A stretch of 64,000 nucleotides of DNA, from contig JAKSBN010000391.1 of NCBI GenBank assembly GCA_022361175.1, positions 8,457 to 72,456 on the forward strand. Reading direction: 5' to 3'. The stretch is from Pseudomonadota bacterium (GTDB lineage Bacteria > Myxococcota_A > UBA9160 > UBA4427). The notes below the pieces were generated by a model. That model made no database searches and was not told where the DNA came from. It saw only the letters and a list, made by a program, of their open reading frames with translations. The position numbers and the translations under genes are program-made. Position 1 is the stretch's first letter. The number at the start of each line of letters is the position of its first letter. Shown here in pieces: positions 1-64,000 of the stretch.

Positions 1-190
1 GGCGGTCCCAGCGCAGGACGGCCAGCCCCAGGAGTGCTGCGCCCGTCGCGAAGCCCAAGAGCTCGGCCAGACCGATGCCGCTGCGGCGCCCGAAGCCGAG
101 GCTGTCCACGAGGCCCGTGAAGAGAATCACGAGGCCGGCGAGGAGGGCCAGCAGCCAGCGCAGGCGCGGCGTCTGGGTGACGTCAGCCAT
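1..190 (-). CDS. small hydrophobic membrane protein, N-terminal part only (runs off the left edge)
   Basis: ATG at 190 (MADVTQTPRLRWLLALLAGLVILFTGLVDSLGF...) stays open to base 1. It overlaps the stop of the upstream gene (183-185) by 8 nt. It is absent from the ORF track because no stop lies inside the window. Confidence 0.35.
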   Translation of the reverse strand, partial: MADVTQTPRLRWLLALLAGLVILFTGLVDSLGFGRRSGIGLAELLGFATGAALLGLAVLRWDR

Positions 191-1259
191 GGGGGTCCGT
201 GTTGCGCGGCTGTGCCAGGCCGATGCCGGCGCCAGCGGCTGCCCCCGTGACGTTGGCCAGCCAGTCGGCCACGGCCGGGACCCGGCCTGGAATCTGAAGC
301 TGCGCCGCTTCCAACAACCCGCTCAAGAGCGCCGCCGCCGCGACGGCGGTGCCCCAGGCCGCGAGACCTCGCGCGCGGGGGCGGGACCAGACGAACAGCA
401 GCCCGAAAGGGGCGAAGCAGAGGGCGTTGGCCGCGCCGTCCAGGACCGCGGCGCGCCCCCCGAGCCGGGCCGGAAAGGCCTCCAGGGGCCGAGGTGGGGG
501 CCAGTGTGCGGGGCGCAGCAGGGGCGGGGTGTGCGCGGTGACGGCAGACAGCCCATCGGATGCGTTCCGCTCCGCGGTGTAGAGCGCGCGCAGTCCGGGA
601 CGCGCCGCGAGTGCGGGGAAGCCGGTCCGCCGGATCTCGCGATGCCGTTCGCGGACCTCGTCCGGCGAAGGCGGTCCGTCCCACACCGCCAGACCCGACA
701 CCAGGCCGCGCCAGCCGCCGAGACCGCGATCGACGTCGCCCAGCACCAGCCGCTGGGGGCCCGCGTCGGCGAGTCGCGGCGCGATCTCGCGCGTCGCCAG
801 CAGCGCGCCGTTCACGAAGACCCGCGCGGTGGTCGGGTCGGCGGCCAGGACCACGTGGTGCGTGTCCCGGTCCAACGGGACGCGGACCCAGATTTCGTCC
901 GGTGCTCCGGCGGAGGGGGCCGGACGCTCCAGTCTCCACAGCAGCCCCTCGCTCCACTGTGCCAGCACCCAGCGGGCTTCTCCGGAGCGGGACGAGCCAG
1001 CCAAGATGGAGGAGAGACGGGCGCCCGGCGGCTGCCTCGAGGCGAGGGCCAGCTCGACGGCGAAGCGCCCGCGCGCGGGGGCGTCCAGCGACACGGTGGC
1101 GAAGCCGCCGGGAGCGAGCTCGAGGCCGGCCGGAGTCGCGCGGGCGGAGTTGTCGCGGGCGCGGGTTCCGAAGCGCACGCCGGCGGCCACCAACGCGAAC
1201 ACCAAGCAGACCAAGGCCCCCCGCGCGAATCGCGCGCCGAACCGTCGACCGGACTTCAC
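183..1259 (-). CDS. membrane protein with a LamG/concanavalin-like domain fused to a VanZ-like C-terminal domain
   Basis: GTG at 1259 overlaps the TGA of the upstream deacetylase (GTGA). N-terminal TM segment (ALVCLVFALVAAGV), then a beta-rich region (HHVVLAADPTTARVFVNGALLA), then a VanZ-like hydrophobic tail (NALCFAPFGLLF...ADWLANVTGAAAG). The rest of ORF 183..2183 is a spurious extension. Confidence 0.5.
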   Translation of the reverse strand: MKSGRRFGARFARGALVCLVFALVAAGVRFGTRARDNSARATPAGLELAPGGFATVSLDAPARGRFAVELALASRQPPGARLSSILAGSSRSGEARWVLAQWSEGLLWRLERPAPSAGAPDEIWVRVPLDRDTHHVVLAADPTTARVFVNGALLATREIAPRLADAGPQRLVLGDVDRGLGGWRGLVSGLAVWDGPPSPDEVRERHREIRRTGFPALAARPGLRALYTAERNASDGLSAVTAHTPPLLRPAHWPPPRPLEAFPARLGGRAAVLDGAANALCFAPFGLLFVWSRPRARGLAAWGTAVAAAALLSGLLEAAQLQIPGRVPAVADWLANVTGAAAGAGIGLAQPRNTDPHG

Positions 1260-2224
1260 GGCTGCGCGAACGCCGGTGTGCGGCGGGCCAGCTGGGGCCG
1301 CTCCGACAGCGCAGCGGCGTGTTGCCCCATGGTGACCGGCTCGAACACGGCCGCGACGTCGGCCAGGTACTCCGCCACGCGAGCGCGCTTGACGGCGCCG
1401 CTCTGGCGCATGCCGGGGAAGAAGCCGAGGGCGTCCACGTCGTCGGCGCCCAGGAAGTCCAGGGGATGCATGAGGAGCGAGGGCTCCAACCGGTAGAGGC
1501 GGCACGCGCGCAGCGCCACGGCCAGATAGGTTCGAGCCAAGGTCTGAGAAAAATCGCTCAGATAGAGCAGGTAGCTCAAGTGAAATGGAAGCTTGAAGGC
1601 CGGCATCGTGGTGACTGGAATCTCCAGCAGACCGTCGCCTTCGAGCCGCCAGCGATACGGTTTCACGGGGCGGAGCCCATCCCGGAAGGAGCCGAAGAGC
1701 CCCGAGCGCTCCTCCTTTTGCTCCGGCGTGAGGTCCGCCTGCAGGAAGTAGTAGGCGCGGGCCAGCGGTCCCAAGTACGTGGGAAGCGTCGAGGCGTCGT
1801 AGCGATAGCCGCGCGCGGCAAGCACTTCGAGCACGGTCTCCGACAAGCTGTAGCCGGGCCCGCGGAAGCCCTCGGTCCGCACCCCGGTGGCGTCGCGGAT
1901 GGCGATCTCGGCGCGTTCGATCTCGTCTTCCAGCTGCGCCCGCGAGTAGCGGTGCAGCCAGGGCTCGTGGTGGAAGGAGTGATTCCCCACCTCGTGGCCG
2001 GCCTCGGTCAGGCGCGCCAGCAGCTCGCCGTGCCCCGGCAGCACGGCGTCCTGTCCGACGATGAAGAACGTGATGCGAAGCCCGCGCTCGGCCAGAAAGT
2101 CGAGCACCCGCGGCACCAACACGGGCAGGTAGGAGGGCAGCTTCTCCCAACCGGGGTCGCCGTGCGTTTTCATGTACGACCACTGGTTGTCCAGATCCAG
2201 CGAGAGGCTCGCGACGGGCTTCAC
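1256..2224 (-). CDS. polysaccharide deacetylase (NodB/CE4-like)
   Basis: GTG at 2224 overlaps the TGA of the upstream gene (GTGA), frame checked. Motifs: ITFFIVGQDA and HEVGNHSFHH. The N-terminal two thirds of ORF 1256..3412 are Arg/Gly-rich junk. Confidence 0.75.
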   Translation of the reverse strand: MKPVASLSLDLDNQWSYMKTHGDPGWEKLPSYLPVLVPRVLDFLAERGLRITFFIVGQDAVLPGHGELLARLTEAGHEVGNHSFHHEPWLHRYSRAQLEDEIERAEIAIRDATGVRTEGFRGPGYSLSETVLEVLAARGYRYDASTLPTYLGPLARAYYFLQADLTPEQKEERSGLFGSFRDGLRPVKPYRWRLEGDGLLEIPVTTMPAFKLPFHLSYLLYLSDFSQTLARTYLAVALRACRLYRLEPSLLMHPLDFLGADDVDALGFFPGMRQSGAVKRARVAEYLADVAAVFEPVTMGQHAAALSERPQLARRTPAFAQP

Positions 2225-3591
2225 GACTGCGCCTCCCGCAGATCGCTGGCCAGCAGCGACCGGGCGGCGCGCTCGGCCAGCGCGACGGTGTCGTTCACGT
2301 TGAGGGTGCCGTTCACGATGTGGGCCGAGCTCACGACGTGCAGGCCCGGAATCGAGGTGGTCATGGCCGGAAGCCGCTGCGAGTAGCCGATCACGGGGAG
2401 GGGGAACACTTCGCGAACGCGCGATACGCGAAAGGCCAGTACATCCGCCGGATCGAAGTGGGGATAGATGCGGCAGAGGGCGGCCTCGAACTGCGCTCGG
2501 ACGGTTTCGTCCGACTCGCCGAAGAGGGGATCGTCGGGCGTCGTGTACTTGGGCAGGTAGACCAGCGAGTGGCCGCCGAACTGTGCGCGGTCGACGAAGG
2601 CGGACATCTCCACCACCGCCGTGAAGGGCAGCTCCGGGTCGGTGAGATAGCTGAGGTAGTAGTCGGCCAGCGGTCTCTTCAGCAACAGGGACGCGCACAA
2701 GATGCCCTGGTACGCCACGCCCTCCAGGCGCGTCCGTTCGTCCGGGGTGAGGCCCTCGCAGACGGCCGCCGCCACCCGAGGCGTGGTGGTCAATACGACG
2801 CGATCGAACACCTCGACGCCGCCGCCTTCGTGAGAGACCTCGAGGCGGCTCTCTCCGGTGGCGTCCGCCAGCGCTCGGATCGACTTGACCCGCGCCCCCA
2901 GCGCCAGATGAACGCCTTCCGCCCGCAGCCGTTCGCCGAAGCGCTCGAGGATCCGGGCGTACCCGCCGGGCACGTAGCCGAACATCTCCTTCTTCAAGCC
3001 CGTGCGCCGGGCCGCGTAGAGGCGCTGAATGGTCGCCCAGATGAAGGCGGCCGAGGTCTCGTGATAGCCATCGCCCAGCTTGGCCCGCAGGAGCGGTTGC
3101 CAGAGCTTGCGGAAAGTCCCCGCTCCCGAGAGGCGCGTCAGCCACGTCTCCACCGGGATCGTCTCCAGGGACTGCCAGTTCTGAATGCGCGACGCGTAGA
3201 GAATCGTGGCGGCCAGCCGCAGCTTCTCCAGCAGCCGCAGGGCGGGCAGGCGCAGGTAGTCCAGGGCGTTCGAGAGGGAGACGAGTCGGCGGCCGTCGTA
3301 GAAGCCGGTCTTCGTCTCGACCCAGTTCATCTCGGACTCGAGGTCGAGATCGCGCAGGATGCCCCGGGTGAACGAGTCCGACAACAGCGTGACGTGGTAG
3401 TGGCGGTCCCACACCACCGGCCCCAGACGCCAGGCGCTGGCGAGGCCGCCCAGCTGGGGGGCCGCTTCCAGCAGCGTCACGTCGTGGCCGCCGCGGCGCA
3501 GGCGAAGCGCCAGGGTCAGGCCCGCCAGCCCGCCTCCCACCACGGCCACTTTGCGAGCGCTGACGGCTTCCGTATCGGGTTGAGGTGCCAT
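2221..3591 (-). CDS. FAD/NAD(P)-dependent oxidoreductase (amine-oxidase / HemY-like fold)
   Basis: Dinucleotide-binding motif KVAVVGGGLAGLTLALRL...LLEA...GG right after the ATG at 3591. About 456 aa. Confidence 0.7.
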   Translation of the reverse strand: MAPQPDTEAVSARKVAVVGGGLAGLTLALRLRRGGHDVTLLEAAPQLGGLASAWRLGPVVWDRHYHVTLLSDSFTRGILRDLDLESEMNWVETKTGFYDGRRLVSLSNALDYLRLPALRLLEKLRLAATILYASRIQNWQSLETIPVETWLTRLSGAGTFRKLWQPLLRAKLGDGYHETSAAFIWATIQRLYAARRTGLKKEMFGYVPGGYARILERFGERLRAEGVHLALGARVKSIRALADATGESRLEVSHEGGGVEVFDRVVLTTTPRVAAAVCEGLTPDERTRLEGVAYQGILCASLLLKRPLADYYLSYLTDPELPFTAVVEMSAFVDRAQFGGHSLVYLPKYTTPDDPLFGESDETVRAQFEAALCRIYPHFDPADVLAFRVSRVREVFPLPVIGYSQRLPAMTTSIPGLHVVSSAHIVNGTLNVNDTVALAERAARSLLASDLREAQS

Positions 3592-3604
3592 GCCGGGGTT
3601 CCCG

Positions 3605-4231
3605 CTAGCCGGTCCCGAGCTCGCGCACGCGACCGTCCCGGACGCCATAGCGGCGCTCGCAGCGCGGGCACGAGATCGAGTCGGCGTTCGGCGGGACCGG
3701 GCCGTCGAAGCGCAGGAAGGGCTCGCCGCAGCGGCACACCAGTCCGACCGCGCGCGCGGGGTGGCCCACGACCAGGTGGAAGTCGGGCACGCTGCGCGTC
3801 ACCACCGAGCCCATGCCCACCATGGCGAAGCGACCGATCTCGAGATCGCAGCCGATCACGCAGCGGGCCCCCAGCGTGGCGCCCTCCCGCACGCGCGTCG
3901 GGCGCGTGTCCGCACCGGGTTCGGACGGGACCAGCTTGGTGAGGTCGGGCGTGGTGGCGCGGGGGAAGCGGTCGTTGGTGAAGACGCAGCCCGCCGCCAC
4001 CATGACCCCGTCGTCGAGGGTCACGGCGTTGCAGACGTAGACGAAGGCGTTGAGCTTGACCCGGTCGCCGATGGTCACGCCATAGGCCACGTAGGTCTTC
4101 TCGCCGATGATGCAGTCGCGCCCGATGCGGGTGGGGCCGCGCAGGTGGACGTTGTCCCAGACCCGGGTCCCGGGGCCGAGCTCGACGCCCTCCTCGACGA
4201 GGGCGGTCGGATGAACGACGGCGGCCGTCAT
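3605..4231 (-). CDS. left-handed beta-helix (hexapeptide) sugar N-acetyltransferase, WbpD/WxcM-like, with a C-terminal CxxC...CxxC ribbon
   Basis: Hexapeptide repeats (IGRDCIIGEKTYV, IGDRVKLNAFVYV, LGARCVIGCDLEIGRFAMVGMGSVV). Tail is CRCGEPF...SCPRCERRY. Confidence 0.75.
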   Translation of the reverse strand: MTAAVVHPTALVEEGVELGPGTRVWDNVHLRGPTRIGRDCIIGEKTYVAYGVTIGDRVKLNAFVYVCNAVTLDDGVMVAAGCVFTNDRFPRATTPDLTKLVPSEPGADTRPTRVREGATLGARCVIGCDLEIGRFAMVGMGSVVTRSVPDFHLVVGHPARAVGLVCRCGEPFLRFDGPVPPNADSISCPRCERRYGVRDGRVRELGTG

Positions 4232-5223
4232 CCGCGGCCCGCTTCCACGACCTCCCAGTTGTTGCTTCCGAGAGACCGGTACGCGGCCTCCATCACGCGA
4301 ACGGAGGCCAGGGCGTCGTCCGCGGTGATGCGCAGCGCCTGGTCGCCCCGGACGGCCGCCTCGAAGTTCCGCAGCTGGTTCGCGAAGGCGGCCACCTTCT
4401 GGTAGCCCGTTCCGAACGTCACCCAGTCGCTGCTGGCCGTCTGGCGGTAGCGGGACTCGCGCCAGCCCACGCGCAGTGCGCCGGCGGAGCCGTAGATGTC
4501 GATGAAGTGGTCGAGCTCCTTGTTGAGAGACCAGGACAGGTCGATGGTGGCCATCACGCCGTCCCGGCTACGGAGGAACAGGCGCGCGGTGTCTTCGACG
4601 GCCAGGCCCTGAATGCGCTTGCCTTCGACGGCCTGCACTTCGGCCACGGGGCCCAGGAAGTAGCGGGCGATGTCGACCGAGTGGGTGCCGTTGTCGATGA
4701 GAACGCCGCCGCCGCTCAGCTGGGGATCGGCGTTCCAGCGCTTCGACATGTCCACGTGGGCGGTAAAGGCGTTCTCGAACAACACCAGGTCGCCGACGAC
4801 GCCCGATTCCACCATGCTGCGGGCGCGGACGACGTCGTCCACATAGCGAAACTTGGAGGCCATCGTGAAGACGACGTTGGCGGACTTGGCCTTCTCCAGC
4901 AGCGCCTCGGCCGTCGCGGAGTCGAGGCACAGCGGCTTCTCGCACAGGATCGAGAGCCGGCGGTCCAGGAGGGCGTGACAGATGTCCGCGTGGGAGGCGG
5001 GCGGCGTGCAGACGATGACGGCGTCGCAGTCGGTCTCTTCGGCCAGCGCCTCGGCGCTCTCGAAAGCCGGGCAGTCGGCTTCCTCGGCCATCGCGTGCGC
5101 GGCGTCGAGACGCACGTCCGCGATGCCCGCCAAGGTCAGCGAGTCGACCTGCCGCACGGCTTCCAGATGGGCCTGGGCGATGGCGCCCGCGCCGACCAAT
5201 CCGATTCGCATGATGTCCCCCAT
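4228..5223 (-). CDS. Gfo/Idh/MocA-family NAD-dependent sugar oxidoreductase (WbpB-like)
   Basis: MRIGLVGAGAIAQAHL Rossmann start and the EKPL motif (ILCEKPLC). The ATG at 5223 shares one base with the upstream TAA (TAATG). The stop overlaps the acetyltransferase start. Confidence 0.8.
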   Translation of the reverse strand: MGDIMRIGLVGAGAIAQAHLEAVRQVDSLTLAGIADVRLDAAHAMAEEADCPAFESAEALAEETDCDAVIVCTPPASHADICHALLDRRLSILCEKPLCLDSATAEALLEKAKSANVVFTMASKFRYVDDVVRARSMVESGVVGDLVLFENAFTAHVDMSKRWNADPQLSGGGVLIDNGTHSVDIARYFLGPVAEVQAVEGKRIQGLAVEDTARLFLRSRDGVMATIDLSWSLNKELDHFIDIYGSAGALRVGWRESRYRQTASSDWVTFGTGYQKVAAFANQLRNFEAAVRGDQALRITADDALASVRVMEAAYRSLGSNNWEVVEAGRG

Positions 5224-6443
5224 TACTCGTCCCCTGCGGCCAGGCGCGCCGCGGTTTCGCGAATGGACTGCGCCAGATGGTCCACGTGAGCCTCGGCGTA
5301 GTGCTCGTTCCAGGGCAGGACCAGGATGCGGCGCAGGGCTTCGAAGGTGCCCGGAAAGCGCTCCGGCGCGTAGTCGACGGCTTCGGGCCGGGCCAGCGAG
5401 AACGGGTAGCGGCTGGTCCCGAAGGTCCGCTGCTCGCGGAAGACCTCGCACTGGAACGCGGGCTTCTGGATGTATCGGGGGGCCGAGGCGACGTCGTACT
5501 CGCGCAGGCCCGCGCCGAAGGCCGGGCTGCCGCCCGCCAGCAGCGCATCGTCGATGTGGAGGCAGTACTTCCAGAAGGTGTGGTCGCAGGCGTCCGACAC
5601 CTGGGGGAGGCCGACCCCCGGCACGTCCGCGATGCGCTCCGACAGCGCGGCGGCCGTGCGGACGCGATTCCGGACCACCTCCTCGAGCTTGGCCAGCTGG
5701 GCCAGGGCCACGGCGCCGGTGATCTCGTTCATGCGGTAGTTGAGCGCCAGGAAGTAGTGATCCGGCTTCGCGTCGCCGTAGCCCCAGGCCTTGTTGATGA
5801 AGAGGAAGATGCGCCGGGCCAGGTCGTCGTCGTTGGTGGTGACGAGGCCGCCCTCACCGCTGGTGATGTGCTTGCCCTGCTGCAGGCTGAAGCAGCCGAC
5901 GTCGCCGAGGCTCCCCACCAGCCGGCCTTCAGAGCGCGCCAGGTAGGCCTGGGCGCAGTCCTCGATGACCGGGATCCCGCGCTGGCGCGCCAGCTGCAGG
6001 ATGGCCGGCATGTCGCACGGGTTGCCGAAGAGGTGCGTCACCAGAATCGCCCGCGTCCGCTCGGAGAGCACCGCTTCGATGGATTCGGCGGTCACGTTGT
6101 AGGTGCGCGGATCCACGTCGGCGAAGACCGGGATCGCTCCCTGGTAGAGGATCGGCGTGAGGGCGCCCATGTCGGTGATGGACGTGGTGACGACCTCGTC
6201 GCCGGGCTCGGGGTCGAGGGCCGCCAGCGCACAGTGGACGGCGGCGGTTCCCGAAGTGCAGGCGAAGGCGTGCCGGACGCCCAGGCTCTCCGCGAACTGC
6301 GCCTCCAAGCGCTTGACGAACGAGCCCTTGGTGCTGGTCAGCGTGCCGGACTTGAGCGCCTCCGCGACTGCGGCGATCTCTTCGTCGCCGAGGGTGCGGC
6401 CGGTGGCGTCTTGGTCGGAGGGGAAGGGAATGCGGGGAGCCAT
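5223..6443 (-). CDS. DegT/DnrJ/EryC1/StrS-family PLP aminotransferase (WbpE-like)
   Basis: Family-typical stretches: FAESLGVRHAFACTSGTAAVH, VIEDCAQA, FSLQQGKHITSGEGG (PLP lysine), LNYRMNEITGAVALAQL. Confidence 0.85.
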   Translation of the reverse strand: MAPRIPFPSDQDATGRTLGDEEIAAVAEALKSGTLTSTKGSFVKRLEAQFAESLGVRHAFACTSGTAAVHCALAALDPEPGDEVVTTSITDMGALTPILYQGAIPVFADVDPRTYNVTAESIEAVLSERTRAILVTHLFGNPCDMPAILQLARQRGIPVIEDCAQAYLARSEGRLVGSLGDVGCFSLQQGKHITSGEGGLVTTNDDDLARRIFLFINKAWGYGDAKPDHYFLALNYRMNEITGAVALAQLAKLEEVVRNRVRTAAALSERIADVPGVGLPQVSDACDHTFWKYCLHIDDALLAGGSPAFGAGLREYDVASAPRYIQKPAFQCEVFREQRTFGTSRYPFSLARPEAVDYAPERFPGTFEALRRILVLPWNEHYAEAHVDHLAQSIRETAARLAAGDE

Positions 6444-6703
6444 GGGCGGAGACCTCTCTTGCACAAAATGTTGGCGCCAATCGGGGGGCCCGGCGAGGTG
6501 CGAGATGCCCAGTGAGTGGTCCGAAAGGCCGAAAAGGGGTCACATCTCGATCTCGGCCCCTCGGGGCCGAGAGGGGTGGGCGCGGCTTCTGGGCCACTCG
6601 TTCAGAGCCGGGAATCCGGGTACGGTGCACCCCCAACCACGAGCCCCCACGGGGCCAGAAACCCACGTCACCGGACCGACGGGGAACGGCACTCTCCTGA
6701 GGC

Positions 6704-7846
6704 ATGAACCGGCGCCAACTCGCGAAAGTCGGCCTTCTGGTGCTGCTGGTGGTGGCGCCGATCGAGGCCTTGTCCTGCGCCGCCGGGCGGCTCCTGGCGG
6801 CTCAGGGCTGGCTCTACCGGCATCCCGGCACCGAGGGCTACGCGGCCTATCGGGCCCGCCGGGATCCCGTGCTGGGCTGGCCGGCACCGGATCAGGTCGG
6901 GCGAGGCGAGATGGACGCGGCCGGCTCGCGGAGCGTGCCGGCGTTCCCGGACCCGGAGCGTCCGAACTGCGTGGCGCTCTACGGCGACTCGTTCACCTGG
7001 GGCGACGAGGTGGGGCCTGAAGACGCCTACGGCAACGTGCTGGCCGAGCGTCTGGGCTGCCGCGTCGCGAACTACGGGGTGCCCGGCTACGGCTCGGACC
7101 AAGCCTTCCTGCGCTACCGCGACCGGGTCGGCGACGGCGCGCCGGTGGTGGTGCTCGGGCACTTCTCCGAGAACGTGATCCGCAACGTGAACCAGTACCG
7201 CGGCTTCATCTCGCGCGGCGACTTCGGCCTGAAGCCCCGGTTCGTGGCCGAGCCGGGCGGCGGGCTGCGGTTGGTCCCGCTGCCCGACCTGACCGAGGCG
7301 GAGTTCGCCGAGATCCACCTGCGCCCCGAACTCCTGGGGCACGACTTCTTCCAGCCCGGCGGCGCGGCCGGGATCTCGAATCTGGAGTTTCCGTTCACGC
7401 TCTCGGTGCTGGGAATCGCGCGGCACTATCGCGTGCGGAGCTGGTTCGAAGCCGGTCCGTCCTACGCGCGCTTCTACCACCCGGACGACAGCTCCCGCGG
7501 CCTCGCGGTCACGAGCGGCATCCTGAAGGCCTTCGAACGGGAAGCGCGCCGCCGCGGCCAGCGGCCCGTCGTGATCTTGATTCCCGATGAGAAGGACCTG
7601 ATCGCGTTGGCCGAGACGGGAGCGCTGCCGTACGCCAGCCTCGCCGCCGAGCTGACGGCCGCGGGCATCGCGACGCCCGGAGTGGCCGAGCGGATGCAGC
7701 GGGAACTGGGCGACCGAGATCCCTGCGCGCTCTACACGCGCTGCGGCGGGGCCCACTTCAACCCCGAGGGCTACGCGTTGCTGGCGCAGATCGTCTTCGA
7801 GTGGATCGAAGCCGGCGGGCTCTTGGACCCCGAGGCCCAGTCGTGA
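6704..7846 (+). CDS. membrane-anchored SGNH/GDSL hydrolase-acyltransferase, paralog 1
   Basis: N-terminal TM (VGLLVLLVVAPI), block I LYGDSFTWG, block V GGAHFNPEGY. Confidence 0.65.
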   Translation: MNRRQLAKVGLLVLLVVAPIEALSCAAGRLLAAQGWLYRHPGTEGYAAYRARRDPVLGWPAPDQVGRGEMDAAGSRSVPAFPDPERPNCVALYGDSFTWGDEVGPEDAYGNVLAERLGCRVANYGVPGYGSDQAFLRYRDRVGDGAPVVVLGHFSENVIRNVNQYRGFISRGDFGLKPRFVAEPGGGLRLVPLPDLTEAEFAEIHLRPELLGHDFFQPGGAAGISNLEFPFTLSVLGIARHYRVRSWFEAGPSYARFYHPDDSSRGLAVTSGILKAFEREARRRGQRPVVILIPDEKDLIALAETGALPYASLAAELTAAGIATPGVAERMQRELGDRDPCALYTRCGGAHFNPEGYALLAQIVFEWIEAGGLLDPEAQS

Positions 7847-8631
7847 CCGATCGGGCGGGCGAGCGCTTTCAGGTTCTGGGAGTCGACGTCCTCGATCGCT
7901 CGATGGAAGAGGCGGTGGCGCTGTTGGAGCAGTGCATTCGCGAACCGGAGGCCGAGGCCCGGGCGGTCTACTTCGTGAACGCGCACACTTTGAACGTGGC
8001 CCACGCCAATTCCGAGTATCGCGCCGTGCTGCGAGCGGGCGATCTCGTCTTCGGCGACGGCACCGGAGTTCGATGGGCGGCGCGCTACCTGCACGGACGG
8101 CGCCTGCGCGGCAACGTGAACGGCACCGATCTGGTGCCGGCGCTGTTCGCGGGGCTCGCGGGCCGCGGCTACCGGTACTTCCTGCTGGGAGCCACGCCCG
8201 ACGCGATCGAACGCTCGGCGGAGCACGCCCGTCGCGCGTTTCCCGGCTGGACGCTCGCGGGCTACCACCACGGCTACGTGGACATCGATTCCTGCGCGGA
8301 GGTGCTGGAAACGATCGAGACGGCTCAGCCCCACCTGCTGTTGGTGGGCATGGGCAACCCGAAGCAGGAACGCTGGATCCACCACAACCGGTCGCGGCTG
8401 AAGGTGCCGCTCTGTCTCGGCATCGGCGGACTGCTGGACTACTGGGCCGGGGATCTGGACCGGGCGCCCGGGTGGATCCGGCGCCTCGGCTTCGAGTGGC
8501 TCCACCTGCTGCGCCGGCAGCCGCGGAAGTTTCGCCGCTACGTGATCGGCAACCCGCAGTTCTTGCTGCGGGTGGCGCGGAGCAAGTGGGGCCGAGGGCC
8601 GGTGGCCCTCTCCCGCGGAGAGGCGGGCTGA
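7843..8631 (+). CDS. WecB/TagA/CpsF-family glycosyltransferase (GT26)
   Basis: Motifs FVNAHTLN, GDGTGVRWAA, LVGMGNPKQERW, LGIGGLLDYWAG. GTG at 7843 overlaps the upstream TGA (GTGA). A start at 7801 is also possible. Confidence 0.75.
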   Translation: MTDRAGERFQVLGVDVLDRSMEEAVALLEQCIREPEAEARAVYFVNAHTLNVAHANSEYRAVLRAGDLVFGDGTGVRWAARYLHGRRLRGNVNGTDLVPALFAGLAGRGYRYFLLGATPDAIERSAEHARRAFPGWTLAGYHHGYVDIDSCAEVLETIETAQPHLLLVGMGNPKQERWIHHNRSRLKVPLCLGIGGLLDYWAGDLDRAPGWIRRLGFEWLHLLRRQPRKFRRYVIGNPQFLLRVARSKWGRGPVALSRGEAG

Positions 8632-8633
8632 CG

Positions 8634-9518
8634 ATGGCCGGTCCGATCGCCGATCGCCGCTGGCTCGTGAAGAAGGCGGCCCGCAAGTTCGTGGCGGAGG
8701 CGTCGTGGGCGAGCGGCTCGCTGGGGCTGCGGCGTCTCGGGCGCGGCCCCCGCGTACGCGCGCTCACCTACCACCGCTTCGGCGAGCTCGACCGCGATCC
8801 GTTCTGCATCCGACCCACCGCCTTCGAGGCCCAGATGCGCTGGCTCGCCGAGAGCGGGCTGGCCGTCTCCCTGGCCGATCTGGAGGCCTTTGTGGCGGGT
8901 CGCCGATCGCTGCGGGACGGCTCGGTGCTGGTCACCATCGACGACGGCTGCGAGAGCACCTTCACCCACGCGCTGCCGATCCTGCGAGAGTACGCGGTGC
9001 CGGCCGTCGCCTACGTCACCGCCAGCCTGGTGGACAACCTGGACGCCGCCGCGGGGGAGCCCGAGCGGTACCTGACGTGGGACGAGCTGGCCTCCGTGGC
9101 CGAGGGGGGCGTGACGGTGGGTTCGCACGCGTGGACCCACAACTCGCTGGGGCGGATGCCGCTGGAGCGCGCTCGCGAGCAGGCCCGGCGGTCCCGCGCC
9201 CTGCTGGAGGAGCGCCTCGGCGTGCCGATTCGATCGTTCGCGTATCCGTTCGGCACGCGGGCCGACTACAGTGCGGCCACCGGCCGAGTGCTCGGCGAGG
9301 AGGGCTACACGACGGTGTTCACGTCGCAGCACGGCTCGCTGGGGGCCGGGTCGGATCCCACGGCCCTGTCCCGCGTGAAGGTGGAGGGCGGCGAGTCGCT
9401 GCGCATGTTCCGGCTCACGTGCCGCGGTGCCATGGACCCGTGGCGCGCCGTCGACTGGGCGCTCTGGAGGGCCCAACTGTCCCGCAAGGAGCCCGTCCTC
9501 CAGGAGGCGGGAACTTAG
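8634..9518 (+). CDS. polysaccharide deacetylase (CE4), second copy
   Basis: ATG lies 3 nt after the upstream stop. Motifs LTYHRF, VLVTIDDGCES, GSHAWTHNSL. The first 234 codons of ORF 7932..9518 are spurious. Confidence 0.7.
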   Translation: MAGPIADRRWLVKKAARKFVAEASWASGSLGLRRLGRGPRVRALTYHRFGELDRDPFCIRPTAFEAQMRWLAESGLAVSLADLEAFVAGRRSLRDGSVLVTIDDGCESTFTHALPILREYAVPAVAYVTASLVDNLDAAAGEPERYLTWDELASVAEGGVTVGSHAWTHNSLGRMPLERAREQARRSRALLEERLGVPIRSFAYPFGTRADYSAATGRVLGEEGYTTVFTSQHGSLGAGSDPTALSRVKVEGGESLRMFRLTCRGAMDPWRAVDWALWRAQLSRKEPVLQEAGT

Positions 9519-9542
9519 CCGGCGACCGGCGCGATCGGCCCG

Positions 9543-11015
9543 CTAGAAGTCGAAGTAGATGAACTCCGCCGAACTCCCGGCGCTCACGGTGATGGCCAGG
9601 ATCCAGAAGAGGGAGAGCACCGGGTACAGGACCGCTGCCGGCACGCGCCGGACCCACAGCCGCATGCGCGCGTGGCTGTCAAAGGGGTGGAACGCCAGGA
9701 GCAGCGCGATCAAGACCAGCGGAAACGCGTGGATGACGAGGAAGCCGCCCACTTCGGACCACGGGGCGACGAAGGGGCCCGCCAGCACGCGACCCACCGT
9801 GGCCAGGTCCGGGGCGCGGAAGAGCACCCAGCCGAGCGTCACTACGTGGAAGCAGAGGGCCACGCGCAGCCACCGCGGCAGCCGGCGTCTCCCGGCGGCC
9901 GCGCGTCGATCCAGGCGTTGCGAGAGGGCGATGGCCGCGCCGTGCAGCAAGCCCCAGAGCACGAAGGTCCAGGCCGCGCCGTGCCACAGACCGCCCAGCC
10001 CCATCGTGATCAGCACGTTCGTCACCCGCCGGCCGGGTCCCACGCGGTTGCCGCCCAGCGGGATGTAGAGGTAGTCCCGCAGCCAGTTCGAGAGCGTGAT
10101 GTGCCAGCGCCGCCAGAACTCCTGGATCGACGCGGCGCCGTAGGGCCGGCGGAAGTTGGTGGGCAGGCGAAGGCCCAGCACCAGCGCGAGCCCGATGGCC
10201 ATGTCGGTGTAGCCGCTGAAGTCGCAGTAGATGCGGATCGAGAAGGCGTAGATCGCGAGCAGGTAGTCCGGACCGGTCAGGCCCTCGGCGCCGGCGTAGA
10301 CGGGGACCACGTGCTCGGACAGTGGGTCCGCGAACACGAGCTTCTTCACCAGGCCGAGCGTGAAGATGCACAGCCCCAGACGCGACCGGTTCGAGAGCCG
10401 TCTTTTCGAGCGTTCGAGCTGGGGAATCAGCTCGTGAGGGCGCAGGATCGGGCCCGCGATCAGGTGTGGGAAGAAGAGGATGTAGCTGGCGAACAGCGAG
10501 AGCCGCGGCTGGAGGGGGAAGCGCCCCCGATACACGTCCACCACATAGGCCAAGAGCGAGAACGTGATGAACGAGATGCCCAGGGGCAATTGAACCTGCA
10601 GGAGCCGGCCCTCGAGGCCCAGCACCGGACCGAGCACGTCGGCGTACAGGAAGTTGGCGTACTTGAAGCCGGCCAGCGGGATGAGCGCGACGGTGACCAC
10701 CCAAGCGAGGGCGAGCTTGCGACCGCGCGCGTCCGGTCGGCTCATGACGATCCGTGCGCCGTAGAAGGCGATGACGATGAGCAGCAGCGGTACCCAGAGC
10801 TGGCCCTGCGTCAGGACGGCCAGGGCCAGCGAGAGCGGATCCTCGACGCTGGCCCCACGGACGAGGGGGAGGAGGAGCGGCGCGACGCCCCACCAGCCGT
10901 AGAAGAACGCGCTCCCCAGGATGATCAAGGAGAGGCGGAAGCGCACGGGCAGCCACAGGTGCAGCAGGAAGTAGGCTGCGAAGAACGCGAAGAACGTGGG
11001 CGAGCTGAAGAGAAT
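9543..11015 (-). CDS. MBOAT-family membrane-bound O-acyltransferase (AlgI/DltB-like)
   Basis: ILFSSPTFFAFF N-terminus, conserved-His block FWRRWHITLSNWLRDYLYIPLGG, and GLWHGA. The start is unclear: the homologous N-terminus begins at an ATT codon (11015-11013) just after the upstream TAG, with no ATG or GTG nearby. Confidence 0.8.
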   Translation of the reverse strand: MLFSSPTFFAFFAAYFLLHLWLPVRFRLSLIILGSAFFYGWWGVAPLLLPLVRGASVEDPLSLALAVLTQGQLWVPLLLIVIAFYGARIVMSRPDARGRKLALAWVVTVALIPLAGFKYANFLYADVLGPVLGLEGRLLQVQLPLGISFITFSLLAYVVDVYRGRFPLQPRLSLFASYILFFPHLIAGPILRPHELIPQLERSKRRLSNRSRLGLCIFTLGLVKKLVFADPLSEHVVPVYAGAEGLTGPDYLLAIYAFSIRIYCDFSGYTDMAIGLALVLGLRLPTNFRRPYGAASIQEFWRRWHITLSNWLRDYLYIPLGGNRVGPGRRVTNVLITMGLGGLWHGAAWTFVLWGLLHGAAIALSQRLDRRAAAGRRRLPRWLRVALCFHVVTLGWVLFRAPDLATVGRVLAGPFVAPWSEVGGFLVIHAFPLVLIALLLAFHPFDSHARMRLWVRRVPAAVLYPVLSLFWILAITVSAGSSAEFIYFDF

Positions 11016-11020
11016 GGCGG

Positions 11021-12064
11021 CTACCCGGCTGCGCGCAGCACGGCGGCGATCGCGTCCGCCATCTTCTCGTGCCCCAGCGCGTTGGGGTGCGGATCGCCCG
11101 GCATGGCCCAGATGTCCTCCGGCGTCATGCCGGAGAGGGCCGGATACAGGTCGATGTAGGTGTAGCCGTACTCGCTCGCGAGGGACTCGAGCTCGCGGTG
11201 GACGAACTCGAAGGGGTAGTTGCCGAGGTTGTGGACGTCCGGGGTCATCGCCAGGTAGAGCCGGACCTGGCGCTGCTGGGCGTACTCGGCCAGGCGGGCG
11301 AGGGATTCCCGCATGGCGCGATAGCCGGGAGCCTCGGGCGCGTACACGCCTTGGTAGTGCTCGACGAGGCCGCCTTCGCCACCCCGGTAGAGAAAGCGAT
11401 TCATCACGGTCCAGAGCGTGACGGCGAGCTGGCTGTGTCGAAGCAGTGCGTTGCCGCCGCCCGCGTGGAGGGTCTCCGCGTCGTTGATGAAGTAGTGAAC
11501 GACCAGATCGGTGGGCTCGAGCTCGGTCAGGTGCTCCAGGAAGTTGTGCACGTAGCGCACCGCGTTGTAGTTGCCGATGCCGGCGTTCAACACCTCCACG
11601 GACTCGTCCTGGGCGGCCAGTCGTTGCTGGACGCGGGCGGTGACGGTCTCGTCTTCGGGAACGCCCCAGCCCAACGTGATGGAGCTCCCGAGGAAGAGGA
11701 TCCGCCGGCCTTGCCGCGGGAGCACCTTTCCGCCCCGAAGTCCCAGCTCGTTGGTCCGAATCGTGACGGACTGAAGCGTGGCTTCTCGATTGGGAACGTG
11801 CTCGTGGCCGAGGACCGGGTCGTCGCTGGGCCGCTTGAGCTCGCGGGCGTAGCGCCACATCTCGATGTCGTAGTTGGTCATCGAGAGGTTCTTCAGCCGC
11901 AGGGCCCCCTCGGCCAGGAGCAGGCCCACGCTGGCCGAGAATCCCACGAGAATGACGGAGAAGAGCACCTTGCGGGCGGACACGAGCTCGACTGCCTCCT
12001 GCTGCACGGTCGCCGGCACGGTCGCCCGGCCGGGGTGCGCGTACTTCCTTCCCAAGATTCCCAA
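11021..12064 (-). CDS. membrane-anchored SGNH/GDSL hydrolase-acyltransferase, paralog 2 (AlgJ/AlgX/DltD-like partner of the MBOAT)
   Basis: TM (VLFSVILVGFSASVGLLLA), block I FLGSSITLGWG, block V GDPHPNALGH. It sits immediately upstream of the MBOAT. The track start is a TTG; internal GTG starts are possible. Confidence 0.65.
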   Translation of the reverse strand: MGILGRKYAHPGRATVPATVQQEAVELVSARKVLFSVILVGFSASVGLLLAEGALRLKNLSMTNYDIEMWRYARELKRPSDDPVLGHEHVPNREATLQSVTIRTNELGLRGGKVLPRQGRRILFLGSSITLGWGVPEDETVTARVQQRLAAQDESVEVLNAGIGNYNAVRYVHNFLEHLTELEPTDLVVHYFINDAETLHAGGGNALLRHSQLAVTLWTVMNRFLYRGGEGGLVEHYQGVYAPEAPGYRAMRESLARLAEYAQQRQVRLYLAMTPDVHNLGNYPFEFVHRELESLASEYGYTYIDLYPALSGMTPEDIWAMPGDPHPNALGHEKMADAIAAVLRAAG

Positions 12065-12351
12065 GACCGCGAGAGTCCCGCGAGAGTCCGGCCTGCAGCT
12101 GTTTCGGCCGGTCCCTCGCAGCGCTAAAGCCCGTGGACTCTCGCATAAGGCCGGCTCGCTGCAACGCCGATGGTGGGTGTCCCACGCCCACCCTCAGGTT
12201 TCGCGGTCGACGTGGGGTTTCTCCACGGCGCGGTCTTGGCCGGCTGTGGCCCCGTGTCTAGAGTGGGGCGACGGACCCAGATCGGCCCCGGTCGCGACGT
12301 ACGGACGCAGTCCGGATGCAGGTGGGGCACCGGGATCGCGGAGGAGCGTGG

Positions 12352-13635
12352 ATGCGGGAGGCGGCCAGCCAGAGACGCGTGCGGATCGCGACGGCCGGCG
12401 TGTTGGCGGTGGCGTCCCCTCCCGTCCTGGCCGGGCTCTTGCCGGCGCTGGAAGCGGGGGCCGCGGGGCTGTTGCAGGCCGCGCTCTGGCTGGGCTGGAC
12501 TCTGCTCGCGGGTGCCGCGTACCTGTGGGTCGAGCGGGGACGCTGGCGGCCGATCGTGCTGGGCGGTTGGTCGCTCGCGCTCTCGGCGGCGCTGTTCCAG
12601 CTGGTGGGCTCGATGTACCTGGCGAGGAGCCAGGCCGGCGTCCTCCAGGTGGACAACCTGGAGTTCCAGTTCGAGGTCGTTCTCAATTCGCAGGGATTTC
12701 GAAACGTCGAGTTTCAACGGCAGAAGCCACCGGGGGTGGAGCGCACGCTCTTCATCGGCGACTCGTTCGTCTACGGGGCGGCCGTGCCGGAGCGCGAGAC
12801 GCTGCCGCGGATCCTGGAGGCGGAGCTCCCGAAGGCCACGGGGACTCCCCAGGAGTGGTTCAACCTCGGCGTGAACGGGGCGAATACCTTCGGCTACGTC
12901 CAGATCGCGCGGGACTTCCGCGGCTATGAGACGGATCGGGTGCTGCTCGGATTCTACGTGGACAACGACATGAGCCTGCTGCGCAAGCTGCCGCGCCGCT
13001 CTGCCGTGGAAGAGCTCAGTCACCGGCTGGTCAAGCGGCTCCGAGGCCTGCTGCCGCATCCGGCGGCGGACGCCACGGCGGAGCCGGCCTGCATCTATCC
13101 CTGGGTCCGCGACTACAGCGTGGATCCCGCCTATGTGGAGCACGCCTGTAGCGGCCGCATCAACCCGTGGTTCCTGCGCCGGCACGACGAGTCGCCGGAC
13201 AACCACAGCTACTACGAAGAGCTGGGAGCGCGCTTCCGCGAGCACCCCGTGTTGGGGGAGAACATCCTGGCGATCCGCGACGCGTTTCCCGGCGTTCCGT
13301 TCGGGGTGGTGGTATTTCCGTCCCGGTACCAGGTGAGCGCCGACTACTTCGACGAGCTGAAGAAGCTGGGCTTCCGCTTCCGCGAACGCGCGCCTGTCGG
13401 TACCCACCCGCAGCAGGCGCTGTTCGAATACCTCGAGCAACACCAGATCGCGTTTCTCGACCTGCTGCCCGCCATCTTGACCGCGCGGCAGGCCACCGGT
13501 CGAGACCACTACTACCGCATCGACGACCACCTGAATCCAGCGGGGAACCGGTTGGCGGCACGGGAGATCGGTGCCTGGCTCACGTCGTCGGGCGGACCGA
13601 CGAGCGCCAGAAGCTCTTCCAATGGGCCAGACTGA
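12352..13635 (+). CDS. membrane-anchored SGNH/GDSL hydrolase-acyltransferase, paralog 3
   Basis: GGAGGAG lies 5 nt upstream of the ATG at 12352. Multi-TM N-terminus, block I FIGDSFVYG, block V IDDHLNPAGN. Confidence 0.65.
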   Translation: MREAASQRRVRIATAGVLAVASPPVLAGLLPALEAGAAGLLQAALWLGWTLLAGAAYLWVERGRWRPIVLGGWSLALSAALFQLVGSMYLARSQAGVLQVDNLEFQFEVVLNSQGFRNVEFQRQKPPGVERTLFIGDSFVYGAAVPERETLPRILEAELPKATGTPQEWFNLGVNGANTFGYVQIARDFRGYETDRVLLGFYVDNDMSLLRKLPRRSAVEELSHRLVKRLRGLLPHPAADATAEPACIYPWVRDYSVDPAYVEHACSGRINPWFLRRHDESPDNHSYYEELGARFREHPVLGENILAIRDAFPGVPFGVVVFPSRYQVSADYFDELKKLGFRFRERAPVGTHPQQALFEYLEQHQIAFLDLLPAILTARQATGRDHYYRIDDHLNPAGNRLAAREIGAWLTSSGGPTSARSSSNGPD

Positions 13636-14476
13636 GTCGCTCCCGCTGTTTGCGGTGGACGAAGGCCACGTACTCGGGATCGTACTGCTCGGCCCCTCGC
13701 AGAGCGGCGGTGAAGTAGCCCAGTAGGAGCATGATCCCGCCGATGCCGCGCGGATAGTCCTGCCAGGCGCTGCGCGCACTGCGGACGAGATGGTAGAGCC
13801 AGTGATAGCCCAGGAAGTAGTAGAGCTTGCCCATTTCGAAGCGGCTGCGCAGCACTTGGGATTGACGGCCGTCGATGGGGCGGAGGTGGATGATCTCCAG
13901 GTCCAGGAAGCTGCGGGTCTCGAGGCCGAGCATCTGCGCGCGCGTCTCGTCGATCATGTCCCAGCCCCGGACGGGCTCGAGGCCGCCGATGCGCTCGAAG
14001 CAGTCCCGCGCGTACATCTTGGCGGGGCCGCGGACGTGCTCGTCGTGGCAGTACTCGATGCGCTTCTGGCCGCCTTCCACCAGGAAGGTCTTCCCGCTCG
14101 CCATACCGAGCTTGGGGTTGTCGTCGAAACGCTGGAGCAGGCGCTCGAAGTAGTCGGGCTCGAAGGCGAGGTCGGCATCCAGCTTGACGACGAAGTCCCA
14201 ACCCAGGTCTCGGACGCGCTCGAAGCCGCAGTCGAAAGCGTCGACCACGCCGCCGCCGAGGGCGCGATAGCCCCGGTCGACCCGGTCGACGAGTTCAATC
14301 CAGGGATGCTCGGGGAGGTAGCGCTCGATGATCTCGCGCGTGCGGTCCGTCGAGCCGTCATTGACGATCACCCAACGCACGGGCCGAACCGTCTGAGACG
14401 TCACCGAGCGGAGGGTCTGCTCCACGGTGCGTTCTTCGTCCCGGGTCGGGGTGATGATGACGTAGCGAGTTCGCAT
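13580..14476 (-). CDS. family 2 glycosyltransferase
   Basis: YVIITPTRDEE...VIVNDGSTD...KLDADL (DxD). ATG at 14476 checked in frame. Its 3' end overlaps the convergent SGNH gene by 56 nt. Confidence 0.75.
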   Translation of the reverse strand: MRTRYVIITPTRDEERTVEQTLRSVTSQTVRPVRWVIVNDGSTDRTREIIERYLPEHPWIELVDRVDRGYRALGGGVVDAFDCGFERVRDLGWDFVVKLDADLAFEPDYFERLLQRFDDNPKLGMASGKTFLVEGGQKRIEYCHDEHVRGPAKMYARDCFERIGGLEPVRGWDMIDETRAQMLGLETRSFLDLEIIHLRPIDGRQSQVLRSRFEMGKLYYFLGYHWLYHLVRSARSAWQDYPRGIGGIMLLLGYFTAALRGAEQYDPEYVAFVHRKQRERLSLAHWKSFWRSSVRPTT

Positions 14477-14581
14477 GGATCTCCTGGGGGCCTGCGAAGG
14501 CAGCGCGGGTGGGCCGCGTATCGACTCACCCGCGGGCATTCTTTACAGTCGCCACGCGCGTGGCGCGCGACCGACTAGGAA

Positions 14582-15514
14582 GTGGGCGACGAACGCCCGG
14601 GGGTTCCAGTGGCTGCGGTTCAAGCGATCGATCTCGACGGCCTGTTGCCGATCCTGCGCTGTCCGCGATCGGGAAGCGCCTTGGAGCGGCAGGGGGACAC
14701 GCTGCGTGCGAGCGAGGGCGGCCACGTCTACTCGCTGGATCGCGGCGTGCCGGACCTGCGGGTGCCGCCGGCGCGGCTGCGTGTGGATTTGCCCTGGTAC
14801 GAGCCGTGGGAGGACCTGGACGCGCTCGAGCTCTCGGGTCCCGCGCCCGCCCCGGCGCCGGATCTGCCCTACCACCTGGACGCCCAGCTGGCCTCGGTCC
14901 CGGGCTCCGACGGTGCCGGCCGCTGGATCCTGGAAGTCGGCTGCGGGGAACGGCAGTGCGAAGGCTACTTCCTGCCGCGCGGCTTCCACTACGTCGGCAG
15001 CGACGTCGACCACCGGGGTCGGGGGCCGCACGTGATGGCCGACGCGCACAACCTGCCGTTTCGAGACGAGTGCTTCGACTTCTACACCTCGATGGCCGTC
15101 TACGAGCATCTGGCCTCGCCGCTGGTCGCCGCGCTCGAGGCGCGGCGCGTCCTGAAACCCGGTGGTGTCATCTTCGGCAGCGCGGCGTTCGTCTACGGAT
15201 TTCACGACCGCGCCAGCTTCCAGCACATGACTCACGCGGCGCTGCTCTGGACCCTGCGCAGCGCCGGCTTCCACGACGTGCGCGTCTGGCCGGACTGGGA
15301 CTACACCGACTCGATCCCGCAGATGGGCTTTCCCGGTGGACAGGGCGCTCCCTGGCGCGTGCTCTCGCGCGCGTTCCTGAAGTTCATGGAGTGGAGCTAC
15401 ACCCGCAGCTCGGCACTGGCCCGGCGCGTGGCGGGCAAGCGCCCCCTGGACCTCACGGCCCGGCGCGCGGAAAAGGCCGGCTCGCTCTCGTTCTCGGCCC
15501 GCCGCTCCCACTAG
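14582..15514 (+). CDS. class I SAM-dependent methyltransferase with an N-terminal Trm112-like Cys motif
   Basis: LRCPRSGSALE N-terminus. SAM motif I ILEVGCGERQ. Motif post-II LKPGGVIFG. Confidence 0.65.
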   Translation: MGDERPGVPVAAVQAIDLDGLLPILRCPRSGSALERQGDTLRASEGGHVYSLDRGVPDLRVPPARLRVDLPWYEPWEDLDALELSGPAPAPAPDLPYHLDAQLASVPGSDGAGRWILEVGCGERQCEGYFLPRGFHYVGSDVDHRGRGPHVMADAHNLPFRDECFDFYTSMAVYEHLASPLVAALEARRVLKPGGVIFGSAAFVYGFHDRASFQHMTHAALLWTLRSAGFHDVRVWPDWDYTDSIPQMGFPGGQGAPWRVLSRAFLKFMEWSYTRSSALARRVAGKRPLDLTARRAEKAGSLSFSARRSH

Positions 15515-16515
15515 CCGCTCCCCTCACTCCGGCTCCAGTAGTGGGCCAGCGAGGTCCCTTCCAGGTAGCGGGCGACGGTTCGCTGCTGCTCGGCGTCCAG
15601 CTCGTCGCGCCACTGGTACGCCGTCTTGGCGGGATTCTTGAAGACGGCGTGGTAGCCCTCGTCGTGGGACGACGTCGAGGCCGCGATGAACTGCTCGGTC
15701 TGGGGGCCGAAGGCCAGGCCGCAGTAGTCGTAGATGCGGCGCACTTCCCGGGCCGGCTCGAGGCACAGATCCTCGTAGACCACGACGTGGAGGTCGCGTC
15801 CCTCCTTCAGCTCGAGCAGCGGCGTCTCGTTGGCCACGATCCAATAGATGAGCTCGCGTTCGAAGTCGGTGCCGTGCTCGTAGGCTTCGGCGTACTTCTC
15901 GTGCTCCGGCCGGGGGAAGGGGAGCACGGTGCTGGACAAGCGGCGCTTGTCCCCGAAACCCGTCCAGCCCTCGCGGCGTGCACCTCGGAGCCAGGAACTC
16001 AGATAGCCGCCCGGGTGGCGCAGGATCAAGACCTTGTGCATGTCGGGCAGCTGCTGGTGCATCCAGGCGAGCCGGAGGTTCGACGTCACGGACTTCCAGA
16101 CGAACACGATCTCGTCCAGCGGTTGGCGCAGCAGAAGATTCGGAATCCGCAGCTTGGGGTCGCGTCGAACGCCCAGCTTGCGAAGCGTGCGGAGCCCCAG
16201 GTTCCAGGCGGCCCAGGGCGCGGGACGCAGGAAGTCCTTGCGAAAGTCCGGCGGCCGGATGAAGTGGAGGCAGTGGGTCCAGAACGCGGCTTCCAGGGCC
16301 GTTGCCAGCGTGTCCGCGTGCGCGGGTTCACCGGCGCCCGGGTCCAGGCGGCTGGGGAGGTCGCGAAACCAGGGCAGGGCGGCCCAGTTGTCCGGCTCGT
16401 GCTTGTAGAGGACGTTCGGGCTCGCGTCGAGCAGCTTGCCCAACCAGGTCGTGCCGCTGCGGCCGGCGCCCGCCACGAGGACGCACCGGGTGGAGATTTC
16501 GGAACGGGCGCTCAT
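15511..16515 (-). CDS. PAPS-dependent sulfotransferase
   Basis: 5'-PSB loop VLVAGAGRSGTTWLGKLL and 3'-PB-like ILRHPGGYLSS. ATG at 16515 overlaps the upstream TGA (ATGA). The upstream 500 codons of ORF 15511..18021 are spurious. Confidence 0.7.
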   Translation of the reverse strand: MSARSEISTRCVLVAGAGRSGTTWLGKLLDASPNVLYKHEPDNWAALPWFRDLPSRLDPGAGEPAHADTLATALEAAFWTHCLHFIRPPDFRKDFLRPAPWAAWNLGLRTLRKLGVRRDPKLRIPNLLLRQPLDEIVFVWKSVTSNLRLAWMHQQLPDMHKVLILRHPGGYLSSWLRGARREGWTGFGDKRRLSSTVLPFPRPEHEKYAEAYEHGTDFERELIYWIVANETPLLELKEGRDLHVVVYEDLCLEPAREVRRIYDYCGLAFGPQTEQFIAASTSSHDEGYHAVFKNPAKTAYQWRDELDAEQQRTVARYLEGTSLAHYWSRSEGSG

Positions 16516-17804
16516 GCGGGGCCTCCGACCGTCGAGCAGACGGAGTCGACGGCGGCTCGTCCGCCACCCGGACGTCCGGCGCGCTGCAGGGCCACCGCCA
16601 GGCGGTCGATGTTGGGGGCGGCGGAGAACTCGTCCTCGACGCGGCGTCGGCCCGCCGCGGCCAACCGGCGGGCTTCGGCCGGGTTCTCGCAGAGTTGGAC
16701 CAGGACGCGGGCCAGCGCCGGAACGTCGTCGGGCGCCACGACCCGGCCCGTCTCGCCGTCCTCCACCAGTTCTCTCACCGCCGGCAGGTCGCCGACCACG
16801 ACGGGGAGGCCTGCGGCCATGGCTTCCATCAACACCACGGGCACGCCGTCGCGGTCGCCGAGCGCGTCGGTACGGCACGGCAGGCCCAGGAGATCGGCCT
16901 CGGCCATCAGCTCGCGAACGCGCGCGTTCGGAACCGAGCCCTCGAAGCGAACACGGCGCCGGACGCCCAGAGCTTCGACCAGCGCCTCCAGTGCCGCGCG
17001 CTCGTAGCCGTCCCCCGCGATCACCAGCCGCCAGTCGAGTTCGTCGTTCTCGAGCGTGCGGGCGAGGGCCCGGATCAAGGTGTCGATGCCCTTCTTCGGG
17101 ATCAAACGGGCGACGGCCAGCACCGAGAAGGGCCGGCCGGCCTCGGGTTCGACACCGCGCGGAGACCACGCCCCGGGATCGACCCCGCAGCGAATGACCG
17201 GGTAGCGGTCGTCGTCGCCCGGCACCTGCTCGCGGTACCACCCGCGGTGCCAGTGGCTGATGCAGGAGACGAACTGCGCCCGCTCGAGCTTGCGCACCAG
17301 CAGCGTACGGCGATCGAAGAGGTCGTTGGCGTGCCCCACGAAGCTGAAGGGGATCCCGGCCTGGAGCGCGGCGTACATGCCGACGGTCGCCGGGCCGTTC
17401 GCGAAGTGGGCGTGCAGGTGATCGACCCCCTGGCGCCGCAGCCAGCGAGCCAGGCCCAGCGCGAGCCAGGCCTGGAGCCACAGCAACAGGCGCTTGCGCG
17501 CGCCGAGCGATTCGCCGGGCCACGCGACGTCGCAAAGAGCCCGACCCAGCGTGAGGCTGGAGCGCACGGGATGCCGCGCGATCTCGACGACGGCGCGACC
17601 GAGGGTGCGGGCGGCACCGGGCCCGAGCAGCGTCAGCGCCGGACCGGGAACGTCGGTGGCCTTGCGCGCGGCGTCGATCTCGTAGAGGGAGACGGGCAGC
17701 ACCTCGAAGCCCCGCTGTCGGAGCCCTTCCGCCTCGCGATAGACGAAGGTTTCGCTGACCGCGGGGTAGATGGGGGCCAAGATCGCGATTCGACGACACG
17801 TCAT
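16512..17804 (-). CDS. GT4 (GT-B fold) glycosyltransferase
   Basis: RIAILAPIYP N-terminus. C-terminal EX7E-type block GVPVVLMEAMAAGLPVVVGDLPAVRELVEDGETG. Confidence 0.8.
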   Translation of the reverse strand: MTCRRIAILAPIYPAVSETFVYREAEGLRQRGFEVLPVSLYEIDAARKATDVPGPALTLLGPGAARTLGRAVVEIARHPVRSSLTLGRALCDVAWPGESLGARKRLLLWLQAWLALGLARWLRRQGVDHLHAHFANGPATVGMYAALQAGIPFSFVGHANDLFDRRTLLVRKLERAQFVSCISHWHRGWYREQVPGDDDRYPVIRCGVDPGAWSPRGVEPEAGRPFSVLAVARLIPKKGIDTLIRALARTLENDELDWRLVIAGDGYERAALEALVEALGVRRRVRFEGSVPNARVRELMAEADLLGLPCRTDALGDRDGVPVVLMEAMAAGLPVVVGDLPAVRELVEDGETGRVVAPDDVPALARVLVQLCENPAEARRLAAAGRRRVEDEFSAAPNIDRLAVALQRAGRPGGGRAAVDSVCSTVGGPA

Positions 17805-18019
17805 GCGGGCGCTCCCACCGGCCGAGCCACCGGGCGGGCCTCGGCCGTGTGATAAACTTCGCGCCTCGATCCACCGATGACACTGCGGCAGGCGCAAGAC
17901 CTCCGCGACCGGCCGGGAACTCGGCTGGAGACCGAATCGGGGACGGAAGCTGGAACCCTTTGGGCTCTCCGCGCCACGACCAGAGAAACCGGACGCCGAG
18001 GCGAAGGAGACAGACCCGC

Positions 18020-18850
18020 ATGAGTGCCGCCGCATCCGAGCTCGACCTGTGGGCCTACTTGAATCCGATCGACGAGGCGGAGCTCCACACTCAGTTCCAG
18101 TCCGCCACACCCACGCGGTACTTCTGCATCGACAATTTCCTGCGCCCGGAGTTCGCCCGCGAGCTGGCGGAGGCGTATCCGAGCTTCGAAGACGCCAAGC
18201 CCCAGGGGCGCGAGTTCAAGTGGACGAACGAGCGGGTGAAGGTGCAGATCACCGACTCCGGACGCTTTCCGGAGCCGGTGGCCCGGCTCCACGAGATCGT
18301 GGCCAGTTCGGAGCTGCGGAGCCTGCTCGGCCGCGTCACGGAGATCCCCGACCTGCTGGCCGACCCGGAGCTGGCCGGGGGCGGCATGCACGTGATGGGT
18401 CCCAGCGGACTGCTGGACGTGCACGTCGACTTCAACATGCTTCGCGACCGGGGGCTTCACCGCAGACTCAACATTCTGGTGTACCTCACGCCGGACTGGC
18501 AGGAGGAATGGGACGGCTGCTTCGAGTTCTGGGATCCGTCGGTGCGGGTCCGCACCGCCAACCTGTTCCCCGTCTTCAACCGCTGCGTCCTGTTCGCCAC
18601 CACCCAGGAGAGCTTCCACGGTGTCTCGGCCATCCGCTGTCCGGAGGGACGAACGCGCAACTCCTTCGCCTCCTACTACTACACCGAGGCTCCGCCGGCG
18701 GGCTGGGACGGGAAGTTCCACGACACCATCTACAAGCCGCGACCCGGCGAGTGGTACAAGGGGTACGTGCAGATGCCGCGCGAGAAGGTAACCCGCGGCA
18801 TCATGCGCCGGGTCCGGCGGACGATTCGTCAGCTCAGGGGACAGGAGTAG
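18020..18850 (+). CDS. 2OG-Fe(II) oxygenase superfamily protein (prolyl-hydroxylase-like)
   Basis: GAAGGAGA lies 8 nt upstream of the ATG. HxD (LLDVHVDFN), distal His (ESFHGVS) and Arg (RNSFASYYY). Confidence 0.65.
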   Translation: MSAAASELDLWAYLNPIDEAELHTQFQSATPTRYFCIDNFLRPEFARELAEAYPSFEDAKPQGREFKWTNERVKVQITDSGRFPEPVARLHEIVASSELRSLLGRVTEIPDLLADPELAGGGMHVMGPSGLLDVHVDFNMLRDRGLHRRLNILVYLTPDWQEEWDGCFEFWDPSVRVRTANLFPVFNRCVLFATTQESFHGVSAIRCPEGRTRNSFASYYYTEAPPAGWDGKFHDTIYKPRPGEWYKGYVQMPREKVTRGIMRRVRRTIRQLRGQE

Positions 18851-20477
18851 CCTCCACCGCGAGCTCGGGGGCCTCGCGCAGGCGGTAGACGACGGCGAAC
18901 GCGTCGTCCCGCGCGACGACTCGATACAGCGCGCCGCCGTCCAGCTTGTTCGGTTCGCGCTGCCACAAGGCGAAGCGCGCGGCCTCCTCATAGGCCGCGG
19001 CGAGACCGTCCCACACGATCCCCGCGGTCTCGTGCGGAGCGACGCCGGGCCCCTCCTTGACGACGACGAAGCGGGGGCGGGAGTCCATGATGCGGCGAAT
19101 CTCGTCGCTCTGGTCCACCTCCAGCGCCGCCGCACCGGGCTTGCTCAGCAGGTGCAGAGAAAAGGGAAAGCGCGTGGGGATGGCGCCGCCGGCCAGGTGG
19201 TAGACCACGTGCTGGTAGTTGTAGACGTAGAGGGAGTCGCCCGGCTGCAGCTCTGCACGGATGGCGGCAGCCACGTGCCGCGGGACGTCGTCGCGATGGA
19301 AGTCCCCGTGAACGGCGTTGCGGGCCAGGCGCAGAGCGCGCCAGCCCAGCTCGCCGGCGGGTCCGGAAAAGAAGACGAAGGCCAGCAACAGCACCGCGAG
19401 GCCGGTGCGGCCGAACGCCGTCTGGCGGCTGGGGAAGGCCTGCAGCAGGGAGCCGGCGAAGAAGCTGAAGAGCAGGCACAGCGGCGGCAGCAGCTGCAGC
19501 AGGTGGTGATCGAAGAAGCGCCCCTGGGCGGCGACGCTCAGGCCGGCGAGTCCGAGCCAGGCGAAGAGCGAGCCCAACAGCGCGCGCTCTCCCGGCGAGG
19601 GCGCCAGGCGGGGCAGGGCCACGAGCACCGCTGCCGCCCCCACCAAAGCGCCGGAGAAGGCCAAGAGGGCGTTGGCCCCGCGAAGCAGTCCGGCGCCCGT
19701 GATTCCGACTCCGGCGTAGACCCAGTTGAAGACGATCGAGTTCTCGATCAGCACCGAGACCTGGCCCGTCCACCAGTAGGGCGCCATCTGAAGCAACAGC
19801 GTCGCGACGAAGGCGCCCCCGATCAGACTCCCCGCCTCCACGTAGCGGCGAATCCCGTCGGCGAGCGCGAGTCGCTGCCCATAGAGCAGAGCGGCGAAGA
19901 CCAGCGCGAAGGCCAGGAGATCGAAGCCCACCACGAACTTGGTCCCGAACGCGAGCCCGAAGGCGCAGCCGCTGGCCAGAAAGCGGAGCGTGCGGGCCCG
20001 CAACGACTCGGTGCTGGCGCCCAGGGTGGCGTGCAGCAGACCCTGGAGGACCGCCGCGCCGAACACGATCTCGGTGTTCGTGGCCAATCCCCCGTTTACG
20101 GTGCAGAGTGCGGTGTAGGCGAGGGCGCCGACCCAGGGCCCGGGCAGCTGCGGCCACAGCTCGCGGTGGAGCCGGAAGATCGAGTAGGCGCCGATCGCCA
20201 CGGAGAGGGTCCCGAGCAGGCGGATGCTGACGATCCCGCCCCCCAGCAGGAGCTGCGCCAGGGCGAAGAGCCAGTAGATGAGCGGCGGCTTGTGATCCCA
20301 GGACCCCTCGTAGGGCAGCTGGCCGGACAGCACCTCTTCGGAGATCAGGAGATACAGGCTCTCGTCCCAGTCGACGATCGAGTCGAACAGGACCGGAAGC
20401 CGAAGCAGCAGGGCGGTCGCGAGCAGGAGGAGAAAGACGACCCCGTTGCGGCGCTGCGGGCGGGCGGTGACAGCCAT
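18834..20477 (-). CDS. ArnT/PMT-like polyprenyl-phosphate-sugar-dependent glycosyltransferase (GT39/GT83-like, polytopic)
   Basis: About 12 predicted TM helices. First-loop DWDES motif (DSIVDWDESLYLL...HKPPLIYW). Soluble C-terminal domain. Confidence 0.6.
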   Translation of the reverse strand: MAVTARPQRRNGVVFLLLLATALLLRLPVLFDSIVDWDESLYLLISEEVLSGQLPYEGSWDHKPPLIYWLFALAQLLLGGGIVSIRLLGTLSVAIGAYSIFRLHRELWPQLPGPWVGALAYTALCTVNGGLATNTEIVFGAAVLQGLLHATLGASTESLRARTLRFLASGCAFGLAFGTKFVVGFDLLAFALVFAALLYGQRLALADGIRRYVEAGSLIGGAFVATLLLQMAPYWWTGQVSVLIENSIVFNWVYAGVGITGAGLLRGANALLAFSGALVGAAAVLVALPRLAPSPGERALLGSLFAWLGLAGLSVAAQGRFFDHHLLQLLPPLCLLFSFFAGSLLQAFPSRQTAFGRTGLAVLLLAFVFFSGPAGELGWRALRLARNAVHGDFHRDDVPRHVAAAIRAELQPGDSLYVYNYQHVVYHLAGGAIPTRFPFSLHLLSKPGAAALEVDQSDEIRRIMDSRPRFVVVKEGPGVAPHETAGIVWDGLAAAYEEAARFALWQREPNKLDGGALYRVVARDDAFAVVYRLREAPELAVEATPVP

Positions 20478-20484
20478 GACCCGG

Positions 20485-21243
20485 TCAGCCGCGCCTCAGG
20501 TAGCGGAGGTAGATGCGGGCGATCTCCGCGGGCGCGCGCAGGAAGTCGCCGGCCCGCACCTTCGACCCGGCGACGTCCCGCCACGACAGCAGCGGCAGCT
20601 CGTAGATCGCCTCGCTGACCCGGGGGCCGCCGTTCGCGCGCCGGCTGGCGATCATGCGCGCGATCACCTCGACGTCGAAGACCCAGTTGGTCGCGAACGG
20701 CTCGGCGAACAGGGAAGCGGTTTCGTCGCTGGCTCGAAACAGCTTGGCCCCGCACTGGGTGTCGTAGACGCGAAGCCGAAGCAGGTTCGAGACCACGGTG
20801 GCGAACACGCGGCCCAGGTAGTGGCGTCGGCTGTTGCGGCGGATCGAGCGGCCCAGCAGCTGGACGCGGGCGCCGAAGACCACGTCGCGCTGGGGATGCG
20901 TTTCGAGCACGTCGACGAAGCGCGGGATCTCCTCCAGGGGCGTGGAGAGATCGGCGTCCCAGTATCCGACGTAGCGAAAGCCGCGGCGGAAGGCCTCCAG
21001 CATTCCGAGGCGCACCGCGTCGGCCTTGCCGCCGTTCGAACCGCGGTCCACCACGCTGAAGCGCTGCGGGTCGCTCTTCTCCAGGGCGCGCAGCACGCGC
21101 AGCGTATCGTCGGTGCTGCCGTCGTTCACGAAGACGAACTGCAGCTCCAGGCCGTCGGGCCGGAACGCGCGAAACTGCTCGAGCGGGAGCCTGGCCGCCT
21201 CGTTGTAGCAGGGAACGACGATCCCGACCTCGGACACGGGCAC
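20485..21243 (-). CDS. GT2 polyprenyl-phosphate glycosyltransferase (ArnC/DPM1-like)
   Basis: VVPCYNEA...FVNDGSTDDT...GGKADAVRLGM...WDADLSTP...DTQCGAKLF. Confidence 0.75.
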   Translation of the reverse strand: MPVSEVGIVVPCYNEAARLPLEQFRAFRPDGLELQFVFVNDGSTDDTLRVLRALEKSDPQRFSVVDRGSNGGKADAVRLGMLEAFRRGFRYVGYWDADLSTPLEEIPRFVDVLETHPQRDVVFGARVQLLGRSIRRNSRRHYLGRVFATVVSNLLRLRVYDTQCGAKLFRASDETASLFAEPFATNWVFDVEVIARMIASRRANGGPRVSEAIYELPLLSWRDVAGSKVRAGDFLRAPAEIARIYLRYLRRG

Positions 21244-21253
21244 CCTCCGCGAC

Positions 21254-22852
21254 CTAGCGATCGGCTTCGAGCCGACGCGCGAGCGCCTTGCGATCCACCT
21301 TGCCGTTCGCGTTCAGCGGGAAGTCCGCGACGCGTCGGATCGCGCGGGGCTGCATGTAGCTCGGCAGCTGTCCCTTGCAGCCGGCGATGATGGCGGCGTC
21401 GTCGTGGGCGTCGTCTCCGACGAAGGCGACGATGCCCTCGGCGCCGCCGGCGGTGACGGGCCATCCCACGGCCACGGCCACGTCGACTCCGCCCACCCGC
21501 CGCAGGACGGCCTCGATCTCCCCGAGCTCGACCCGGTAGCCCTGGATCTTGATCTGGTTGTCCACGCGTCCGAGATACAGGAGGGGAGCGGATTCGTCCC
21601 GCGGCCGCCGCACCCGATCGCCGGTGCGGTAGTAGGTCTCCGTCTGCCCGGGCGGGACGACGAAGGCCGCGTCGGTGCGCTCGGGGTCCTCCCAGTATCC
21701 CAGGCTCAACTGGGGGCCGGCCATCAGCAGTTCGCCCGTTTCGCCCGGAGCCACCTCGCAGAGCGTCTCGTCGGCCACCAGCACTTTCATCCCAGGATAC
21801 GGGGCGCCGATCGGGACCACCCCCTGCTCGGCGTCGGATGCCGCGGTCTCGGGGGCGAAGCGGTAGAGCGTGCACGCGATCGTGAGCTCGGTGGGGCCGT
21901 AGAGGTTCTCCAACACGGCGTTCGGCGCCGCCGCCGCCCACGCCTCGGCCAGGTCGAGGGGCAGCGCTTCGCCGCAGAAGAGCGAGAGCCGAAGACTGGG
22001 GTACTGCCCCGGCCGCAGCTTCCGGAGCTTCTTCAAAACGACCCCCGTCGACGGCACGGAGAACCAGACGGTGATGCCCGAAGCCTCGATGTAGGAGGAC
22101 GGCATCATCTTTTGCTGCAGCGTCGGACAGCACAGACAGGCGCCGCGCTCCCACGCCACGAACATGTCGAAGACCGAGAGGTCGAACGTGAGATCGAACA
22201 TCTGGGAGAAGCGGTCGTCCTCGGACACGCCATAGCGGTCCACCATCGCGGCGATGAACGCGGTGGCGTTGCGGTGCGCCACCATGACGCCCTTCGGCTG
22301 CCCGGTGCTGCCCGAGGTGAAGAGCAGGTAGGCGACGCCGTTCGGATCGACGGCTTCGGGCACCCAGTCGTCCGCCGAGGCCAGATCGCTCGCGCCGAGG
22401 AAGGTGTGGGCCGGCCAGCGCGCGGCCAGGGCCGCGGGATCCGGGGTGTCGGGGAGCAGCAGGATGCGGGGCTCGGCCACATCCGTCAGCAGCGCGTCGA
22501 CGTGGGCCACGCTGGGGCCGTCGACCACCAGCACCTGGCAGCGGGAGCGCTCCAGCATGGCGCGGGTGCGATCGATCGGGAATGCCGGATTCAGAGGGAC
22601 GTAGCCGTGGCCCCGGAACAGTGCTCCGAGAATGGCGGCGAACGCCGTGGGGCTGCGCTGCCCGAGCACGGCCGTGAGCGGAGGCTGCGCGTCGGGGAGC
22701 ACCCGCGCCAACGTCGCCGCAATCGCGGCGGCGCGGGCGCGCAGCTCGGCGTAGGTCAGCGTGAGGCCGTCGACCTCCAGCGCCGGACGCTCCGGAAAGC
22801 GCTCGCTGGAAGCCAGAAAGCCGGATCGAAGTGTACGCAGCGACTCGGCCAT
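21254..22852 (-). CDS. stand-alone adenylation (AMP-binding) enzyme, DltA / amino-acid-adenylation-like
   Basis: Core motifs A3 YLLFTSGSTGQPKGV, A5 NLYGPTE, A7 YRTGD, A8 GRVDNQIKIQGYRVELGEIE, A10 NGKVDRKAL. ATG at 22852 checked in frame. Confidence 0.85.
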   Translation of the reverse strand: MAESLRTLRSGFLASSERFPERPALEVDGLTLTYAELRARAAAIAATLARVLPDAQPPLTAVLGQRSPTAFAAILGALFRGHGYVPLNPAFPIDRTRAMLERSRCQVLVVDGPSVAHVDALLTDVAEPRILLLPDTPDPAALAARWPAHTFLGASDLASADDWVPEAVDPNGVAYLLFTSGSTGQPKGVMVAHRNATAFIAAMVDRYGVSEDDRFSQMFDLTFDLSVFDMFVAWERGACLCCPTLQQKMMPSSYIEASGITVWFSVPSTGVVLKKLRKLRPGQYPSLRLSLFCGEALPLDLAEAWAAAAPNAVLENLYGPTELTIACTLYRFAPETAASDAEQGVVPIGAPYPGMKVLVADETLCEVAPGETGELLMAGPQLSLGYWEDPERTDAAFVVPPGQTETYYRTGDRVRRPRDESAPLLYLGRVDNQIKIQGYRVELGEIEAVLRRVGGVDVAVAVGWPVTAGGAEGIVAFVGDDAHDDAAIIAGCKGQLPSYMQPRAIRRVADFPLNANGKVDRKALARRLEADR

Positions 22853-22860
22853 CTCACCCG

Positions 22861-23112
22861 TCACTCCGTCTGCGCGAAGAACGCAGCGTAGAGGGCGTCG
22901 ATGCTCGCCAGCGCCTCGGGCTGGATGTCGTCCACGTCCACGTCCTCGCCCTTCAAGCTCTCGACGAAGAGGACGAGCTCCACCACGTCCAGGGACGACA
23001 GGATTCCGTCGTCGAGAATGGGGGTGTCGTTCTGGAGCTTCTGGTCCGGGCCGGACTGCGCCCGCTCCAGGATCCAGGCCCGGAGGCTCTCCTTGATCTC
23101 GCTTTCGGACAT
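22861..23112 (-). CDS. acyl/peptidyl carrier protein (83 aa)
   Basis: Phosphopantetheine-site context DDGILSSLDVVELVLFVE. The ATG shares one base with the upstream TGA (TGATG). Confidence 0.75.
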   Translation of the reverse strand: MSESEIKESLRAWILERAQSGPDQKLQNDTPILDDGILSSLDVVELVLFVESLKGEDVDVDDIQPEALASIDALYAAFFAQTE

Positions 23113-23972
23113 CAGAGCTCCGGAGCCTGCTCGAGGATGCCCGTATCCAGGAAGTACTTGACCAGGCGCTCGGAGGCGCGCTCTCGATGGGCACGGCACG
23201 CCGGGTGCTTGAGCGCCGCCTGCCTCGCCGGATAAGCGTCGGGGATCGCGGCATCCCGGTACATGGACGGGTTGTAGAAGTCCGCCCACGACGACCGCAT
23301 GTAGTCGCCGAGCCAGCTTCGCAGGCCGGCGAGGGTCTCCGCGGACCAGGTCGGCGCGAACTCCTCGAACAGGTCCTTCAGGAGCCGCCGACCGAAGGTG
23401 ATGTGCCGGGCTTCATCGGCGTGGTGGATGTTGTTGATCTCGGCCACCAGCGGGTGCAGACGCTTGTCGCGTCCCATGGCGATGTTGTAGTAGTCGCCCA
23501 GCTCCTCGACGATCAGCACCTTGATGAAGAACGTCACGTCCTCTTCGCCCTTGGCGTACTCGCGCGGCAGCACCAGCTTCTTGTAGTTGTAGACCTTCCC
23601 CACGTAGCGGTTGCAGAAGTCCGCGAACATCACCATGTGCTTGTTCTCTTCGTCGAGAAAGTGGTGGATGTATTCGGTGACTTCCGGGTTGCGACGGGAG
23701 TACATCTGGTTGACCAGGCCCTGGATCAGGGGGCGCTCGCCCTGCAGCGTCAGGCTGAAGAAGTTCCCCAGCTCGTACCGGCTGAGGGTGCGCTGGGCGG
23801 GGAGGTCGAGCTCTTCCCAGGCCTCGGTGCCGTAGAGGGAGCACAGCTCGGGCGGCATGAACCAGGCCGAGTCGTCCAGCGTGTCGGGCCACTCGATGCG
23901 CGAGTAGACGTCCCACAGGTGCTTGACCGACTGGTGAGAGAGGCGCACAGCGAGCGCGGTGGTGGCATCCAT
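23112..23972 (-). CDS. ferritin-like diiron oxygenase, AurF/CmlI-like ligand pattern
   Basis: ExxH in FLDEENKHMVMF, Glu in LIVEELGDYY, and H-x3-E-x2-H in NIHHADEARHITF. ATG at 23972 checked in frame. Confidence 0.6.
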   Translation of the reverse strand: MDATTALAVRLSHQSVKHLWDVYSRIEWPDTLDDSAWFMPPELCSLYGTEAWEELDLPAQRTLSRYELGNFFSLTLQGERPLIQGLVNQMYSRRNPEVTEYIHHFLDEENKHMVMFADFCNRYVGKVYNYKKLVLPREYAKGEEDVTFFIKVLIVEELGDYYNIAMGRDKRLHPLVAEINNIHHADEARHITFGRRLLKDLFEEFAPTWSAETLAGLRSWLGDYMRSSWADFYNPSMYRDAAIPDAYPARQAALKHPACRAHRERASERLVKYFLDTGILEQAPEL

Positions 23973-24238
23973 GGCGGGGCCCAGCTCCTCCGATCGATTG
24001 GCTCCCTGGCGCGCGCGGGACCCGGTCGAGTGGTATCGGGTGGGTGTCCTCAGTCCCGGGATAGGTGACACCCCTTGCTCCCAACCCCTGGGAAAGTGTG
24101 GGAAAACCCTGCCTCCACCGAACGGCGCGCTCCTCTGGGGAGCTCGGAGTCTCGCGCCAGGATAGCGCCCGGGGGCGTCTCGGGGGTGCAAGTCCCGCTG
24201 CAGGGCCGCGAAATGGGTACAGGATCGGGGCCCGGGGA

Positions 24239-25360
24239 CTACATCCGCATGGGGCCGTGACCGTCCATGTTCGTGAGGTGCAGGCCCCCGCCGGCCTTCT
24301 CGAAGGGCTCGAGCGCCTTGGTGAGCTCCGGCGAGGCGGCGAAGATGCGCCGGTCCGGGAGGTTCACGAAGCCCTGGGCCGCGAAAGCCGCCACCCAGGC
24401 GGGGTGGGCCTGATTCGAGAAGATGAGGTCGACTCCCCGCTGCTTCAAGAACTGCACGGCTGCGGCCACGACGCTGCCGGCGTCCTCCGGCCGAGCCAGG
24501 GCGTCGATGACGGACCCGACCCGACAGTCTCCGAAGCGGACGTCTCCCTCCATGGGGGTGTCGAGGACGGCGACCCAGCCGAGGGTGTGCCCATCCCGGC
24601 GCACCCGCAGCTTGATGGCGGGAGGCCAGTGCCCGTCCTTCAGCAGCAGGTTCATGGTCGCGGCGTCCCGGTAGGCGATCAGCGCGTACTCGTCGCGACA
24701 GCTTTCCCAGAGCTCGTCGGCCCAACTCCCGAACTCCGAGAAGGGCTCGGCCTCGGCCGCGGGGGCGCCGCCGCCCCGCACGCGCAAGGCCGCGTGCAAG
24801 AGCTTCAGGCCCAACCCACCGAGGCCGGAGAACGCCAACAGGTCCAGGGCGAAACGCCGCGCGGGCGTTCCCCGCAGATAGGCGTTCTGGCGCAGGAACC
24901 GGAACGGCCGCACGACGGCCAGACAGAAGGGCGTGCCGTGGAGCTGCCAACCCAGCCGGCGCAGCATCTCCAGCATGGGCTGCTCGAGCCCGCCGTGCCC
25001 CCAGCTGTAGAGCAGCGGGTACTTCTTCAGCATATCCCGAATCAAGCGCAGCCCCAGCGTGTTGTAGCGGCGGCTCAGGATCCCCTCGGTGATCGGGCCC
25101 TGCCAGTCGGTGACCGTGCGGTCCTCGCCGCGACAGCGAAACTCGTGCGGCTTGAGGGCGAAGGCGCCGCGGACCCACTCGCCGTCCTCGATGGCCAGGT
25201 GATGCTCACGCCAGGTGCGCTGGTCTCCCTCCTTGGGGACCCAGGCGTCCACCGGGCTCTCGTACCAGCGCCAGTGGACCCCGCCTTCCTCCATGCGCCG
25301 ATTGAACGCGCGCACGGCGTCGGTCCAGGCCTCGGTGTACGGCACCACCTCGATCGCCAT
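24239..25360 (-). CDS. two-lobed GNAT-fold acyltransferase, FemAB-like (resembles the PEP-CTERM-locus-associated FemAB family)
   Basis: 373 aa starting MAIEVVPYTEAWTDAVRAFN. Size, position and a duplicated acyl-CoA N-acyltransferase-like layout support the call. No sharp motif, so it rests on context and resemblance. Confidence 0.45.
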   Translation of the reverse strand: MAIEVVPYTEAWTDAVRAFNRRMEEGGVHWRWYESPVDAWVPKEGDQRTWREHHLAIEDGEWVRGAFALKPHEFRCRGEDRTVTDWQGPITEGILSRRYNTLGLRLIRDMLKKYPLLYSWGHGGLEQPMLEMLRRLGWQLHGTPFCLAVVRPFRFLRQNAYLRGTPARRFALDLLAFSGLGGLGLKLLHAALRVRGGGAPAAEAEPFSEFGSWADELWESCRDEYALIAYRDAATMNLLLKDGHWPPAIKLRVRRDGHTLGWVAVLDTPMEGDVRFGDCRVGSVIDALARPEDAGSVVAAAVQFLKQRGVDLIFSNQAHPAWVAAFAAQGFVNLPDRRIFAASPELTKALEPFEKAGGGLHLTNMDGHGPMRM

Positions 25361-25425
25361 CCACAACCTCCGTCGACCACAGGGGCGCAGAGCATACCCG
25401 CGCCCGCCCGGCGGCGCCGGAGCGG

Positions 25426-26886
25426 TTAGGTGCTCCGCAGCCGCGGCCACAGGCGCCGTGCCACCAGCAGGGCGATGGGCGCCAGCAAGACGATCCCGAG
25501 CCCCAAGCTCACCAAGGGCAGGCTCCCGAAGCCCAAGCGAGCGGCGACGGGAACCGGCAGCCACCAGGCCGCCGCGGCCAAGGCGAGGCCCAGGAGCGTC
25601 TGCCGAACGTCTCCGGCCCAGACCGAGAACCCCTCGCGCTGGAGGCGCCAGGCCACCACGGCGTTGCCGCAGAACGCGCCGGCCGCCACGCCCAGGATCA
25701 GTCCCGGAAGTTCGCCGACGCGATAGCCCAGCACGCAGGCGACGCCCGTGGCGAGCGTCTTCACCACGTGGGAGAGGGCCCAACTCCGAGAGTCGCCGAG
25801 CGCCAACAGCGCGCGCCCCGAGGACTCGTGCAGAAAGCCCCACCAAATCGCCAGCATCGACAGCTGGGCGATCCAGCCGGCATCGGCGTAGCGCGCGTCG
25901 TAGAGGAACGAGAAGAAGGCCGGCGCGACGAAGCCGGCGGCGGCGATGGCGAGTAGCCCGACGGGCAGGACCACGCCGCGCGCGGCGCGAAAGTCCCGGA
26001 CCAAGACGTCTCGCCCTTTGCGATGAGAGGCGGCGAGGGCGGGCATCAGCACGGTCTGAATGATGCGGCCGGAGACGTCGCGCACGACTCCGGCCAGCAG
26101 GATGCCGATGCTGTAGACGCCGAGCCGTTCGAGCGGCAGCAGCTTGCCCAGCAGCGCCACGTCGAGCCGCAGCGCCAGGAACGTGAACAGGGTGCTCACG
26201 AAGATCCACTTGCCGAAGGAGAGGATGTCCGCCGCGGCGCTTCGGTCCCAGCGCAGCCGATTGCCGGGCCCGGGGATGGCCCAGTGCGAGAAGGCCAGCC
26301 GCACCGCCGCGGCCACCAAGCCACCGGCCACCAGCGCCCAGACGGAACGGGTCCACCACGCCAGCACGACCATGGCGACCAGCGCCGCCGCCTGTCCCGC
26401 CAACTCGCTGGCGACGACGCGGCCGAGCCGAAGGCCGCGGGTCTCGGTCACCAGCTTGGTGGAGAAGAGACCCTGGAGGACGGCGGCGAACGTGGCCACG
26501 GCCAGCAGGGGCGTCAGCTGGGGCTCGCCGTAGAACGCGGCGACGGGCCAGGCGATGGCCACGCCACAGGCCCAGAGCGCGCACCCCCGCAGCAGCTGGA
26601 GCGTCCAGGCCGTGTCCAGAAAGTCCCGTTCCTCACCCCGCGCGTGACGGATGAGCGCGGGCTGGATCCCCACGTTGGAGACCATCTGCAGGCCGTTCTG
26701 AAACAGCCGCACCAGCTCCATCAAGCCGAACGCCTCGGGAAACAAGAGGCGCGAGAGAATCAGGTTCGAGAGCAGCCGGAGCCCCTGAGCGGCCCCCTGG
26801 CCCACGACGTTCACCAGCGCACCACGCGCCGCGCGTCGCGCCAGCGTCGGCTCCGGGGAGGGCCCAGGCGGCGCGGGCGCGCTCAC
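25426..26886 (-). CDS. Wzx-type polysaccharide flippase (MOP superfamily)
   Basis: About 12-14 TM helices. N-terminal LVNVVGQGAAQGLRLLSNLILSRLLFPEAFGLM is typical of polysaccharide biosynthesis proteins. GTG at 26886 overlaps the upstream TGA. Confidence 0.7.
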   Translation of the reverse strand: MSAPAPPGPSPEPTLARRAARGALVNVVGQGAAQGLRLLSNLILSRLLFPEAFGLMELVRLFQNGLQMVSNVGIQPALIRHARGEERDFLDTAWTLQLLRGCALWACGVAIAWPVAAFYGEPQLTPLLAVATFAAVLQGLFSTKLVTETRGLRLGRVVASELAGQAAALVAMVVLAWWTRSVWALVAGGLVAAAVRLAFSHWAIPGPGNRLRWDRSAAADILSFGKWIFVSTLFTFLALRLDVALLGKLLPLERLGVYSIGILLAGVVRDVSGRIIQTVLMPALAASHRKGRDVLVRDFRAARGVVLPVGLLAIAAAGFVAPAFFSFLYDARYADAGWIAQLSMLAIWWGFLHESSGRALLALGDSRSWALSHVVKTLATGVACVLGYRVGELPGLILGVAAGAFCGNAVVAWRLQREGFSVWAGDVRQTLLGLALAAAAWWLPVPVAARLGFGSLPLVSLGLGIVLLAPIALLVARRLWPRLRST

Positions 26887-27920
26887 GGAGCCTTCGCCTC
26901 GGGTCCCTTGTATTCGATCAGCGCGCCGGGCCGACCGCGCAGGACGCGATTCCACGCGAAGCCGAGTGCGCCCCACAACTCCGCGAACTTCGACACCACG
27001 CAGGCGGCGGCGTAGAGGCGGGCATCGGAAGCGGACCAGCGCGTCGCGGCATCGCGGTAGATGCGCCACGCCAGCCACGCGTAGGCGCACACGGCGAGCC
27101 CCGCCAGTGCCGCCCACAGCAGCAGTGCGCTCGCCACCGTCGCGCACGGGACGACGCCTCCCCAGAAGGCCACGGAAGCCAGGTGGCGTACGCGCCGGCG
27201 ATCGGGCGCCCGGCGCTGCCGCACGACCAGTTCGGCATAGGCGTGGCCGGCCCGCACCTGACGTCGCCACCACTGGGAGAACCGCTGCAGGGCGGCGTCG
27301 TGCCGCGTCATCTCGCGATCCAGCCGCAGGATGCGCCCGCCCGCCAGGCGCAGGCGATGCGCGAACTCGGGATCCTCGCCCGCGATCAGGCTCTCGTCGT
27401 AGCCCCCCGTGCTCGCGACCCAGCTCGCGCGCACCAGCACGTCGCCGCCGAACGCCTGGGCCTCGCCGATCGGGGTGTCCCACTCCAGATCGATCAGGCG
27501 GTTGTAGCGGCTGGCGTCGGGGTGGCGTTCGCGGCGGCGGCCGCAGACGGCCACGCACTCGGGTTGGCTCTCCAGGGTGGCGCGGGCCGCGTCGATCCAA
27601 CCCGGGGCCAGCTCCGTATCTCCGTCGAGAAATTGGACGAACGCCAGCTGGGGATGGGCCTCGGACAGGGCTCGAAAGCCCTCGTTGCGTCCGCGCGCCG
27701 CCGTGAACGGGCGCGCGGGATCCAGCTCGACCACCTGGGCGCCCAACTCGCGCGCCCGCTCCGGGCTGTGGTCGCTGGAGCCACTGTCGACGTAGACCAC
27801 CGGCCCGCCGCACTCCGCCAGCGAACGCAGGCAGCGCAACATGCGCTCGCCCTCGTTGCGCCCGATGACGACGAAGCCCAGCGAGGACGCGGCTTCGCCA
27901 GGCGGACGGGATTCTTCCAA
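26883..27920 (-). CDS. family 2 glycosyltransferase with a C-terminal membrane segment
   Basis: FVVIGRNEGERM...YVDSGSSD...FLDGDTEL (DxD)...GEDPEF. Confidence 0.75.
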   Translation of the reverse strand: MEESRPPGEAASSLGFVVIGRNEGERMLRCLRSLAECGGPVVYVDSGSSDHSPERARELGAQVVELDPARPFTAARGRNEGFRALSEAHPQLAFVQFLDGDTELAPGWIDAARATLESQPECVAVCGRRRERHPDASRYNRLIDLEWDTPIGEAQAFGGDVLVRASWVASTGGYDESLIAGEDPEFAHRLRLAGGRILRLDREMTRHDAALQRFSQWWRRQVRAGHAYAELVVRQRRAPDRRRVRHLASVAFWGGVVPCATVASALLLWAALAGLAVCAYAWLAWRIYRDAATRWSASDARLYAAACVVSKFAELWGALGFAWNRVLRGRPGALIEYKGPEAKAP

Positions 27921-28016
27921 GGCGACCCCCCTGGCCTGGAAGCATCGGTGACTTCGAGGCCAGGGGGTAGCAGAAAACGCGTTACTGGAGGAGCCAGGCG
28001 CGCGGTCGGGTCGGAC

Positions 28017-29972
28017 CTACGGCAGCAGCACTGGCGGGGCCGGCGCGGTACCGCCACCCCCCCCACCACCGCCGCCGCCACCACCGGTGGAGGGCGGCGC
28101 GCAGGTCTCGCCGGCCAGCGCGTGGGCGCCGATGTCGAAGCCGGCGCTGCGGCAGCGCTGGAAGAAGTCCGTGTGGACGAAATTCCGCGTGTTGCGGCTG
28201 TCCGTGGCGAAGTTGTAGCCGTTGCCCGCCGGGCCGGTTCCGGGCAGCGTGGCGGAGCGGAGTCGGAAGCTCTCGGGCGTCGTGCGACCGGCGGGCGGCA
28301 CGGCGGCGACGAAGGGGTTGCCTTCATAGCGGCCGGCGGCGGTGCCCCCACTCACGGCGTTGCTGCCCCCGGCCGAATTCCAGCTGGAATCGACGCCCAC
28401 TGAGCCGCCCATGTTCGGCGCGTAGACCAGGTTGTTGATGCACTGATGCCCGGCCCCCGGCGCCGACGGGCACATCTGCAGTCCCGACCGAAAGCCGTTG
28501 CCCAGGTAGATCGTGTTCTGCAGGAACCACACGTTGTTCGTGTGGAGCCCCCCCGCATCCTGGCGCTCGACGCTGACGAACTGGGGGGCGAAGCCGTCCG
28601 GCAGACCCTGCAGATCGAAGATGTTGTTGCGGATCGTCACGTCGCCGCCCTCGACCTGGAAGCCCCGGACCAGCCCGTTGAAGCTCTCGCCGCTGAAGTC
28701 GACGGTCCAGAAGTTGCGCTCGAAGACGAAGTCCTCGACCTGGCTCCCCGGCGCGCCGTTGTTGCACTCGTCGTGCTCGCAGATGCGGACCAGATTGCCG
28801 CCGCCGGCGGTCTGGTGAAACCGGTTGTCGGAGACGATCACGTATTGGCTCGGCGTGGACGGCGTGCAGACTGCATCGGTGGGGTCGCAGCCGCGGAACT
28901 GGATGGGGTTGCGGGAACCCGCGGTGCCCGTGAAGTAGCTGTGCTGGATCACCGCGCGGTTCGTGTGGATCGATCGCACGTTGAACTCGGACGAGGGCGC
29001 CTTGTTGGTGTCGATGTCGAGCCCCATGAACATCGAGCGGGTGTTTCGCAGGAACACCGAGGAGCCCTGTCCGCCCTGGGGACGGATCGTGCACTTGAAG
29101 TCCACCAGCGCGGTCTCCGACGGAAAGCGCGGGTCGCTGGGCGAGTTCATGGTGATGCACTGGTGCCAGTTGGAGATCTCGACGTCGTAGATGGTGTCGC
29201 GACGAACGCCGAAGCCGCCGGCCCGCATGAAGGCCGTGCCGGCGCGTCCCCGCAGCTCGAGGCCCGCGATGGTCCAGCCGCTGTTGAAGATGATGCCCGA
29301 GGTGTTGTTGGAGAAGCTGCCGTTCTCGCTGTTGAGTACCGGTCGCTGGCCCGTCCCGAAGGCCCCGATCTGCGAAGGATTCGATTCGGCGCCGGGCAGA
29401 CTCACGCTGCGGCTGTGGGTGAACGTGTCGCCGCGGCGATACAGGGTCCGGCGCCCGGCGCCCGTCTGGACGGAGCTGTCGAAGCTGGCGTTCGTGACGC
29501 GTTCGGCGCCGGCGGGGCAGCCCGCGAAGTTGCCGCTGCTCGACACGCAGCGGGTGCCGCCCGCGTAGGCCGTGTCCGGGTCTTCGACCCGGACCGTGGT
29601 CGTGCGGGTGGCGCCGACCCCGTCCGGGTTGGAGAGCGTCAGTTCCACCGTATAAGTCCCGGGCTCGGTGAACAGGTGGCCGGCCACGCAGCCCTCGGCG
29701 TAGTTCTTGCTCTTCCCGCTGAGGGACCAGGAGCCCGAGTTCGGGTCGCCGAAGTCCCATTCGCAGCGCACCGTGTGGAAGGCCCGCGCAAAGTCGGGGT
29801 CGCGCACGTCGCTGGCGTCGAAGACGACCGCCAGGGGGGCGATGCCGCTGGTGCGCGTCGCCTGCAGTGTGGCCGTCGGAGCGGCGCTGGCCGCGCCGGC
29901 GAGGCAGAGGATCGCACCGGCAACCCATCCGAAGGTTCCCAGCCGGCTGGAGCCCCGTTGTCGTTGGCCCAT
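28017..29972 (-). CDS. secreted PKD-domain plus right-handed parallel beta-helix protein (candidate glycan lyase, hydrolase or epimerase)
   Basis: Signal peptide (ILCLAGAASAAP), PKD motif (WDFGDPNSG...GTYTVELTLSN) and beta-helix-like repeats (NNIFD, NNLVY, VSDNRF). The tail is STG(12)TAPAPPVLLP. ATG at 29972 checked in frame. Confidence 0.7.
   Translation of the reverse strand: MGQRQRGSSRLGTFGWVAGAILCLAGAASAAPTATLQATRTSGIAPLAVVFDASDVRDPDFARAFHTVRCEWDFGDPNSGSWSLSGKSKNYAEGCVAGHLFTEPGTYTVELTLSNPDGVGATRTTTVRVEDPDTAYAGGTRCVSSSGNFAGCPAGAERVTNASFDSSVQTGAGRRTLYRRGDTFTHSRSVSLPGAESNPSQIGAFGTGQRPVLNSENGSFSNNTSGIIFNSGWTIAGLELRGRAGTAFMRAGGFGVRRDTIYDVEISNWHQCITMNSPSDPRFPSETALVDFKCTIRPQGGQGSSVFLRNTRSMFMGLDIDTNKAPSSEFNVRSIHTNRAVIQHSYFTGTAGSRNPIQFRGCDPTDAVCTPSTPSQYVIVSDNRFHQTAGGGNLVRICEHDECNNGAPGSQVEDFVFERNFWTVDFSGESFNGLVRGFQVEGGDVTIRNNIFDLQGLPDGFAPQFVSVERQDAGGLHTNNVWFLQNTIYLGNGFRSGLQMCPSAPGAGHQCINNLVYAPNMGGSVGVDSSWNSAGGSNAVSGGTAAGRYEGNPFVAAVPPAGRTTPESFRLRSATLPGTGPAGNGYNFATDSRNTRNFVHTDFFQRCRSAGFDIGAHALAGETCAPPSTGGGGGGGGGGGGTAPAPPVLLP
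28050..28085 (-). repeat. 36-nt run of 12 consecutive glycine codons (GGN) near the 3' end of the beta-helix gene
   Basis: The forward strand reads acc gcc acc ccc ccc acc acc gcc gcc gcc acc acc, in frame with the stop at 28017-28019. Confidence 0.9.
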
Positions 29973-30067
29973 GGAGTCTGCCTCCCCTCGTGCCTCGGGC
30001 CAGGGCCCGGGCATTCGACGCGACTCGGCCGTGCGGGACCGAGGTCGACGTCCTGCGTTGTTGCCCA

Positions 30068-30087
30068 CCGAGGGTTCGAACCCTCGG
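30068..30087. promoter_or_regulatory. perfect 20-bp palindrome CCGAGGGTTCGAACCCTCGG in a divergent intergenic region (candidate dimeric-regulator operator)
   Basis: Read directly; each 10-nt half is the reverse complement of the other. It lies between the minus-strand start at 29972 and the plus-strand start at 30300. Confidence 0.4.
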
Positions 30088-30229
30088 CCACCACCGCTTG
30101 TTCCGCTCGGCGTCTCGCTCGTCGGATAGACTCGTCGGACGGGCTGGATCTTCCCCATGTGACGACTCTCACAGGTCCGCAAGTCGAAGAACCGCATTGG
30201 GCGCGATAGGGTAGCGGTCCTCTTACCGG

Positions 30230-30249
30230 GCGCTGAAACGCGCTGAAAC
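30230..30249. repeat. perfect tandem duplication GCGCTGAAAC x2, followed by a GTCCCC-TTCG-GGGGAC hairpin (30252-30267)
   Basis: Read directly. It sits 50-70 nt upstream of the TTG start at 30300. Confidence 0.8.
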
Positions 30250-30299
30250 CGTCCCCTTCGGGGACCGGCTGGGGGTTTCCCATTCGGAGCAGTCACGCT

Positions 30300-31397
30300 T
30301 TGAAGCGAGTGGCCGGACTGGGAGCGATTCTGCTGGCAGGCATGGGCTTCGCCGCGCTGGTGCTGGAGCTGGGCGTCGTGCTGCTCTTGGGAGAGCAGCC
30401 CAAGTTCCCCCGGCGCGTGGTGGGTGCGGAGTTCGGCGTTCGCATCAACGAGCCCGGCGCCCGCTACCGACATCAGTCGTCCGAAGTGGACGTGGAGTTC
30501 GAGATCAACGCCCGGGGGTTGAGGGCGCCCGAGGACTACCCCTACGCGAAGCCCGGCGGCGTCCGGCGGGTCGTGTCGCTGGGAGATTCCTTCACCGTCG
30601 GCTACGAGGTCGAGGTCGACGAGGTCTTCTCCGCCGTCCTGGAAGCGGGCTTGCGCGACCGGGGCGTGGCCGTCGAGGTGTTGAACGCCGGCGTCTCCGG
30701 CTACAGCAACGCCGAGGCGCTGCTCTACTTCCGCCGCGAACTCGTCCGCTACCAGCCGGACGCGGTGCTGCTCTCGTTCTACGGCAACGATCTGGTGGAC
30801 AACGTCCGCTCGGGGCTGTTTCGGTTGGAGGCGGGCCAGCTCGTGCAGACGGCCGATCGCTACGTGCCGGCGGGCGGCCTGGGCAACTGGCTCAATACGA
30901 ATCCCGTGTTCAACTGGTTCTCGGAGCACTCGAACGCCTTCGTGTTGGCGAAGGAGCGGGCGACGTTTCTGCTGAAGGCCGGTGCCGTCGAGGAGAACCG
31001 CGAGCACCTCGAGGGCGAGGGCAAGGGGAATGGCGCCGACGGCGACGCCCGGCTGCGCGAGCAACGCCGGCTGGCGGCGGCGATCCTGACGCAACTGGCG
31101 GAAGAGACTCGCACGCTGGGCATCCCGCTCGTCCTCCAGAGCATTCCGGTCCCGAATCGGCCGCAGAATCCCGAGCGGCTCCTGGAGCTCTTCCCCGTCG
31201 AGGAGTTCGAGCCGCGCCCGGACGTCTTGTGGTTTCCCGCAAAGCGGGTCCTGGATCCCCTGATCGGCCGCGAGAAGCTCTACCACGAGCGGTCGCACGG
31301 GCACTGGACGCCGCTGGCCCATCGCCTGGCCGGCAGCGCGCTGGCCGAGGTCTTCATCGAAGAGGTCGGATGGGGGTCTCCGGCGGCGGCGCCGTGA
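30300..31397 (+). CDS. membrane-anchored SGNH/GDSL hydrolase-acyltransferase, paralog 4
   Basis: TTG start. TM (LGAILLAGMGFAALVLELGVVLLL), block I SLGDSFTVGY, block III NAGVSGY, block V-like SHGHWTPLAH. Confidence 0.65.
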   Translation: MKRVAGLGAILLAGMGFAALVLELGVVLLLGEQPKFPRRVVGAEFGVRINEPGARYRHQSSEVDVEFEINARGLRAPEDYPYAKPGGVRRVVSLGDSFTVGYEVEVDEVFSAVLEAGLRDRGVAVEVLNAGVSGYSNAEALLYFRRELVRYQPDAVLLSFYGNDLVDNVRSGLFRLEAGQLVQTADRYVPAGGLGNWLNTNPVFNWFSEHSNAFVLAKERATFLLKAGAVEENREHLEGEGKGNGADGDARLREQRRLAAAILTQLAEETRTLGIPLVLQSIPVPNRPQNPERLLELFPVEEFEPRPDVLWFPAKRVLDPLIGREKLYHERSHGHWTPLAHRLAGSALAEVFIEEVGWGSPAAAP

Positions 31398-32868
31398 AGC
31401 CGTTGGGGCGCGGCTCCGCGACTTCGTCGGGCGCCGGCCCGGCGTCGCGCGAGTTTCCTCCCGCGCGGTTGCGGGGCCGCCGCGCCTGCTTGGGCAGCCG
31501 GTGGGCCAAGCTGTAGAGCGCTCCGGACATGAAGATCGGATAGCTGCTGTAGAAGCCGTTGGGCAGCTGGTCGAGCGCGCGGACGATCACGATCAACATC
31601 AGGCCGGCCATCAGCGCGCGGTCGCGGCGGCTGCGGATGCGTCCGAGGGATCGGAAGCCCAGGACGACGGGCAGCACGTAGAGGCCGAAGGCGCAGATGA
31701 AGCCCACCATCCCGCGACTGCCCAGCTGGATGATCCAGTAGCCGTCGGGCACCGACGGGGGGATCCCCGTCTCGGGGTCGTACACCCAGTTGCGGCTGTA
31801 GCCGCCCCAGCCGAAGACGAAGCGCTCGCGGGCCTTGGCCAGCATGCGTTCCTCGTTCTCGAAGCGGTAGTTGAGCGACTTGGCGCGGTCTTCGCTGAAG
31901 CCCGCCGAGAATTCGACGATGCCCCGCCACGGAAACAGCTCGGCCAACCGAATCGGCGGGTAGAAGGTCACGAGCACGCATCCGGCCACGGCCACCGCCG
32001 CCAGCGTGCGAACCGGAGACAACAGCAGCAGCGGATAGGCGATGACGCCCCACACCATCGCCGCGACGCTCTTGCACAGGACGAGCAGCACCGTCAGGTA
32101 GGGGGCGGCCAGCCGCCCGGTGATCGTGAACAGGCGCCGAGGCAGGGTGACCACGGGCATGCCCGCTCGGGCCAGGGCCGCGGCGGCGATCACCGCCGTG
32201 GCCATGAAGATCCCGACGGCGATGCCGCTCGGCATGAACATCATGGGCCGGTATCCGCCCCAGCGGTTGGCCTTGGCCATGGTGTTGGGATGGAAGCCGT
32301 AGGCCCAGTGGTGGAGCTGAGGGCTCATCCGCAGCTCCACGAGGATGCCGAGGGTGTACACGAGCCCCGCCAAGGCCAGCAGCGTCATCATGTCGCGCAA
32401 GTCCTTGGAGTCCCGGAAGAAGCAGCGGCCCAGGAAGAACGGCAGGCCGTAGGTGAGCGCGTCGGTGATGCAGGCCGACACCAGCTCGAAGGGCTGCATG
32501 CCCGGCACGTGTCGCGGTCCGTACCGCAGCGGGTCCATATTGGTGAAGACGGTCGCGGCGCCCCCGACGAGCATCGCCATCACCAGCCACTCGGGGACGG
32601 TGGTGCCCGGCCCCTGGCGGCGCAGGCGGCGCGGCGCCAGGTAGAGGGCCGCCGCCAGAACGCCCAGGTAGCTGATGGGCTCCTTGCCGAGGACCGGCAG
32701 CCCCGGCAGATCGAACGCGATGCGCTGGGGCAGGAACATGGCGGCGCCGAGGATCAGGCCGAAGGCGGCCACCGGCGGCCGGAAGCGGCGGAAGACGTAG
32801 AAGCAGAGCGGCACGAACAGCAGCAGCGAGAGATAGGCGAGCGGGTTGGCGTAGGCCGCGCTGTACAT
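31354..32868 (-). CDS. O-antigen ligase / Wzy-like polysaccharide polymerase (polytopic)
   Basis: About 10-12 TM helices with a large loop (RFENEERMLAKARERFVFGWGGYSRN). The start is 3 nt after the upstream stop. Confidence 0.55.
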   Translation of the reverse strand: MYSAAYANPLAYLSLLLFVPLCFYVFRRFRPPVAAFGLILGAAMFLPQRIAFDLPGLPVLGKEPISYLGVLAAALYLAPRRLRRQGPGTTVPEWLVMAMLVGGAATVFTNMDPLRYGPRHVPGMQPFELVSACITDALTYGLPFFLGRCFFRDSKDLRDMMTLLALAGLVYTLGILVELRMSPQLHHWAYGFHPNTMAKANRWGGYRPMMFMPSGIAVGIFMATAVIAAAALARAGMPVVTLPRRLFTITGRLAAPYLTVLLVLCKSVAAMVWGVIAYPLLLLSPVRTLAAVAVAGCVLVTFYPPIRLAELFPWRGIVEFSAGFSEDRAKSLNYRFENEERMLAKARERFVFGWGGYSRNWVYDPETGIPPSVPDGYWIIQLGSRGMVGFICAFGLYVLPVVLGFRSLGRIRSRRDRALMAGLMLIVIVRALDQLPNGFYSSYPIFMSGALYSLAHRLPKQARRPRNRAGGNSRDAGPAPDEVAEPRPNGFTAPPPETPIRPLR

Positions 32869-32871
32869 GAC

Positions 32872-35058
32872 TCAGCCGCGGGCACCCGGCAACAGAGGCA
32901 GGCTGCGAGCCCGGCGCCCCGTGGCCGCGTAGAGGGCATTGGCCACGGCGGGGGCCACGGGAGGCGTGCCGGGCTCTCCGACGCCGCCCGGGCGGGCGTC
33001 GCTCTCCAGCAGGTGCACCTCGACCCGCGGCGCCTCCGCGAGGCCGAGAATCCGGTAGTCGTGGAAGTTGCTCTGGGCGACGGCCCCGTCGCGGACGTCG
33101 ACCTTGCCGAACAGCGCGCCGGAGAGGCCGAAGAGCGTGCCTCCCTCCATCTGCGCGCGGACGGTGTCGGGGTGCACGACGGTGCCGCAGTCGACCGCGC
33201 ACACGATCCGGTCCACCCGGAACTCGTCTCCGTCTCCCGCGGAGACTTCCGCCACCTGGCAGACGGTCGTCTCGAAGGCGGTGTGCAGCGCGAGTCCCCG
33301 CCCGCGGCCTGCGCCCGGGGGTGCGTCCCAGCCGGCGGCCGCGACGGCGGTCTCCAACACGCGTCGTCGCCGTGGATCTCCGGACAGCAGGTGCCTTCGG
33401 AGGGCGAGCGGGTCCTTGCCGCCGGCGTGGGCGATCTCGTCCAGGAAGCTCTCGACGAAGAAGGCGGTCTGGGAGTTCCCCACGGACCGCCACCAGCCGA
33501 TGGGCAGGGCCGCCGGCACGGACGTGTATTCCACGCGCTGGTGGGGAATCGCGTAGAACCCGCGGTCCGCTCCCTCGACCGCCACGCGCGACGCGGGGGC
33601 GTCGAGCCAGTAGGGCAGCCGCCCGGTGGCCGCATCCGGCAGGGCGTCGGGGACCAGGCCGGCATCGAGCTGCCGCTGCAGCCAGCCCCCGGCCCCCTGG
33701 AGCCAGAGCGGTGAGTCGCGCGCTTCCCAGTGCGGGCCGGCGATGCGCTGCCGCAGCGAGATCGGCCACCCCTCGGCGTCCAGCTCCGCCCACAGGCGGG
33801 CCGCGAAGGCGGGCCGGTAGTAGTCGTGGCGGACGTCCTCTTCGCGGGACCACAGGATCTGCACGGGCCGGCCCACGGCGCGGGAGGCGCGGGCGGCCTG
33901 GAGGGCCGCGTCGGGTTCGAAACGACGGCCGAAGCCGCCCCCCAGGTAGGTGGTGTGGAGCCGCACTCGGTTCACCGGGAGCTCCAGCTCGCGGGCCAGG
34001 GATTCGCGCAGCCGTTTCTGCGCTTGGGTGGGAGCCCAGACCTCGCAGCCGTCCGGCCGGGCGTCCACCGTGCAGTTCTGCGGCTCCATCGTGAGGTGGG
34101 CCAGGAAGGGCACTTCGTAGTCGGCCTCGACGCGCGACGCGACGGCGCCGTGCGCAGCGGGACCGCCGTGCTCGCTGGCCGTGACCCCGGCGGTCTCCAG
34201 CTCGGCCCGGAGCTTGGCGGCGAAGGCGTCGCTGTCGAAGCCGCCCGCCGAAAACGCGGGGCGGGCGGCGTCGAGTCCGCGGCGCGCCTGCCAGTAGTGA
34301 TCGGCCAGGACGGCGATGCCGTCCGGGAGCTCCACCACTTCGCGCACGCCGGTGACCGCCAGGGCGGCCTCCCGGTCGAAGCCCTGAAGCGCACCTCCGC
34401 CCGCCGGCGCGCAGGAGACGGCGCCGTACAGCATGTCCTTCACCCGGACGTCGATGCCGAAACGAGCGCTGCCGGCCACCTTGGCGGGAACGTCGACCCG
34501 CGGCACCGAACGCCCGATCAGCCGAAAGGCAGCCGGGTCCTTCAGGCGCGGTCGCTCCGGAACGGCGAGCGCCTCGGCGCGGGTCGAGACGTCGGCATAG
34601 GCGACCCGGCGACCGCTCGCCGGATGGAGCACGTGACCTTCGGCGGTCTGGCATTCGCCCGCTGGAACGCCCAGCGCCTCGGCCCCGGCGCGAACCAGCA
34701 TCTCGCGGGCGGCGGCTCCGGCCTGGCGCAGGGGTTCGAACGATTTGCGCACGCTCGAGCTGGCCCCCGTCGACATGGGTCGCGACGGCCCCGTCTGCAC
34801 GGGAAAGGCGACGCGGACGCTCTGCCAGTCGACGTCCAGCTCTTCGGCCAACAGCATGGGCAGGGCGGTGTGGATCCCCTGGCCCATTTCCGACTTCTCC
34901 ACGAACAGGGTGGTGACGCCGTCGACGCCGATCAGAATCCAGGGACCGAGGGACGCCGGACCGGCCGCCCGGGCCGACCCCGGCGCGAACCCCAGCAGCA
35001 GCCCCGCGGTGGCCCCGCGCAGGAAGTCACGCCGCTTGAGCTTGATGAGCGCCGGCAC
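32872..35058 (-). CDS. molybdopterin-binding subunit of a xanthine-dehydrogenase-family aldehyde oxidoreductase (IorB-like), with a Tat signal
   Basis: Twin-arginine signal KRRDFLRGATAGLLLG. Family blocks: FVEKSEMGQGIHTALPM, HLTMEPQNC, TYLGGGFGRR, GEPGTPPVAPAVANA. GTG at 35058 lies 2 nt after the small-subunit stop. Confidence 0.8.
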   Translation of the reverse strand: MPALIKLKRRDFLRGATAGLLLGFAPGSARAAGPASLGPWILIGVDGVTTLFVEKSEMGQGIHTALPMLLAEELDVDWQSVRVAFPVQTGPSRPMSTGASSSVRKSFEPLRQAGAAAREMLVRAGAEALGVPAGECQTAEGHVLHPASGRRVAYADVSTRAEALAVPERPRLKDPAAFRLIGRSVPRVDVPAKVAGSARFGIDVRVKDMLYGAVSCAPAGGGALQGFDREAALAVTGVREVVELPDGIAVLADHYWQARRGLDAARPAFSAGGFDSDAFAAKLRAELETAGVTASEHGGPAAHGAVASRVEADYEVPFLAHLTMEPQNCTVDARPDGCEVWAPTQAQKRLRESLARELELPVNRVRLHTTYLGGGFGRRFEPDAALQAARASRAVGRPVQILWSREEDVRHDYYRPAFAARLWAELDAEGWPISLRQRIAGPHWEARDSPLWLQGAGGWLQRQLDAGLVPDALPDAATGRLPYWLDAPASRVAVEGADRGFYAIPHQRVEYTSVPAALPIGWWRSVGNSQTAFFVESFLDEIAHAGGKDPLALRRHLLSGDPRRRRVLETAVAAAGWDAPPGAGRGRGLALHTAFETTVCQVAEVSAGDGDEFRVDRIVCAVDCGTVVHPDTVRAQMEGGTLFGLSGALFGKVDVRDGAVAQSNFHDYRILGLAEAPRVEVHLLESDARPGGVGEPGTPPVAPAVANALYAATGRRARSLPLLPGARG

Positions 35059-35060
35059 GC

Positions 35061-35507
35061 TCAGTCCCCTCCGGCGGCGCGGCGAATCGCTCGGCGAATG
35101 CGCGGGTAGGTTCCGCAGCGACAGAGGTTGGTGATCGACGCGTCGATCTCGTCCTCGCTCGGATCGGGGTTCTCGGCCAGCAGCGCGGCGGCGGCCATCA
35201 CCATGCCCGGTTGGCAGTAGCCGCACTGGGGAACCTGCTCGGCGATCCAGGCGCGCTGCACCGGGTGGTCGGCCGCGGCGGCCAGCCCCTCGATGGTGGT
35301 GATGCGCTGGCCCTCCACCTGGCCCACCGGAACCGTGCAGGCGCGGAGCGCGCGACCGTCCACGTGCACCGTGCAGGCGCCACAGCGCCCGATGCCGCAT
35401 CCGAACTTCGTGCCCGTCAGGTTGAGCCAGTCGCGCAGCACCCACAGCAGCGGCGTGTCGGCCTCGACCGCGAGCTCGACTTCTCGACCGTTGACCGTGA
35501 GGCGCAT
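35061..35507 (-). CDS. (2Fe-2S)-binding small subunit of the aldehyde oxidoreductase (IorA/CoxS-like)
   Basis: Two cluster motifs: [11 protein letters not shown] and CGYCQPG...CRCGTY. 148 aa. Confidence 0.85.
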
Positions 35508-35563
35508 GCTGGGCCGGTTGTCCTTGGGAGGGTGGGAAGAGCGTCGCGAACCGGGAGCGGGTG

Positions 35564-36529
35564 TCAAGCCGAGCCGTTCGCCGGGCGGCGGCGCGGGAAG
35601 AGCGTGTAGCGGAGGAAGTCCCGGAAGAAGTGGGGTGGCTGGGGATAGGGCTTGCGCTGAAGCCAGCACTTGGCGCGACCGAGCAGGAAGCCCGTGATCC
35701 ACAGCGCGTTGGCCAGCCACAGCTGCAGCCGTCCGTGGTTCTTCAGCCAGTAGTGCCGGCGGCTCTCGAACCAGTAGGGCGGGCGGCGCCGGCTCCAGTC
35801 GGTCCAACCGGTGGAGGCCGAGCCCACGTGCTGGACGCGGCTGCTGGGGACGTACCAGGTCGCCCAGCCCGCCGCCTGCGCGCGCCGACAGAAGTCGGCC
35901 TCCTCGAAGTAGAGGAAGTAGCGCTCGTCGAAGGGCCCGATGGCCTCGAAGACCTGGCGCCGAATCAGCATGCTGGCGCCCGCCAGCCAGTCGACCCGCG
36001 TGTCGGTGTGGGGCACGGGTTTGGAGACCACCCAGCGATCCAGCAGCCGACTCACCACGCCGAGGCCGAGGCGGTTCTCGAACTCCGCGGGCAGCGAGTG
36101 GAAGCGAAACGCCGTGTCGTGGGTGGCGCCGTCGGTGCCGTAGATGTGGCTGCCGGCGATCCCCGCCTGGGGGTGGGCTTCGAGAAACTCCACCAGGAGC
36201 GCCAGCGCACCGGGATCGGGCTCGGCGTCGGAGTTCAGGAGGTAGACGTAGTCGACCGGCGGCCCGGTCTCGGCGGCGGCGCGCACCCCCTGATTGACTC
36301 CGTAGGCGAAGCCGCCGTTGCGAGGAGACGCCACCAGGTGGACGCGCTCCTCGGCTCCGAGATCGCGGACGGCCGCCTGGAGCTTCTCGAAGGAGCCGTC
36401 CTGCGAGTCGTTGTCCACCAGGATGACGCGGCTGCCGGGGAGCCCCTCGAGTTCGCGCAGGCTGCTCCGCAGGGCCGCCAGCGTGAGCTCGGGCGTCCGG
36501 TAGTTGATGACGACGACCGCCAGCCGCAT
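35564..36529 (-). CDS. family 2 glycosyltransferase (WbbL/rhamnosyltransferase-like)
   Basis: [12 protein letters not shown]...[10 protein letters not shown]...[11 protein letters not shown]...NSDAEP...[11 protein letters not shown]. The ATG at 36529 shares one base with the PKS stop. Confidence 0.8.
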
Positions 36530-39500
36530 CAGGTGGGGAGATCCCCTTGCTGCTCGACGGAGCGGTCGATCACCTCGCGCATCTTGGCCGCGAGCACGCG
36601 CACGTGGGGCTCGAGCACCATGCTGTCGTGGTCCCCTGTGACCTCGTAGACCTCGACGGGATTCGGCACGTGGAGCCCCCAGAGATTGTCCTCGGCGACC
36701 CACACCCGCTTGTCGTTCAGGTACATGCCGGGGCGCACCTCGTAGGCTTCGTCGAGGCTCGGGCGGAAGAGCACCAGGTGCCCGTCGTAGGCCTCCTCGG
36801 CGTAGTGGACCAACGCCTCGCGGAAGGCCTTCTCGATCTCCGAAGAGCGGAACTCGGCCGGAGACAGGTCCACCGGGGCGGCCACGGGGGCGGGCTGGCG
36901 CCGCTGGCGCTCCCATTCGATGCGGCGGCGCACCCACTCGACCAGGTAGCCGGCGCCCTTGCGCTGCAGCCGGCGCCAGTGGAGCCGCAGCAGGTCGCCG
37001 CGGGTGATGGGGGGCTGCTTCGCCGTCAGGCTGTCCAGCAGGATCACGCAGCCCACGGTCTCCCCTGCGGCGCGCAGCTGCTGCGCCATCTCGAAGGCGG
37101 TGATGCCACCCCCGGAGAAGCCACCCAGGTAGTAGGGGCCCTCGGGCTGGATCTTGCGGAGCTCCTCCAGGTAGTCCCGCGCCATGTCCGGGAAGCGTCG
37201 GTGCGGTTCGTCGTCTCCGAGCAGGCCCTTCGCCTGCACGGCGTAGACCGTCTGGTCCGAGCCCAGGTGCGTGGCCACGTGCCGCAGGTTGAGCACGTTG
37301 CCGAACATGCCCGCCACCAGGATGAAGGGCGGGCGCGAGTCGTCGCCGCGCTGGAGCGGCACCAGGTAGCGGAAGCGTTCGCGCGGCTTGGCGGCCGCGG
37401 CCTCTTCCTGTCCCAACTCGACGCCCAGGTCGTCCCGGATGAGCTCTGCGCAGCGCTCGATCGTGGGCGCGTCGAAGAGCACCGAGAGGCCGTACTCGAG
37501 GTTCCACTTCTTCTTGATCTTGGAGAAGAGCCGCACGGCGATGAGGGAGTGGCCGCCCAGCTCGAAGAAGTCGTCGCGGATGCCCACCTTGTCCAGGCCC
37601 AGGAGCTCCGCCCAGTAGGCCGCCAGGCTGCGCTCCACCTCGTCCCGCGGCTCCAGGTACTCGCTGTCCAGCTCCGGCCGCTCGAAGGCCGAGGCCTCCG
37701 CTTCGCCGCTGGGCCGGCTCGAGCGATAGCGCTCGACCAGGCCCCGCAGCTCGATGGAGGAGACGAAGAGCTGAGGCCAGCGCGTGTCGGCCAGGATCCG
37801 CTCCAGGGCATCCATGCCCTCGTCGGGGCGAATGCCCAGGTCGTACGACTCCTGGAAGACGCGCTCGGCGGCGGAGAGCCGGTGTCCGTCCCCGGCGCCA
37901 CCGTCCGTCTCGCGCGCGCCGGTCTGGCGGTCGGCGGCGAATGCCTGTTCGTCGGTCAGGCGCTTGACGGCGAACCCTTCGACTTCCACCAGCACGCGGC
38001 CGTCTTCGTCCGCGAGCGTGACGTCGAAGGTGGCCACGTCTCGGCTCTCGTCGTTGTCCGCCCGGCCGCGCGCGTGGCTCACGAAGCGCTCCGGCAAGGG
38101 GCCGTGGATGTGCACCCGGTCGTAGCCGATCGGCGCGTACAGCTGCCGCCCCGTGTAGCCGGGGATCAGCGGCGAAGCGAAGCCCGTCGCGATGTCCAAC
38201 AGCGCGGGGTGCAGGGGATGGCTCGCGAGATCGGCCCGGGCCTGCTCGCCCGCCTCGATCTCCGCCAGGGCCTCGCCGCGGCCGAAGCGCAGCACGCGGG
38301 CGCACTCCCAGCGCGGACCGAACCGCAGGTGGGCCTCCTGCGACGTGCGCACGGTGGCCCCCGCCTCGGCCTCTTGCACCTCCGGACAGCGCGCCCGGAT
38401 CGCGTCGACGTCGAGCGCCGTGGGCGCCGCCGCCGTCGTCTTGGCCACCGAGCCCTGGGCGTGGAGCTGCCATTCGCGCTCGCCCGCCAGGCGACTTTCG
38501 ACTTCGAAGTCGTGCCCCGTTGCGTCGGGCGAGAGCAGGACCCGCATTTCCACCGTCTCGCCGTCCGGGACCGCCAGGGGCGCGACGAAGAGCGCATTGC
38601 GGATCTCGACGTCCCCGGTGTCCTCGATCTCCGCCAAGGCGCCGTGTGCCAGGGCGAGATAGCCGGTTCCCGGAATCAGCGCGTGTCCGGCACCGGTCCG
38701 GTGCTCGTCCAGAATCCAGCGCGACCGGCTCTCCAGCTCGGTCGAGAACACGATCTCCTCGCCCGCGTCGAGCAGCTGCGTGTCCAGCAGCGGGTGGGCG
38801 GCGGGGCGTCCCAAGCCCTGGTCTCCCGCCAGGCGCCGATGGGTCTCGACGGCGAGGCCCACGTCCCGCCAGACGCCCCAGTCGATGGCCACCACGCGGG
38901 GGCCGGTCTGGGTGTCGCAGTGCTGGGCAAAGGCGTTCAGGAAGGTGCTGGCGGCGACATAGTCGACCTGGCCCGCCGCGCCCAGCTTGCTGCTGGTCGA
39001 GGAGAAGAGGGCGAAGAAGTCCAGCTCCTCGCCCTGGAGCAGGTCGTGGAGCAGCAGGGTGCCGTGGACCTTGGGCGCGAACACCCCTTCGATCGAGGCT
39101 TGCGTCTTGGCTTGGATCGGCCCGTCGTCCAGCGCGCCCGCGGCGTGGAACACGCCGTTCAGTTGGCCGAAGCGCTCCTTCACCGCGGCCAGGGCCTCGC
39201 GCATGGACACCACGTTGGCCACGTCGCCGGCGAGCACCAGGATCTCCGCGCCGAGCGACTCCAGCTCGAGGAGCTGCTTGAGCTTGCGCGCCGTGGCGTC
39301 GTTGGAGCCGTGGGACGCCAGCCAGGCTTCCCAGTCGGCCCGCGGCGGCAGCGGCGTGCGGGAGAGCAGCGCGAGTCGCGCGCGGCAGCGGGACGCCAGG
39401 TGGCGCGCCACCAGGAGTCCGAGGCCGCCCAAGCCCCCCGTCACCAGGTAGGCGCCCCGGTCGCGCAGGGGCGTGGCCTCGGAGTCCGGTGCCGCCAGGG

Positions 39501-42500
39501 GGGCCGGCTCGAAGTCCTCGATCCAGCGCTTGCCTTCGCGATACGCGACGGCGGCGTCGCTGTGCGCGGGGTCGGCGTCGAGGGCGATCTGGGCCGCCAG
39601 CGCGGCGGCCGACGCGTCGTTGGCCGGCAGCTCGACGTCGATGCTCTGCGCGGTGATGCCGGGCAGCTCCAGCGGCATGACCCGGAGCGGTCCCAGTACG
39701 GTGGCCTTCTCGGGATCGCGCAGGGGCTCGGAGCCGACGCGCTGCATCCCGTTGGAGACGACGGTCAAGTGGATCGCCCGCTCCACGTCCTCCCCGCCCA
39801 GGGCCTGGGCCAGACACAGCAGGCTGTAGAAGCCGTGCTCCTGGGCGCGGTGGAAGAAGCTCGAGCCGGGGCGCGCGCTGCGGTCCCGGGTGACCAGCCA
39901 GAAGTGGGCGATGCGATCGGGAAGCAGGTCCTCCTGGGCCAGCTCTTGGAAGAGCTCCGCGTAGCCCTCCAGGCCCGCTTCGGGCGACAGCGCGTAGTCG
40001 CAGTCGCCGAGCTTGTAGAACGCATCCCCCTCGCGGATGCGCACCACGCGGTGGCCCTGGGCCTCCACGTGCGCCACGAAGTGTCCGGCCAGGCCGTCCG
40101 CGTCGGCGAACACCAGCCACGTGGGAAGCGCGTCCGCGCCAGTTGCGGGCGTGTCGGTCGTGGGCAGCTCCTGGCGCCGCCAGACCGGTCGTTGGAACCA
40201 GTCGGCGATGGACTCGTGCCGCACCAGCGCCGCCTCGGCTTCCGTCGTCGCCCCAGGCGCCGAACGTCCCTCGATCCAGTAGCGCTGGCGCTCGAAGGGA
40301 TAGGTGGGCAGGGAGACCCGCCGGCGGACCTCGTCCGGACCCCGGAGGCGCGACCAATCGACGTCCACGCCGACGGCCCACGCCCGCGCGAAGGTCTGCC
40401 GCACGAAGCGGTCGTCGGGGACGTCGTCGTCGGGGTGCCGGAGCGAAGCCAGGGCCGCGCGCGGTCGCACCGGCTGTTGGCGGGCCAGGGAGCTCAGGGT
40501 CTGACCGGGCCCGACTTCCAGCAGCACGCGCTCCGCATCCGCCAGCAGCGTCTGGAGCCCGTCGGAGAACCGCACCGTCTCGCGCAGGTGCCGCACCCAG
40601 TAGTCGGGCTGGGTCACTTCCTCTGCGGCGGCCCAGGTCCCCGTGAGATTGGAGACGTACGGGCGCTGCGGCTCGGACAGCTCGATCTTCTCCACACCGC
40701 TTCGGAACTCGGGCAGGATCGGGTCGAGCAGCCGCGAGTGACCGGCTGCGGGCACGCGGAGTTCCCGCGCTTCCACGTCGTCGTCGGCCAGTTCCTTCGC
40801 CAGGGCCTCGATCGCGCCCACCGGGCCGGACACCACGCAGAACTCGGGGCCGTTGACCGCCGCGAGATCGAGATCGCTCGACATGCGTCGGCGCACCTCG
40901 TCCTCCGGCAAGGGCACGCTCAGCATGCGGCCGCCGGCACCGCCGCGCCCGACCGAATCCACCAGTTTGCCGCGCAGCGCGACCAGCGAGAGCGCATCGC
41001 CCAGGCTCATGACGCCGCACAGACACGCAGCGGTGTATTCTCCCAGGCTGTGGCCGGTCATGGCGACGGGCTCGATGCCCCACGACAGCCAGAGCTGGGC
41101 CAGGGCGTACTCGGTGGCGAAGATCGCCGGCAGGCTGTTCGCCGTGAGTGCCAAGCGTTCGCGGCCGCCTTCGCCCGAGCCGGCCTCGGGATACATGAGC
41201 GAGCGCAGGTCGTCTTCCACGTGCGGCGCCAGCAGCCGGAAGCACTCGTCCATGGCCGCGCGGAAGATCGGCTCGGTCTCGTACAGGCCCCGTCCCATGT
41301 CGACGTACTGGGCTCCGCCGCCCGGGAACATGAACACGACGGGAGCGGCGCGTTCGCCCGCGCGGCCCGAGAAGAGCCGCTTCGAGTCGGCGGCGGCCAG
41401 CTCGCGGGCGGCTTCTTCGGCGTCTCGCGCCACCAGCACGCGGCGGTGTTCGAAGCCTTCGCGGCCCACCTGAAGGGTGTGGGTGACGTCGGCGAAGGCG
41501 CGGGTCGACTCGCCGAGGAAGGCGGAGAGATTCTCGACGGCGCGGTCCGCCGCCGCCCCGGTCTTGGCCGAGACGGGAACGATCTGCCAGGGGCCCGACG
41601 GCGCCGCCGACTCTCGGGGCGGCGCCTCCTCCAGGACGACGTGGGCGTTGGTCCCGCCGACGCCCAACGAGCTCACCCCCGCCCGGCGCACCCCGGCCTC
41701 CGGCACCCAATCTCGGGCCTCGGTGTTGACCGCGAAGGGGCTCGCCTCGAAGTCGATGGCGGGATTGGGGCGCGAGTAGTTGATGCTCGGCGGCAGGCGC
41801 CGGTGCTTCAGCATCTCGACGACCTTGATGAAGCTGGCCACGCCGGCCGCGGTGTCGGTGTGCCCGATGTTGGGCTTGTTGGAGCCGATGCCGCAGAAGC
41901 CCGTCCGGTCCGTGCTGGCCCGGTAGGCCTGGGTGAGAGCCGCGACCTCGATGGGATCGCCGACGGCGGTGCCCGTCCCGTGGGTCTCGACCCAGGAGAT
42001 CGACTCGGCCGGGACGTCGGCCACCGCCAGCGCCTCGGCCACCACCTCGGCCTGGCCGTCGACGCTGGGCGCCAGGTAGCCGACCTTGCGCGAGCCGTCG
42101 TTGTTGATGGCCGAGCCCTTCACGATCGCGTGGATCTCGTCGCCGTCCTCCAAGGCGTCCGCCAGCCGCCGGAGCACCACGACGCCGACCCCGCTGGTGA
42201 GGACCGTGCCCGCGGCGCGCGCGTCGAAGGCCCGGCAGTGGCCATCGGGCGCGAGCACTTCGTTCTCGCGATAGAGATAGCCCTGGCCGTGGGGCACCTC
42301 GATGGTGGCGCCGCCCGCGAGGGCCATGTCGCACTCGCCGTTCAGCAGGCTCTGGCCCGCCATGTGGATGGCCACCAGCGAGGTGGAGCAGGCGGTTTGG
42401 ACCGCGACGCTCGGGCCCTTCAAGTCGAGCTTGTACGAGAGCGTCGTGGGCAGGAAGTCGCGATCGTTGCCCGTGTGCCGCAGCAGGAAGAGGCCGGTGG

Positions 42501-42942
42501 AGTCGACCACCTCCGGATTCCCCAGCACGTTGAACATGAAGTAGGAGTTCATGCCGCAGCCGGCGAAGACTCCCACGGACCCCTCGAACGCGCTGGGCGG
42601 ATGCCCGGCGACCTCCAGGGCTTCCCACGCCACTTCCAAGAAGTGCCGGTGCTGCGGATCGAGAATCGCGGCGTCCTTGGGACCGAACCCGAAGAAGCCC
42701 GCGTCGAACAGGGCGACGTCGTCGAGCGGTCCGCCGGCCTTGACGTAGCTGCCGTGCTCCAAAAGCTTGGGGTCCACGCCCGCGTCGCGCAGCTCGTCGT
42801 CGGAGTAGCGCTTCACGCACTCCACGCCGTCGGCCAGGTTGCGCCAGAAGCGGGCCACGTCGGGCGATCCGGCGAAGCGGCAGGAGAGCCCCACCACCGC
42901 GATGTCGGAATCGGAAACTTCGAAGTCGTCGCGTTCGCTCAT
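36529..42942 (-). CDS. single-module type I polyketide synthase, KS-AT-KR-DH-PCP-TE
   Basis: Approximate nt spans follow. KS 41623-42903 (TACSTS, ETHGTGT, NIGHT). AT 40453-41340 (GHSLGE). KR structural plus catalytic halves 38863-40125 ([16 protein letters not shown]). DH 37957-38805 ([32 protein letters not shown]). Carrier 37423-37650 (FFELGGHSL). TE 36568-37371 (GFSGG, GDHDSM). Confidence 0.95.
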
Positions 42943-43817
42943 GACCCGCCCGCCGGCTGCTCCCGGCTCGAGTGTCGTTCACCCCGTGGGTGGCCCGTCG
43001 AGGGAAAAGGGTGACATTCGCTCCCAAAACCCCTTGGGAAGCCACCCAGATCGCTCCGGGCGCCCGTTTCGGCGACCCAAACGCCGAGGGCCGCCACCAG
43101 CAGCCAGGGCACGTGGGTCAACAGACCCCGCGCCAGTGCTTCGGAGCCCGACGCCAACACCGCGGCTGCCAGCGTGACCGCCAGCGCCTGGGCGGGCAGG
43201 GCGCAGGCCGCCCAAACCGCGGCGCGCCGGCCCGCCTCGGTCAAACGGGCCCCCCGCCGCAGCGAGGCGTACCAGCCGAGACCCGCCGCCAGACAGACCA
43301 GCGAGAGACCTCCGTCGGGCGCCTCCAGCACCAGGCGTGCCGCGTCCGTCTCGAGGAAGGTCCAGGGATAGGCGGTGACCACCGAGAGGGTCGCACCGAG
43401 CGGCTCGAGCAGCAGCCGCGCGACGTGGGCGTGGAGCGTCTCGAGCCAGGGGCTCTGCATCCGCGCCAACTGGCTCGGCAGGGGAATCAGGAAGAGGGCC
43501 AGGATCCAGGTGCCGGCTCTCCCGCGTCCGGTCCAGCGGGCGAGCCCGAACGCCGACAGCCAGACCCACGGCCGAGCCAAGCGCGTCATGCCGGCGCCCA
43601 GGAACACCAGCTCCATGGCGATGCCGAGCCCCAACCACCAGAGACCGTCCCGCGCCGGGGGCCCGGGCGCTCCGTCCCGCCGCAGCTGCAACCACAACAG
43701 CGGGGCGAAGAGCAGGGCGTAGCGGGCCGGAGGGTGTTGGAGCTGGTGGACCAGGAGATCGACGACCACCGGGGAGGCCGCAACGGCCCAGGCGAGCCAG
43801 AGCAGCCGCGCCGACAT
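42939..43817 (-). CDS. polytopic membrane protein, divergent exosortase/EpsH-like
   Basis: About 8 TM helices and 292 aa. It occupies the EpsH position directly after the chain-length determinant and kinase-like genes. One Cys in a TM context (LSLVCLAAGLGW) and a late His (LLTHVPWLL). The canonical CSG and N..R signatures are not seen. Confidence 0.4.
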   Translation of the reverse strand: MSARLLWLAWAVAASPVVVDLLVHQLQHPPARYALLFAPLLWLQLRRDGAPGPPARDGLWWLGLGIAMELVFLGAGMTRLARPWVWLSAFGLARWTGRGRAGTWILALFLIPLPSQLARMQSPWLETLHAHVARLLLEPLGATLSVVTAYPWTFLETDAARLVLEAPDGGLSLVCLAAGLGWYASLRRGARLTEAGRRAAVWAACALPAQALAVTLAAAVLASGSEALARGLLTHVPWLLVAALGVWVAETGARSDLGGFPRGFGSECHPFPSTGHPRGERHSSREQPAGGS

Positions 43818-45230
43818 CTAGGCGATGCGCGAGACGGAGCCCAACACCGGAGCTCCGCTCTTGGTTTCGAGCTGATCGCCGGCCACCAACACCGGGTCCA
43901 GGAGCTCGAACAGCACCCCGAGCCCGCCGCAGAGACCGGCCGCCGCGACGAGCCCCATGGCCAACAGCTTCCAGCGCGAGTTCATGGGGCGCGTCGGGGG
44001 CCGGGCCGAGTCCATCACGCTGACCTGGGCGCCTTCCTGGGCGCTCTCGATGCTGACGGCGAGCTCGGCGTCTTTCGACTTGCGGAGGAACTCCAGGTAG
44101 CTCTCGCGCAGCACGCTCGCCTTTTCCTCCAGGGTCGCCAGCTCCTCCTGGCGTCGGGGGACCCGCGCGACCCGGGCGTCCAGCTCGGCCAGCTCCGTCT
44201 CGGTGTCGGTCAGCTGCTGGTGGAGCCGCTCCAGGGAGAAGCGCACCTCGCGCAGCAGCAGCGTGCGCGTGCTGGAGGTCGCGGGATTGTCCGCGGAGGC
44301 CGCCAGTTCCGCCTCGACGACCGCGATCCGGCGCTTCAGCGACAGCACCTGCGGGTGTTCGTCCGTGTAGATCGCAGCCGTTCGGTCGAGCTCGGTGCGG
44401 AGCTGGGCGAGCCGCGATTCGACGGAGCCGGGCTCCTGGTCGCTGGCCGCGATCATCGCCATGCGGCTTTCCGCTTCGACGATCTGATCCGACAGGGACT
44501 GCCGCTGGGCCTGCAGCCGCTCGAGCTTGCTCATCAGAGTGGGGAGCTCGGAGGGCAGCTCGCCCCGATAGCGCTCCTGAAACTCCGTGATGAGCTGGGT
44601 CTGCTCGCGCAGGGCCGCTTCGGCGCGTTCCAGCTCCTGGTTCACGAAGCGCGCGATGCGCTGCGCCTGCTCGTTCCGGGCGCGGACGCTGGCGTCGGTA
44701 AAGAAGCCCGTCAGTCGGTTCACCACCCGGGCGGCGGTTTCCGGCTCGCCGTAGGTGAACGTCACCACGAACACCTTGGACGTGGAGCCGTCACGCCGCC
44801 GGCGCCGCGGATCGGAGCCGATCTGGTCCACGACTTCGAAGCCGATCGAGCCCCGGAGCCACATCACCAATTCCCGGGCAGGTCGCTTGTCCCGCTCCTC
44901 GGGGTACAGCTGAAACTCCTCGAGGATCTCGAACAGCCGATCGCGGGAGAGCACCTCTCCCACCATGGCGTTCAGCTGCTCCAGGGGATCTTCCTGCACG
45001 GTGGAGCGGATCATCTCGTCCGGGATCTTGGCGTTGCTGACCAGGATCGAAGCCCGCGCTTGGTACGTGGGCTGGTAGAGGAGCACCGCGGCGGCGGTTC
45101 CCCCCAGCCCCACCAGCAGCCCCAGCAGCATCCACGGCCAGCGGCGCATGGGAATGCCCAGCGGGTCGCGCGCGAAGTCGGGCAGACCGCCGCCGTCCTG
45201 GAGATCCAGATCGTCGTCGTCGTAGGCCAT
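43818..45230 (-). CDS. polysaccharide chain-length determinant / co-polymerase (Wzz, GumC/EpsF-like)
   Basis: N-terminal TM (WMLLGLLVGLGG), a long coiled-coil periplasmic region, and a C-terminal TM (WKLLAMGLVAAAGLCGGLGVLF). ATG at 45230 checked in frame. Confidence 0.8.
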   Translation of the reverse strand: MAYDDDDLDLQDGGGLPDFARDPLGIPMRRWPWMLLGLLVGLGGTAAAVLLYQPTYQARASILVSNAKIPDEMIRSTVQEDPLEQLNAMVGEVLSRDRLFEILEEFQLYPEERDKRPARELVMWLRGSIGFEVVDQIGSDPRRRRRDGSTSKVFVVTFTYGEPETAARVVNRLTGFFTDASVRARNEQAQRIARFVNQELERAEAALREQTQLITEFQERYRGELPSELPTLMSKLERLQAQRQSLSDQIVEAESRMAMIAASDQEPGSVESRLAQLRTELDRTAAIYTDEHPQVLSLKRRIAVVEAELAASADNPATSSTRTLLLREVRFSLERLHQQLTDTETELAELDARVARVPRRQEELATLEEKASVLRESYLEFLRKSKDAELAVSIESAQEGAQVSVMDSARPPTRPMNSRWKLLAMGLVAAAGLCGGLGVLFELLDPVLVAGDQLETKSGAPVLGSVSRIA

Positions 45231-45232
45231 GT

Positions 45233-46171
45233 TCAGGCCTCTCGCGTGTCGCGCGGTGTTTCGTCCGAGTAGTACCCGTACCGCGCACGGTGACGCGAAC
45301 CCGGCGCGTCGTTCAGAAAACTGCCGAGCAGGACTCCGGGAGGCAGGGTCTCGACCATGTCCCGAAACGCCCCGCAGCGCGAGTGACGCGCGCGGGCGAC
45401 TGCGATGCAGGAGCGTACGTGGGGGAGCAGGATCTCCGTGTCCGGCACCAGCAGCAGCGGCGCCGAGTCGATCACCACCAGGTCGTAGCGGCTTTCCAGC
45501 TGGCGCAGCAGCTCGGGAAGCTCGGCGCGACAGAGCAGCTCGCTGGCCTGACTCTCGGGGCGGCCCACGGGAAAGATGTCGAGGCCCGGAACGTCCGTCC
45601 GGACGCCGGCTTCCTCCAGCGGGATCTGCCCCCGGAGCACCTGCTCGACCCCCGCCTCCAGGTGCGCGCCGAGATAGCGGCCGACCGAGGGGCGGCGCAG
45701 GTCCAGGTCCACCAAGGCGACGCGGCTCTCGCCGCCGAGCGCGGTCAGGGTCAGCGCCAGGTTGCAGCTGGTGGTGGTCTTGCCCTCGAGGCGGACGGCG
45801 CTCACCAGCAGGACGCTCTTCGCTTGCCGCTGGGCGAGCGTGCGCCGGACGTGGATGGCGAATTGGCGATAGGCCTCCGCAGCGGCCGACTTGGGCTCGA
45901 TCAAGGCCAGGCGCGCCGGCCACGCCCCGTCCTTGTGCCGCGAGAGGTGGATGCGGTGCGCGAGCTCGCCGCCGGCGGCAATCGACGGGACCGGTTCGGG
46001 CGCCGGGGCCGCGGCGGCGGTGCGCGGAAGCGTGGGTGCAGACGCCGCCCGGCCGGCCGGCGCCTCCACGGGCTCGGGCTGCGGGAAGGGGCCGTCGGCG
46101 CGCGTCCGCTGCGAACGCTCCTCGCGACGCTCTTCGCGAGCGCGCTTGAGGGCCTCTGCGATCTCGCCCAC
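45233..46171 (-). CDS. BY-kinase-like P-loop ATPase (CpsD/EpsG-like)
   Basis: Walker A LEGKTTTSCNLA, Walker A'/B VALVDLDLRRP and LVVIDSAP, short Tyr-containing tail RYGYYSDE. GTG start is adjacent to the upstream stop. Confidence 0.75.
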   Translation of the reverse strand: MGEIAEALKRAREERREERSQRTRADGPFPQPEPVEAPAGRAASAPTLPRTAAAAPAPEPVPSIAAGGELAHRIHLSRHKDGAWPARLALIEPKSAAAEAYRQFAIHVRRTLAQRQAKSVLLVSAVRLEGKTTTSCNLALTLTALGGESRVALVDLDLRRPSVGRYLGAHLEAGVEQVLRGQIPLEEAGVRTDVPGLDIFPVGRPESQASELLCRAELPELLRQLESRYDLVVIDSAPLLLVPDTEILLPHVRSCIAVARARHSRCGAFRDMVETLPPGVLLGSFLNDAPGSRHRARYGYYSDETPRDTREA

Positions 46172-47023
46172 CTAGCCCTCCACTCGGCTCAGCTGGTCGC
46201 GCAGGCTGGCGCCGCGCGACGCGTTCATGGACTTGGCCTTCTGCTCGACCGTGCTCACCGGGATCGGCCGTACTTCCTGGGAGTACGCCGCCAGGAGCAC
46301 GCGGTCGGCCAGCAGGCTGAGCAGGCGCGGACAGCCGGCGCTGAAGGAATAGAAGACCGACTCCGCCCCCGGCGCGAAGATGTCCTCGTAGCGCCCGCCC
46401 GCCACGTGCAGCCGGTGCGCCAGGTAGTCGCCCACGTCGCCGGGTGCCAGCGACTCCATGTGATGCTCCACGGCGATGCGCTGGCGCAGCTGGCGCAGCG
46501 AGGGCTGGGCGAGCATGTGCAGGAGCTCGGGCTGGCCCACCAGGACGATCTGCATCAGCTTCTCGGTGTCGGTTTCCAGGTTCGAGAGCAGCCGCACTTC
46601 CTCGAGCGTCTCGGGCGACAGGTTCTGCGCCTCGTCGATGATCAGCACCGTGTTCCGTCCCGCGCGCAGGCGGTCGAGCAGCACCTTGTTGAGCGCGATG
46701 ACGTAGTCCGCCTTCGACTCGAAGTTCCCCTCGATCCGGAATTCGGCGGCGATCAGTTTCAGGAGGTCGATGGCGGTCAGGTTGCCGGTGTTGAGGACCA
46801 GCGCGACATCGGTATCGGGCGAGAGTTGGTCCAGGGCGGCGCGCAACAGGGTCGTCTTCCCCGTGCCCACCTCACCGGTCAGCAGCAGGAAGCCCTTGCG
46901 GCGGGAAATGCCGTAGACGAGCGCTGCCAAGCCTTCCTGGTGGGTGTCGGACAGCCACAGGAAGCGGGGATCCGGGGTCAGCGCGAACGCCGGCTCGCGT
47001 AGGCCGAAGAATGCCTCGTACAT
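46172..47023 (-). CDS. ExeA/GspA-like AAA ATPase (PEP-CTERM-locus secretion ATPase-like)
   Basis: MYEAFFGLREPAF start, Walker A TGEVGTGKTT, Walker B VLIIDEAQNL, and LVGQPEL. Confidence 0.8.
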   Translation of the reverse strand: MYEAFFGLREPAFALTPDPRFLWLSDTHQEGLAALVYGISRRKGFLLLTGEVGTGKTTLLRAALDQLSPDTDVALVLNTGNLTAIDLLKLIAAEFRIEGNFESKADYVIALNKVLLDRLRAGRNTVLIIDEAQNLSPETLEEVRLLSNLETDTEKLMQIVLVGQPELLHMLAQPSLRQLRQRIAVEHHMESLAPGDVGDYLAHRLHVAGGRYEDIFAPGAESVFYSFSAGCPRLLSLLADRVLLAAYSQEVRPIPVSTVEQKAKSMNASRGASLRDQLSRVEG

Positions 47024-47375
47024 GAGCGACCTTGTGGGAACTCCCAGTAGAAGATCATACGCCAGTCCGATGGCGCCCCCCGGCGCCAGACGACCCAGCT
47101 CGAGATTCCGGTAGCAGGGATCGTGCCGCTCCCCCAAGGGGAGAGCCTTCTCTGAATCTTACGCAGAAACCGCCTTGGTGGGTGTCCCCCCCGCATGTTA
47201 TGGGTACGGAAGTCGGGGAACTCCGCAGGGATTTCGCTCGTCTGCCAGCCCGCTCCGCTATGCAAAACCCTGCACCCCCTGGCGGTAGAGGGTATCCGAT
47301 TGCTCACATTGCCCGTTCCGCGTCGAGGAAAACGGCCTCTCCAGTGGGATTGGGGTTTTTCCCCGAGCAGCGGAC

Positions 47376-47391
47376 CGGCATGTGCCTTGCA
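47376..47391 (+). promoter_or_regulatory. candidate sigma-54 (-24/-12) promoter cGGCATgtgccTTGCa
   Basis: GG at 47377-78 and GC at 47389-90 have the exact 10-nt spacing of the TGGCACG-N4-TTGCW consensus. It faces the sugar transferase gene 219 nt downstream. Confidence 0.45.
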
Positions 47392-47609
47392 CTGGCCGGT
47401 GAGTATTCGCACAGCGGACCGGTAACCCGCCAACGCGGGGCGGGTCGGCGGCAACGGGAGAAGTTGGAGAGTAGGAGGGTCGGGTAGGGCGCAGTGGCGC
47501 CCCGAAACGAGCGGGCGGTGAGCCGAAAGGCGCGCGGGCGGGCGAAACCTTTCCGTGCGTCCCGGGCACTACACACCCGTAGGCAAACCCGCCACCCGAG
47601 AAGACGGAC

Positions 47610-49013
47610 ATGCTACGGGAACACAAGCGGCAGCTCTATTGGGCATGGATGGCCACCGACCTGGCCATCGGCACCAGCGTATTCATCTCGTTGGTCTTCC
47701 AGCCCGCGCTTCAGCGCGACGGCTTCAGCGAAGGCGGCGTGGCGCTGGCTGCACTGGGGGCCGTCGTGTGCCTGGCCTGGCCGCTGATCTTCGAACGGCT
47801 GGGCGTCTACGCCTCACAGCGCCGCGAGAGCTTGGGCGGCCTCCTGGGCTCGCTCGCCGCTGCCCACGCCTTGGGCGCCATGTGCCTCTCCGCGGTCGCC
47901 TTCACCCTGGACGCCCGGGTCGCGCCGCTCTTCCCCTTCATCTACGCGGCCACGGTGTTCGGCCTGCAGGGCAGCATGCGCGTGGTGGTGTTCTCGGTGC
48001 TGCGGGCCGTGCGGCGCTCGGGCGGAAACTTCCGCAACGTGCTCATCATCGGGGCGGGCCCCCGGGCCGCCGAGGTGCGCGCCACCATCGAGGAGCACCC
48101 GGAGTGGGGCCTGCGCATCGTCGGCTACGTGGACGACGGCGGTGGCGAATTCGTGCCCCGCGTGCCCGCGGAGGAGATCCACAAGCTGATGGATCTCCCC
48201 ACCTTGCTGCGCGACGAGAACATCGACGAAGCGTTGGTGGCGATCCCGCGGACGATGCTGCCCTTCATCACTCCGGTGGTGCGCGAGTGCGCGCTGGTGG
48301 GCGTGCCGGTCACGCTGTTGACCGACCTCTTCGGCGATCAGCTGCCGCCTCCCCGGGTGGGGCGCTTCGACTCCCTCGCCACGCTGAGTTTTGCCCCGGT
48401 TCACCACAACGACATCGAACTCGGCATCAAGCGCAGCCTGGACATCGCGGGAGCGACCGCGGTCCTGTTGCTCACCGCGCCGTTGCTGCTCCTGTCGGCT
48501 CTGGCCATCAAGGTGTCGTCGCCGGGGCCGGTGCTGTTCCGCCAGGTGAGAAGCGGGCTCCACGGACGTCGCTTCAACATGCTGAAGCTCCGCACCATGT
48601 GCATGAACGCCGAGTCCATGAAGGCGGAGCTCTTGCACCTGAACGAGATGGACGGGCCGGTCTTCAAGATCAAGGACGACCCCCGGGTCACGCTCGTGGG
48701 CCGAGTGCTGCGCCGCTTCAGCATCGACGAGCTGCCGCAGCTGTGGAACGTGTTGCGGGGAGACATGAGCCTGGTGGGTCCGCGACCTCCCACGCCGGAC
48801 GAGGTGTGTCAGTACGTGGGAAGCGACCGCCGCCGGCTGTCGATGCGGCCCGGGATCACGTGCCTGTGGCAGATCAGCGGGCGCAACGAAGTCTCGTTCG
48901 TCGAATGGATGAAGCTCGACCTCGAGTACATCGACAACTGGTCGTTGGCCGAGGACGTGCGCATCCTGATCCGCACGATCCCCGAAGTTCTGCGAGCGCG
49001 CGGCGCCAGCTGA
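47610..49013 (+). CDS. undecaprenyl-phosphate sugar phosphotransferase (WbaP/EpsB-type priming enzyme)
   Basis: N-terminal TM bundle, central Rossmann-like NVLIIGAGPRA, and C-terminal bacterial sugar transferase domain (KRSLDIAGA...SPGPVLFRQVRSGLHGRRFNMLKLRTM...DELPQLWNVLRGDMSLVGPRP). Confidence 0.9.
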   Translation: MLREHKRQLYWAWMATDLAIGTSVFISLVFQPALQRDGFSEGGVALAALGAVVCLAWPLIFERLGVYASQRRESLGGLLGSLAAAHALGAMCLSAVAFTLDARVAPLFPFIYAATVFGLQGSMRVVVFSVLRAVRRSGGNFRNVLIIGAGPRAAEVRATIEEHPEWGLRIVGYVDDGGGEFVPRVPAEEIHKLMDLPTLLRDENIDEALVAIPRTMLPFITPVVRECALVGVPVTLLTDLFGDQLPPPRVGRFDSLATLSFAPVHHNDIELGIKRSLDIAGATAVLLLTAPLLLLSALAIKVSSPGPVLFRQVRSGLHGRRFNMLKLRTMCMNAESMKAELLHLNEMDGPVFKIKDDPRVTLVGRVLRRFSIDELPQLWNVLRGDMSLVGPRPPTPDEVCQYVGSDRRRLSMRPGITCLWQISGRNEVSFVEWMKLDLEYIDNWSLAEDVRILIRTIPEVLRARGAS

Positions 49014-49029
49014 CGTTCGCGCCAGGGAG

Positions 49030-49060
49030 GGGCTCCCGCGCGGTCCGCCGCCGGGAGCCC
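49030..49060. terminator. GC-rich hairpin between convergent genes (possible bidirectional terminator)
   Basis: Arms GGGCTCCCG (49030-38) and CGGGAGCCC (49052-60) with a 13-nt loop and no T-tract. Confidence 0.3.
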
Positions 49061-49078
49061 GATCCCCAGAGCGAGCTC

Positions 49079-49513
49079 CTAGCCCGTCGCCCCCACCTCG
49101 AGCGTCTGCGTCGAGAGCTCCGATTCCCCGGCCTCGTTGAACGACGACGCCTTGTAGAGCCCGGGCGCGTCGCCCAGGACCAGCAACAGCTCCAGCTGCA
49201 CGCCGCCGGTGTCGTCGAGCAGCGCGGCGGGGAAGGTCAGCGACAGCGGGCCGTCGACCCGGCTCTGCGTGTATTCGATCCAGCGCACGCCGGCTCCGTA
49301 CTCCTGCACTTCGCCGAAGCGGATCTCGGCGAAGCGTTCGTACTCGCCCGTCTCGTCCGAGAGTTTCCACATCCAGATCCCTTGCACGTCCTGTTCTTCG
49401 AAGCCCGGGATCAAGAGCGCTACGCGCTCGGTGCCTTCGCAGGCAAACAGCGGCAGGGTGAGAGCGAACAGCAACAAGGTGACGGCGCTGCGCCGAAGCG
49501 TCCGTTGGACCAT
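49079..49513 (-). CDS. hypothetical lipoprotein
   Basis: Signal peptide plus lipobox: MVQRTLRRSAVTLLLFALTLPLFAC. No recognisable domain. Confidence 0.5.
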   Translation of the reverse strand: MVQRTLRRSAVTLLLFALTLPLFACEGTERVALLIPGFEEQDVQGIWMWKLSDETGEYERFAEIRFGEVQEYGAGVRWIEYTQSRVDGPLSLTFPAALLDDTGGVQLELLLVLGDAPGLYKASSFNEAGESELSTQTLEVGATG

Positions 49514-49718
49514 GATCGCCTCCGTGAAACGCCAGCGTTCATCGCCGTGCGAATCGCGGTCTTGATCGGTCGGGACGTGCGATGGGAATGTGGGTTCGCG
49601 CACAGCGTCGGAAGTACGCTGTCGCGAACGTGACCCCGCACACCGACGACGATGCCGACGGTGTGCGGGGTCACGAGGACGCCGTGACGGGCGTCAGTAG
49701 AAAGGCGGAAGCGTCGTT

Positions 49719-50426
49719 CTAGAAAAACGTGGCTGCAGAGAAGCCAGTGGCCGCAGCACCGAAGGCTCCCTGGAACGGGAACAACAGCTGATTCAGGATG
49801 TATCCGAACTGCACGATGTACGTCGGGTTCACGACGACGATGTCGCCGCCTTTCAGCAGGATGTTCGTCGACAGGTCGCCGCGTTCGATCGCGCTCAAGT
49901 TGACTTTGAAGACCGTGACGGTGTTGCCCTCGGAGCGAACCACCCGGAGGCGGCGCTTGGCGGCGAAGAGCGTCGTCCCTCCGACCAAGCCGATCGCTTC
50001 GGCGACGCGCGTATCGCGTTCGAGCGGCAGCGTCGCCGGCTCGCGCACCTCGCCGCTCACGGTGATGAGGGCGCTCCGCGCCAGCCCCACCGAGACGGTG
50101 ACCTTGGCATCGCGCTTGAAGCGCGCGATGCGACTCTCGATGTCGCCCGCGATCTCGGCCACGGTGCGGCCCGAGGCCGGGATGTCTCCGACCAGATCGA
50201 TGGAGATCATGCCGTCCGGACGCACGACCACGGTTCGTTCAATGGCGGGCTCGGGCAGGATGAACACCACCAGCTGGTCGGGCGGGCCCACCCGGTACTC
50301 GGTCTGCACCTGGGTCCGCTGCGGAGGCGGCGACGTGGCGCACGCTCCGAGAAGGACGACCGCGGCAATGGCGGTCACCAGCCGGGCCACGGACGAACCC
50401 GAGCCGGCACGGGCCGAGACGCGCAT
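49719..50426 (-). CDS. Wza-like polysaccharide export lipoprotein (Poly_export plus SLBB)
   Basis: Lipobox VVLLGAC. YRVGPPDQLVVFI, VRPDGMISIDLVGDIPASGRTVAEI, and SLBB-like ITVSGEVREPATLPL...RVAEAIGLVGG. Confidence 0.8.
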   Translation of the reverse strand: MRVSARAGSGSSVARLVTAIAAVVLLGACATSPPPQRTQVQTEYRVGPPDQLVVFILPEPAIERTVVVRPDGMISIDLVGDIPASGRTVAEIAGDIESRIARFKRDAKVTVSVGLARSALITVSGEVREPATLPLERDTRVAEAIGLVGGTTLFAAKRRLRVVRSEGNTVTVFKVNLSAIERGDLSTNILLKGGDIVVVNPTYIVQFGYILNQLLFPFQGAFGAAATGFSAATFF

Positions 50427-50575
50427 CGTTCGAATGCTCTTTTCCAATTTGGTTCCCCTCTGCTTGGTCGACGGGCGCCCCACACGGAGCGCACGGCGGT
50501 CGTATACCGCGAAACGCCGCGGGGGCCAGCTTACACGGTGCGAGGGCGGGGCTGAGGCGGAGGAGAAAGGGTGGG

Positions 50576-50890
50576 CTAGCCGAGGGTCTCGAATCCGAAG
50601 CGGGTGTGGCCGACCTGGATCTCATCGCCGGTCTCGAGTGTGGCGGATCGGACCCGCTTCCCGTTGACCTTCGTGCCGTTGGTCGATTGGAGATCCTCGA
50701 CCAGGAAGGTGTTTTCGTCTTCGTCGTAGAGGATGAGGGCGTGCTCGCGGCTGATGCCCTCGTCGAGGAGCGTGATGTCCGTAGTCGGGTTGCGGCCGAT
50801 CAGGGTCTCTTCGGAGACGAGGTCGTACGTCATGCCCTCGAAGCCGCCGTTCAGGATCCGGAGCCGAGCTTTGGGCGCTGCATCGGACAT
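50576..50890 (-). CDS. stand-alone FHA-domain protein (104 aa)
   Basis: LIGRNPTTDITLLDEGISREHALI...LVEDLQSTNGTKVNGKRV. Confidence 0.85.
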   Translation of the reverse strand: MSDAAPKARLRILNGGFEGMTYDLVSEETLIGRNPTTDITLLDEGISREHALILYDEDENTFLVEDLQSTNGTKVNGKRVRSATLETGDEIQVGHTRFGFETLG

Positions 50891-50999
50891 GAGCTCTCCA
50901 GCGGGGGGATCCGGGCCTCTGGACGGCCGCGCGGCTCCCTCCTGCCGGCGCTATCGGCCCCGTTGGCCCGGGGCTTGAGATGCTCGATGCCGACAACCG

Positions 51000-51803
51000 T
51001 TAGAGGCGGCGGTGATCCAGCACCGGGAGGGCCTGTCGCACCCGGTCCTGCTCCTCGAGCGAGCAATCCGCCACCACCACGCCCACCCGCTCGCCGGCCT
51101 GGGCCAGTACCACACCCCAGGGGTCGACGATCATGGAGCGGCCGTAGCTGGCGCGGTTCTCGCTGTGGCGCCCCCACTGGGCAGGAGCGATCACGAAGGC
51201 CTGGCTCTCCACGGCGCGCGCGCGCAGCAGGACCTCCCAGTGGTCCTTGCCCGTTTCGGGGGCGAAGGCGCTGGGGACCGCGATGAAGCGCACGCGCGCG
51301 GCGGCCATGGCGCGGTAGAGCTCGGGAAACCGCAGGTCGTAGCAGATGGAGAGGCCCACGCCGCCGAACGGCGTGTCGGCGACGACCACCTCCTTGCCGG
51401 GCGCGAACGTGGCCGACTCTCGATAGACACCCCCGCCCGTGTGGCCCAGATCGACGTCGAAGAGGTGAATCTTGCGGTAGACCGCCACGACCCGGCCGTC
51501 CGGATCGAGCAGCGGACTGCAGTTGTGCACGCGCTCGTCGCCCTCGATGACCTCCGGGAAGCTGCCTCCCAGGAGCCACACGCCGTGGCGAGCGGCCCAG
51601 TCGCTCAGTTGGCCGACGATCTCCCCATCGAGGCCCTGGGCACAGGGGAACGCAGATCCTTCCCGGCGCAGGTAGGCGAAGTTCTCGGGCAGGGCGACCC
51701 ATTCGGCGCCCTGCTGCACGGCTTCGGACACCAGCGTCTCTGCCTGCGCGAGATTGCCCGCCAGGTCATCGGTGGACGTCATCTGAACGAGACCGACCCG
51801 CAT
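51000..51803 (-). CDS. carbon-nitrogen hydrolase (nitrilase superfamily, Nit-like)
   Basis: Glu-Lys-Cys triad contexts: VALPENF, YRKIHLFD, GLSICYDLRFPE. Confidence 0.85.
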   Translation of the reverse strand: MRVGLVQMTSTDDLAGNLAQAETLVSEAVQQGAEWVALPENFAYLRREGSAFPCAQGLDGEIVGQLSDWAARHGVWLLGGSFPEVIEGDERVHNCSPLLDPDGRVVAVYRKIHLFDVDLGHTGGGVYRESATFAPGKEVVVADTPFGGVGLSICYDLRFPELYRAMAAARVRFIAVPSAFAPETGKDHWEVLLRARAVESQAFVIAPAQWGRHSENRASYGRSMIVDPWGVVLAQAGERVGVVVADCSLEEQDRVRQALPVLDHRRL

Positions 51804-51906
51804 GGGACCTGCCTTCGGATTGGATCCGGACGATTCCAGGTCCGGACGATTCCGGTTCGGTCCGGACGACCGGACGCTCCCGGACGGGCGCGACGGAAGG
51901 CCGAAC

Positions 51907-52791
51907 TCAGGTTCGGAACTGCTGCGGGTCCACTCCCGTGCGCCGGATCACGTCGTAGAAGTCCTTGCGGTCCTTCTTGGCCAGGCGGGCCGCGCGGCTG
52001 ATATTGCCGCTGCAGCGGCGCAGCAGGCCCTCCACGTAGCGCGTTTCAAAGGCGCGCTTGGCCTCCTTGAACGACGGAATCTCGTCGCCTTCGCTGGCGA
52101 GCATCAGAGCCTCGGCCGAGAGGGCACCGCCGCCGGCCAATCGCACCGCCAGCCGCACGCGCTCGCGCAGTTCGGCCACATCGCCCGTCCAGGACTCCTC
52201 GCTGAGCCAACGACGCGCGTCGGCGGTGAATCCGATCGGCGCCACCCCGATCTCCTCGGCGAAGATGGCCAAGAAGTGGCTCGCCAACGCCAGCACGTCC
52301 TCGCTGCGCTCCGACAGCGGGACCAACCCGATGATCTGGACGTCCGCCCCGGGCAACAACCCCGAAGCGTCGCTGGAGGAGGTGGCGAGTAGGCGCAGCG
52401 AGCCATTCTGTCGCGTGGCCTGCGCCAGGCGTTCGCGCACCGACGACGCGCAGCGGTCGAGCTGCGTCACCAACAGCGTGCCCTCGTTGGCGCGACCCAC
52501 GGCCCCGTCCGGGCCGAAGAGCTCGCGCGCCTGCTGGGTCTCCGCGGCGCCCGAAACGTGCGCGGTCACCAGCGGCCGGTTGGACCGTGCACTCCAGCCG
52601 TGAATGGCCCGCGCCAAATGCTGACGACCGCTCCCCGGCGGTCCCACGACGATGACGGGCTGGCTCGAGCGCGCCGCCGAAGAAGCCCGCTCGACTGCCG
52701 TTCGCATGGCGTCGCTCGCTCCAACAATCCGGTCTCCGCGTCGTCGACCCGCGGGTCGATCAGTTGCCGTTGCAGTCGTCGTGGATTCCAT
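51907..52791 (-). CDS. degenerate sigma-54-activator-like (bEBP AAA+ plus Fis-type HTH) regulator without a receiver domain
   Basis: IVGASDAMRTAVE, P-loop GPPGSGRQHLARAIH (Arg where the Walker A Lys sits), ELFGPDGAVGRANEGTLLVTQL (no GAFTGA and no DE Walker B), WTGDVAEL, and C-terminal HTH GNISRAARLAKKDRKDFYDVIRR. Confidence 0.7.
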   Translation of the reverse strand: MESTTTATATDRPAGRRRGDRIVGASDAMRTAVERASSAARSSQPVIVVGPPGSGRQHLARAIHGWSARSNRPLVTAHVSGAAETQQARELFGPDGAVGRANEGTLLVTQLDRCASSVRERLAQATRQNGSLRLLATSSSDASGLLPGADVQIIGLVPLSERSEDVLALASHFLAIFAEEIGVAPIGFTADARRWLSEESWTGDVAELRERVRLAVRLAGGGALSAEALMLASEGDEIPSFKEAKRAFETRYVEGLLRRCSGNISRAARLAKKDRKDFYDVIRRTGVDPQQFRT

Positions 52792-53175
52792 GGCGCTCCC
52801 TGCCTTGGTCCGTCGTTTGGTCCGTCACTCGCTCGAAACGATTTCGCCTCGGCGAGTCGACGGCCTCGATTTCCCGCGCTTCCAACGCAATCCTGTCATC
52901 CAGCGATGACCCTTGGGTCGCGAGCCGCGGAACTCCCGCGAACTCGGTCGCTCGATGGTCTGCCCCGGTTCCGGAGCCGGGCCTTGAAAGTTGTTGCACC
53001 GGTGGTGCAGAACACCACCTCATCCCCATGGCCCAAAGCCCTCAGTCGCCCGTGGCAACGATACGAGACTTATTGGGAATTCGGCATCTTGTCAATCGAT
53101 TTTGCGAGTTTGCGCTGAATCCCAAAACCCTCGGTTGACGGGTCTGAAGCCCCATGGTAACCGCTGCGAGGTGCC

Positions 53176-55011
53176 GTGAATCCCAAAACCCCGACGAATT
53201 CCGACGATCTCGAACGCCTGGAGGCGCCCTTGGACGGCCGCATCGCACCGCTCCCCGACGCGCTGGTGGATCAGATTGCGGCGGGCGAAGTCGTCGAGCG
53301 GCCCGCGTCGGTGGTGAAGGAGCTGGTCGAAAACGCGCTGGATGCAGAGGCGCGTCGAGTGCGGGTCGAGGTGCGGGAGGGAGGCCGCGCCCTGATCGCA
53401 GTGAGGGATGACGGCTACGGAATGTCCCCAAGGGATGCGAAGCTTGCACTGCGTCGCCATGCGACCAGCAAGATCCGCGAGGCCGACGATCTCACGCGCA
53501 TTGCGAGCTTCGGGTTTCGAGGCGAGGCGCTGCCGGCGATCGCCTCCGTGTCCCGCTTGCGGCTGGTGACACGGGCCGCCGCGGCCGACACCGCCTGGGA
53601 GCTGCAGGTCGAGGGCGGCGAGCTGGTGCGGGACCGCCAGGTGGGCGGACCTCCCGGAACGAGCATCGAGGTGGCCGATCTCTTCGGCCAGGTGCCCGCG
53701 CGGCGCAAGTTCCTGAAGAAGCCGACCACCGAGTGGGGCCACATCGCCGACTGGTTGACGCGTTCGGCGCTGGCACTGCCGGGCGTCCACTTCGAAGTGG
53801 TCCGCGACGATCGCCCCGCCTGGGTCTGGCCCGCGACCGACGACGGCCTGGAGCGCATCGCGGCGGTGCTTTCGGAGGCCGAGGCCGAGCGCCTGGTCTC
53901 CAGCGTGCACGACGAGCAGGGCGTCGAGGTCGAGGCCTACATCTCCACTCCCGAGTTCACGCGCGGGACTGCCAACGGCCTGTACCTGTTCGTCAACGGA
54001 CGCCCGGTGCGCGATCGCCTGCTGAGACACGCGCTGCTCGAGGCCTGTCGCGACGTGCTGCCGCGCGGGCGCTACCCGACGGCGGTGTTGTTCGTCGTCG
54101 TGCCCTTGGACGCGGTGGATGTGAACGTCCACCCGGCGAAGTGGGAGGTGCGTTTTCGCGATCCCCAGGCGGTTCACGCGGCCGTGCGCCACGCGGTGCG
54201 GGGGGTGTTGTCCGAGCGGCGCTGGTTGGGAACGGCCCAAGTGGACGCCCGAGTCCCCGTCGCTCCCGCGGAGCTCCCGCGACGGCCGGAGCCGGTCGAA
54301 CCGGCGGCTGGGACGACCCGAGACTGGGTTCTGGCCGAGCGTCGCGCGGACGCGCAAATGGTGGCCGATGCACCGGCCTCCCAGGCCCCGGCGCGCCCGT
54401 TCCGCTTCAGCGAGCTCACTCTCTTGGGGCAGCTCAGGGCCACCTACCTCCTGGCCGAGGGCAAGGAGGGGCTGGTGTTGGTGGATCAGCACGCCGCTCA
54501 CGAGCGGGTGCTCTACGAGCGTCTGCGGGCCGAGTGGGTCGCGTCGCGCGTCGAACGCCAGGGGCTGCTGATGCCGCTCCACCTGGAGCTCGATCCCGCC
54601 GGCGTCGCGGCGCTGGGGGAGGCCACCGAGACTCTCGCGGGGCTCGGCTTCGAGGTCGAGGCTTTCGGCGAAACGGCGGTCGTGGTGCGGGCGGTTCCGG
54701 CGCTGCTCGGGCATCACGACCCCGCCGCGCTGGTGCGCGGCTTGGCGGCCGAGCTGCGCGAGCGCCCGCTGCGCCGAGACGAGGGCGCGGGCGGCGTCCG
54801 GCGACTGCCGGCCCTGGATTCGCTGTTCGCCTCCATGGCTTGCCACAGCGCCCGCCGCGCCGGCGAGGCGCTCGTCGAGGCGGAGCAGCGCGCGCTGTTG
54901 GACGCCCTCGACGCCATCCCGTGGGCGCCCACCTGCCCGCACGGGCGCCCCGTGGCAGTCCTGCTTTCGAGCGGTGAGATCGAGCGCCGATTCGGCCGCG
55001 ACTACGCCTGA
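53176..55011 (+). CDS. mutL: DNA mismatch repair protein MutL
   Basis: IAAGEVVERPASVVKELVENALDA, DDGYGM, FGFRGEALPAI, and C-terminal CPHGRP. Confidence 0.9.
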   Translation: MNPKTPTNSDDLERLEAPLDGRIAPLPDALVDQIAAGEVVERPASVVKELVENALDAEARRVRVEVREGGRALIAVRDDGYGMSPRDAKLALRRHATSKIREADDLTRIASFGFRGEALPAIASVSRLRLVTRAAAADTAWELQVEGGELVRDRQVGGPPGTSIEVADLFGQVPARRKFLKKPTTEWGHIADWLTRSALALPGVHFEVVRDDRPAWVWPATDDGLERIAAVLSEAEAERLVSSVHDEQGVEVEAYISTPEFTRGTANGLYLFVNGRPVRDRLLRHALLEACRDVLPRGRYPTAVLFVVVPLDAVDVNVHPAKWEVRFRDPQAVHAAVRHAVRGVLSERRWLGTAQVDARVPVAPAELPRRPEPVEPAAGTTRDWVLAERRADAQMVADAPASQAPARPFRFSELTLLGQLRATYLLAEGKEGLVLVDQHAAHERVLYERLRAEWVASRVERQGLLMPLHLELDPAGVAALGEATETLAGLGFEVEAFGETAVVVRAVPALLGHHDPAALVRGLAAELRERPLRRDEGAGGVRRLPALDSLFASMACHSARRAGEALVEAEQRALLDALDAIPWAPTCPHGRPVAVLLSSGEIERRFGRDYA

Positions 55012-55033
55012 TCCGCGTTAGCATCCGCGCCCC

Positions 55034-55984
55034 ATGAACGCTCCCGCCGAACGTCAGCCCATCGTGGTGGTGACCGGGCCGACGGCCTCGGGCAAGACGC
55101 CGCTGGCCATCCGCCTGTGCCAGCGTTTCCGGGGCGAAGTCGTCAACGCGGACTCGATGCAGGTGTATCGGTACATGGACGTGGGGACGGCCAAGCCGAC
55201 GCTGGCGGAACGCGGCGAGACCCCCCATCACATGCTCGACGTGGTGACGCCCGACGTGGAGTACAACGCCGGCCGCTACGCGGACGACGCGCGGCGGGTG
55301 GCGCAGGCGGTTCGCGCGCGCGGCGACGTCGTCTTCTTGACGGGCGGCACGGGACTCTACATTCGGGCCTTCCTCAGCGGGATCGCCGACGGCGGCGAGG
55401 CGGACCCGGAGCTCCGCAGGCGACTCGAAGCCGAGGACGCCGCCGCCCGCGAAGCGGGAGACCCCGGTCGTCTGCACGCCCGGCTGGCCGCCGTGGACCC
55501 GGAAACGGCGGCCGCGCTTCACCCCAACGACGGCCGCCGGATCGTGCGCGCCCTCGAGATCTTCGAACGCACGGGGGAGTCGGCCTCGGTGGTGCGCCGC
55601 CGCCACGCGTTCGGCGATGCGCCGTATCGAGTGCTGCATCTGGCCCTGGATCCGGGTCGTGAGGTGCTGACGGAGCGCATCCACCACCGCTGCCAAGCGA
55701 TGATCGACGCCGGGCTGCTGCAGGAAGTACGGCGTCTGCGCGACTTGGGCTACGGGCCCGAACTTCGCCCGATGCAGGCCATCGGGTACCGACACATCCA
55801 ACCCGTCGTGGACGGGCAGGATACGCTGGCGAACGCCCTCGAGGCCATGCGTCGCGACACGCGCCGCTTTGCGCGTCGCCAGCGAACCTGGCTCCGGGCG
55901 GTGCCCGACGTCACCTGGCTCGATCCCCGCCAGCCGGAAGGAGTCGAAGAACTCGTGGCCGGCTTTCTCGAGAAGCCGGCCTGA
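55034..55984 (+). CDS. miaA: tRNA dimethylallyltransferase MiaA
   Basis: VVTGPTASGKT, NADSMQVYRYMDVGTAKP, HHMLD, and RRFARRQRTW. Confidence 0.9.
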   Translation: MNAPAERQPIVVVTGPTASGKTPLAIRLCQRFRGEVVNADSMQVYRYMDVGTAKPTLAERGETPHHMLDVVTPDVEYNAGRYADDARRVAQAVRARGDVVFLTGGTGLYIRAFLSGIADGGEADPELRRRLEAEDAAAREAGDPGRLHARLAAVDPETAAALHPNDGRRIVRALEIFERTGESASVVRRRHAFGDAPYRVLHLALDPGREVLTERIHHRCQAMIDAGLLQEVRRLRDLGYGPELRPMQAIGYRHIQPVVDGQDTLANALEAMRRDTRRFARRQRTWLRAVPDVTWLDPRQPEGVEELVAGFLEKPA

Positions 55985-55998
55985 AGCAGGGAGGGGCA

Positions 55999-56025
55999 GG
56001 GCGGGGCCCCAACGGCGGCCCGCCC
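55999..56025. terminator. GC-rich hairpin between convergent miaA and a minus-strand gene (possible bidirectional terminator)
   Basis: GGGCGGGGCC...GGC(GG)CCCGCCC, about a 10-bp stem with a 2-nt bulge and no T-tract. Confidence 0.3.
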
Positions 56026-56033
56026 CGCAGCGT

Positions 56034-56501
56034 CTAGAAGGGCGGCGTCGTGTAGTTGATTCCCAGCCGGATCGGCACCCAATCGTTTTCGATGTCGATC
56101 ATCGCCTCGCCGCGCTCGACCGGGTCGAAAAGCGGATCCAGCTCGGCGTCCAAGGGCAGCACGACGAGACCCGGCAGGAACTCGATGAAGCCCGTCGCGG
56201 TGCGCAGCAAGCTCGCACCGCCCTGAACCGTCGTCAGCCAGAAGTAGCCGGGGACGGCGTAGACGACGCGCACGGCGGTCGTGTCGTCGATGCTGTTCAA
56301 GTTGTTGTAGAGGTTCTGGCCCGCAAGCCACGGTGCCATGAGGACTTCCACCGGCCCCAGCACGACGTTGCTCACCGAGCGGATCAGGGTCTCCGTCCCC
56401 GCCTGGGCCGCGGCCGGCGCCAGCAGCAACAGGGCCCCCAGCGCGGCGGCGGTGGAGCGAAGAGTTCGACGATGGAGCTTGTTCACGGCTTTCCTCCCCA
56501 A
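56034..56501 (-). CDS. secreted hypothetical protein
   Basis: Signal peptide LRSTAAALGALLLLAPAAAQA. No recognisable domain. Confidence 0.45.
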   Translation of the reverse strand: MGRKAVNKLHRRTLRSTAAALGALLLLAPAAAQAGTETLIRSVSNVVLGPVEVLMAPWLAGQNLYNNLNSIDDTTAVRVVYAVPGYFWLTTVQGGASLLRTATGFIEFLPGLVVLPLDAELDPLFDPVERGEAMIDIENDWVPIRLGINYTTPPF

Positions 56502-56751
56502 GAGGCCATTGCACGGCCAAGACGGACCGCCACCCCTGCCTCGTTCCCCCCGGCGAGCCAGGCGGAATCGAGGCGAGAAATTCGAATAGGAAACGGCTTC
56601 CCCCGAATCCGGCCCGAGCAGCCTACGGGCGCGCGGGAGCGCTTGTCAAGCGGACAATCGCCAGAAAAATCGTTCGTAGACAAGGGCTTGACTGCCATCT
56701 TGCGAGCATCCGGGGAGCCTGGCGCATCCGCTACCCTGAGCGGCCCTCGCC

Positions 56752-58092
56752 ATGGCCAGACCTCCGCTCATCGCCATCGTCGGCCGCCCGAACGTGGGGA
56801 AGTCGACGCTCTTCAACCGCTACGCCGGCCGCCGCCGAGCGCTGGTGGAGGACACCCCCGGTGTGACCCGCGACAGTCTCGCGGAGGAGATCGAGGTTTC
56901 GGGTCGTCCCATTCTGCTGGTCGACACGGCCGGCTTGGACCCGGACGCCGACTCGGGTCTGGAGGCCGCGGTGCAGGGCCAGGCGGCGGCGGCCGTCGAC
57001 ACCGCCGACGCGGTGCTCTTCGTGGTGGACAGCCAGGCGGGATTGCTGCCCGAGGACGAGGCGATCGCGCGGACGCTCCGCCGAGGCGACAAGCCGGTGG
57101 CGCTGGTGGTCAACAAAGTCGACGTGCCCAAGCACCAGGAGCGGCTGGGCGAGTTCTATCGCCTGGGCTTCGAGCCGACCGGTGCCGTCTCCGCGGAGCA
57201 CGGGACGGGCGCCTTCGACCTGTTGGAGCAGCTGGTCGCGGCGCTGCCGGAGAGGCCGACCGACCTCTCGCCCAAGGACGGGGTGCGCATCGCGCTGGTG
57301 GGGCGACCCAACGTCGGCAAGAGCTCGCTGGCCAACCGGCTGCTGGGGGCCGAGCGGGTGGTCGTGTCCGACGTGCCGGGCACCACCCGAGACGCGCTCG
57401 ACCTGCAGCTGGAGCGAGAGGGCGAGTCGTTCGTGTTGATCGACACGGCCGGACTCCGGCGGCCGGGAAGACGCACGGCCACCGTCGAGCGGGGCAGCGC
57501 CCTGATGACGGTGCGGGCGCTCGAACGCGCGCAGGTGGCGCTGCTGCTGGTGGACGCCGCGGAGGGACTCACCGATCAGGACGCGCGCGTCGGCAGCTTG
57601 GTGCGCGAGCGGGGCTGTGCGGCGGCGATCCTGGCCAACAAGTGGGACCAGGTGGCGAAGGAGGACCGGGAAGGGCGACTGGAGGCCATTCGTCACGGCC
57701 TGCGCTTCATGGACGACTGCCCGTTGCTGCCGCTGTCGGCCAAGACGGGGTCCCGGGTCGAGCGCATCTTCCCGCTGGTCTCGCAGCTGATGGAGGCTTC
57801 GTCGCGGCAGGTGCCCACGCCGGCCCTCAACGACTGGCTGCAGGAGACCGTCCGCCAGCACGAGCCGTCGATGGCGCGCAAGGGCTCGAGCCGGCGGCCC
57901 ATCAAGTTCTTCTACGCCACGCAGATGGACGTTTCGCCTCCGACCTTCGTGTTCTTCTGCACCGAGCCCCAGGCCGTGCAGGCCTCCTACCGCCGCTTCC
58001 TCGAGAACCGTCTGCGGGAGCGCTTCGACCTGGCCGGCACCCCGGTGCGCATTCGCCTGCGCAGCCGGGCGCGCAAGGCGGAGCGGGGCTGA
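56752..58092 (+). CDS. der: ribosome-associated GTPase Der (EngA), two G domains
   Basis: IAIVGRPNVGKSTLFN...DTAG and IALVGRPNVGKSSLAN...DTAG...NKWD, plus a KH-like C-terminus. Confidence 0.9.
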   Translation: MARPPLIAIVGRPNVGKSTLFNRYAGRRRALVEDTPGVTRDSLAEEIEVSGRPILLVDTAGLDPDADSGLEAAVQGQAAAAVDTADAVLFVVDSQAGLLPEDEAIARTLRRGDKPVALVVNKVDVPKHQERLGEFYRLGFEPTGAVSAEHGTGAFDLLEQLVAALPERPTDLSPKDGVRIALVGRPNVGKSSLANRLLGAERVVVSDVPGTTRDALDLQLEREGESFVLIDTAGLRRPGRRTATVERGSALMTVRALERAQVALLLVDAAEGLTDQDARVGSLVRERGCAAAILANKWDQVAKEDREGRLEAIRHGLRFMDDCPLLPLSAKTGSRVERIFPLVSQLMEASSRQVPTPALNDWLQETVRQHEPSMARKGSSRRPIKFFYATQMDVSPPTFVFFCTEPQAVQASYRRFLENRLRERFDLAGTPVRIRLRSRARKAERG

Positions 58093-58155
58093 ACGCTCGC
58101 TTCCGCGGCAGCCTCCGATACACTCCCGGCCCGAATCCGCGAGCTGAAGGACTCC

Positions 58156-58896
58156 ATGGCCAAAAGAGACTCCAATCCCGCCGCCGAGACCCTGGCCGAG
58201 CTGGACACGCTGGGCGATCGGCTGGCTTCCTGGACGGCGGCCAACATCCGCTGGGTGCTGACGGGCGCGGGCTTGGCGCTGGCGCTGGCGGCGGGCACCG
58301 GACTGTATCTGGACCAGCAGCAGCGTCGGGCCGAGGCCGCTTTCGATGCGTTGGCCCAGGCCCAGACCGCCTTCCGCGACGCCATGGGCGCGCCCGAGGA
58401 TTCGGCGGACATCCCCGAGCCCGCCAACCCGGAGACCGCGCGCGCCGCCCGCACCGAAGCCATCGAGCGCTACCGAGCTCTGGCCGAGGAGCACGCCGGC
58501 ACCGTGGCGGCGACGGTGGCCTGGCTCGAGGCCGGATCGCTGCAGGAGGCGTTGGGCGAGTTGGATCCGGCGCTGGCCACGTGGAGCGGTGCCGTCGAGG
58601 GGACCGAGGCCGACCAGGCGTTGCGGGGAATTCTGCTGGAGCGCATCGCGGGCGTGCACGAAGCGCGCGAAGCCTGGAGTGAGGCGGCGGAGGCCCACGA
58701 ACAAGCGGCCGACGTGCCCAGCTACCCGCTGCGTTGGGCCGCGCTGGGCGAGGCGGCGCGCTGCTGGGTCGAAGCGGGAGAGCCGGCGCGCGCGCTGGCG
58801 GCGTTCGACCGCCTAGAGGCGGAGGCGGCGGACCACCGGCTGCCGGATCACGTCGATTTTCAGCTGCGCGAGCTGCGCGCCAAGCCCCAGGGCTGA
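58156..58896 (+). CDS. membrane-anchored helical-repeat (TPR/YfgM-like) protein
   Basis: Single TM (VLTGAGLALALAAGTGLY), then an Ala/Glu-rich helical region. Adjacent to der. Weak call. Confidence 0.4.
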   Translation: MAKRDSNPAAETLAELDTLGDRLASWTAANIRWVLTGAGLALALAAGTGLYLDQQQRRAEAAFDALAQAQTAFRDAMGAPEDSADIPEPANPETARAARTEAIERYRALAEEHAGTVAATVAWLEAGSLQEALGELDPALATWSGAVEGTEADQALRGILLERIAGVHEAREAWSEAAEAHEQAADVPSYPLRWAALGEAARCWVEAGEPARALAAFDRLEAEAADHRLPDHVDFQLRELRAKPQG

Positions 58897-59582
58897 TTCC
58901 CGCCCGCCAGCCGGGGCGCCGCCAGCGGCGTGCGCGTTTCGTCGCGCTTGGCCTGGATCTGCGCAAACCCCTGGATCGGACACAGGCCGCGTTCGCCCAC
59001 CAGCACGAAGGGGAGCTTCCCCGCCGAGCGAAACTCGATGGAGGCCACCTCGCGCTCCAACACGCCGGCGCACGCCTCGTCGTTCGGCACCACGGCCACG
59101 GTGTCGATGCCGCCGGGAATCCCGATCAGGCCGGTCAACGCAAAGCGGCCTCGCGCCAAGGCGAAGTCGGCGTCCCGGTAGTAGACCCGATAGGTCGCCT
59201 GATCGCGGGGGATGGCGGTCGTCCGCGCGCGCCGGGGGCCGCGATCGCGCCACGCCTGGAGCGACAGGATGCCGACCGGGTCGCACGAGAGATCGCCCAC
59301 CTCGAGGCGGCCGAACAGCGCCAGGTTGCGGTACCGGACGTCGTCGGCCTCACTGCGGGCGATGGCGTCGCAGGCCTCGGTGCGCGGCAGAAAGAAGCGA
59401 TACGCGGCGCCGCCGGTCGTCACGGTGACGTCCAGGTACTGCGCCCGGACCGCGTGGAACTCGATGCGGCCGCCGCTGCTGGTTCCGGGGATCGCCGTTT
59501 GGCGCACGATCTCATCGGTGGTGCACGCGAGCGCGAGCAGACCCGCGAGGCCGGCTCCGAGGAGGGATTTCAAGGGGGGCAT
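58860..59582 (-). CDS. hypothetical lipoprotein
   Basis: MPPLKSLLGAGLAGLLALAC lipobox. The upstream part of ORF 58860..59765 is probably not translated. Confidence 0.5.
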   Translation of the reverse strand: MPPLKSLLGAGLAGLLALACTTDEIVRQTAIPGTSSGGRIEFHAVRAQYLDVTVTTGGAAYRFFLPRTEACDAIARSEADDVRYRNLALFGRLEVGDLSCDPVGILSLQAWRDRGPRRARTTAIPRDQATYRVYYRDADFALARGRFALTGLIGIPGGIDTVAVVPNDEACAGVLEREVASIEFRSAGKLPFVLVGERGLCPIQGFAQIQAKRDETRTPLAAPRLAGGNQPWGLARSSRS

Positions 59583-59991
59583 CGTTCGTTCCTCCGCGCG
59601 GCTGCGAACGACCGGCCGCCGTCGGACCGTCATCGGAGGGCGTTCGCCAGTTCCCCGCGTTCGCGGAGCCGCAGCCCCGACGCTTTCGCCGCAACCGGGC
59701 TCCGATGTCCGAACCAAGCCCCGGAAGCCTGGCCGAGGGTCTCGCGGCGTGCAACCGACGACCAACTGACGACGGCGCGGCCACCTCGGCGCCCCCGTTC
59801 AATCTTAGATTTAATGTCCGATAAGATAGATTATGTAAAGTAATGAATGCGCGTCGCTATGGGGGTGCCCGTGGGGCTCCGACGGCGTCTCCGCCCCCCA
59901 AATCCCCTTTACAGACCGAGGCTTGGCGCGGACTGGCGGGCCTGCCTTCCTGCCCGCCCCCGGGTGTGCTATCGAGCGCTCCGAATTCGGG

Positions 59992-61434
59992 ATGGGACCA
60001 CGCGTGTCGGAGGCGCTCGTCACAGCCACAAGTTTCGAAACGACTCGCGACCATTTCGCCGCCCACGATCAGGAGCACGTGTTCCGATTCTGGGACGAAC
60101 TGGACGCCGCGGGCCGTGACCGGCTGCTGGCCCAAGCCGCGGCCATCGATCTCGAACGACTCCTGCCCGCCGCCCGTACCGCCATCGACACGCTTCGAGA
60201 GGCGAAAGCCCCCGAACTCGCACCCCCCGACGACGTGCTGGAGCTCCCCGAACACGGTGGTGACCCGGGGGGATGGAAGGCCGCCACCGAGCGCGGCCGA
60301 GAGCTATTGGCCGCCGGACGCGTGGGCGTGATGGTGGTGGCGGGGGGCCAGGGCACCCGACTCGGCTTCGAGGGCCCCAAGGGCGCCTTTCCCGTGGGCC
60401 CCCTCTCCTCCCGTACGCTCTTCGCCCTGCAGGCGGAGAAGATCCGCGGACTGCGGCGGCGAGGCGGCGTTGCGGTGCCCTGGTACGTGATGACGAGCCC
60501 GGCCACCGATGCCGCCACCCGCGAGATCTTCGCGCGCGAGAAGCAGTTCGGACTGCCCGAGTCGGACGTTTTCCTGTTCTCCCAGGACACGACGCCGGCC
60601 CTGGATTTCGAGGGCCGGCTGCTGCTGGAGCAGCGCGACCGGATCTTCGAGAGTCCGAACGGTCACGGCGGAGCCATCACGGCCCTGGCGGCCTCCGGTG
60701 CCCTCGACGACATGGAGCGGCGAGGCATCGACACGCTCTTCTACTACCAGGTGGACAACCCCCTGGCACCCATCGGCGACGCAGCGTTCTGGGGCCACCA
60801 CGACCGCACCGGCGCCGAGGTCTCGTGCAAGGTCGGACGCAAGACGGACCCCATGGCCAAGTGGGGCCTGCTCGCCCGCTGCGACGGTCGTACGGGCGTG
60901 GTGGAGTACACCGAGATCTCGGACGAGCACCGCTACGCCACCGACGCCGCCGGCGAGCTGGTCTACTGGGCCGGCAACCTCGCCATTCACGTCTTCGCCA
61001 CCGACTTCCTGCGCCGCATGGCGGCGGACGCCGACGCGCGTCTGCCCTACCACGCGTCGGCGAAGAAGATCCCCTATGTGGATCGTCAGGGGCACCCGGT
61101 GGCCCCCAGCGAACCCAACGGCTACAAGCTCGAGCGCTTCGTCTTCGACGCCCTGCCCGCCGCCAACCGGGTCAGCCTCGTCGAAGCCCGCCTGCCGGAC
61201 GAGTTCTCGCCCATCAAGAACGCCGAGGGCGTGGAATCCCCCGAGACGGCGCGTCGAGACTTGCAGGCGGTGACACGTCGGTGGTTGACCGAAGCCGGGT
61301 TGGAGCTGCCGGCGCCGGACTGCGGCGTCGAGCTCGACCATTCGCGCATCGACGGCCCCGAGGAGGCGGCCTCGTTTCGCAGCCTGACTGAAGCTGGAGA
61401 TGTCATCCGAACCGCGCCGGGAGCGACAGCATGA
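59992..61434 (+). CDS. UDP-sugar (UDP-GlcNAc) pyrophosphorylase of the UAP1/UDPGP family
   Basis: [37 protein letters not shown], and KLERFVFD. Confidence 0.8.
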
Positions 61435-62168
61435 GCCCTGCCAAGAAGAAGACCACCAAGAAGAAGCCCGCGGCCAAGAAGACCGCGAAGAAGACACCGG
61501 CGAAGAAGGCCGGCAAGAAGTCGCCGGCCAAGAAGACCGCCAAGAAGGCGCCGGCGAAGAAGAAGGCCCCCGCCAAGAAAACCGCGAAGAAAGCTCCCGC
61601 CAAGAAAGCCACGGCCAAGAAGACGGCGAAGAAGGCCCCCGCGAAGAAGGCGCCGGCCAAGAAAGCCCCCGCCAAGAAGGCACCGGCGAAGAAGGCCGCC
61701 ACCAAGGCCGCGGCCAGCGCGTCGGCGAACGCGCGCAAAGCGCCGGCCCGCAAGAGCGCGGCTCGCAAGGCCGCTCGTGCGGCGGCGCGTCGTTCTGCAG
61801 AAGCCGCCGGCCCGGCGCCCAAGCCGGTCGCTGTCAGCGTTCACCCGCGGCTCGGCAACAAGTTCACCTGCTTCAAGTGCGACGCCAAGTTCTACGACTT
61901 GAACCGGCCCGACCCGGTATGCCCGAAGTGCGATACGGACCAGCGCGAGCGGCCCAAGCAGAGCACGCGCCCGGCGCCCCGCTCCAGTTCCCGGCCGAGC
62001 GTCAAACCGATGGCGCCGCTGCTGGACGACGACGACGACGCGACGGGACACCACGAGGAAATCGACCTCGGGGTCGGCAACGACGAATCGTCGGAGAGCC
62101 TCGAGGCGGCTTCCGAGTTCCTGGAGGACGCCGCCCTCGACGAGCCCGAGGAAGAGAGCGACGACTAG
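61431..62168 (+). CDS. histone-H1-like Lys/Ala/Pro repeat protein fused to a FYDLN-type zinc ribbon and an acidic tail
   Basis: About 90 aa of (A/P)AKK(A/T) repeats, then [24 protein letters not shown], then an acidic C-terminus (LLDDDDDA...DEPEEESDD). ATGA overlap with the upstream gene. Confidence 0.8.
61440..61710 (+). repeat. imperfect tandem coding repeats (aag aag gcn ccn gcn aag aag ...)
   Basis: Visible reiteration of gccaagaag, gcgaagaag and ccggcgaagaag units. Confidence 0.85.
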
Positions 62169-62184
62169 CGGTCGGCGGCTGTGA

Positions 62185-62616
62185 TCAGAACGAGATCAGG
62201 CGCCTGAAGTGCACGGCGAGCGCGCCGGTCTGGTTCTGGCGCAGGGCCAGCTCCTGTTCGATCTCGCGCACGCGCGCCTCGCGCTCGGCCAGCAGCGTCG
62301 CCACGTCGCGGGCGGATCCGGCCTGCTTCTGCACCCGTTCGAACTCCGCCACCCGGTCGCTCATGAAGGCCCGGTCGCGGGCCGGGGCGACGCGGCGCGA
62401 CGCGGCCGAGTAGCGCTTCTGCAGGGCCTCGGCTTCGGCGCGGTAGGCGGCCGCCAGCTGCTCCAGATCGGCCGTGGCATAGCCGGAGAAGGTGCGCTTC
62501 GTCTGCTCGGCCTGCTCGCGCTGCCAGTTGCGGTGGTAGTTGTAGCCGCCGAGGCCGACCACCAAGACCAGGAGGACGAGCAACGCCAGCCCGCCCTGCC
62601 CCTTTCCTTCCGCCAT
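62185..62616 (-). CDS. membrane-anchored coiled-coil hypothetical protein
   Basis: [27 protein letters not shown], then a helical Ala/Glu/Arg-rich region. ATG at 62616 checked in frame. Confidence 0.5.
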
Positions 62617-62630
62617 GACTCTCTCCCTTC

Positions 62631-63596
62631 CTACCCGAGCTCGGGCTCGATCCAGGCGCGCCGTTTCGCGGCCGCCAACCAGCGCTCGAGCGCCTCCCGG
62701 TCGACCAGTCCGCCCTGGGCGCCCAGGGCCTCGCAGTTGCGGGCGGCCGTGGCGTTGGCCAGCCGCAGCGCGCCGTCCTCGTCGGCGCCTTCCAAGAGAG
62801 CCCGTGCGAAGCCCGCGTGAAAGGCGTCGCCCGCGCCCGTCGTATCCCGCGCCGAGACCTCGAAGGCAGGGCTCGGCCACCAACGCTCGCCCGTGTATCC
62901 CAGAGCGCCCAGGGGCCCGAGGGTCGCCACGGCCAAGCGGGCCCCGAGCCGCACCAGCTCGCGGAGCCCCGCGCGCACGGAGCCGTCTCCCCACTTTTCG
63001 GCGAAATCCCGCGAGACCAGAGGAAAATCCACGGCGGCCAGGAGTGCGGCCGGGCAGCCCTCGGCGCGGTCGGCGTCCAGCAGCACGGCGGTTCCGGCCG
63101 CTCGGGCGCGCTCTGCCGCGCGCAGGGCGCACTCGGGATCCCCCGCGTCCAGGAGCAGCGTTCGCGCCGATTCGATCGGGGCCCGGGCCACCTGGTCGTC
63201 CGAGATCGCGAGCTGCGGATCCCGGTGCCAGACGACGCTCCGCTCGCCGGTGGCGACTTCGACCAGGATCAGGCCCGTCTGGGTCGGGCTCCCCGACACG
63301 CGTTCCACCCCGTCCAGGTCGACTCCCGCGTCGCGCAACGGCGCCAACACCCGCTCCGCGGCGGCGTCGGTTCCCACGTTGCCGACGTAGGCGCAGCGCA
63401 GGCCCTGCCGCTGGGCCGCCAACACGGCGGTCGCCACCTGTCCGCCCGGGAACGCGTGGGCGCTCCCCGCTTCCCGCTTGGCGCCGAAGGCGGGGATCCG
63501 GTCGATCACGCGCACGTGGTCGTGGGAATTCTGGCCGATGCCGAGGAGGTCGAACGAGCGTCCCTCCGGCACGGAGAACAGCGGCACCGCGGTCAC
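62631..63596 (-). CDS. PfkB-family carbohydrate kinase (ribokinase-like)
   Basis: C-terminal signature DTTGAGDAFHAGF and N-terminal GGQVATAV. Confidence 0.8.
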   Translation of the reverse strand: MTAVPLFSVPEGRSFDLLGIGQNSHDHVRVIDRIPAFGAKREAGSAHAFPGGQVATAVLAAQRQGLRCAYVGNVGTDAAAERVLAPLRDAGVDLDGVERVSGSPTQTGLILVEVATGERSVVWHRDPQLAISDDQVARAPIESARTLLLDAGDPECALRAAERARAAGTAVLLDADRAEGCPAALLAAVDFPLVSRDFAEKWGDGSVRAGLRELVRLGARLAVATLGPLGALGYTGERWWPSPAFEVSARDTTGAGDAFHAGFARALLEGADEDGALRLANATAARNCEALGAQGGLVDREALERWLAAAKRRAWIEPELG

Positions 63597-63600
63597 GTGC

Positions 63601-64000
63601 TCAGTAGAGCACGCGGTAGACGTGGAGGCTACGCATGACGCGCTTTACGTAGGTGCGGGTCTGGTCGTAGGGAATCGACTCGACCCATTCGTCGTCCTCC
63701 TGCGCCGAACCCGCCACCCAGCCCGAGACCGCCGTGGGGCCCGCGTTGTAGCTGGCGATCGCCGCCGAGAAGCGGCCGCCGAAGCGATCGCGGAGCTGCG
63801 TCAGGTACAGGGCGCCGAGGCCGATGTTGGTCTGGGGCACGAAGAGGTCCTCCGGAGCGAAGTTCGGCCGCCCCGCCGTGCGCGCCAGTCGTTCCCCGGT
63901 CTCGGACATGATCTGCAGCAGGCCGCGGGCGCCGGAGATGGACACTACCGACGGCCGGTAGCCGCTCTCCTCGCGCATGATCGCGTAGACGAGCGCACGC
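63601..64000 (-). CDS. lytic transglycosylase (SLT domain), C-terminal part; N-terminus lies beyond the right edge
   Basis: The frame stays open to base 64000 (..LVYAIMREESGYRP). SLT motifs ES, GARGLLQIM and YNAGP. Confidence 0.75.
   Translation of the reverse strand, partial: RALVYAIMREESGYRPSVVSISGARGLLQIMSETGERLARTAGRPNFAPEDLFVPQTNIGLGALYLTQLRDRFGGRFSAAIASYNAGPTAVSGWVAGSAQEDDEWVESIPYDQTRTYVKRVMRSLHVYRVLY

Follow-up and report, generated by a model that had tools for sequence, protein, structure and literature searches.

The gene at positions 51907–52791 (-) of our window, a 64,000-nucleotide stretch of DNA, encodes a 294-aa regulator of genuine sigma-54 activator descent, conserved but with its motor lost, which is a near-universal single-copy core gene in the window's class of uncultivated Myxococcota. 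We consider it probable that the regulator represents a minimal form of atypical enhancer-binding protein which, having shed both the motor and the sigma-54 contact loop, now serves as an ordinary, sigma-54-independent DNA-binding transcription factor. The gene was characterised from its open reading frame through Pfam and NCBIfam matches, alignment to PDB entries, AlphaFold prediction and Foldseek searches; the source assembly, a metagenome bin, comprises 528 contigs (genome size 5.2 Mb).

The regulator is made up of a short tail, an Arg-rich linker, a pseudo-AAA+ core, a lid and a helix-turn-helix. As the preliminary description of this DNA had stated, there is no receiver or sensory domain: about 20 residues stand ahead of the AAA+ core, and the N-terminus of relatives is a variable, disordered tail of 25–60 residues with no domain match. 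In Pfam, the Sigma54_activat match covers profile positions 1–76 of 168 only, the other match being AAA_lid_14, and every NCBIfam model scores far under its cut-off (GlrR, 101 bits against 763; NtrX, 82 bits against 600). AlphaFold predicts an AAA+ alpha/beta domain, a lid and a three-helix DNA-binding domain, with confidence through the core (pLDDT 88, pTM 0.75), and Foldseek placed NtrX of Brucella first among the matches to this model, followed by NtrC1, ZraR, PspF and VpsR. The C-terminal helix-turn-helix (residues 238–294; 51910–52080 (-)) reaches 18.1 bits with Pfam HTH_8, below the cut-off of 22, and it aligns with the C-termini of NtrX and ZraR, with three helices in the model.

We located the losses in the motor by residue-level alignment with ZraR (1ojl), NtrX (5m7n) and a canonical REC-type activator of the same phylum. 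In the degenerate Walker A motif, GPPGSGRQ (residues 50–57; 52621–52644 (-)), the Lys has become Arg56, as had been noted before, where the aligned ZraR motif reads GDSGTGKE. Of the 74 family sequences parsed, 45 have Arg and 27 have Lys at the position that follows the third Gly, and since the Lys is kept in about one third of the family, some nucleotide-dependent function is possible. The region of the GAFTGA loop and Walker B (residues 90–111, ELFG-PDGAVGRANE-GTLLVTQL; 52459–52524 (-)) continues after ELFG93 with PDGAVGRANE, as against the canonical HEKGAFTGAxxxxxGxFExA. What had been described as a shortening of the GAFTGA region is, in all three alignments, a deletion of the loop, the region being 8–11 residues shorter than in ZraR and the canonical phylum protein. 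Walker B reads L106-L-V-T109-Q110, with TQ replacing DE, which agrees with the earlier reading. GAFTGA was absent from every family member checked, and the DE pair from all 56 in which Walker B was parsed. Further losses had been overlooked: the L2 hairpin (~12 residues) and the FRxDLYYRL arginine-finger helix (~10 residues) are deleted, the latter throughout the order-level family, and the sensor-II Arg is Ala in W201-T-G-D-V-A206-E-L, a motif that in most relatives still reads GNVREL.

The regulator lacks the motor features of a canonical activator, namely the Walker A Lys, Walker B, GAFTGA, and the arginine fingers and sensor-II Arg. With all elements for ATP hydrolysis and sigma-54 contact missing, the earlier proposal that it is probably unable to activate sigma-54 is upheld. 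The host genome encodes sigma-54 along with 16 or more canonical activators, implying that the loss is specific to this gene and not pathway-wide.

Judged by sequence, the protein would be classed with the atypical enhancer-binding proteins, which have a homologous AAA+ core without a functional GAFTGA and often with degenerate Walker motifs. A review passage on this class (PMC6158489) names only six characterised proteins, TyrR, HupR, HsfA, PhhR, NtrX and VpsR, and presents NtrX as a repressor. NtrX of Brucella abortus (PDB 5m7n/5m7o/5m7p) is the regulator's best fold match (Foldseek E = 3.8e-16) and its second-best PDB sequence match, aligned over residues 16–286 including the helix-turn-helix, and its AAA+ core, too, is of the NtrC type and lacks a functional GAFTGA. 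However, NtrX has a receiver domain, a full-length AAA+ core and the Walker A Lys, none of which is present in the regulator, and the L1 and L2 loops and the arginine-finger helix are deleted in the regulator by comparison. To our knowledge, all six atypical enhancer-binding proteins retain an input domain, sensory or receiver, as well as the entire AAA+ core, whereas the N-terminal domain is missing here.

Other known systems resemble the regulator in part. VpsR of Vibrio cholerae (PDB 7v2b) is a fold match that, in the same passage, lacks GAFTGA, has a non-consensus Walker B, and works with sigma-70 RNA polymerase to control polysaccharide (vps) genes (PMC6158489); the polysaccharide link of the regulator family is partial, and VpsR differs in its receiver domain and complete AAA+ core and is a binder of c-di-GMP. 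PspF of Escherichia coli, a sequence and fold match, likewise consists of an AAA+ core and a helix-turn-helix without a cis regulatory domain, but it remains a fully functional activator of sigma-54 that retains GAFTGA, both Walker motifs and the arginine fingers. The PEP-CTERM-box response regulator PrsR (TIGR02915), the second-best NCBIfam match, is associated with exosortase/PEP-CTERM polysaccharide loci such as the one next door; the regulator, however, reaches 88.9 bits against a cut-off of 502.6, has neither a receiver domain nor functional AAA+ motifs, and, where PrsR is linked to PrsK and exosortase loci, adjoins a polysaccharide locus in only 47/80 cases. PexR of Myxococcus was rejected as a relative, being a GAF-domain sigma-54 activator of unrelated architecture (PMC12754779).

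Atypical enhancer-binding proteins are regarded as connecting regulation by sigma-54 with that by sigma-70. The present family is set apart by having no input domain, by the physical deletion of motor loops and a helix, and by still being a single-copy core gene with a near-frozen DNA-binding domain across a class of uncultivated, widespread Myxococcota. Its members form a natural series from an AAA+ activator to a plain DNA-binding protein, and their present annotation as 'GlrR' or 'sigma-54-dependent regulator' misleads the inference of sigma-54 regulons in the genomes that carry them.

More than 1,250 relatives were found in 192 species genomes, all of them uncultivated Myxococcota. The gene is present in 25/25 genomes of the window's family, in 33/38 genomes from the remainder of the order and in 14/14 genomes of the sister family; among 323 other genomes of the phylum there were, at the same threshold, 4 weak matches only, and the three inspected are canonical REC-type activators. 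Protein length falls from 349 aa in the sister family through ~320 aa in the order to 294 aa in the window copy. Conservation is graded along the protein, the mean majority-residue frequency being 0.94 in the nearly invariant helix-turn-helix, 0.83 in the lid, 0.80 in the linker (residues 14–22), 0.61 in the AAA alpha/beta core and 0.35 in the tail. The linker, directly N-terminal to the AAA+ core, carries the family signature G15-R-R-R-G-D-R21 (52729–52749 (-)), in which G15, R16, R17, D20 and R21 are each at least 90% conserved across 121 sequences. Relatives share 52–64% identity with the window's regulator, similar to MutL, MiaA and Der of the same loci.

The conserved gene unit has mutL head to head with the regulator, which is followed by a nitrilase gene and an FHA gene. 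The Nit-family carbon-nitrogen hydrolase (51000–51803 (-); CN_hydrolase E = 3.7e-62) lies directly downstream of the regulator in 80/80 loci and in 4/4 sister-family loci. A stand-alone, 104-aa FHA protein (50576–50890 (-); FHA E = 1.8e-21) is encoded in 66/80 and 4/4 of these loci, respectively; in the remaining 14/80 no FHA gene was found beside the nitrilase, some of these loci ending too early and several having ample downstream sequence. Pfam matches thus bear out the earlier placement of FHA and nitrilase-family genes between the regulator and the Wza-type gene (49719–50483 (-)), the FHA gene's neighbour. Wza or other polysaccharide genes come next in 47/80 loci and in 0/4 of the sister family, and some genomes that carry the regulator have no polysaccharide locus within 8 kb. 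The regulator is probably not dedicated to the adjoining polysaccharide genes. A conserved fourth gene after FHA was also considered and rejected, the next gene being variable. After FHA, deep-branching members repeatedly have a convergent LOG-family gene, and other members have polysaccharide genes.

Upstream of the regulator lies a conserved sigma-70-type promoter (53067–53106 (-)), consisting of an A-tract (CGCAAAA), TTGACA at 53095–53090, a 17-nt spacer and TAAGTC at 53072–53067. Compared position by position in 60 anchored sequences, it has the near-consensus general form TTGACA-N17-TAnnnC, and CATTGACAA is present in 40/78 regions upstream of the regulator. The combination CGCAAWW-N4-TTGACA occurs a single time in the 5.2-Mb genome, so the motif defines no regulon, and the sister family shows no recognisable copy of it. 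A search of the mutL–regulator spacer for an operator found none, the conserved elements being two back-to-back sigma-70-type promoters and the A-tract only; the sister family has not preserved the sequence of this spacer. A 14-nt repeat, GGTTTTGGGATTCA, was rejected as an operator: it occurs twice in the window and is not kept in 77 related spacers.

As a plain, sigma-54-independent transcription factor, the regulator would use its near-invariant helix-turn-helix to recognise a conserved operator and may modulate sigma-70-type promoters, either as a repressor or as a class I/II activator, in the manner of NtrX, VpsR and TyrR. What is left of the P-loop scaffold, together with the Arg-rich linker and the lid, could form a module for dimerisation and for binding a ligand or partner, with no motor function. 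A general role across the lineage seems likelier than a polysaccharide-specific one, because the genes conserved beside it have housekeeping roles and the polysaccharide locus is not among them. More speculatively, and with a small chance of being right, this sensor-less, class-wide general regulator might have its activity controlled in trans: the neighbouring FHA protein would dock on the Ser/Thr-rich tail once this is phosphorylated, or a nucleotide would be held between the GRRRxDR linker and the dead P-loop. The shortening from 349 through ~320 to 294 aa would then record the whittling of the protein towards a Fis-like one while it is essential to the lineage.

A doubtful alternative is that the regulator is a receptor for a nucleotide or second messenger, one that binds ATP but does not hydrolyse it, or binds c-di-GMP, on the model of FleQ and VpsR, such that ligand bound by the P-loop pocket and the GRRRxDR linker would switch DNA binding and control surface polysaccharide or motility genes. 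Consistent with this, P-loop residues G50, G53 and G55, R61 after Walker A, and the lid ExxxR (E207, R211) are invariant or nearly so, and a Lys-to-Arg change in Walker A often spares nucleotide binding and abolishes hydrolysis. The Arg-rich linker would also sit at the place of the FleQ linker arginines: in FleQ, R138 and R144 of the linker, R185 after Walker A and R334 of the lid bind ATP and c-di-GMP (PMC10723142), an equivalence to the regulator's residues that would follow from position alone. The appearance of VpsR among the fold matches and the partial association with polysaccharide loci point the same way. The linker is, however, modelled at low confidence (pLDDT ~55), and the P-loops of the sister family are broken in other ways (GEEGLDKE, AEDGVDKE), which argues against a class-wide conserved phosphate-binding pocket. 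The conserved neighbourhood, being housekeeping, is likewise at odds with this alternative.

It is unlikely that the regulator opposes or joins a genuine sigma-54 activator at polysaccharide promoters such as the candidate at 47376, with phospho-Thr input through FHA, as the preliminary description had suggested. Wza-type export genes do follow the gene closely in the window, as they do in 47/80 loci. The phospho-Thr-binding residues of the adjoining FHA protein are intact (G32-R33, S47-x-x-H50 and N71-G72, at least 95% conserved in 65 orthologues), and the disordered tail of the regulator is Ser/Thr-rich. Moreover, a co-encoded protein governs domain-less activators like PspF in trans, PspF itself being restrained by PspA. 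The polysaccharide link is nevertheless secondary, missing in 33/80 loci and in the sister family, and a canonical activator that could act as partner is not co-encoded: a second activator-like gene was found within 8 kb in 1/80 loci and none on the window's whole contig. The arginine-finger helix forms part of the subunit interface in activator hexamers, and its deletion makes mixed rings with a true activator unlikely.

The proposed target and input fared no better. At 47376, the candidate sigma-54 promoter departs from TGGCAC-N5-TTGCW at two positions, and matches of this grade are at chance level in the window (17 found against 19.7 expected); no recurrent sigma-54-like site was found at a fixed place in related loci. 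Phospho-Thr input, through a contact between FHA and the regulator that may exist, has only adjacency in its favour; the FHA gene has a conserved promoter of its own, a sigma-28 (FliA)-like element (50952–50978 (-); TCAAG-N15-GGCCGATA), and was not found beside the nitrilase in several well-covered loci. The TCAAG anchor is found in 59/62 nitrilase–FHA spacers with a -10 that is nearly always of the CCGAT/CCGAA type, and the genome encodes a FliA/WhiG sigma factor (284 bits, cut-off 190). A Ser/Thr kinase gene on contig C375 likewise lies behind a sigma-28-like promoter. The Thr ahead of GRRR that is common in relatives is, furthermore, Ala in the window copy.

We regard it as quite improbable that the regulator is a Fis-like architectural or global nucleoid-associated protein, constitutively made and binding many sites, with the shrinking AAA remnant as a dimerisation scaffold only. 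The conserved near-consensus promoter with its A-tract, single-copy core status throughout the class, the stepwise shortening of the AAA part and the extreme conservation of the helix-turn-helix, as expected under many-site constraint, would all fit; yet the lid and linker are conserved beyond the need of a mere scaffold.

That the gene is decaying, or that an assembly error or frameshift masks intact motifs, is very hard to credit: the window copy, from a many-contig bin, is indeed the most reduced and most divergent family member, deviating at 9 positions otherwise at least 85% conserved in the family (the sensor-II Arg among them) and having its ancestral start codon out of frame, but its reading frame is continuous with coding-like codon bias (GC3 0.84), its predicted core is confident, and relatives from many independent samples share the deletions, so that frameshift or sequencing error does not account for the losses. 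The leader (52760–53029 (-)) retains the ancestral ribosome-binding site and ATG (53029), which opens an 89-codon frame, non-coding in appearance, out of frame with the regulator ATG at 52791. Its GC3 ranges from 0.45 to 0.85 over the three frames and is steadily high in none, as against at least 0.84 in real genes. A frameshift restoring a longer N-terminus was rejected on these grounds and on account of an in-frame stop 11 codons 5' of the regulator ATG, which is itself preceded by a good ribosome-binding site, GGGAG.

The regulator is encoded by a genuine reading frame of 294 aa (51907–52791, minus strand), with coding-like codon bias (GC3 0.84; genome GC 70%). The Pfam sigma-54 interaction domain aligns to it over profile positions 1–76 of 168 only, followed by the AAA+ lid, and NCBIfam gave many weak sigma-54-activator matches, every one far under its cut-off (GlrR, 101 bits vs 763; PrsR, 88.9 vs 502.6; NtrX, 82 vs 600). 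Residue-level alignment to ZraR (1ojl), NtrX (5m7n) and a canonical activator of the receiver type from the same phylum confirmed the lesions proposed in a preliminary description: Walker A reads GPPGSGRQ, with Arg56 at the Lys position; Walker B reads LLVTQ; and just ten residues (PDGAVGRANE) follow ELFG, where the canonical protein carries its GAFTGA loop. The alignment also revealed losses absent from that description, namely those of the L2 hairpin, the FRxDLYYRL helix bearing the arginine fingers and the sensor-II Arg, replaced by Ala (WTGDVAEL). No sensory domain is hidden upstream, because an in-frame stop 11 codons 5' of the ATG leaves no room for one. In the model the helix-turn-helix has three helices, and it can be aligned to its counterparts in NtrX and ZraR; its Pfam HTH_8 score (18.1 bits) is under the cut-off of 22. 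An AlphaFold model built from 121 sequences is confident (pLDDT 88, pTM 0.75), with NtrX as the closest solved structure, followed by NtrC1, ZraR, PspF and VpsR. Given the losses in motor and contact loop, the claim that this protein cannot activate sigma-54 stands, and its predicted inability to remodel the sigma-54 holoenzyme has the firmest support that sequence can give.

The regulator is a conserved family member and not an accident. A protein search retrieved 1,254 relatives, the best 120 at 55–64% identity, and a scan with one genome per prokaryotic species detected the family in 192 genomes, the carriers all being uncultivated. The 80 carrier genomes kept from these are all metagenome-assembled Myxococcota, UBA4427 included, a genus assigned to class UBA9160 of Myxococcota_A (preprint 10.64898/2026.07.10.737566); some bear labels that are outdated ('Deltaproteobacteria') or mistaken ('Spirochaetaceae'). 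Across a 401-genome sample of the phylum (E ≤ 1e-50), the gene is present in one copy per carrier: in 25/25 genomes of the window's family, 33 of the 38 from the rest of its order, and 14/14 of a sister family in the same class (~37% identity). The other families of the phylum yielded 4 weak matches in 323 genomes; the three of these whose sequences we inspected are canonical activators of the receiver type, bearing GAFT(D/G)A or GSYTGA. Conservation, measured as mean majority-residue frequency, is 0.94 in the helix-turn-helix, 0.83 in the lid, 0.80 in the Arg-rich GRRRxDR linker, 0.61 in the AAA alpha/beta part and 0.35 in the N-terminal tail.

In a set of 81 orthologues, GAFTGA was not found in any checked and the Walker B DE in none of the 56 parsed for it, and of 74 parsed Walker A motifs, 45 have Arg and 27 have Lys at the key position. 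The sister family retains the L2 hairpin and the arginine-finger-region helix; its P-loop is broken differently (GEEGLDKE, AEDGVDKE), and GAFSR stands where GAFTGA would. Hence sigma-54 activation was gone by the base of the class, with the core shortened stepwise afterwards; the window's regulator is the shortest copy. A second degenerate activator-like protein, of 417 aa and with a receiver-like N-terminus, is encoded on contig C111 of the genome (locus L022, 853–2106, minus strand); it has the Walker A Lys, a deletion of the entire ELFG–GAFTGA stretch, LLIRRL at Walker B and 37% identity to the regulator across the AAA core.

Three metagenome-contig look-ups and tblastn over 80 loci revealed a conserved layout, in which der, a small gene, miaA and mutL lie on one strand and the regulator, nitrilase and FHA gene are divergent from them. 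The nitrilase is directly 3' of the regulator at 80/80 loci, with mutL at 77, the FHA gene at 66, Wza at 47 and an ExeA-like ATPase at 34 of the 80. The window's nitrilase (51000–51803), FHA (50576–50890) and Wza-type (49719–50483) genes, all on the minus strand, are where they had been described. All four sister-family loci (4/4) have mutL<>regulator–nitrilase–FHA, with no polysaccharide genes nearby. Given this, and the presence of Wza at 47/80 loci, the polysaccharide locus beside the regulator is a later arrival, not the reason for the gene's existence. A convergent LOG-family gene (GGGPGxMEAANRGA ... PGGFGTLDE) lies 3' of the FHA gene in the sister family and some other deep-branching relatives (loci L073, L104, L113, L115 and L116), a few genes from miaA and without polysaccharide genes.

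Upstream of the regulator is a conserved sigma-70-type promoter (A-tract CGCAAAA, TTGACA, 17 nt, TAnnTC), after which GGGGG and the ATG come within ~40 nt in most relatives; on our reading, the spacers also contain a second sigma-70-type promoter directed at mutL. The mutL–regulator spacers of related loci yielded no additional conserved block as a candidate operator, and the spacer sequence is not retained in the sister family. The window conserves the relatives' ancestral ribosome-binding site and ATG (53029). This ATG lies 238 nt 5' of the present one (52791), in a different frame, and opens an 89-codon frame (52760–53029, minus strand) of non-coding appearance that overlaps the regulator start. 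The present ATG is preceded by its own GGGAG site, and translation seems to begin at this downstream start; the intervening stretch would be either a true long leader with an upstream reading frame or a minor assembly error. An exact 14-nt repeat, GGTTTTGGGATTCA (minus strand), with two copies 61 nt apart at the mutL 5' end (53116–53191), was rejected as a conserved element, not being kept in 77 related spacers.

The best-supported reading is that the regulator would be a sigma-54-independent DNA-binding protein of the 'atypical enhancer-binding protein' kind, examples of which in PMC6158489 include TyrR, HupR, HsfA, PhhR, NtrX and VpsR. Among these it would be an extreme form, without an input domain and with a physically trimmed core. 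Its class-wide single-copy gene, conserved sigma-70-type promoter and housekeeping neighbours argue for a general rather than locus-specific role. The Arg-rich linker and dead P-loop may bind a ligand, by analogy with FleQ, whose arginines bind ATP and c-di-GMP (PMC10723142), or the protein may have a Fis-like architectural role. The proposal that it antagonises a true activator and receives a phospho-Thr signal by way of the FHA protein has nothing but adjacency to recommend it. The genome does encode sigma-54 and at least 16 canonical activators; a second activator-like gene occurs within 8 kb at just 1/80 loci, and none was found on the window's contig. The candidate sigma-54 promoter CGGCATGTGCCTTGCA (47376–47391, plus strand) differs from TGGCAC-N5-TTGCW at two positions; 17 matches of this quality lie in the window, where 19.7 would be expected by chance, and no counterpart of the site recurs among related loci.

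The FHA gene, whose product retains the phospho-Thr-binding residues, has its own upstream element, TCAAG-N16-GCCGATA (50952–50978, minus strand). The TCAAG anchor is present at 59/62 loci, nearly always followed by a CCGAT/CCGAA-type -10. The sigma-28 (FliA) consensus is TAAAG-N14-GCCGATAA, which the element matches as a putative sigma-28-like promoter. In support of this reading, a FliA/WhiG sigma factor is encoded in the genome (284 bits, cut-off 190), and a genome-wide count of the pattern gave 33 occurrences, where our own estimate from base composition predicts ~4. Translations behind these sites read as a PilT-like ATPase, a type IV pilin, a chemoreceptor, a CheY-like protein, a Ser/Thr kinase and a GGDEF protein, which suggests that the FHA protein is part of a motility-type regulon with sigma-28-like sites.
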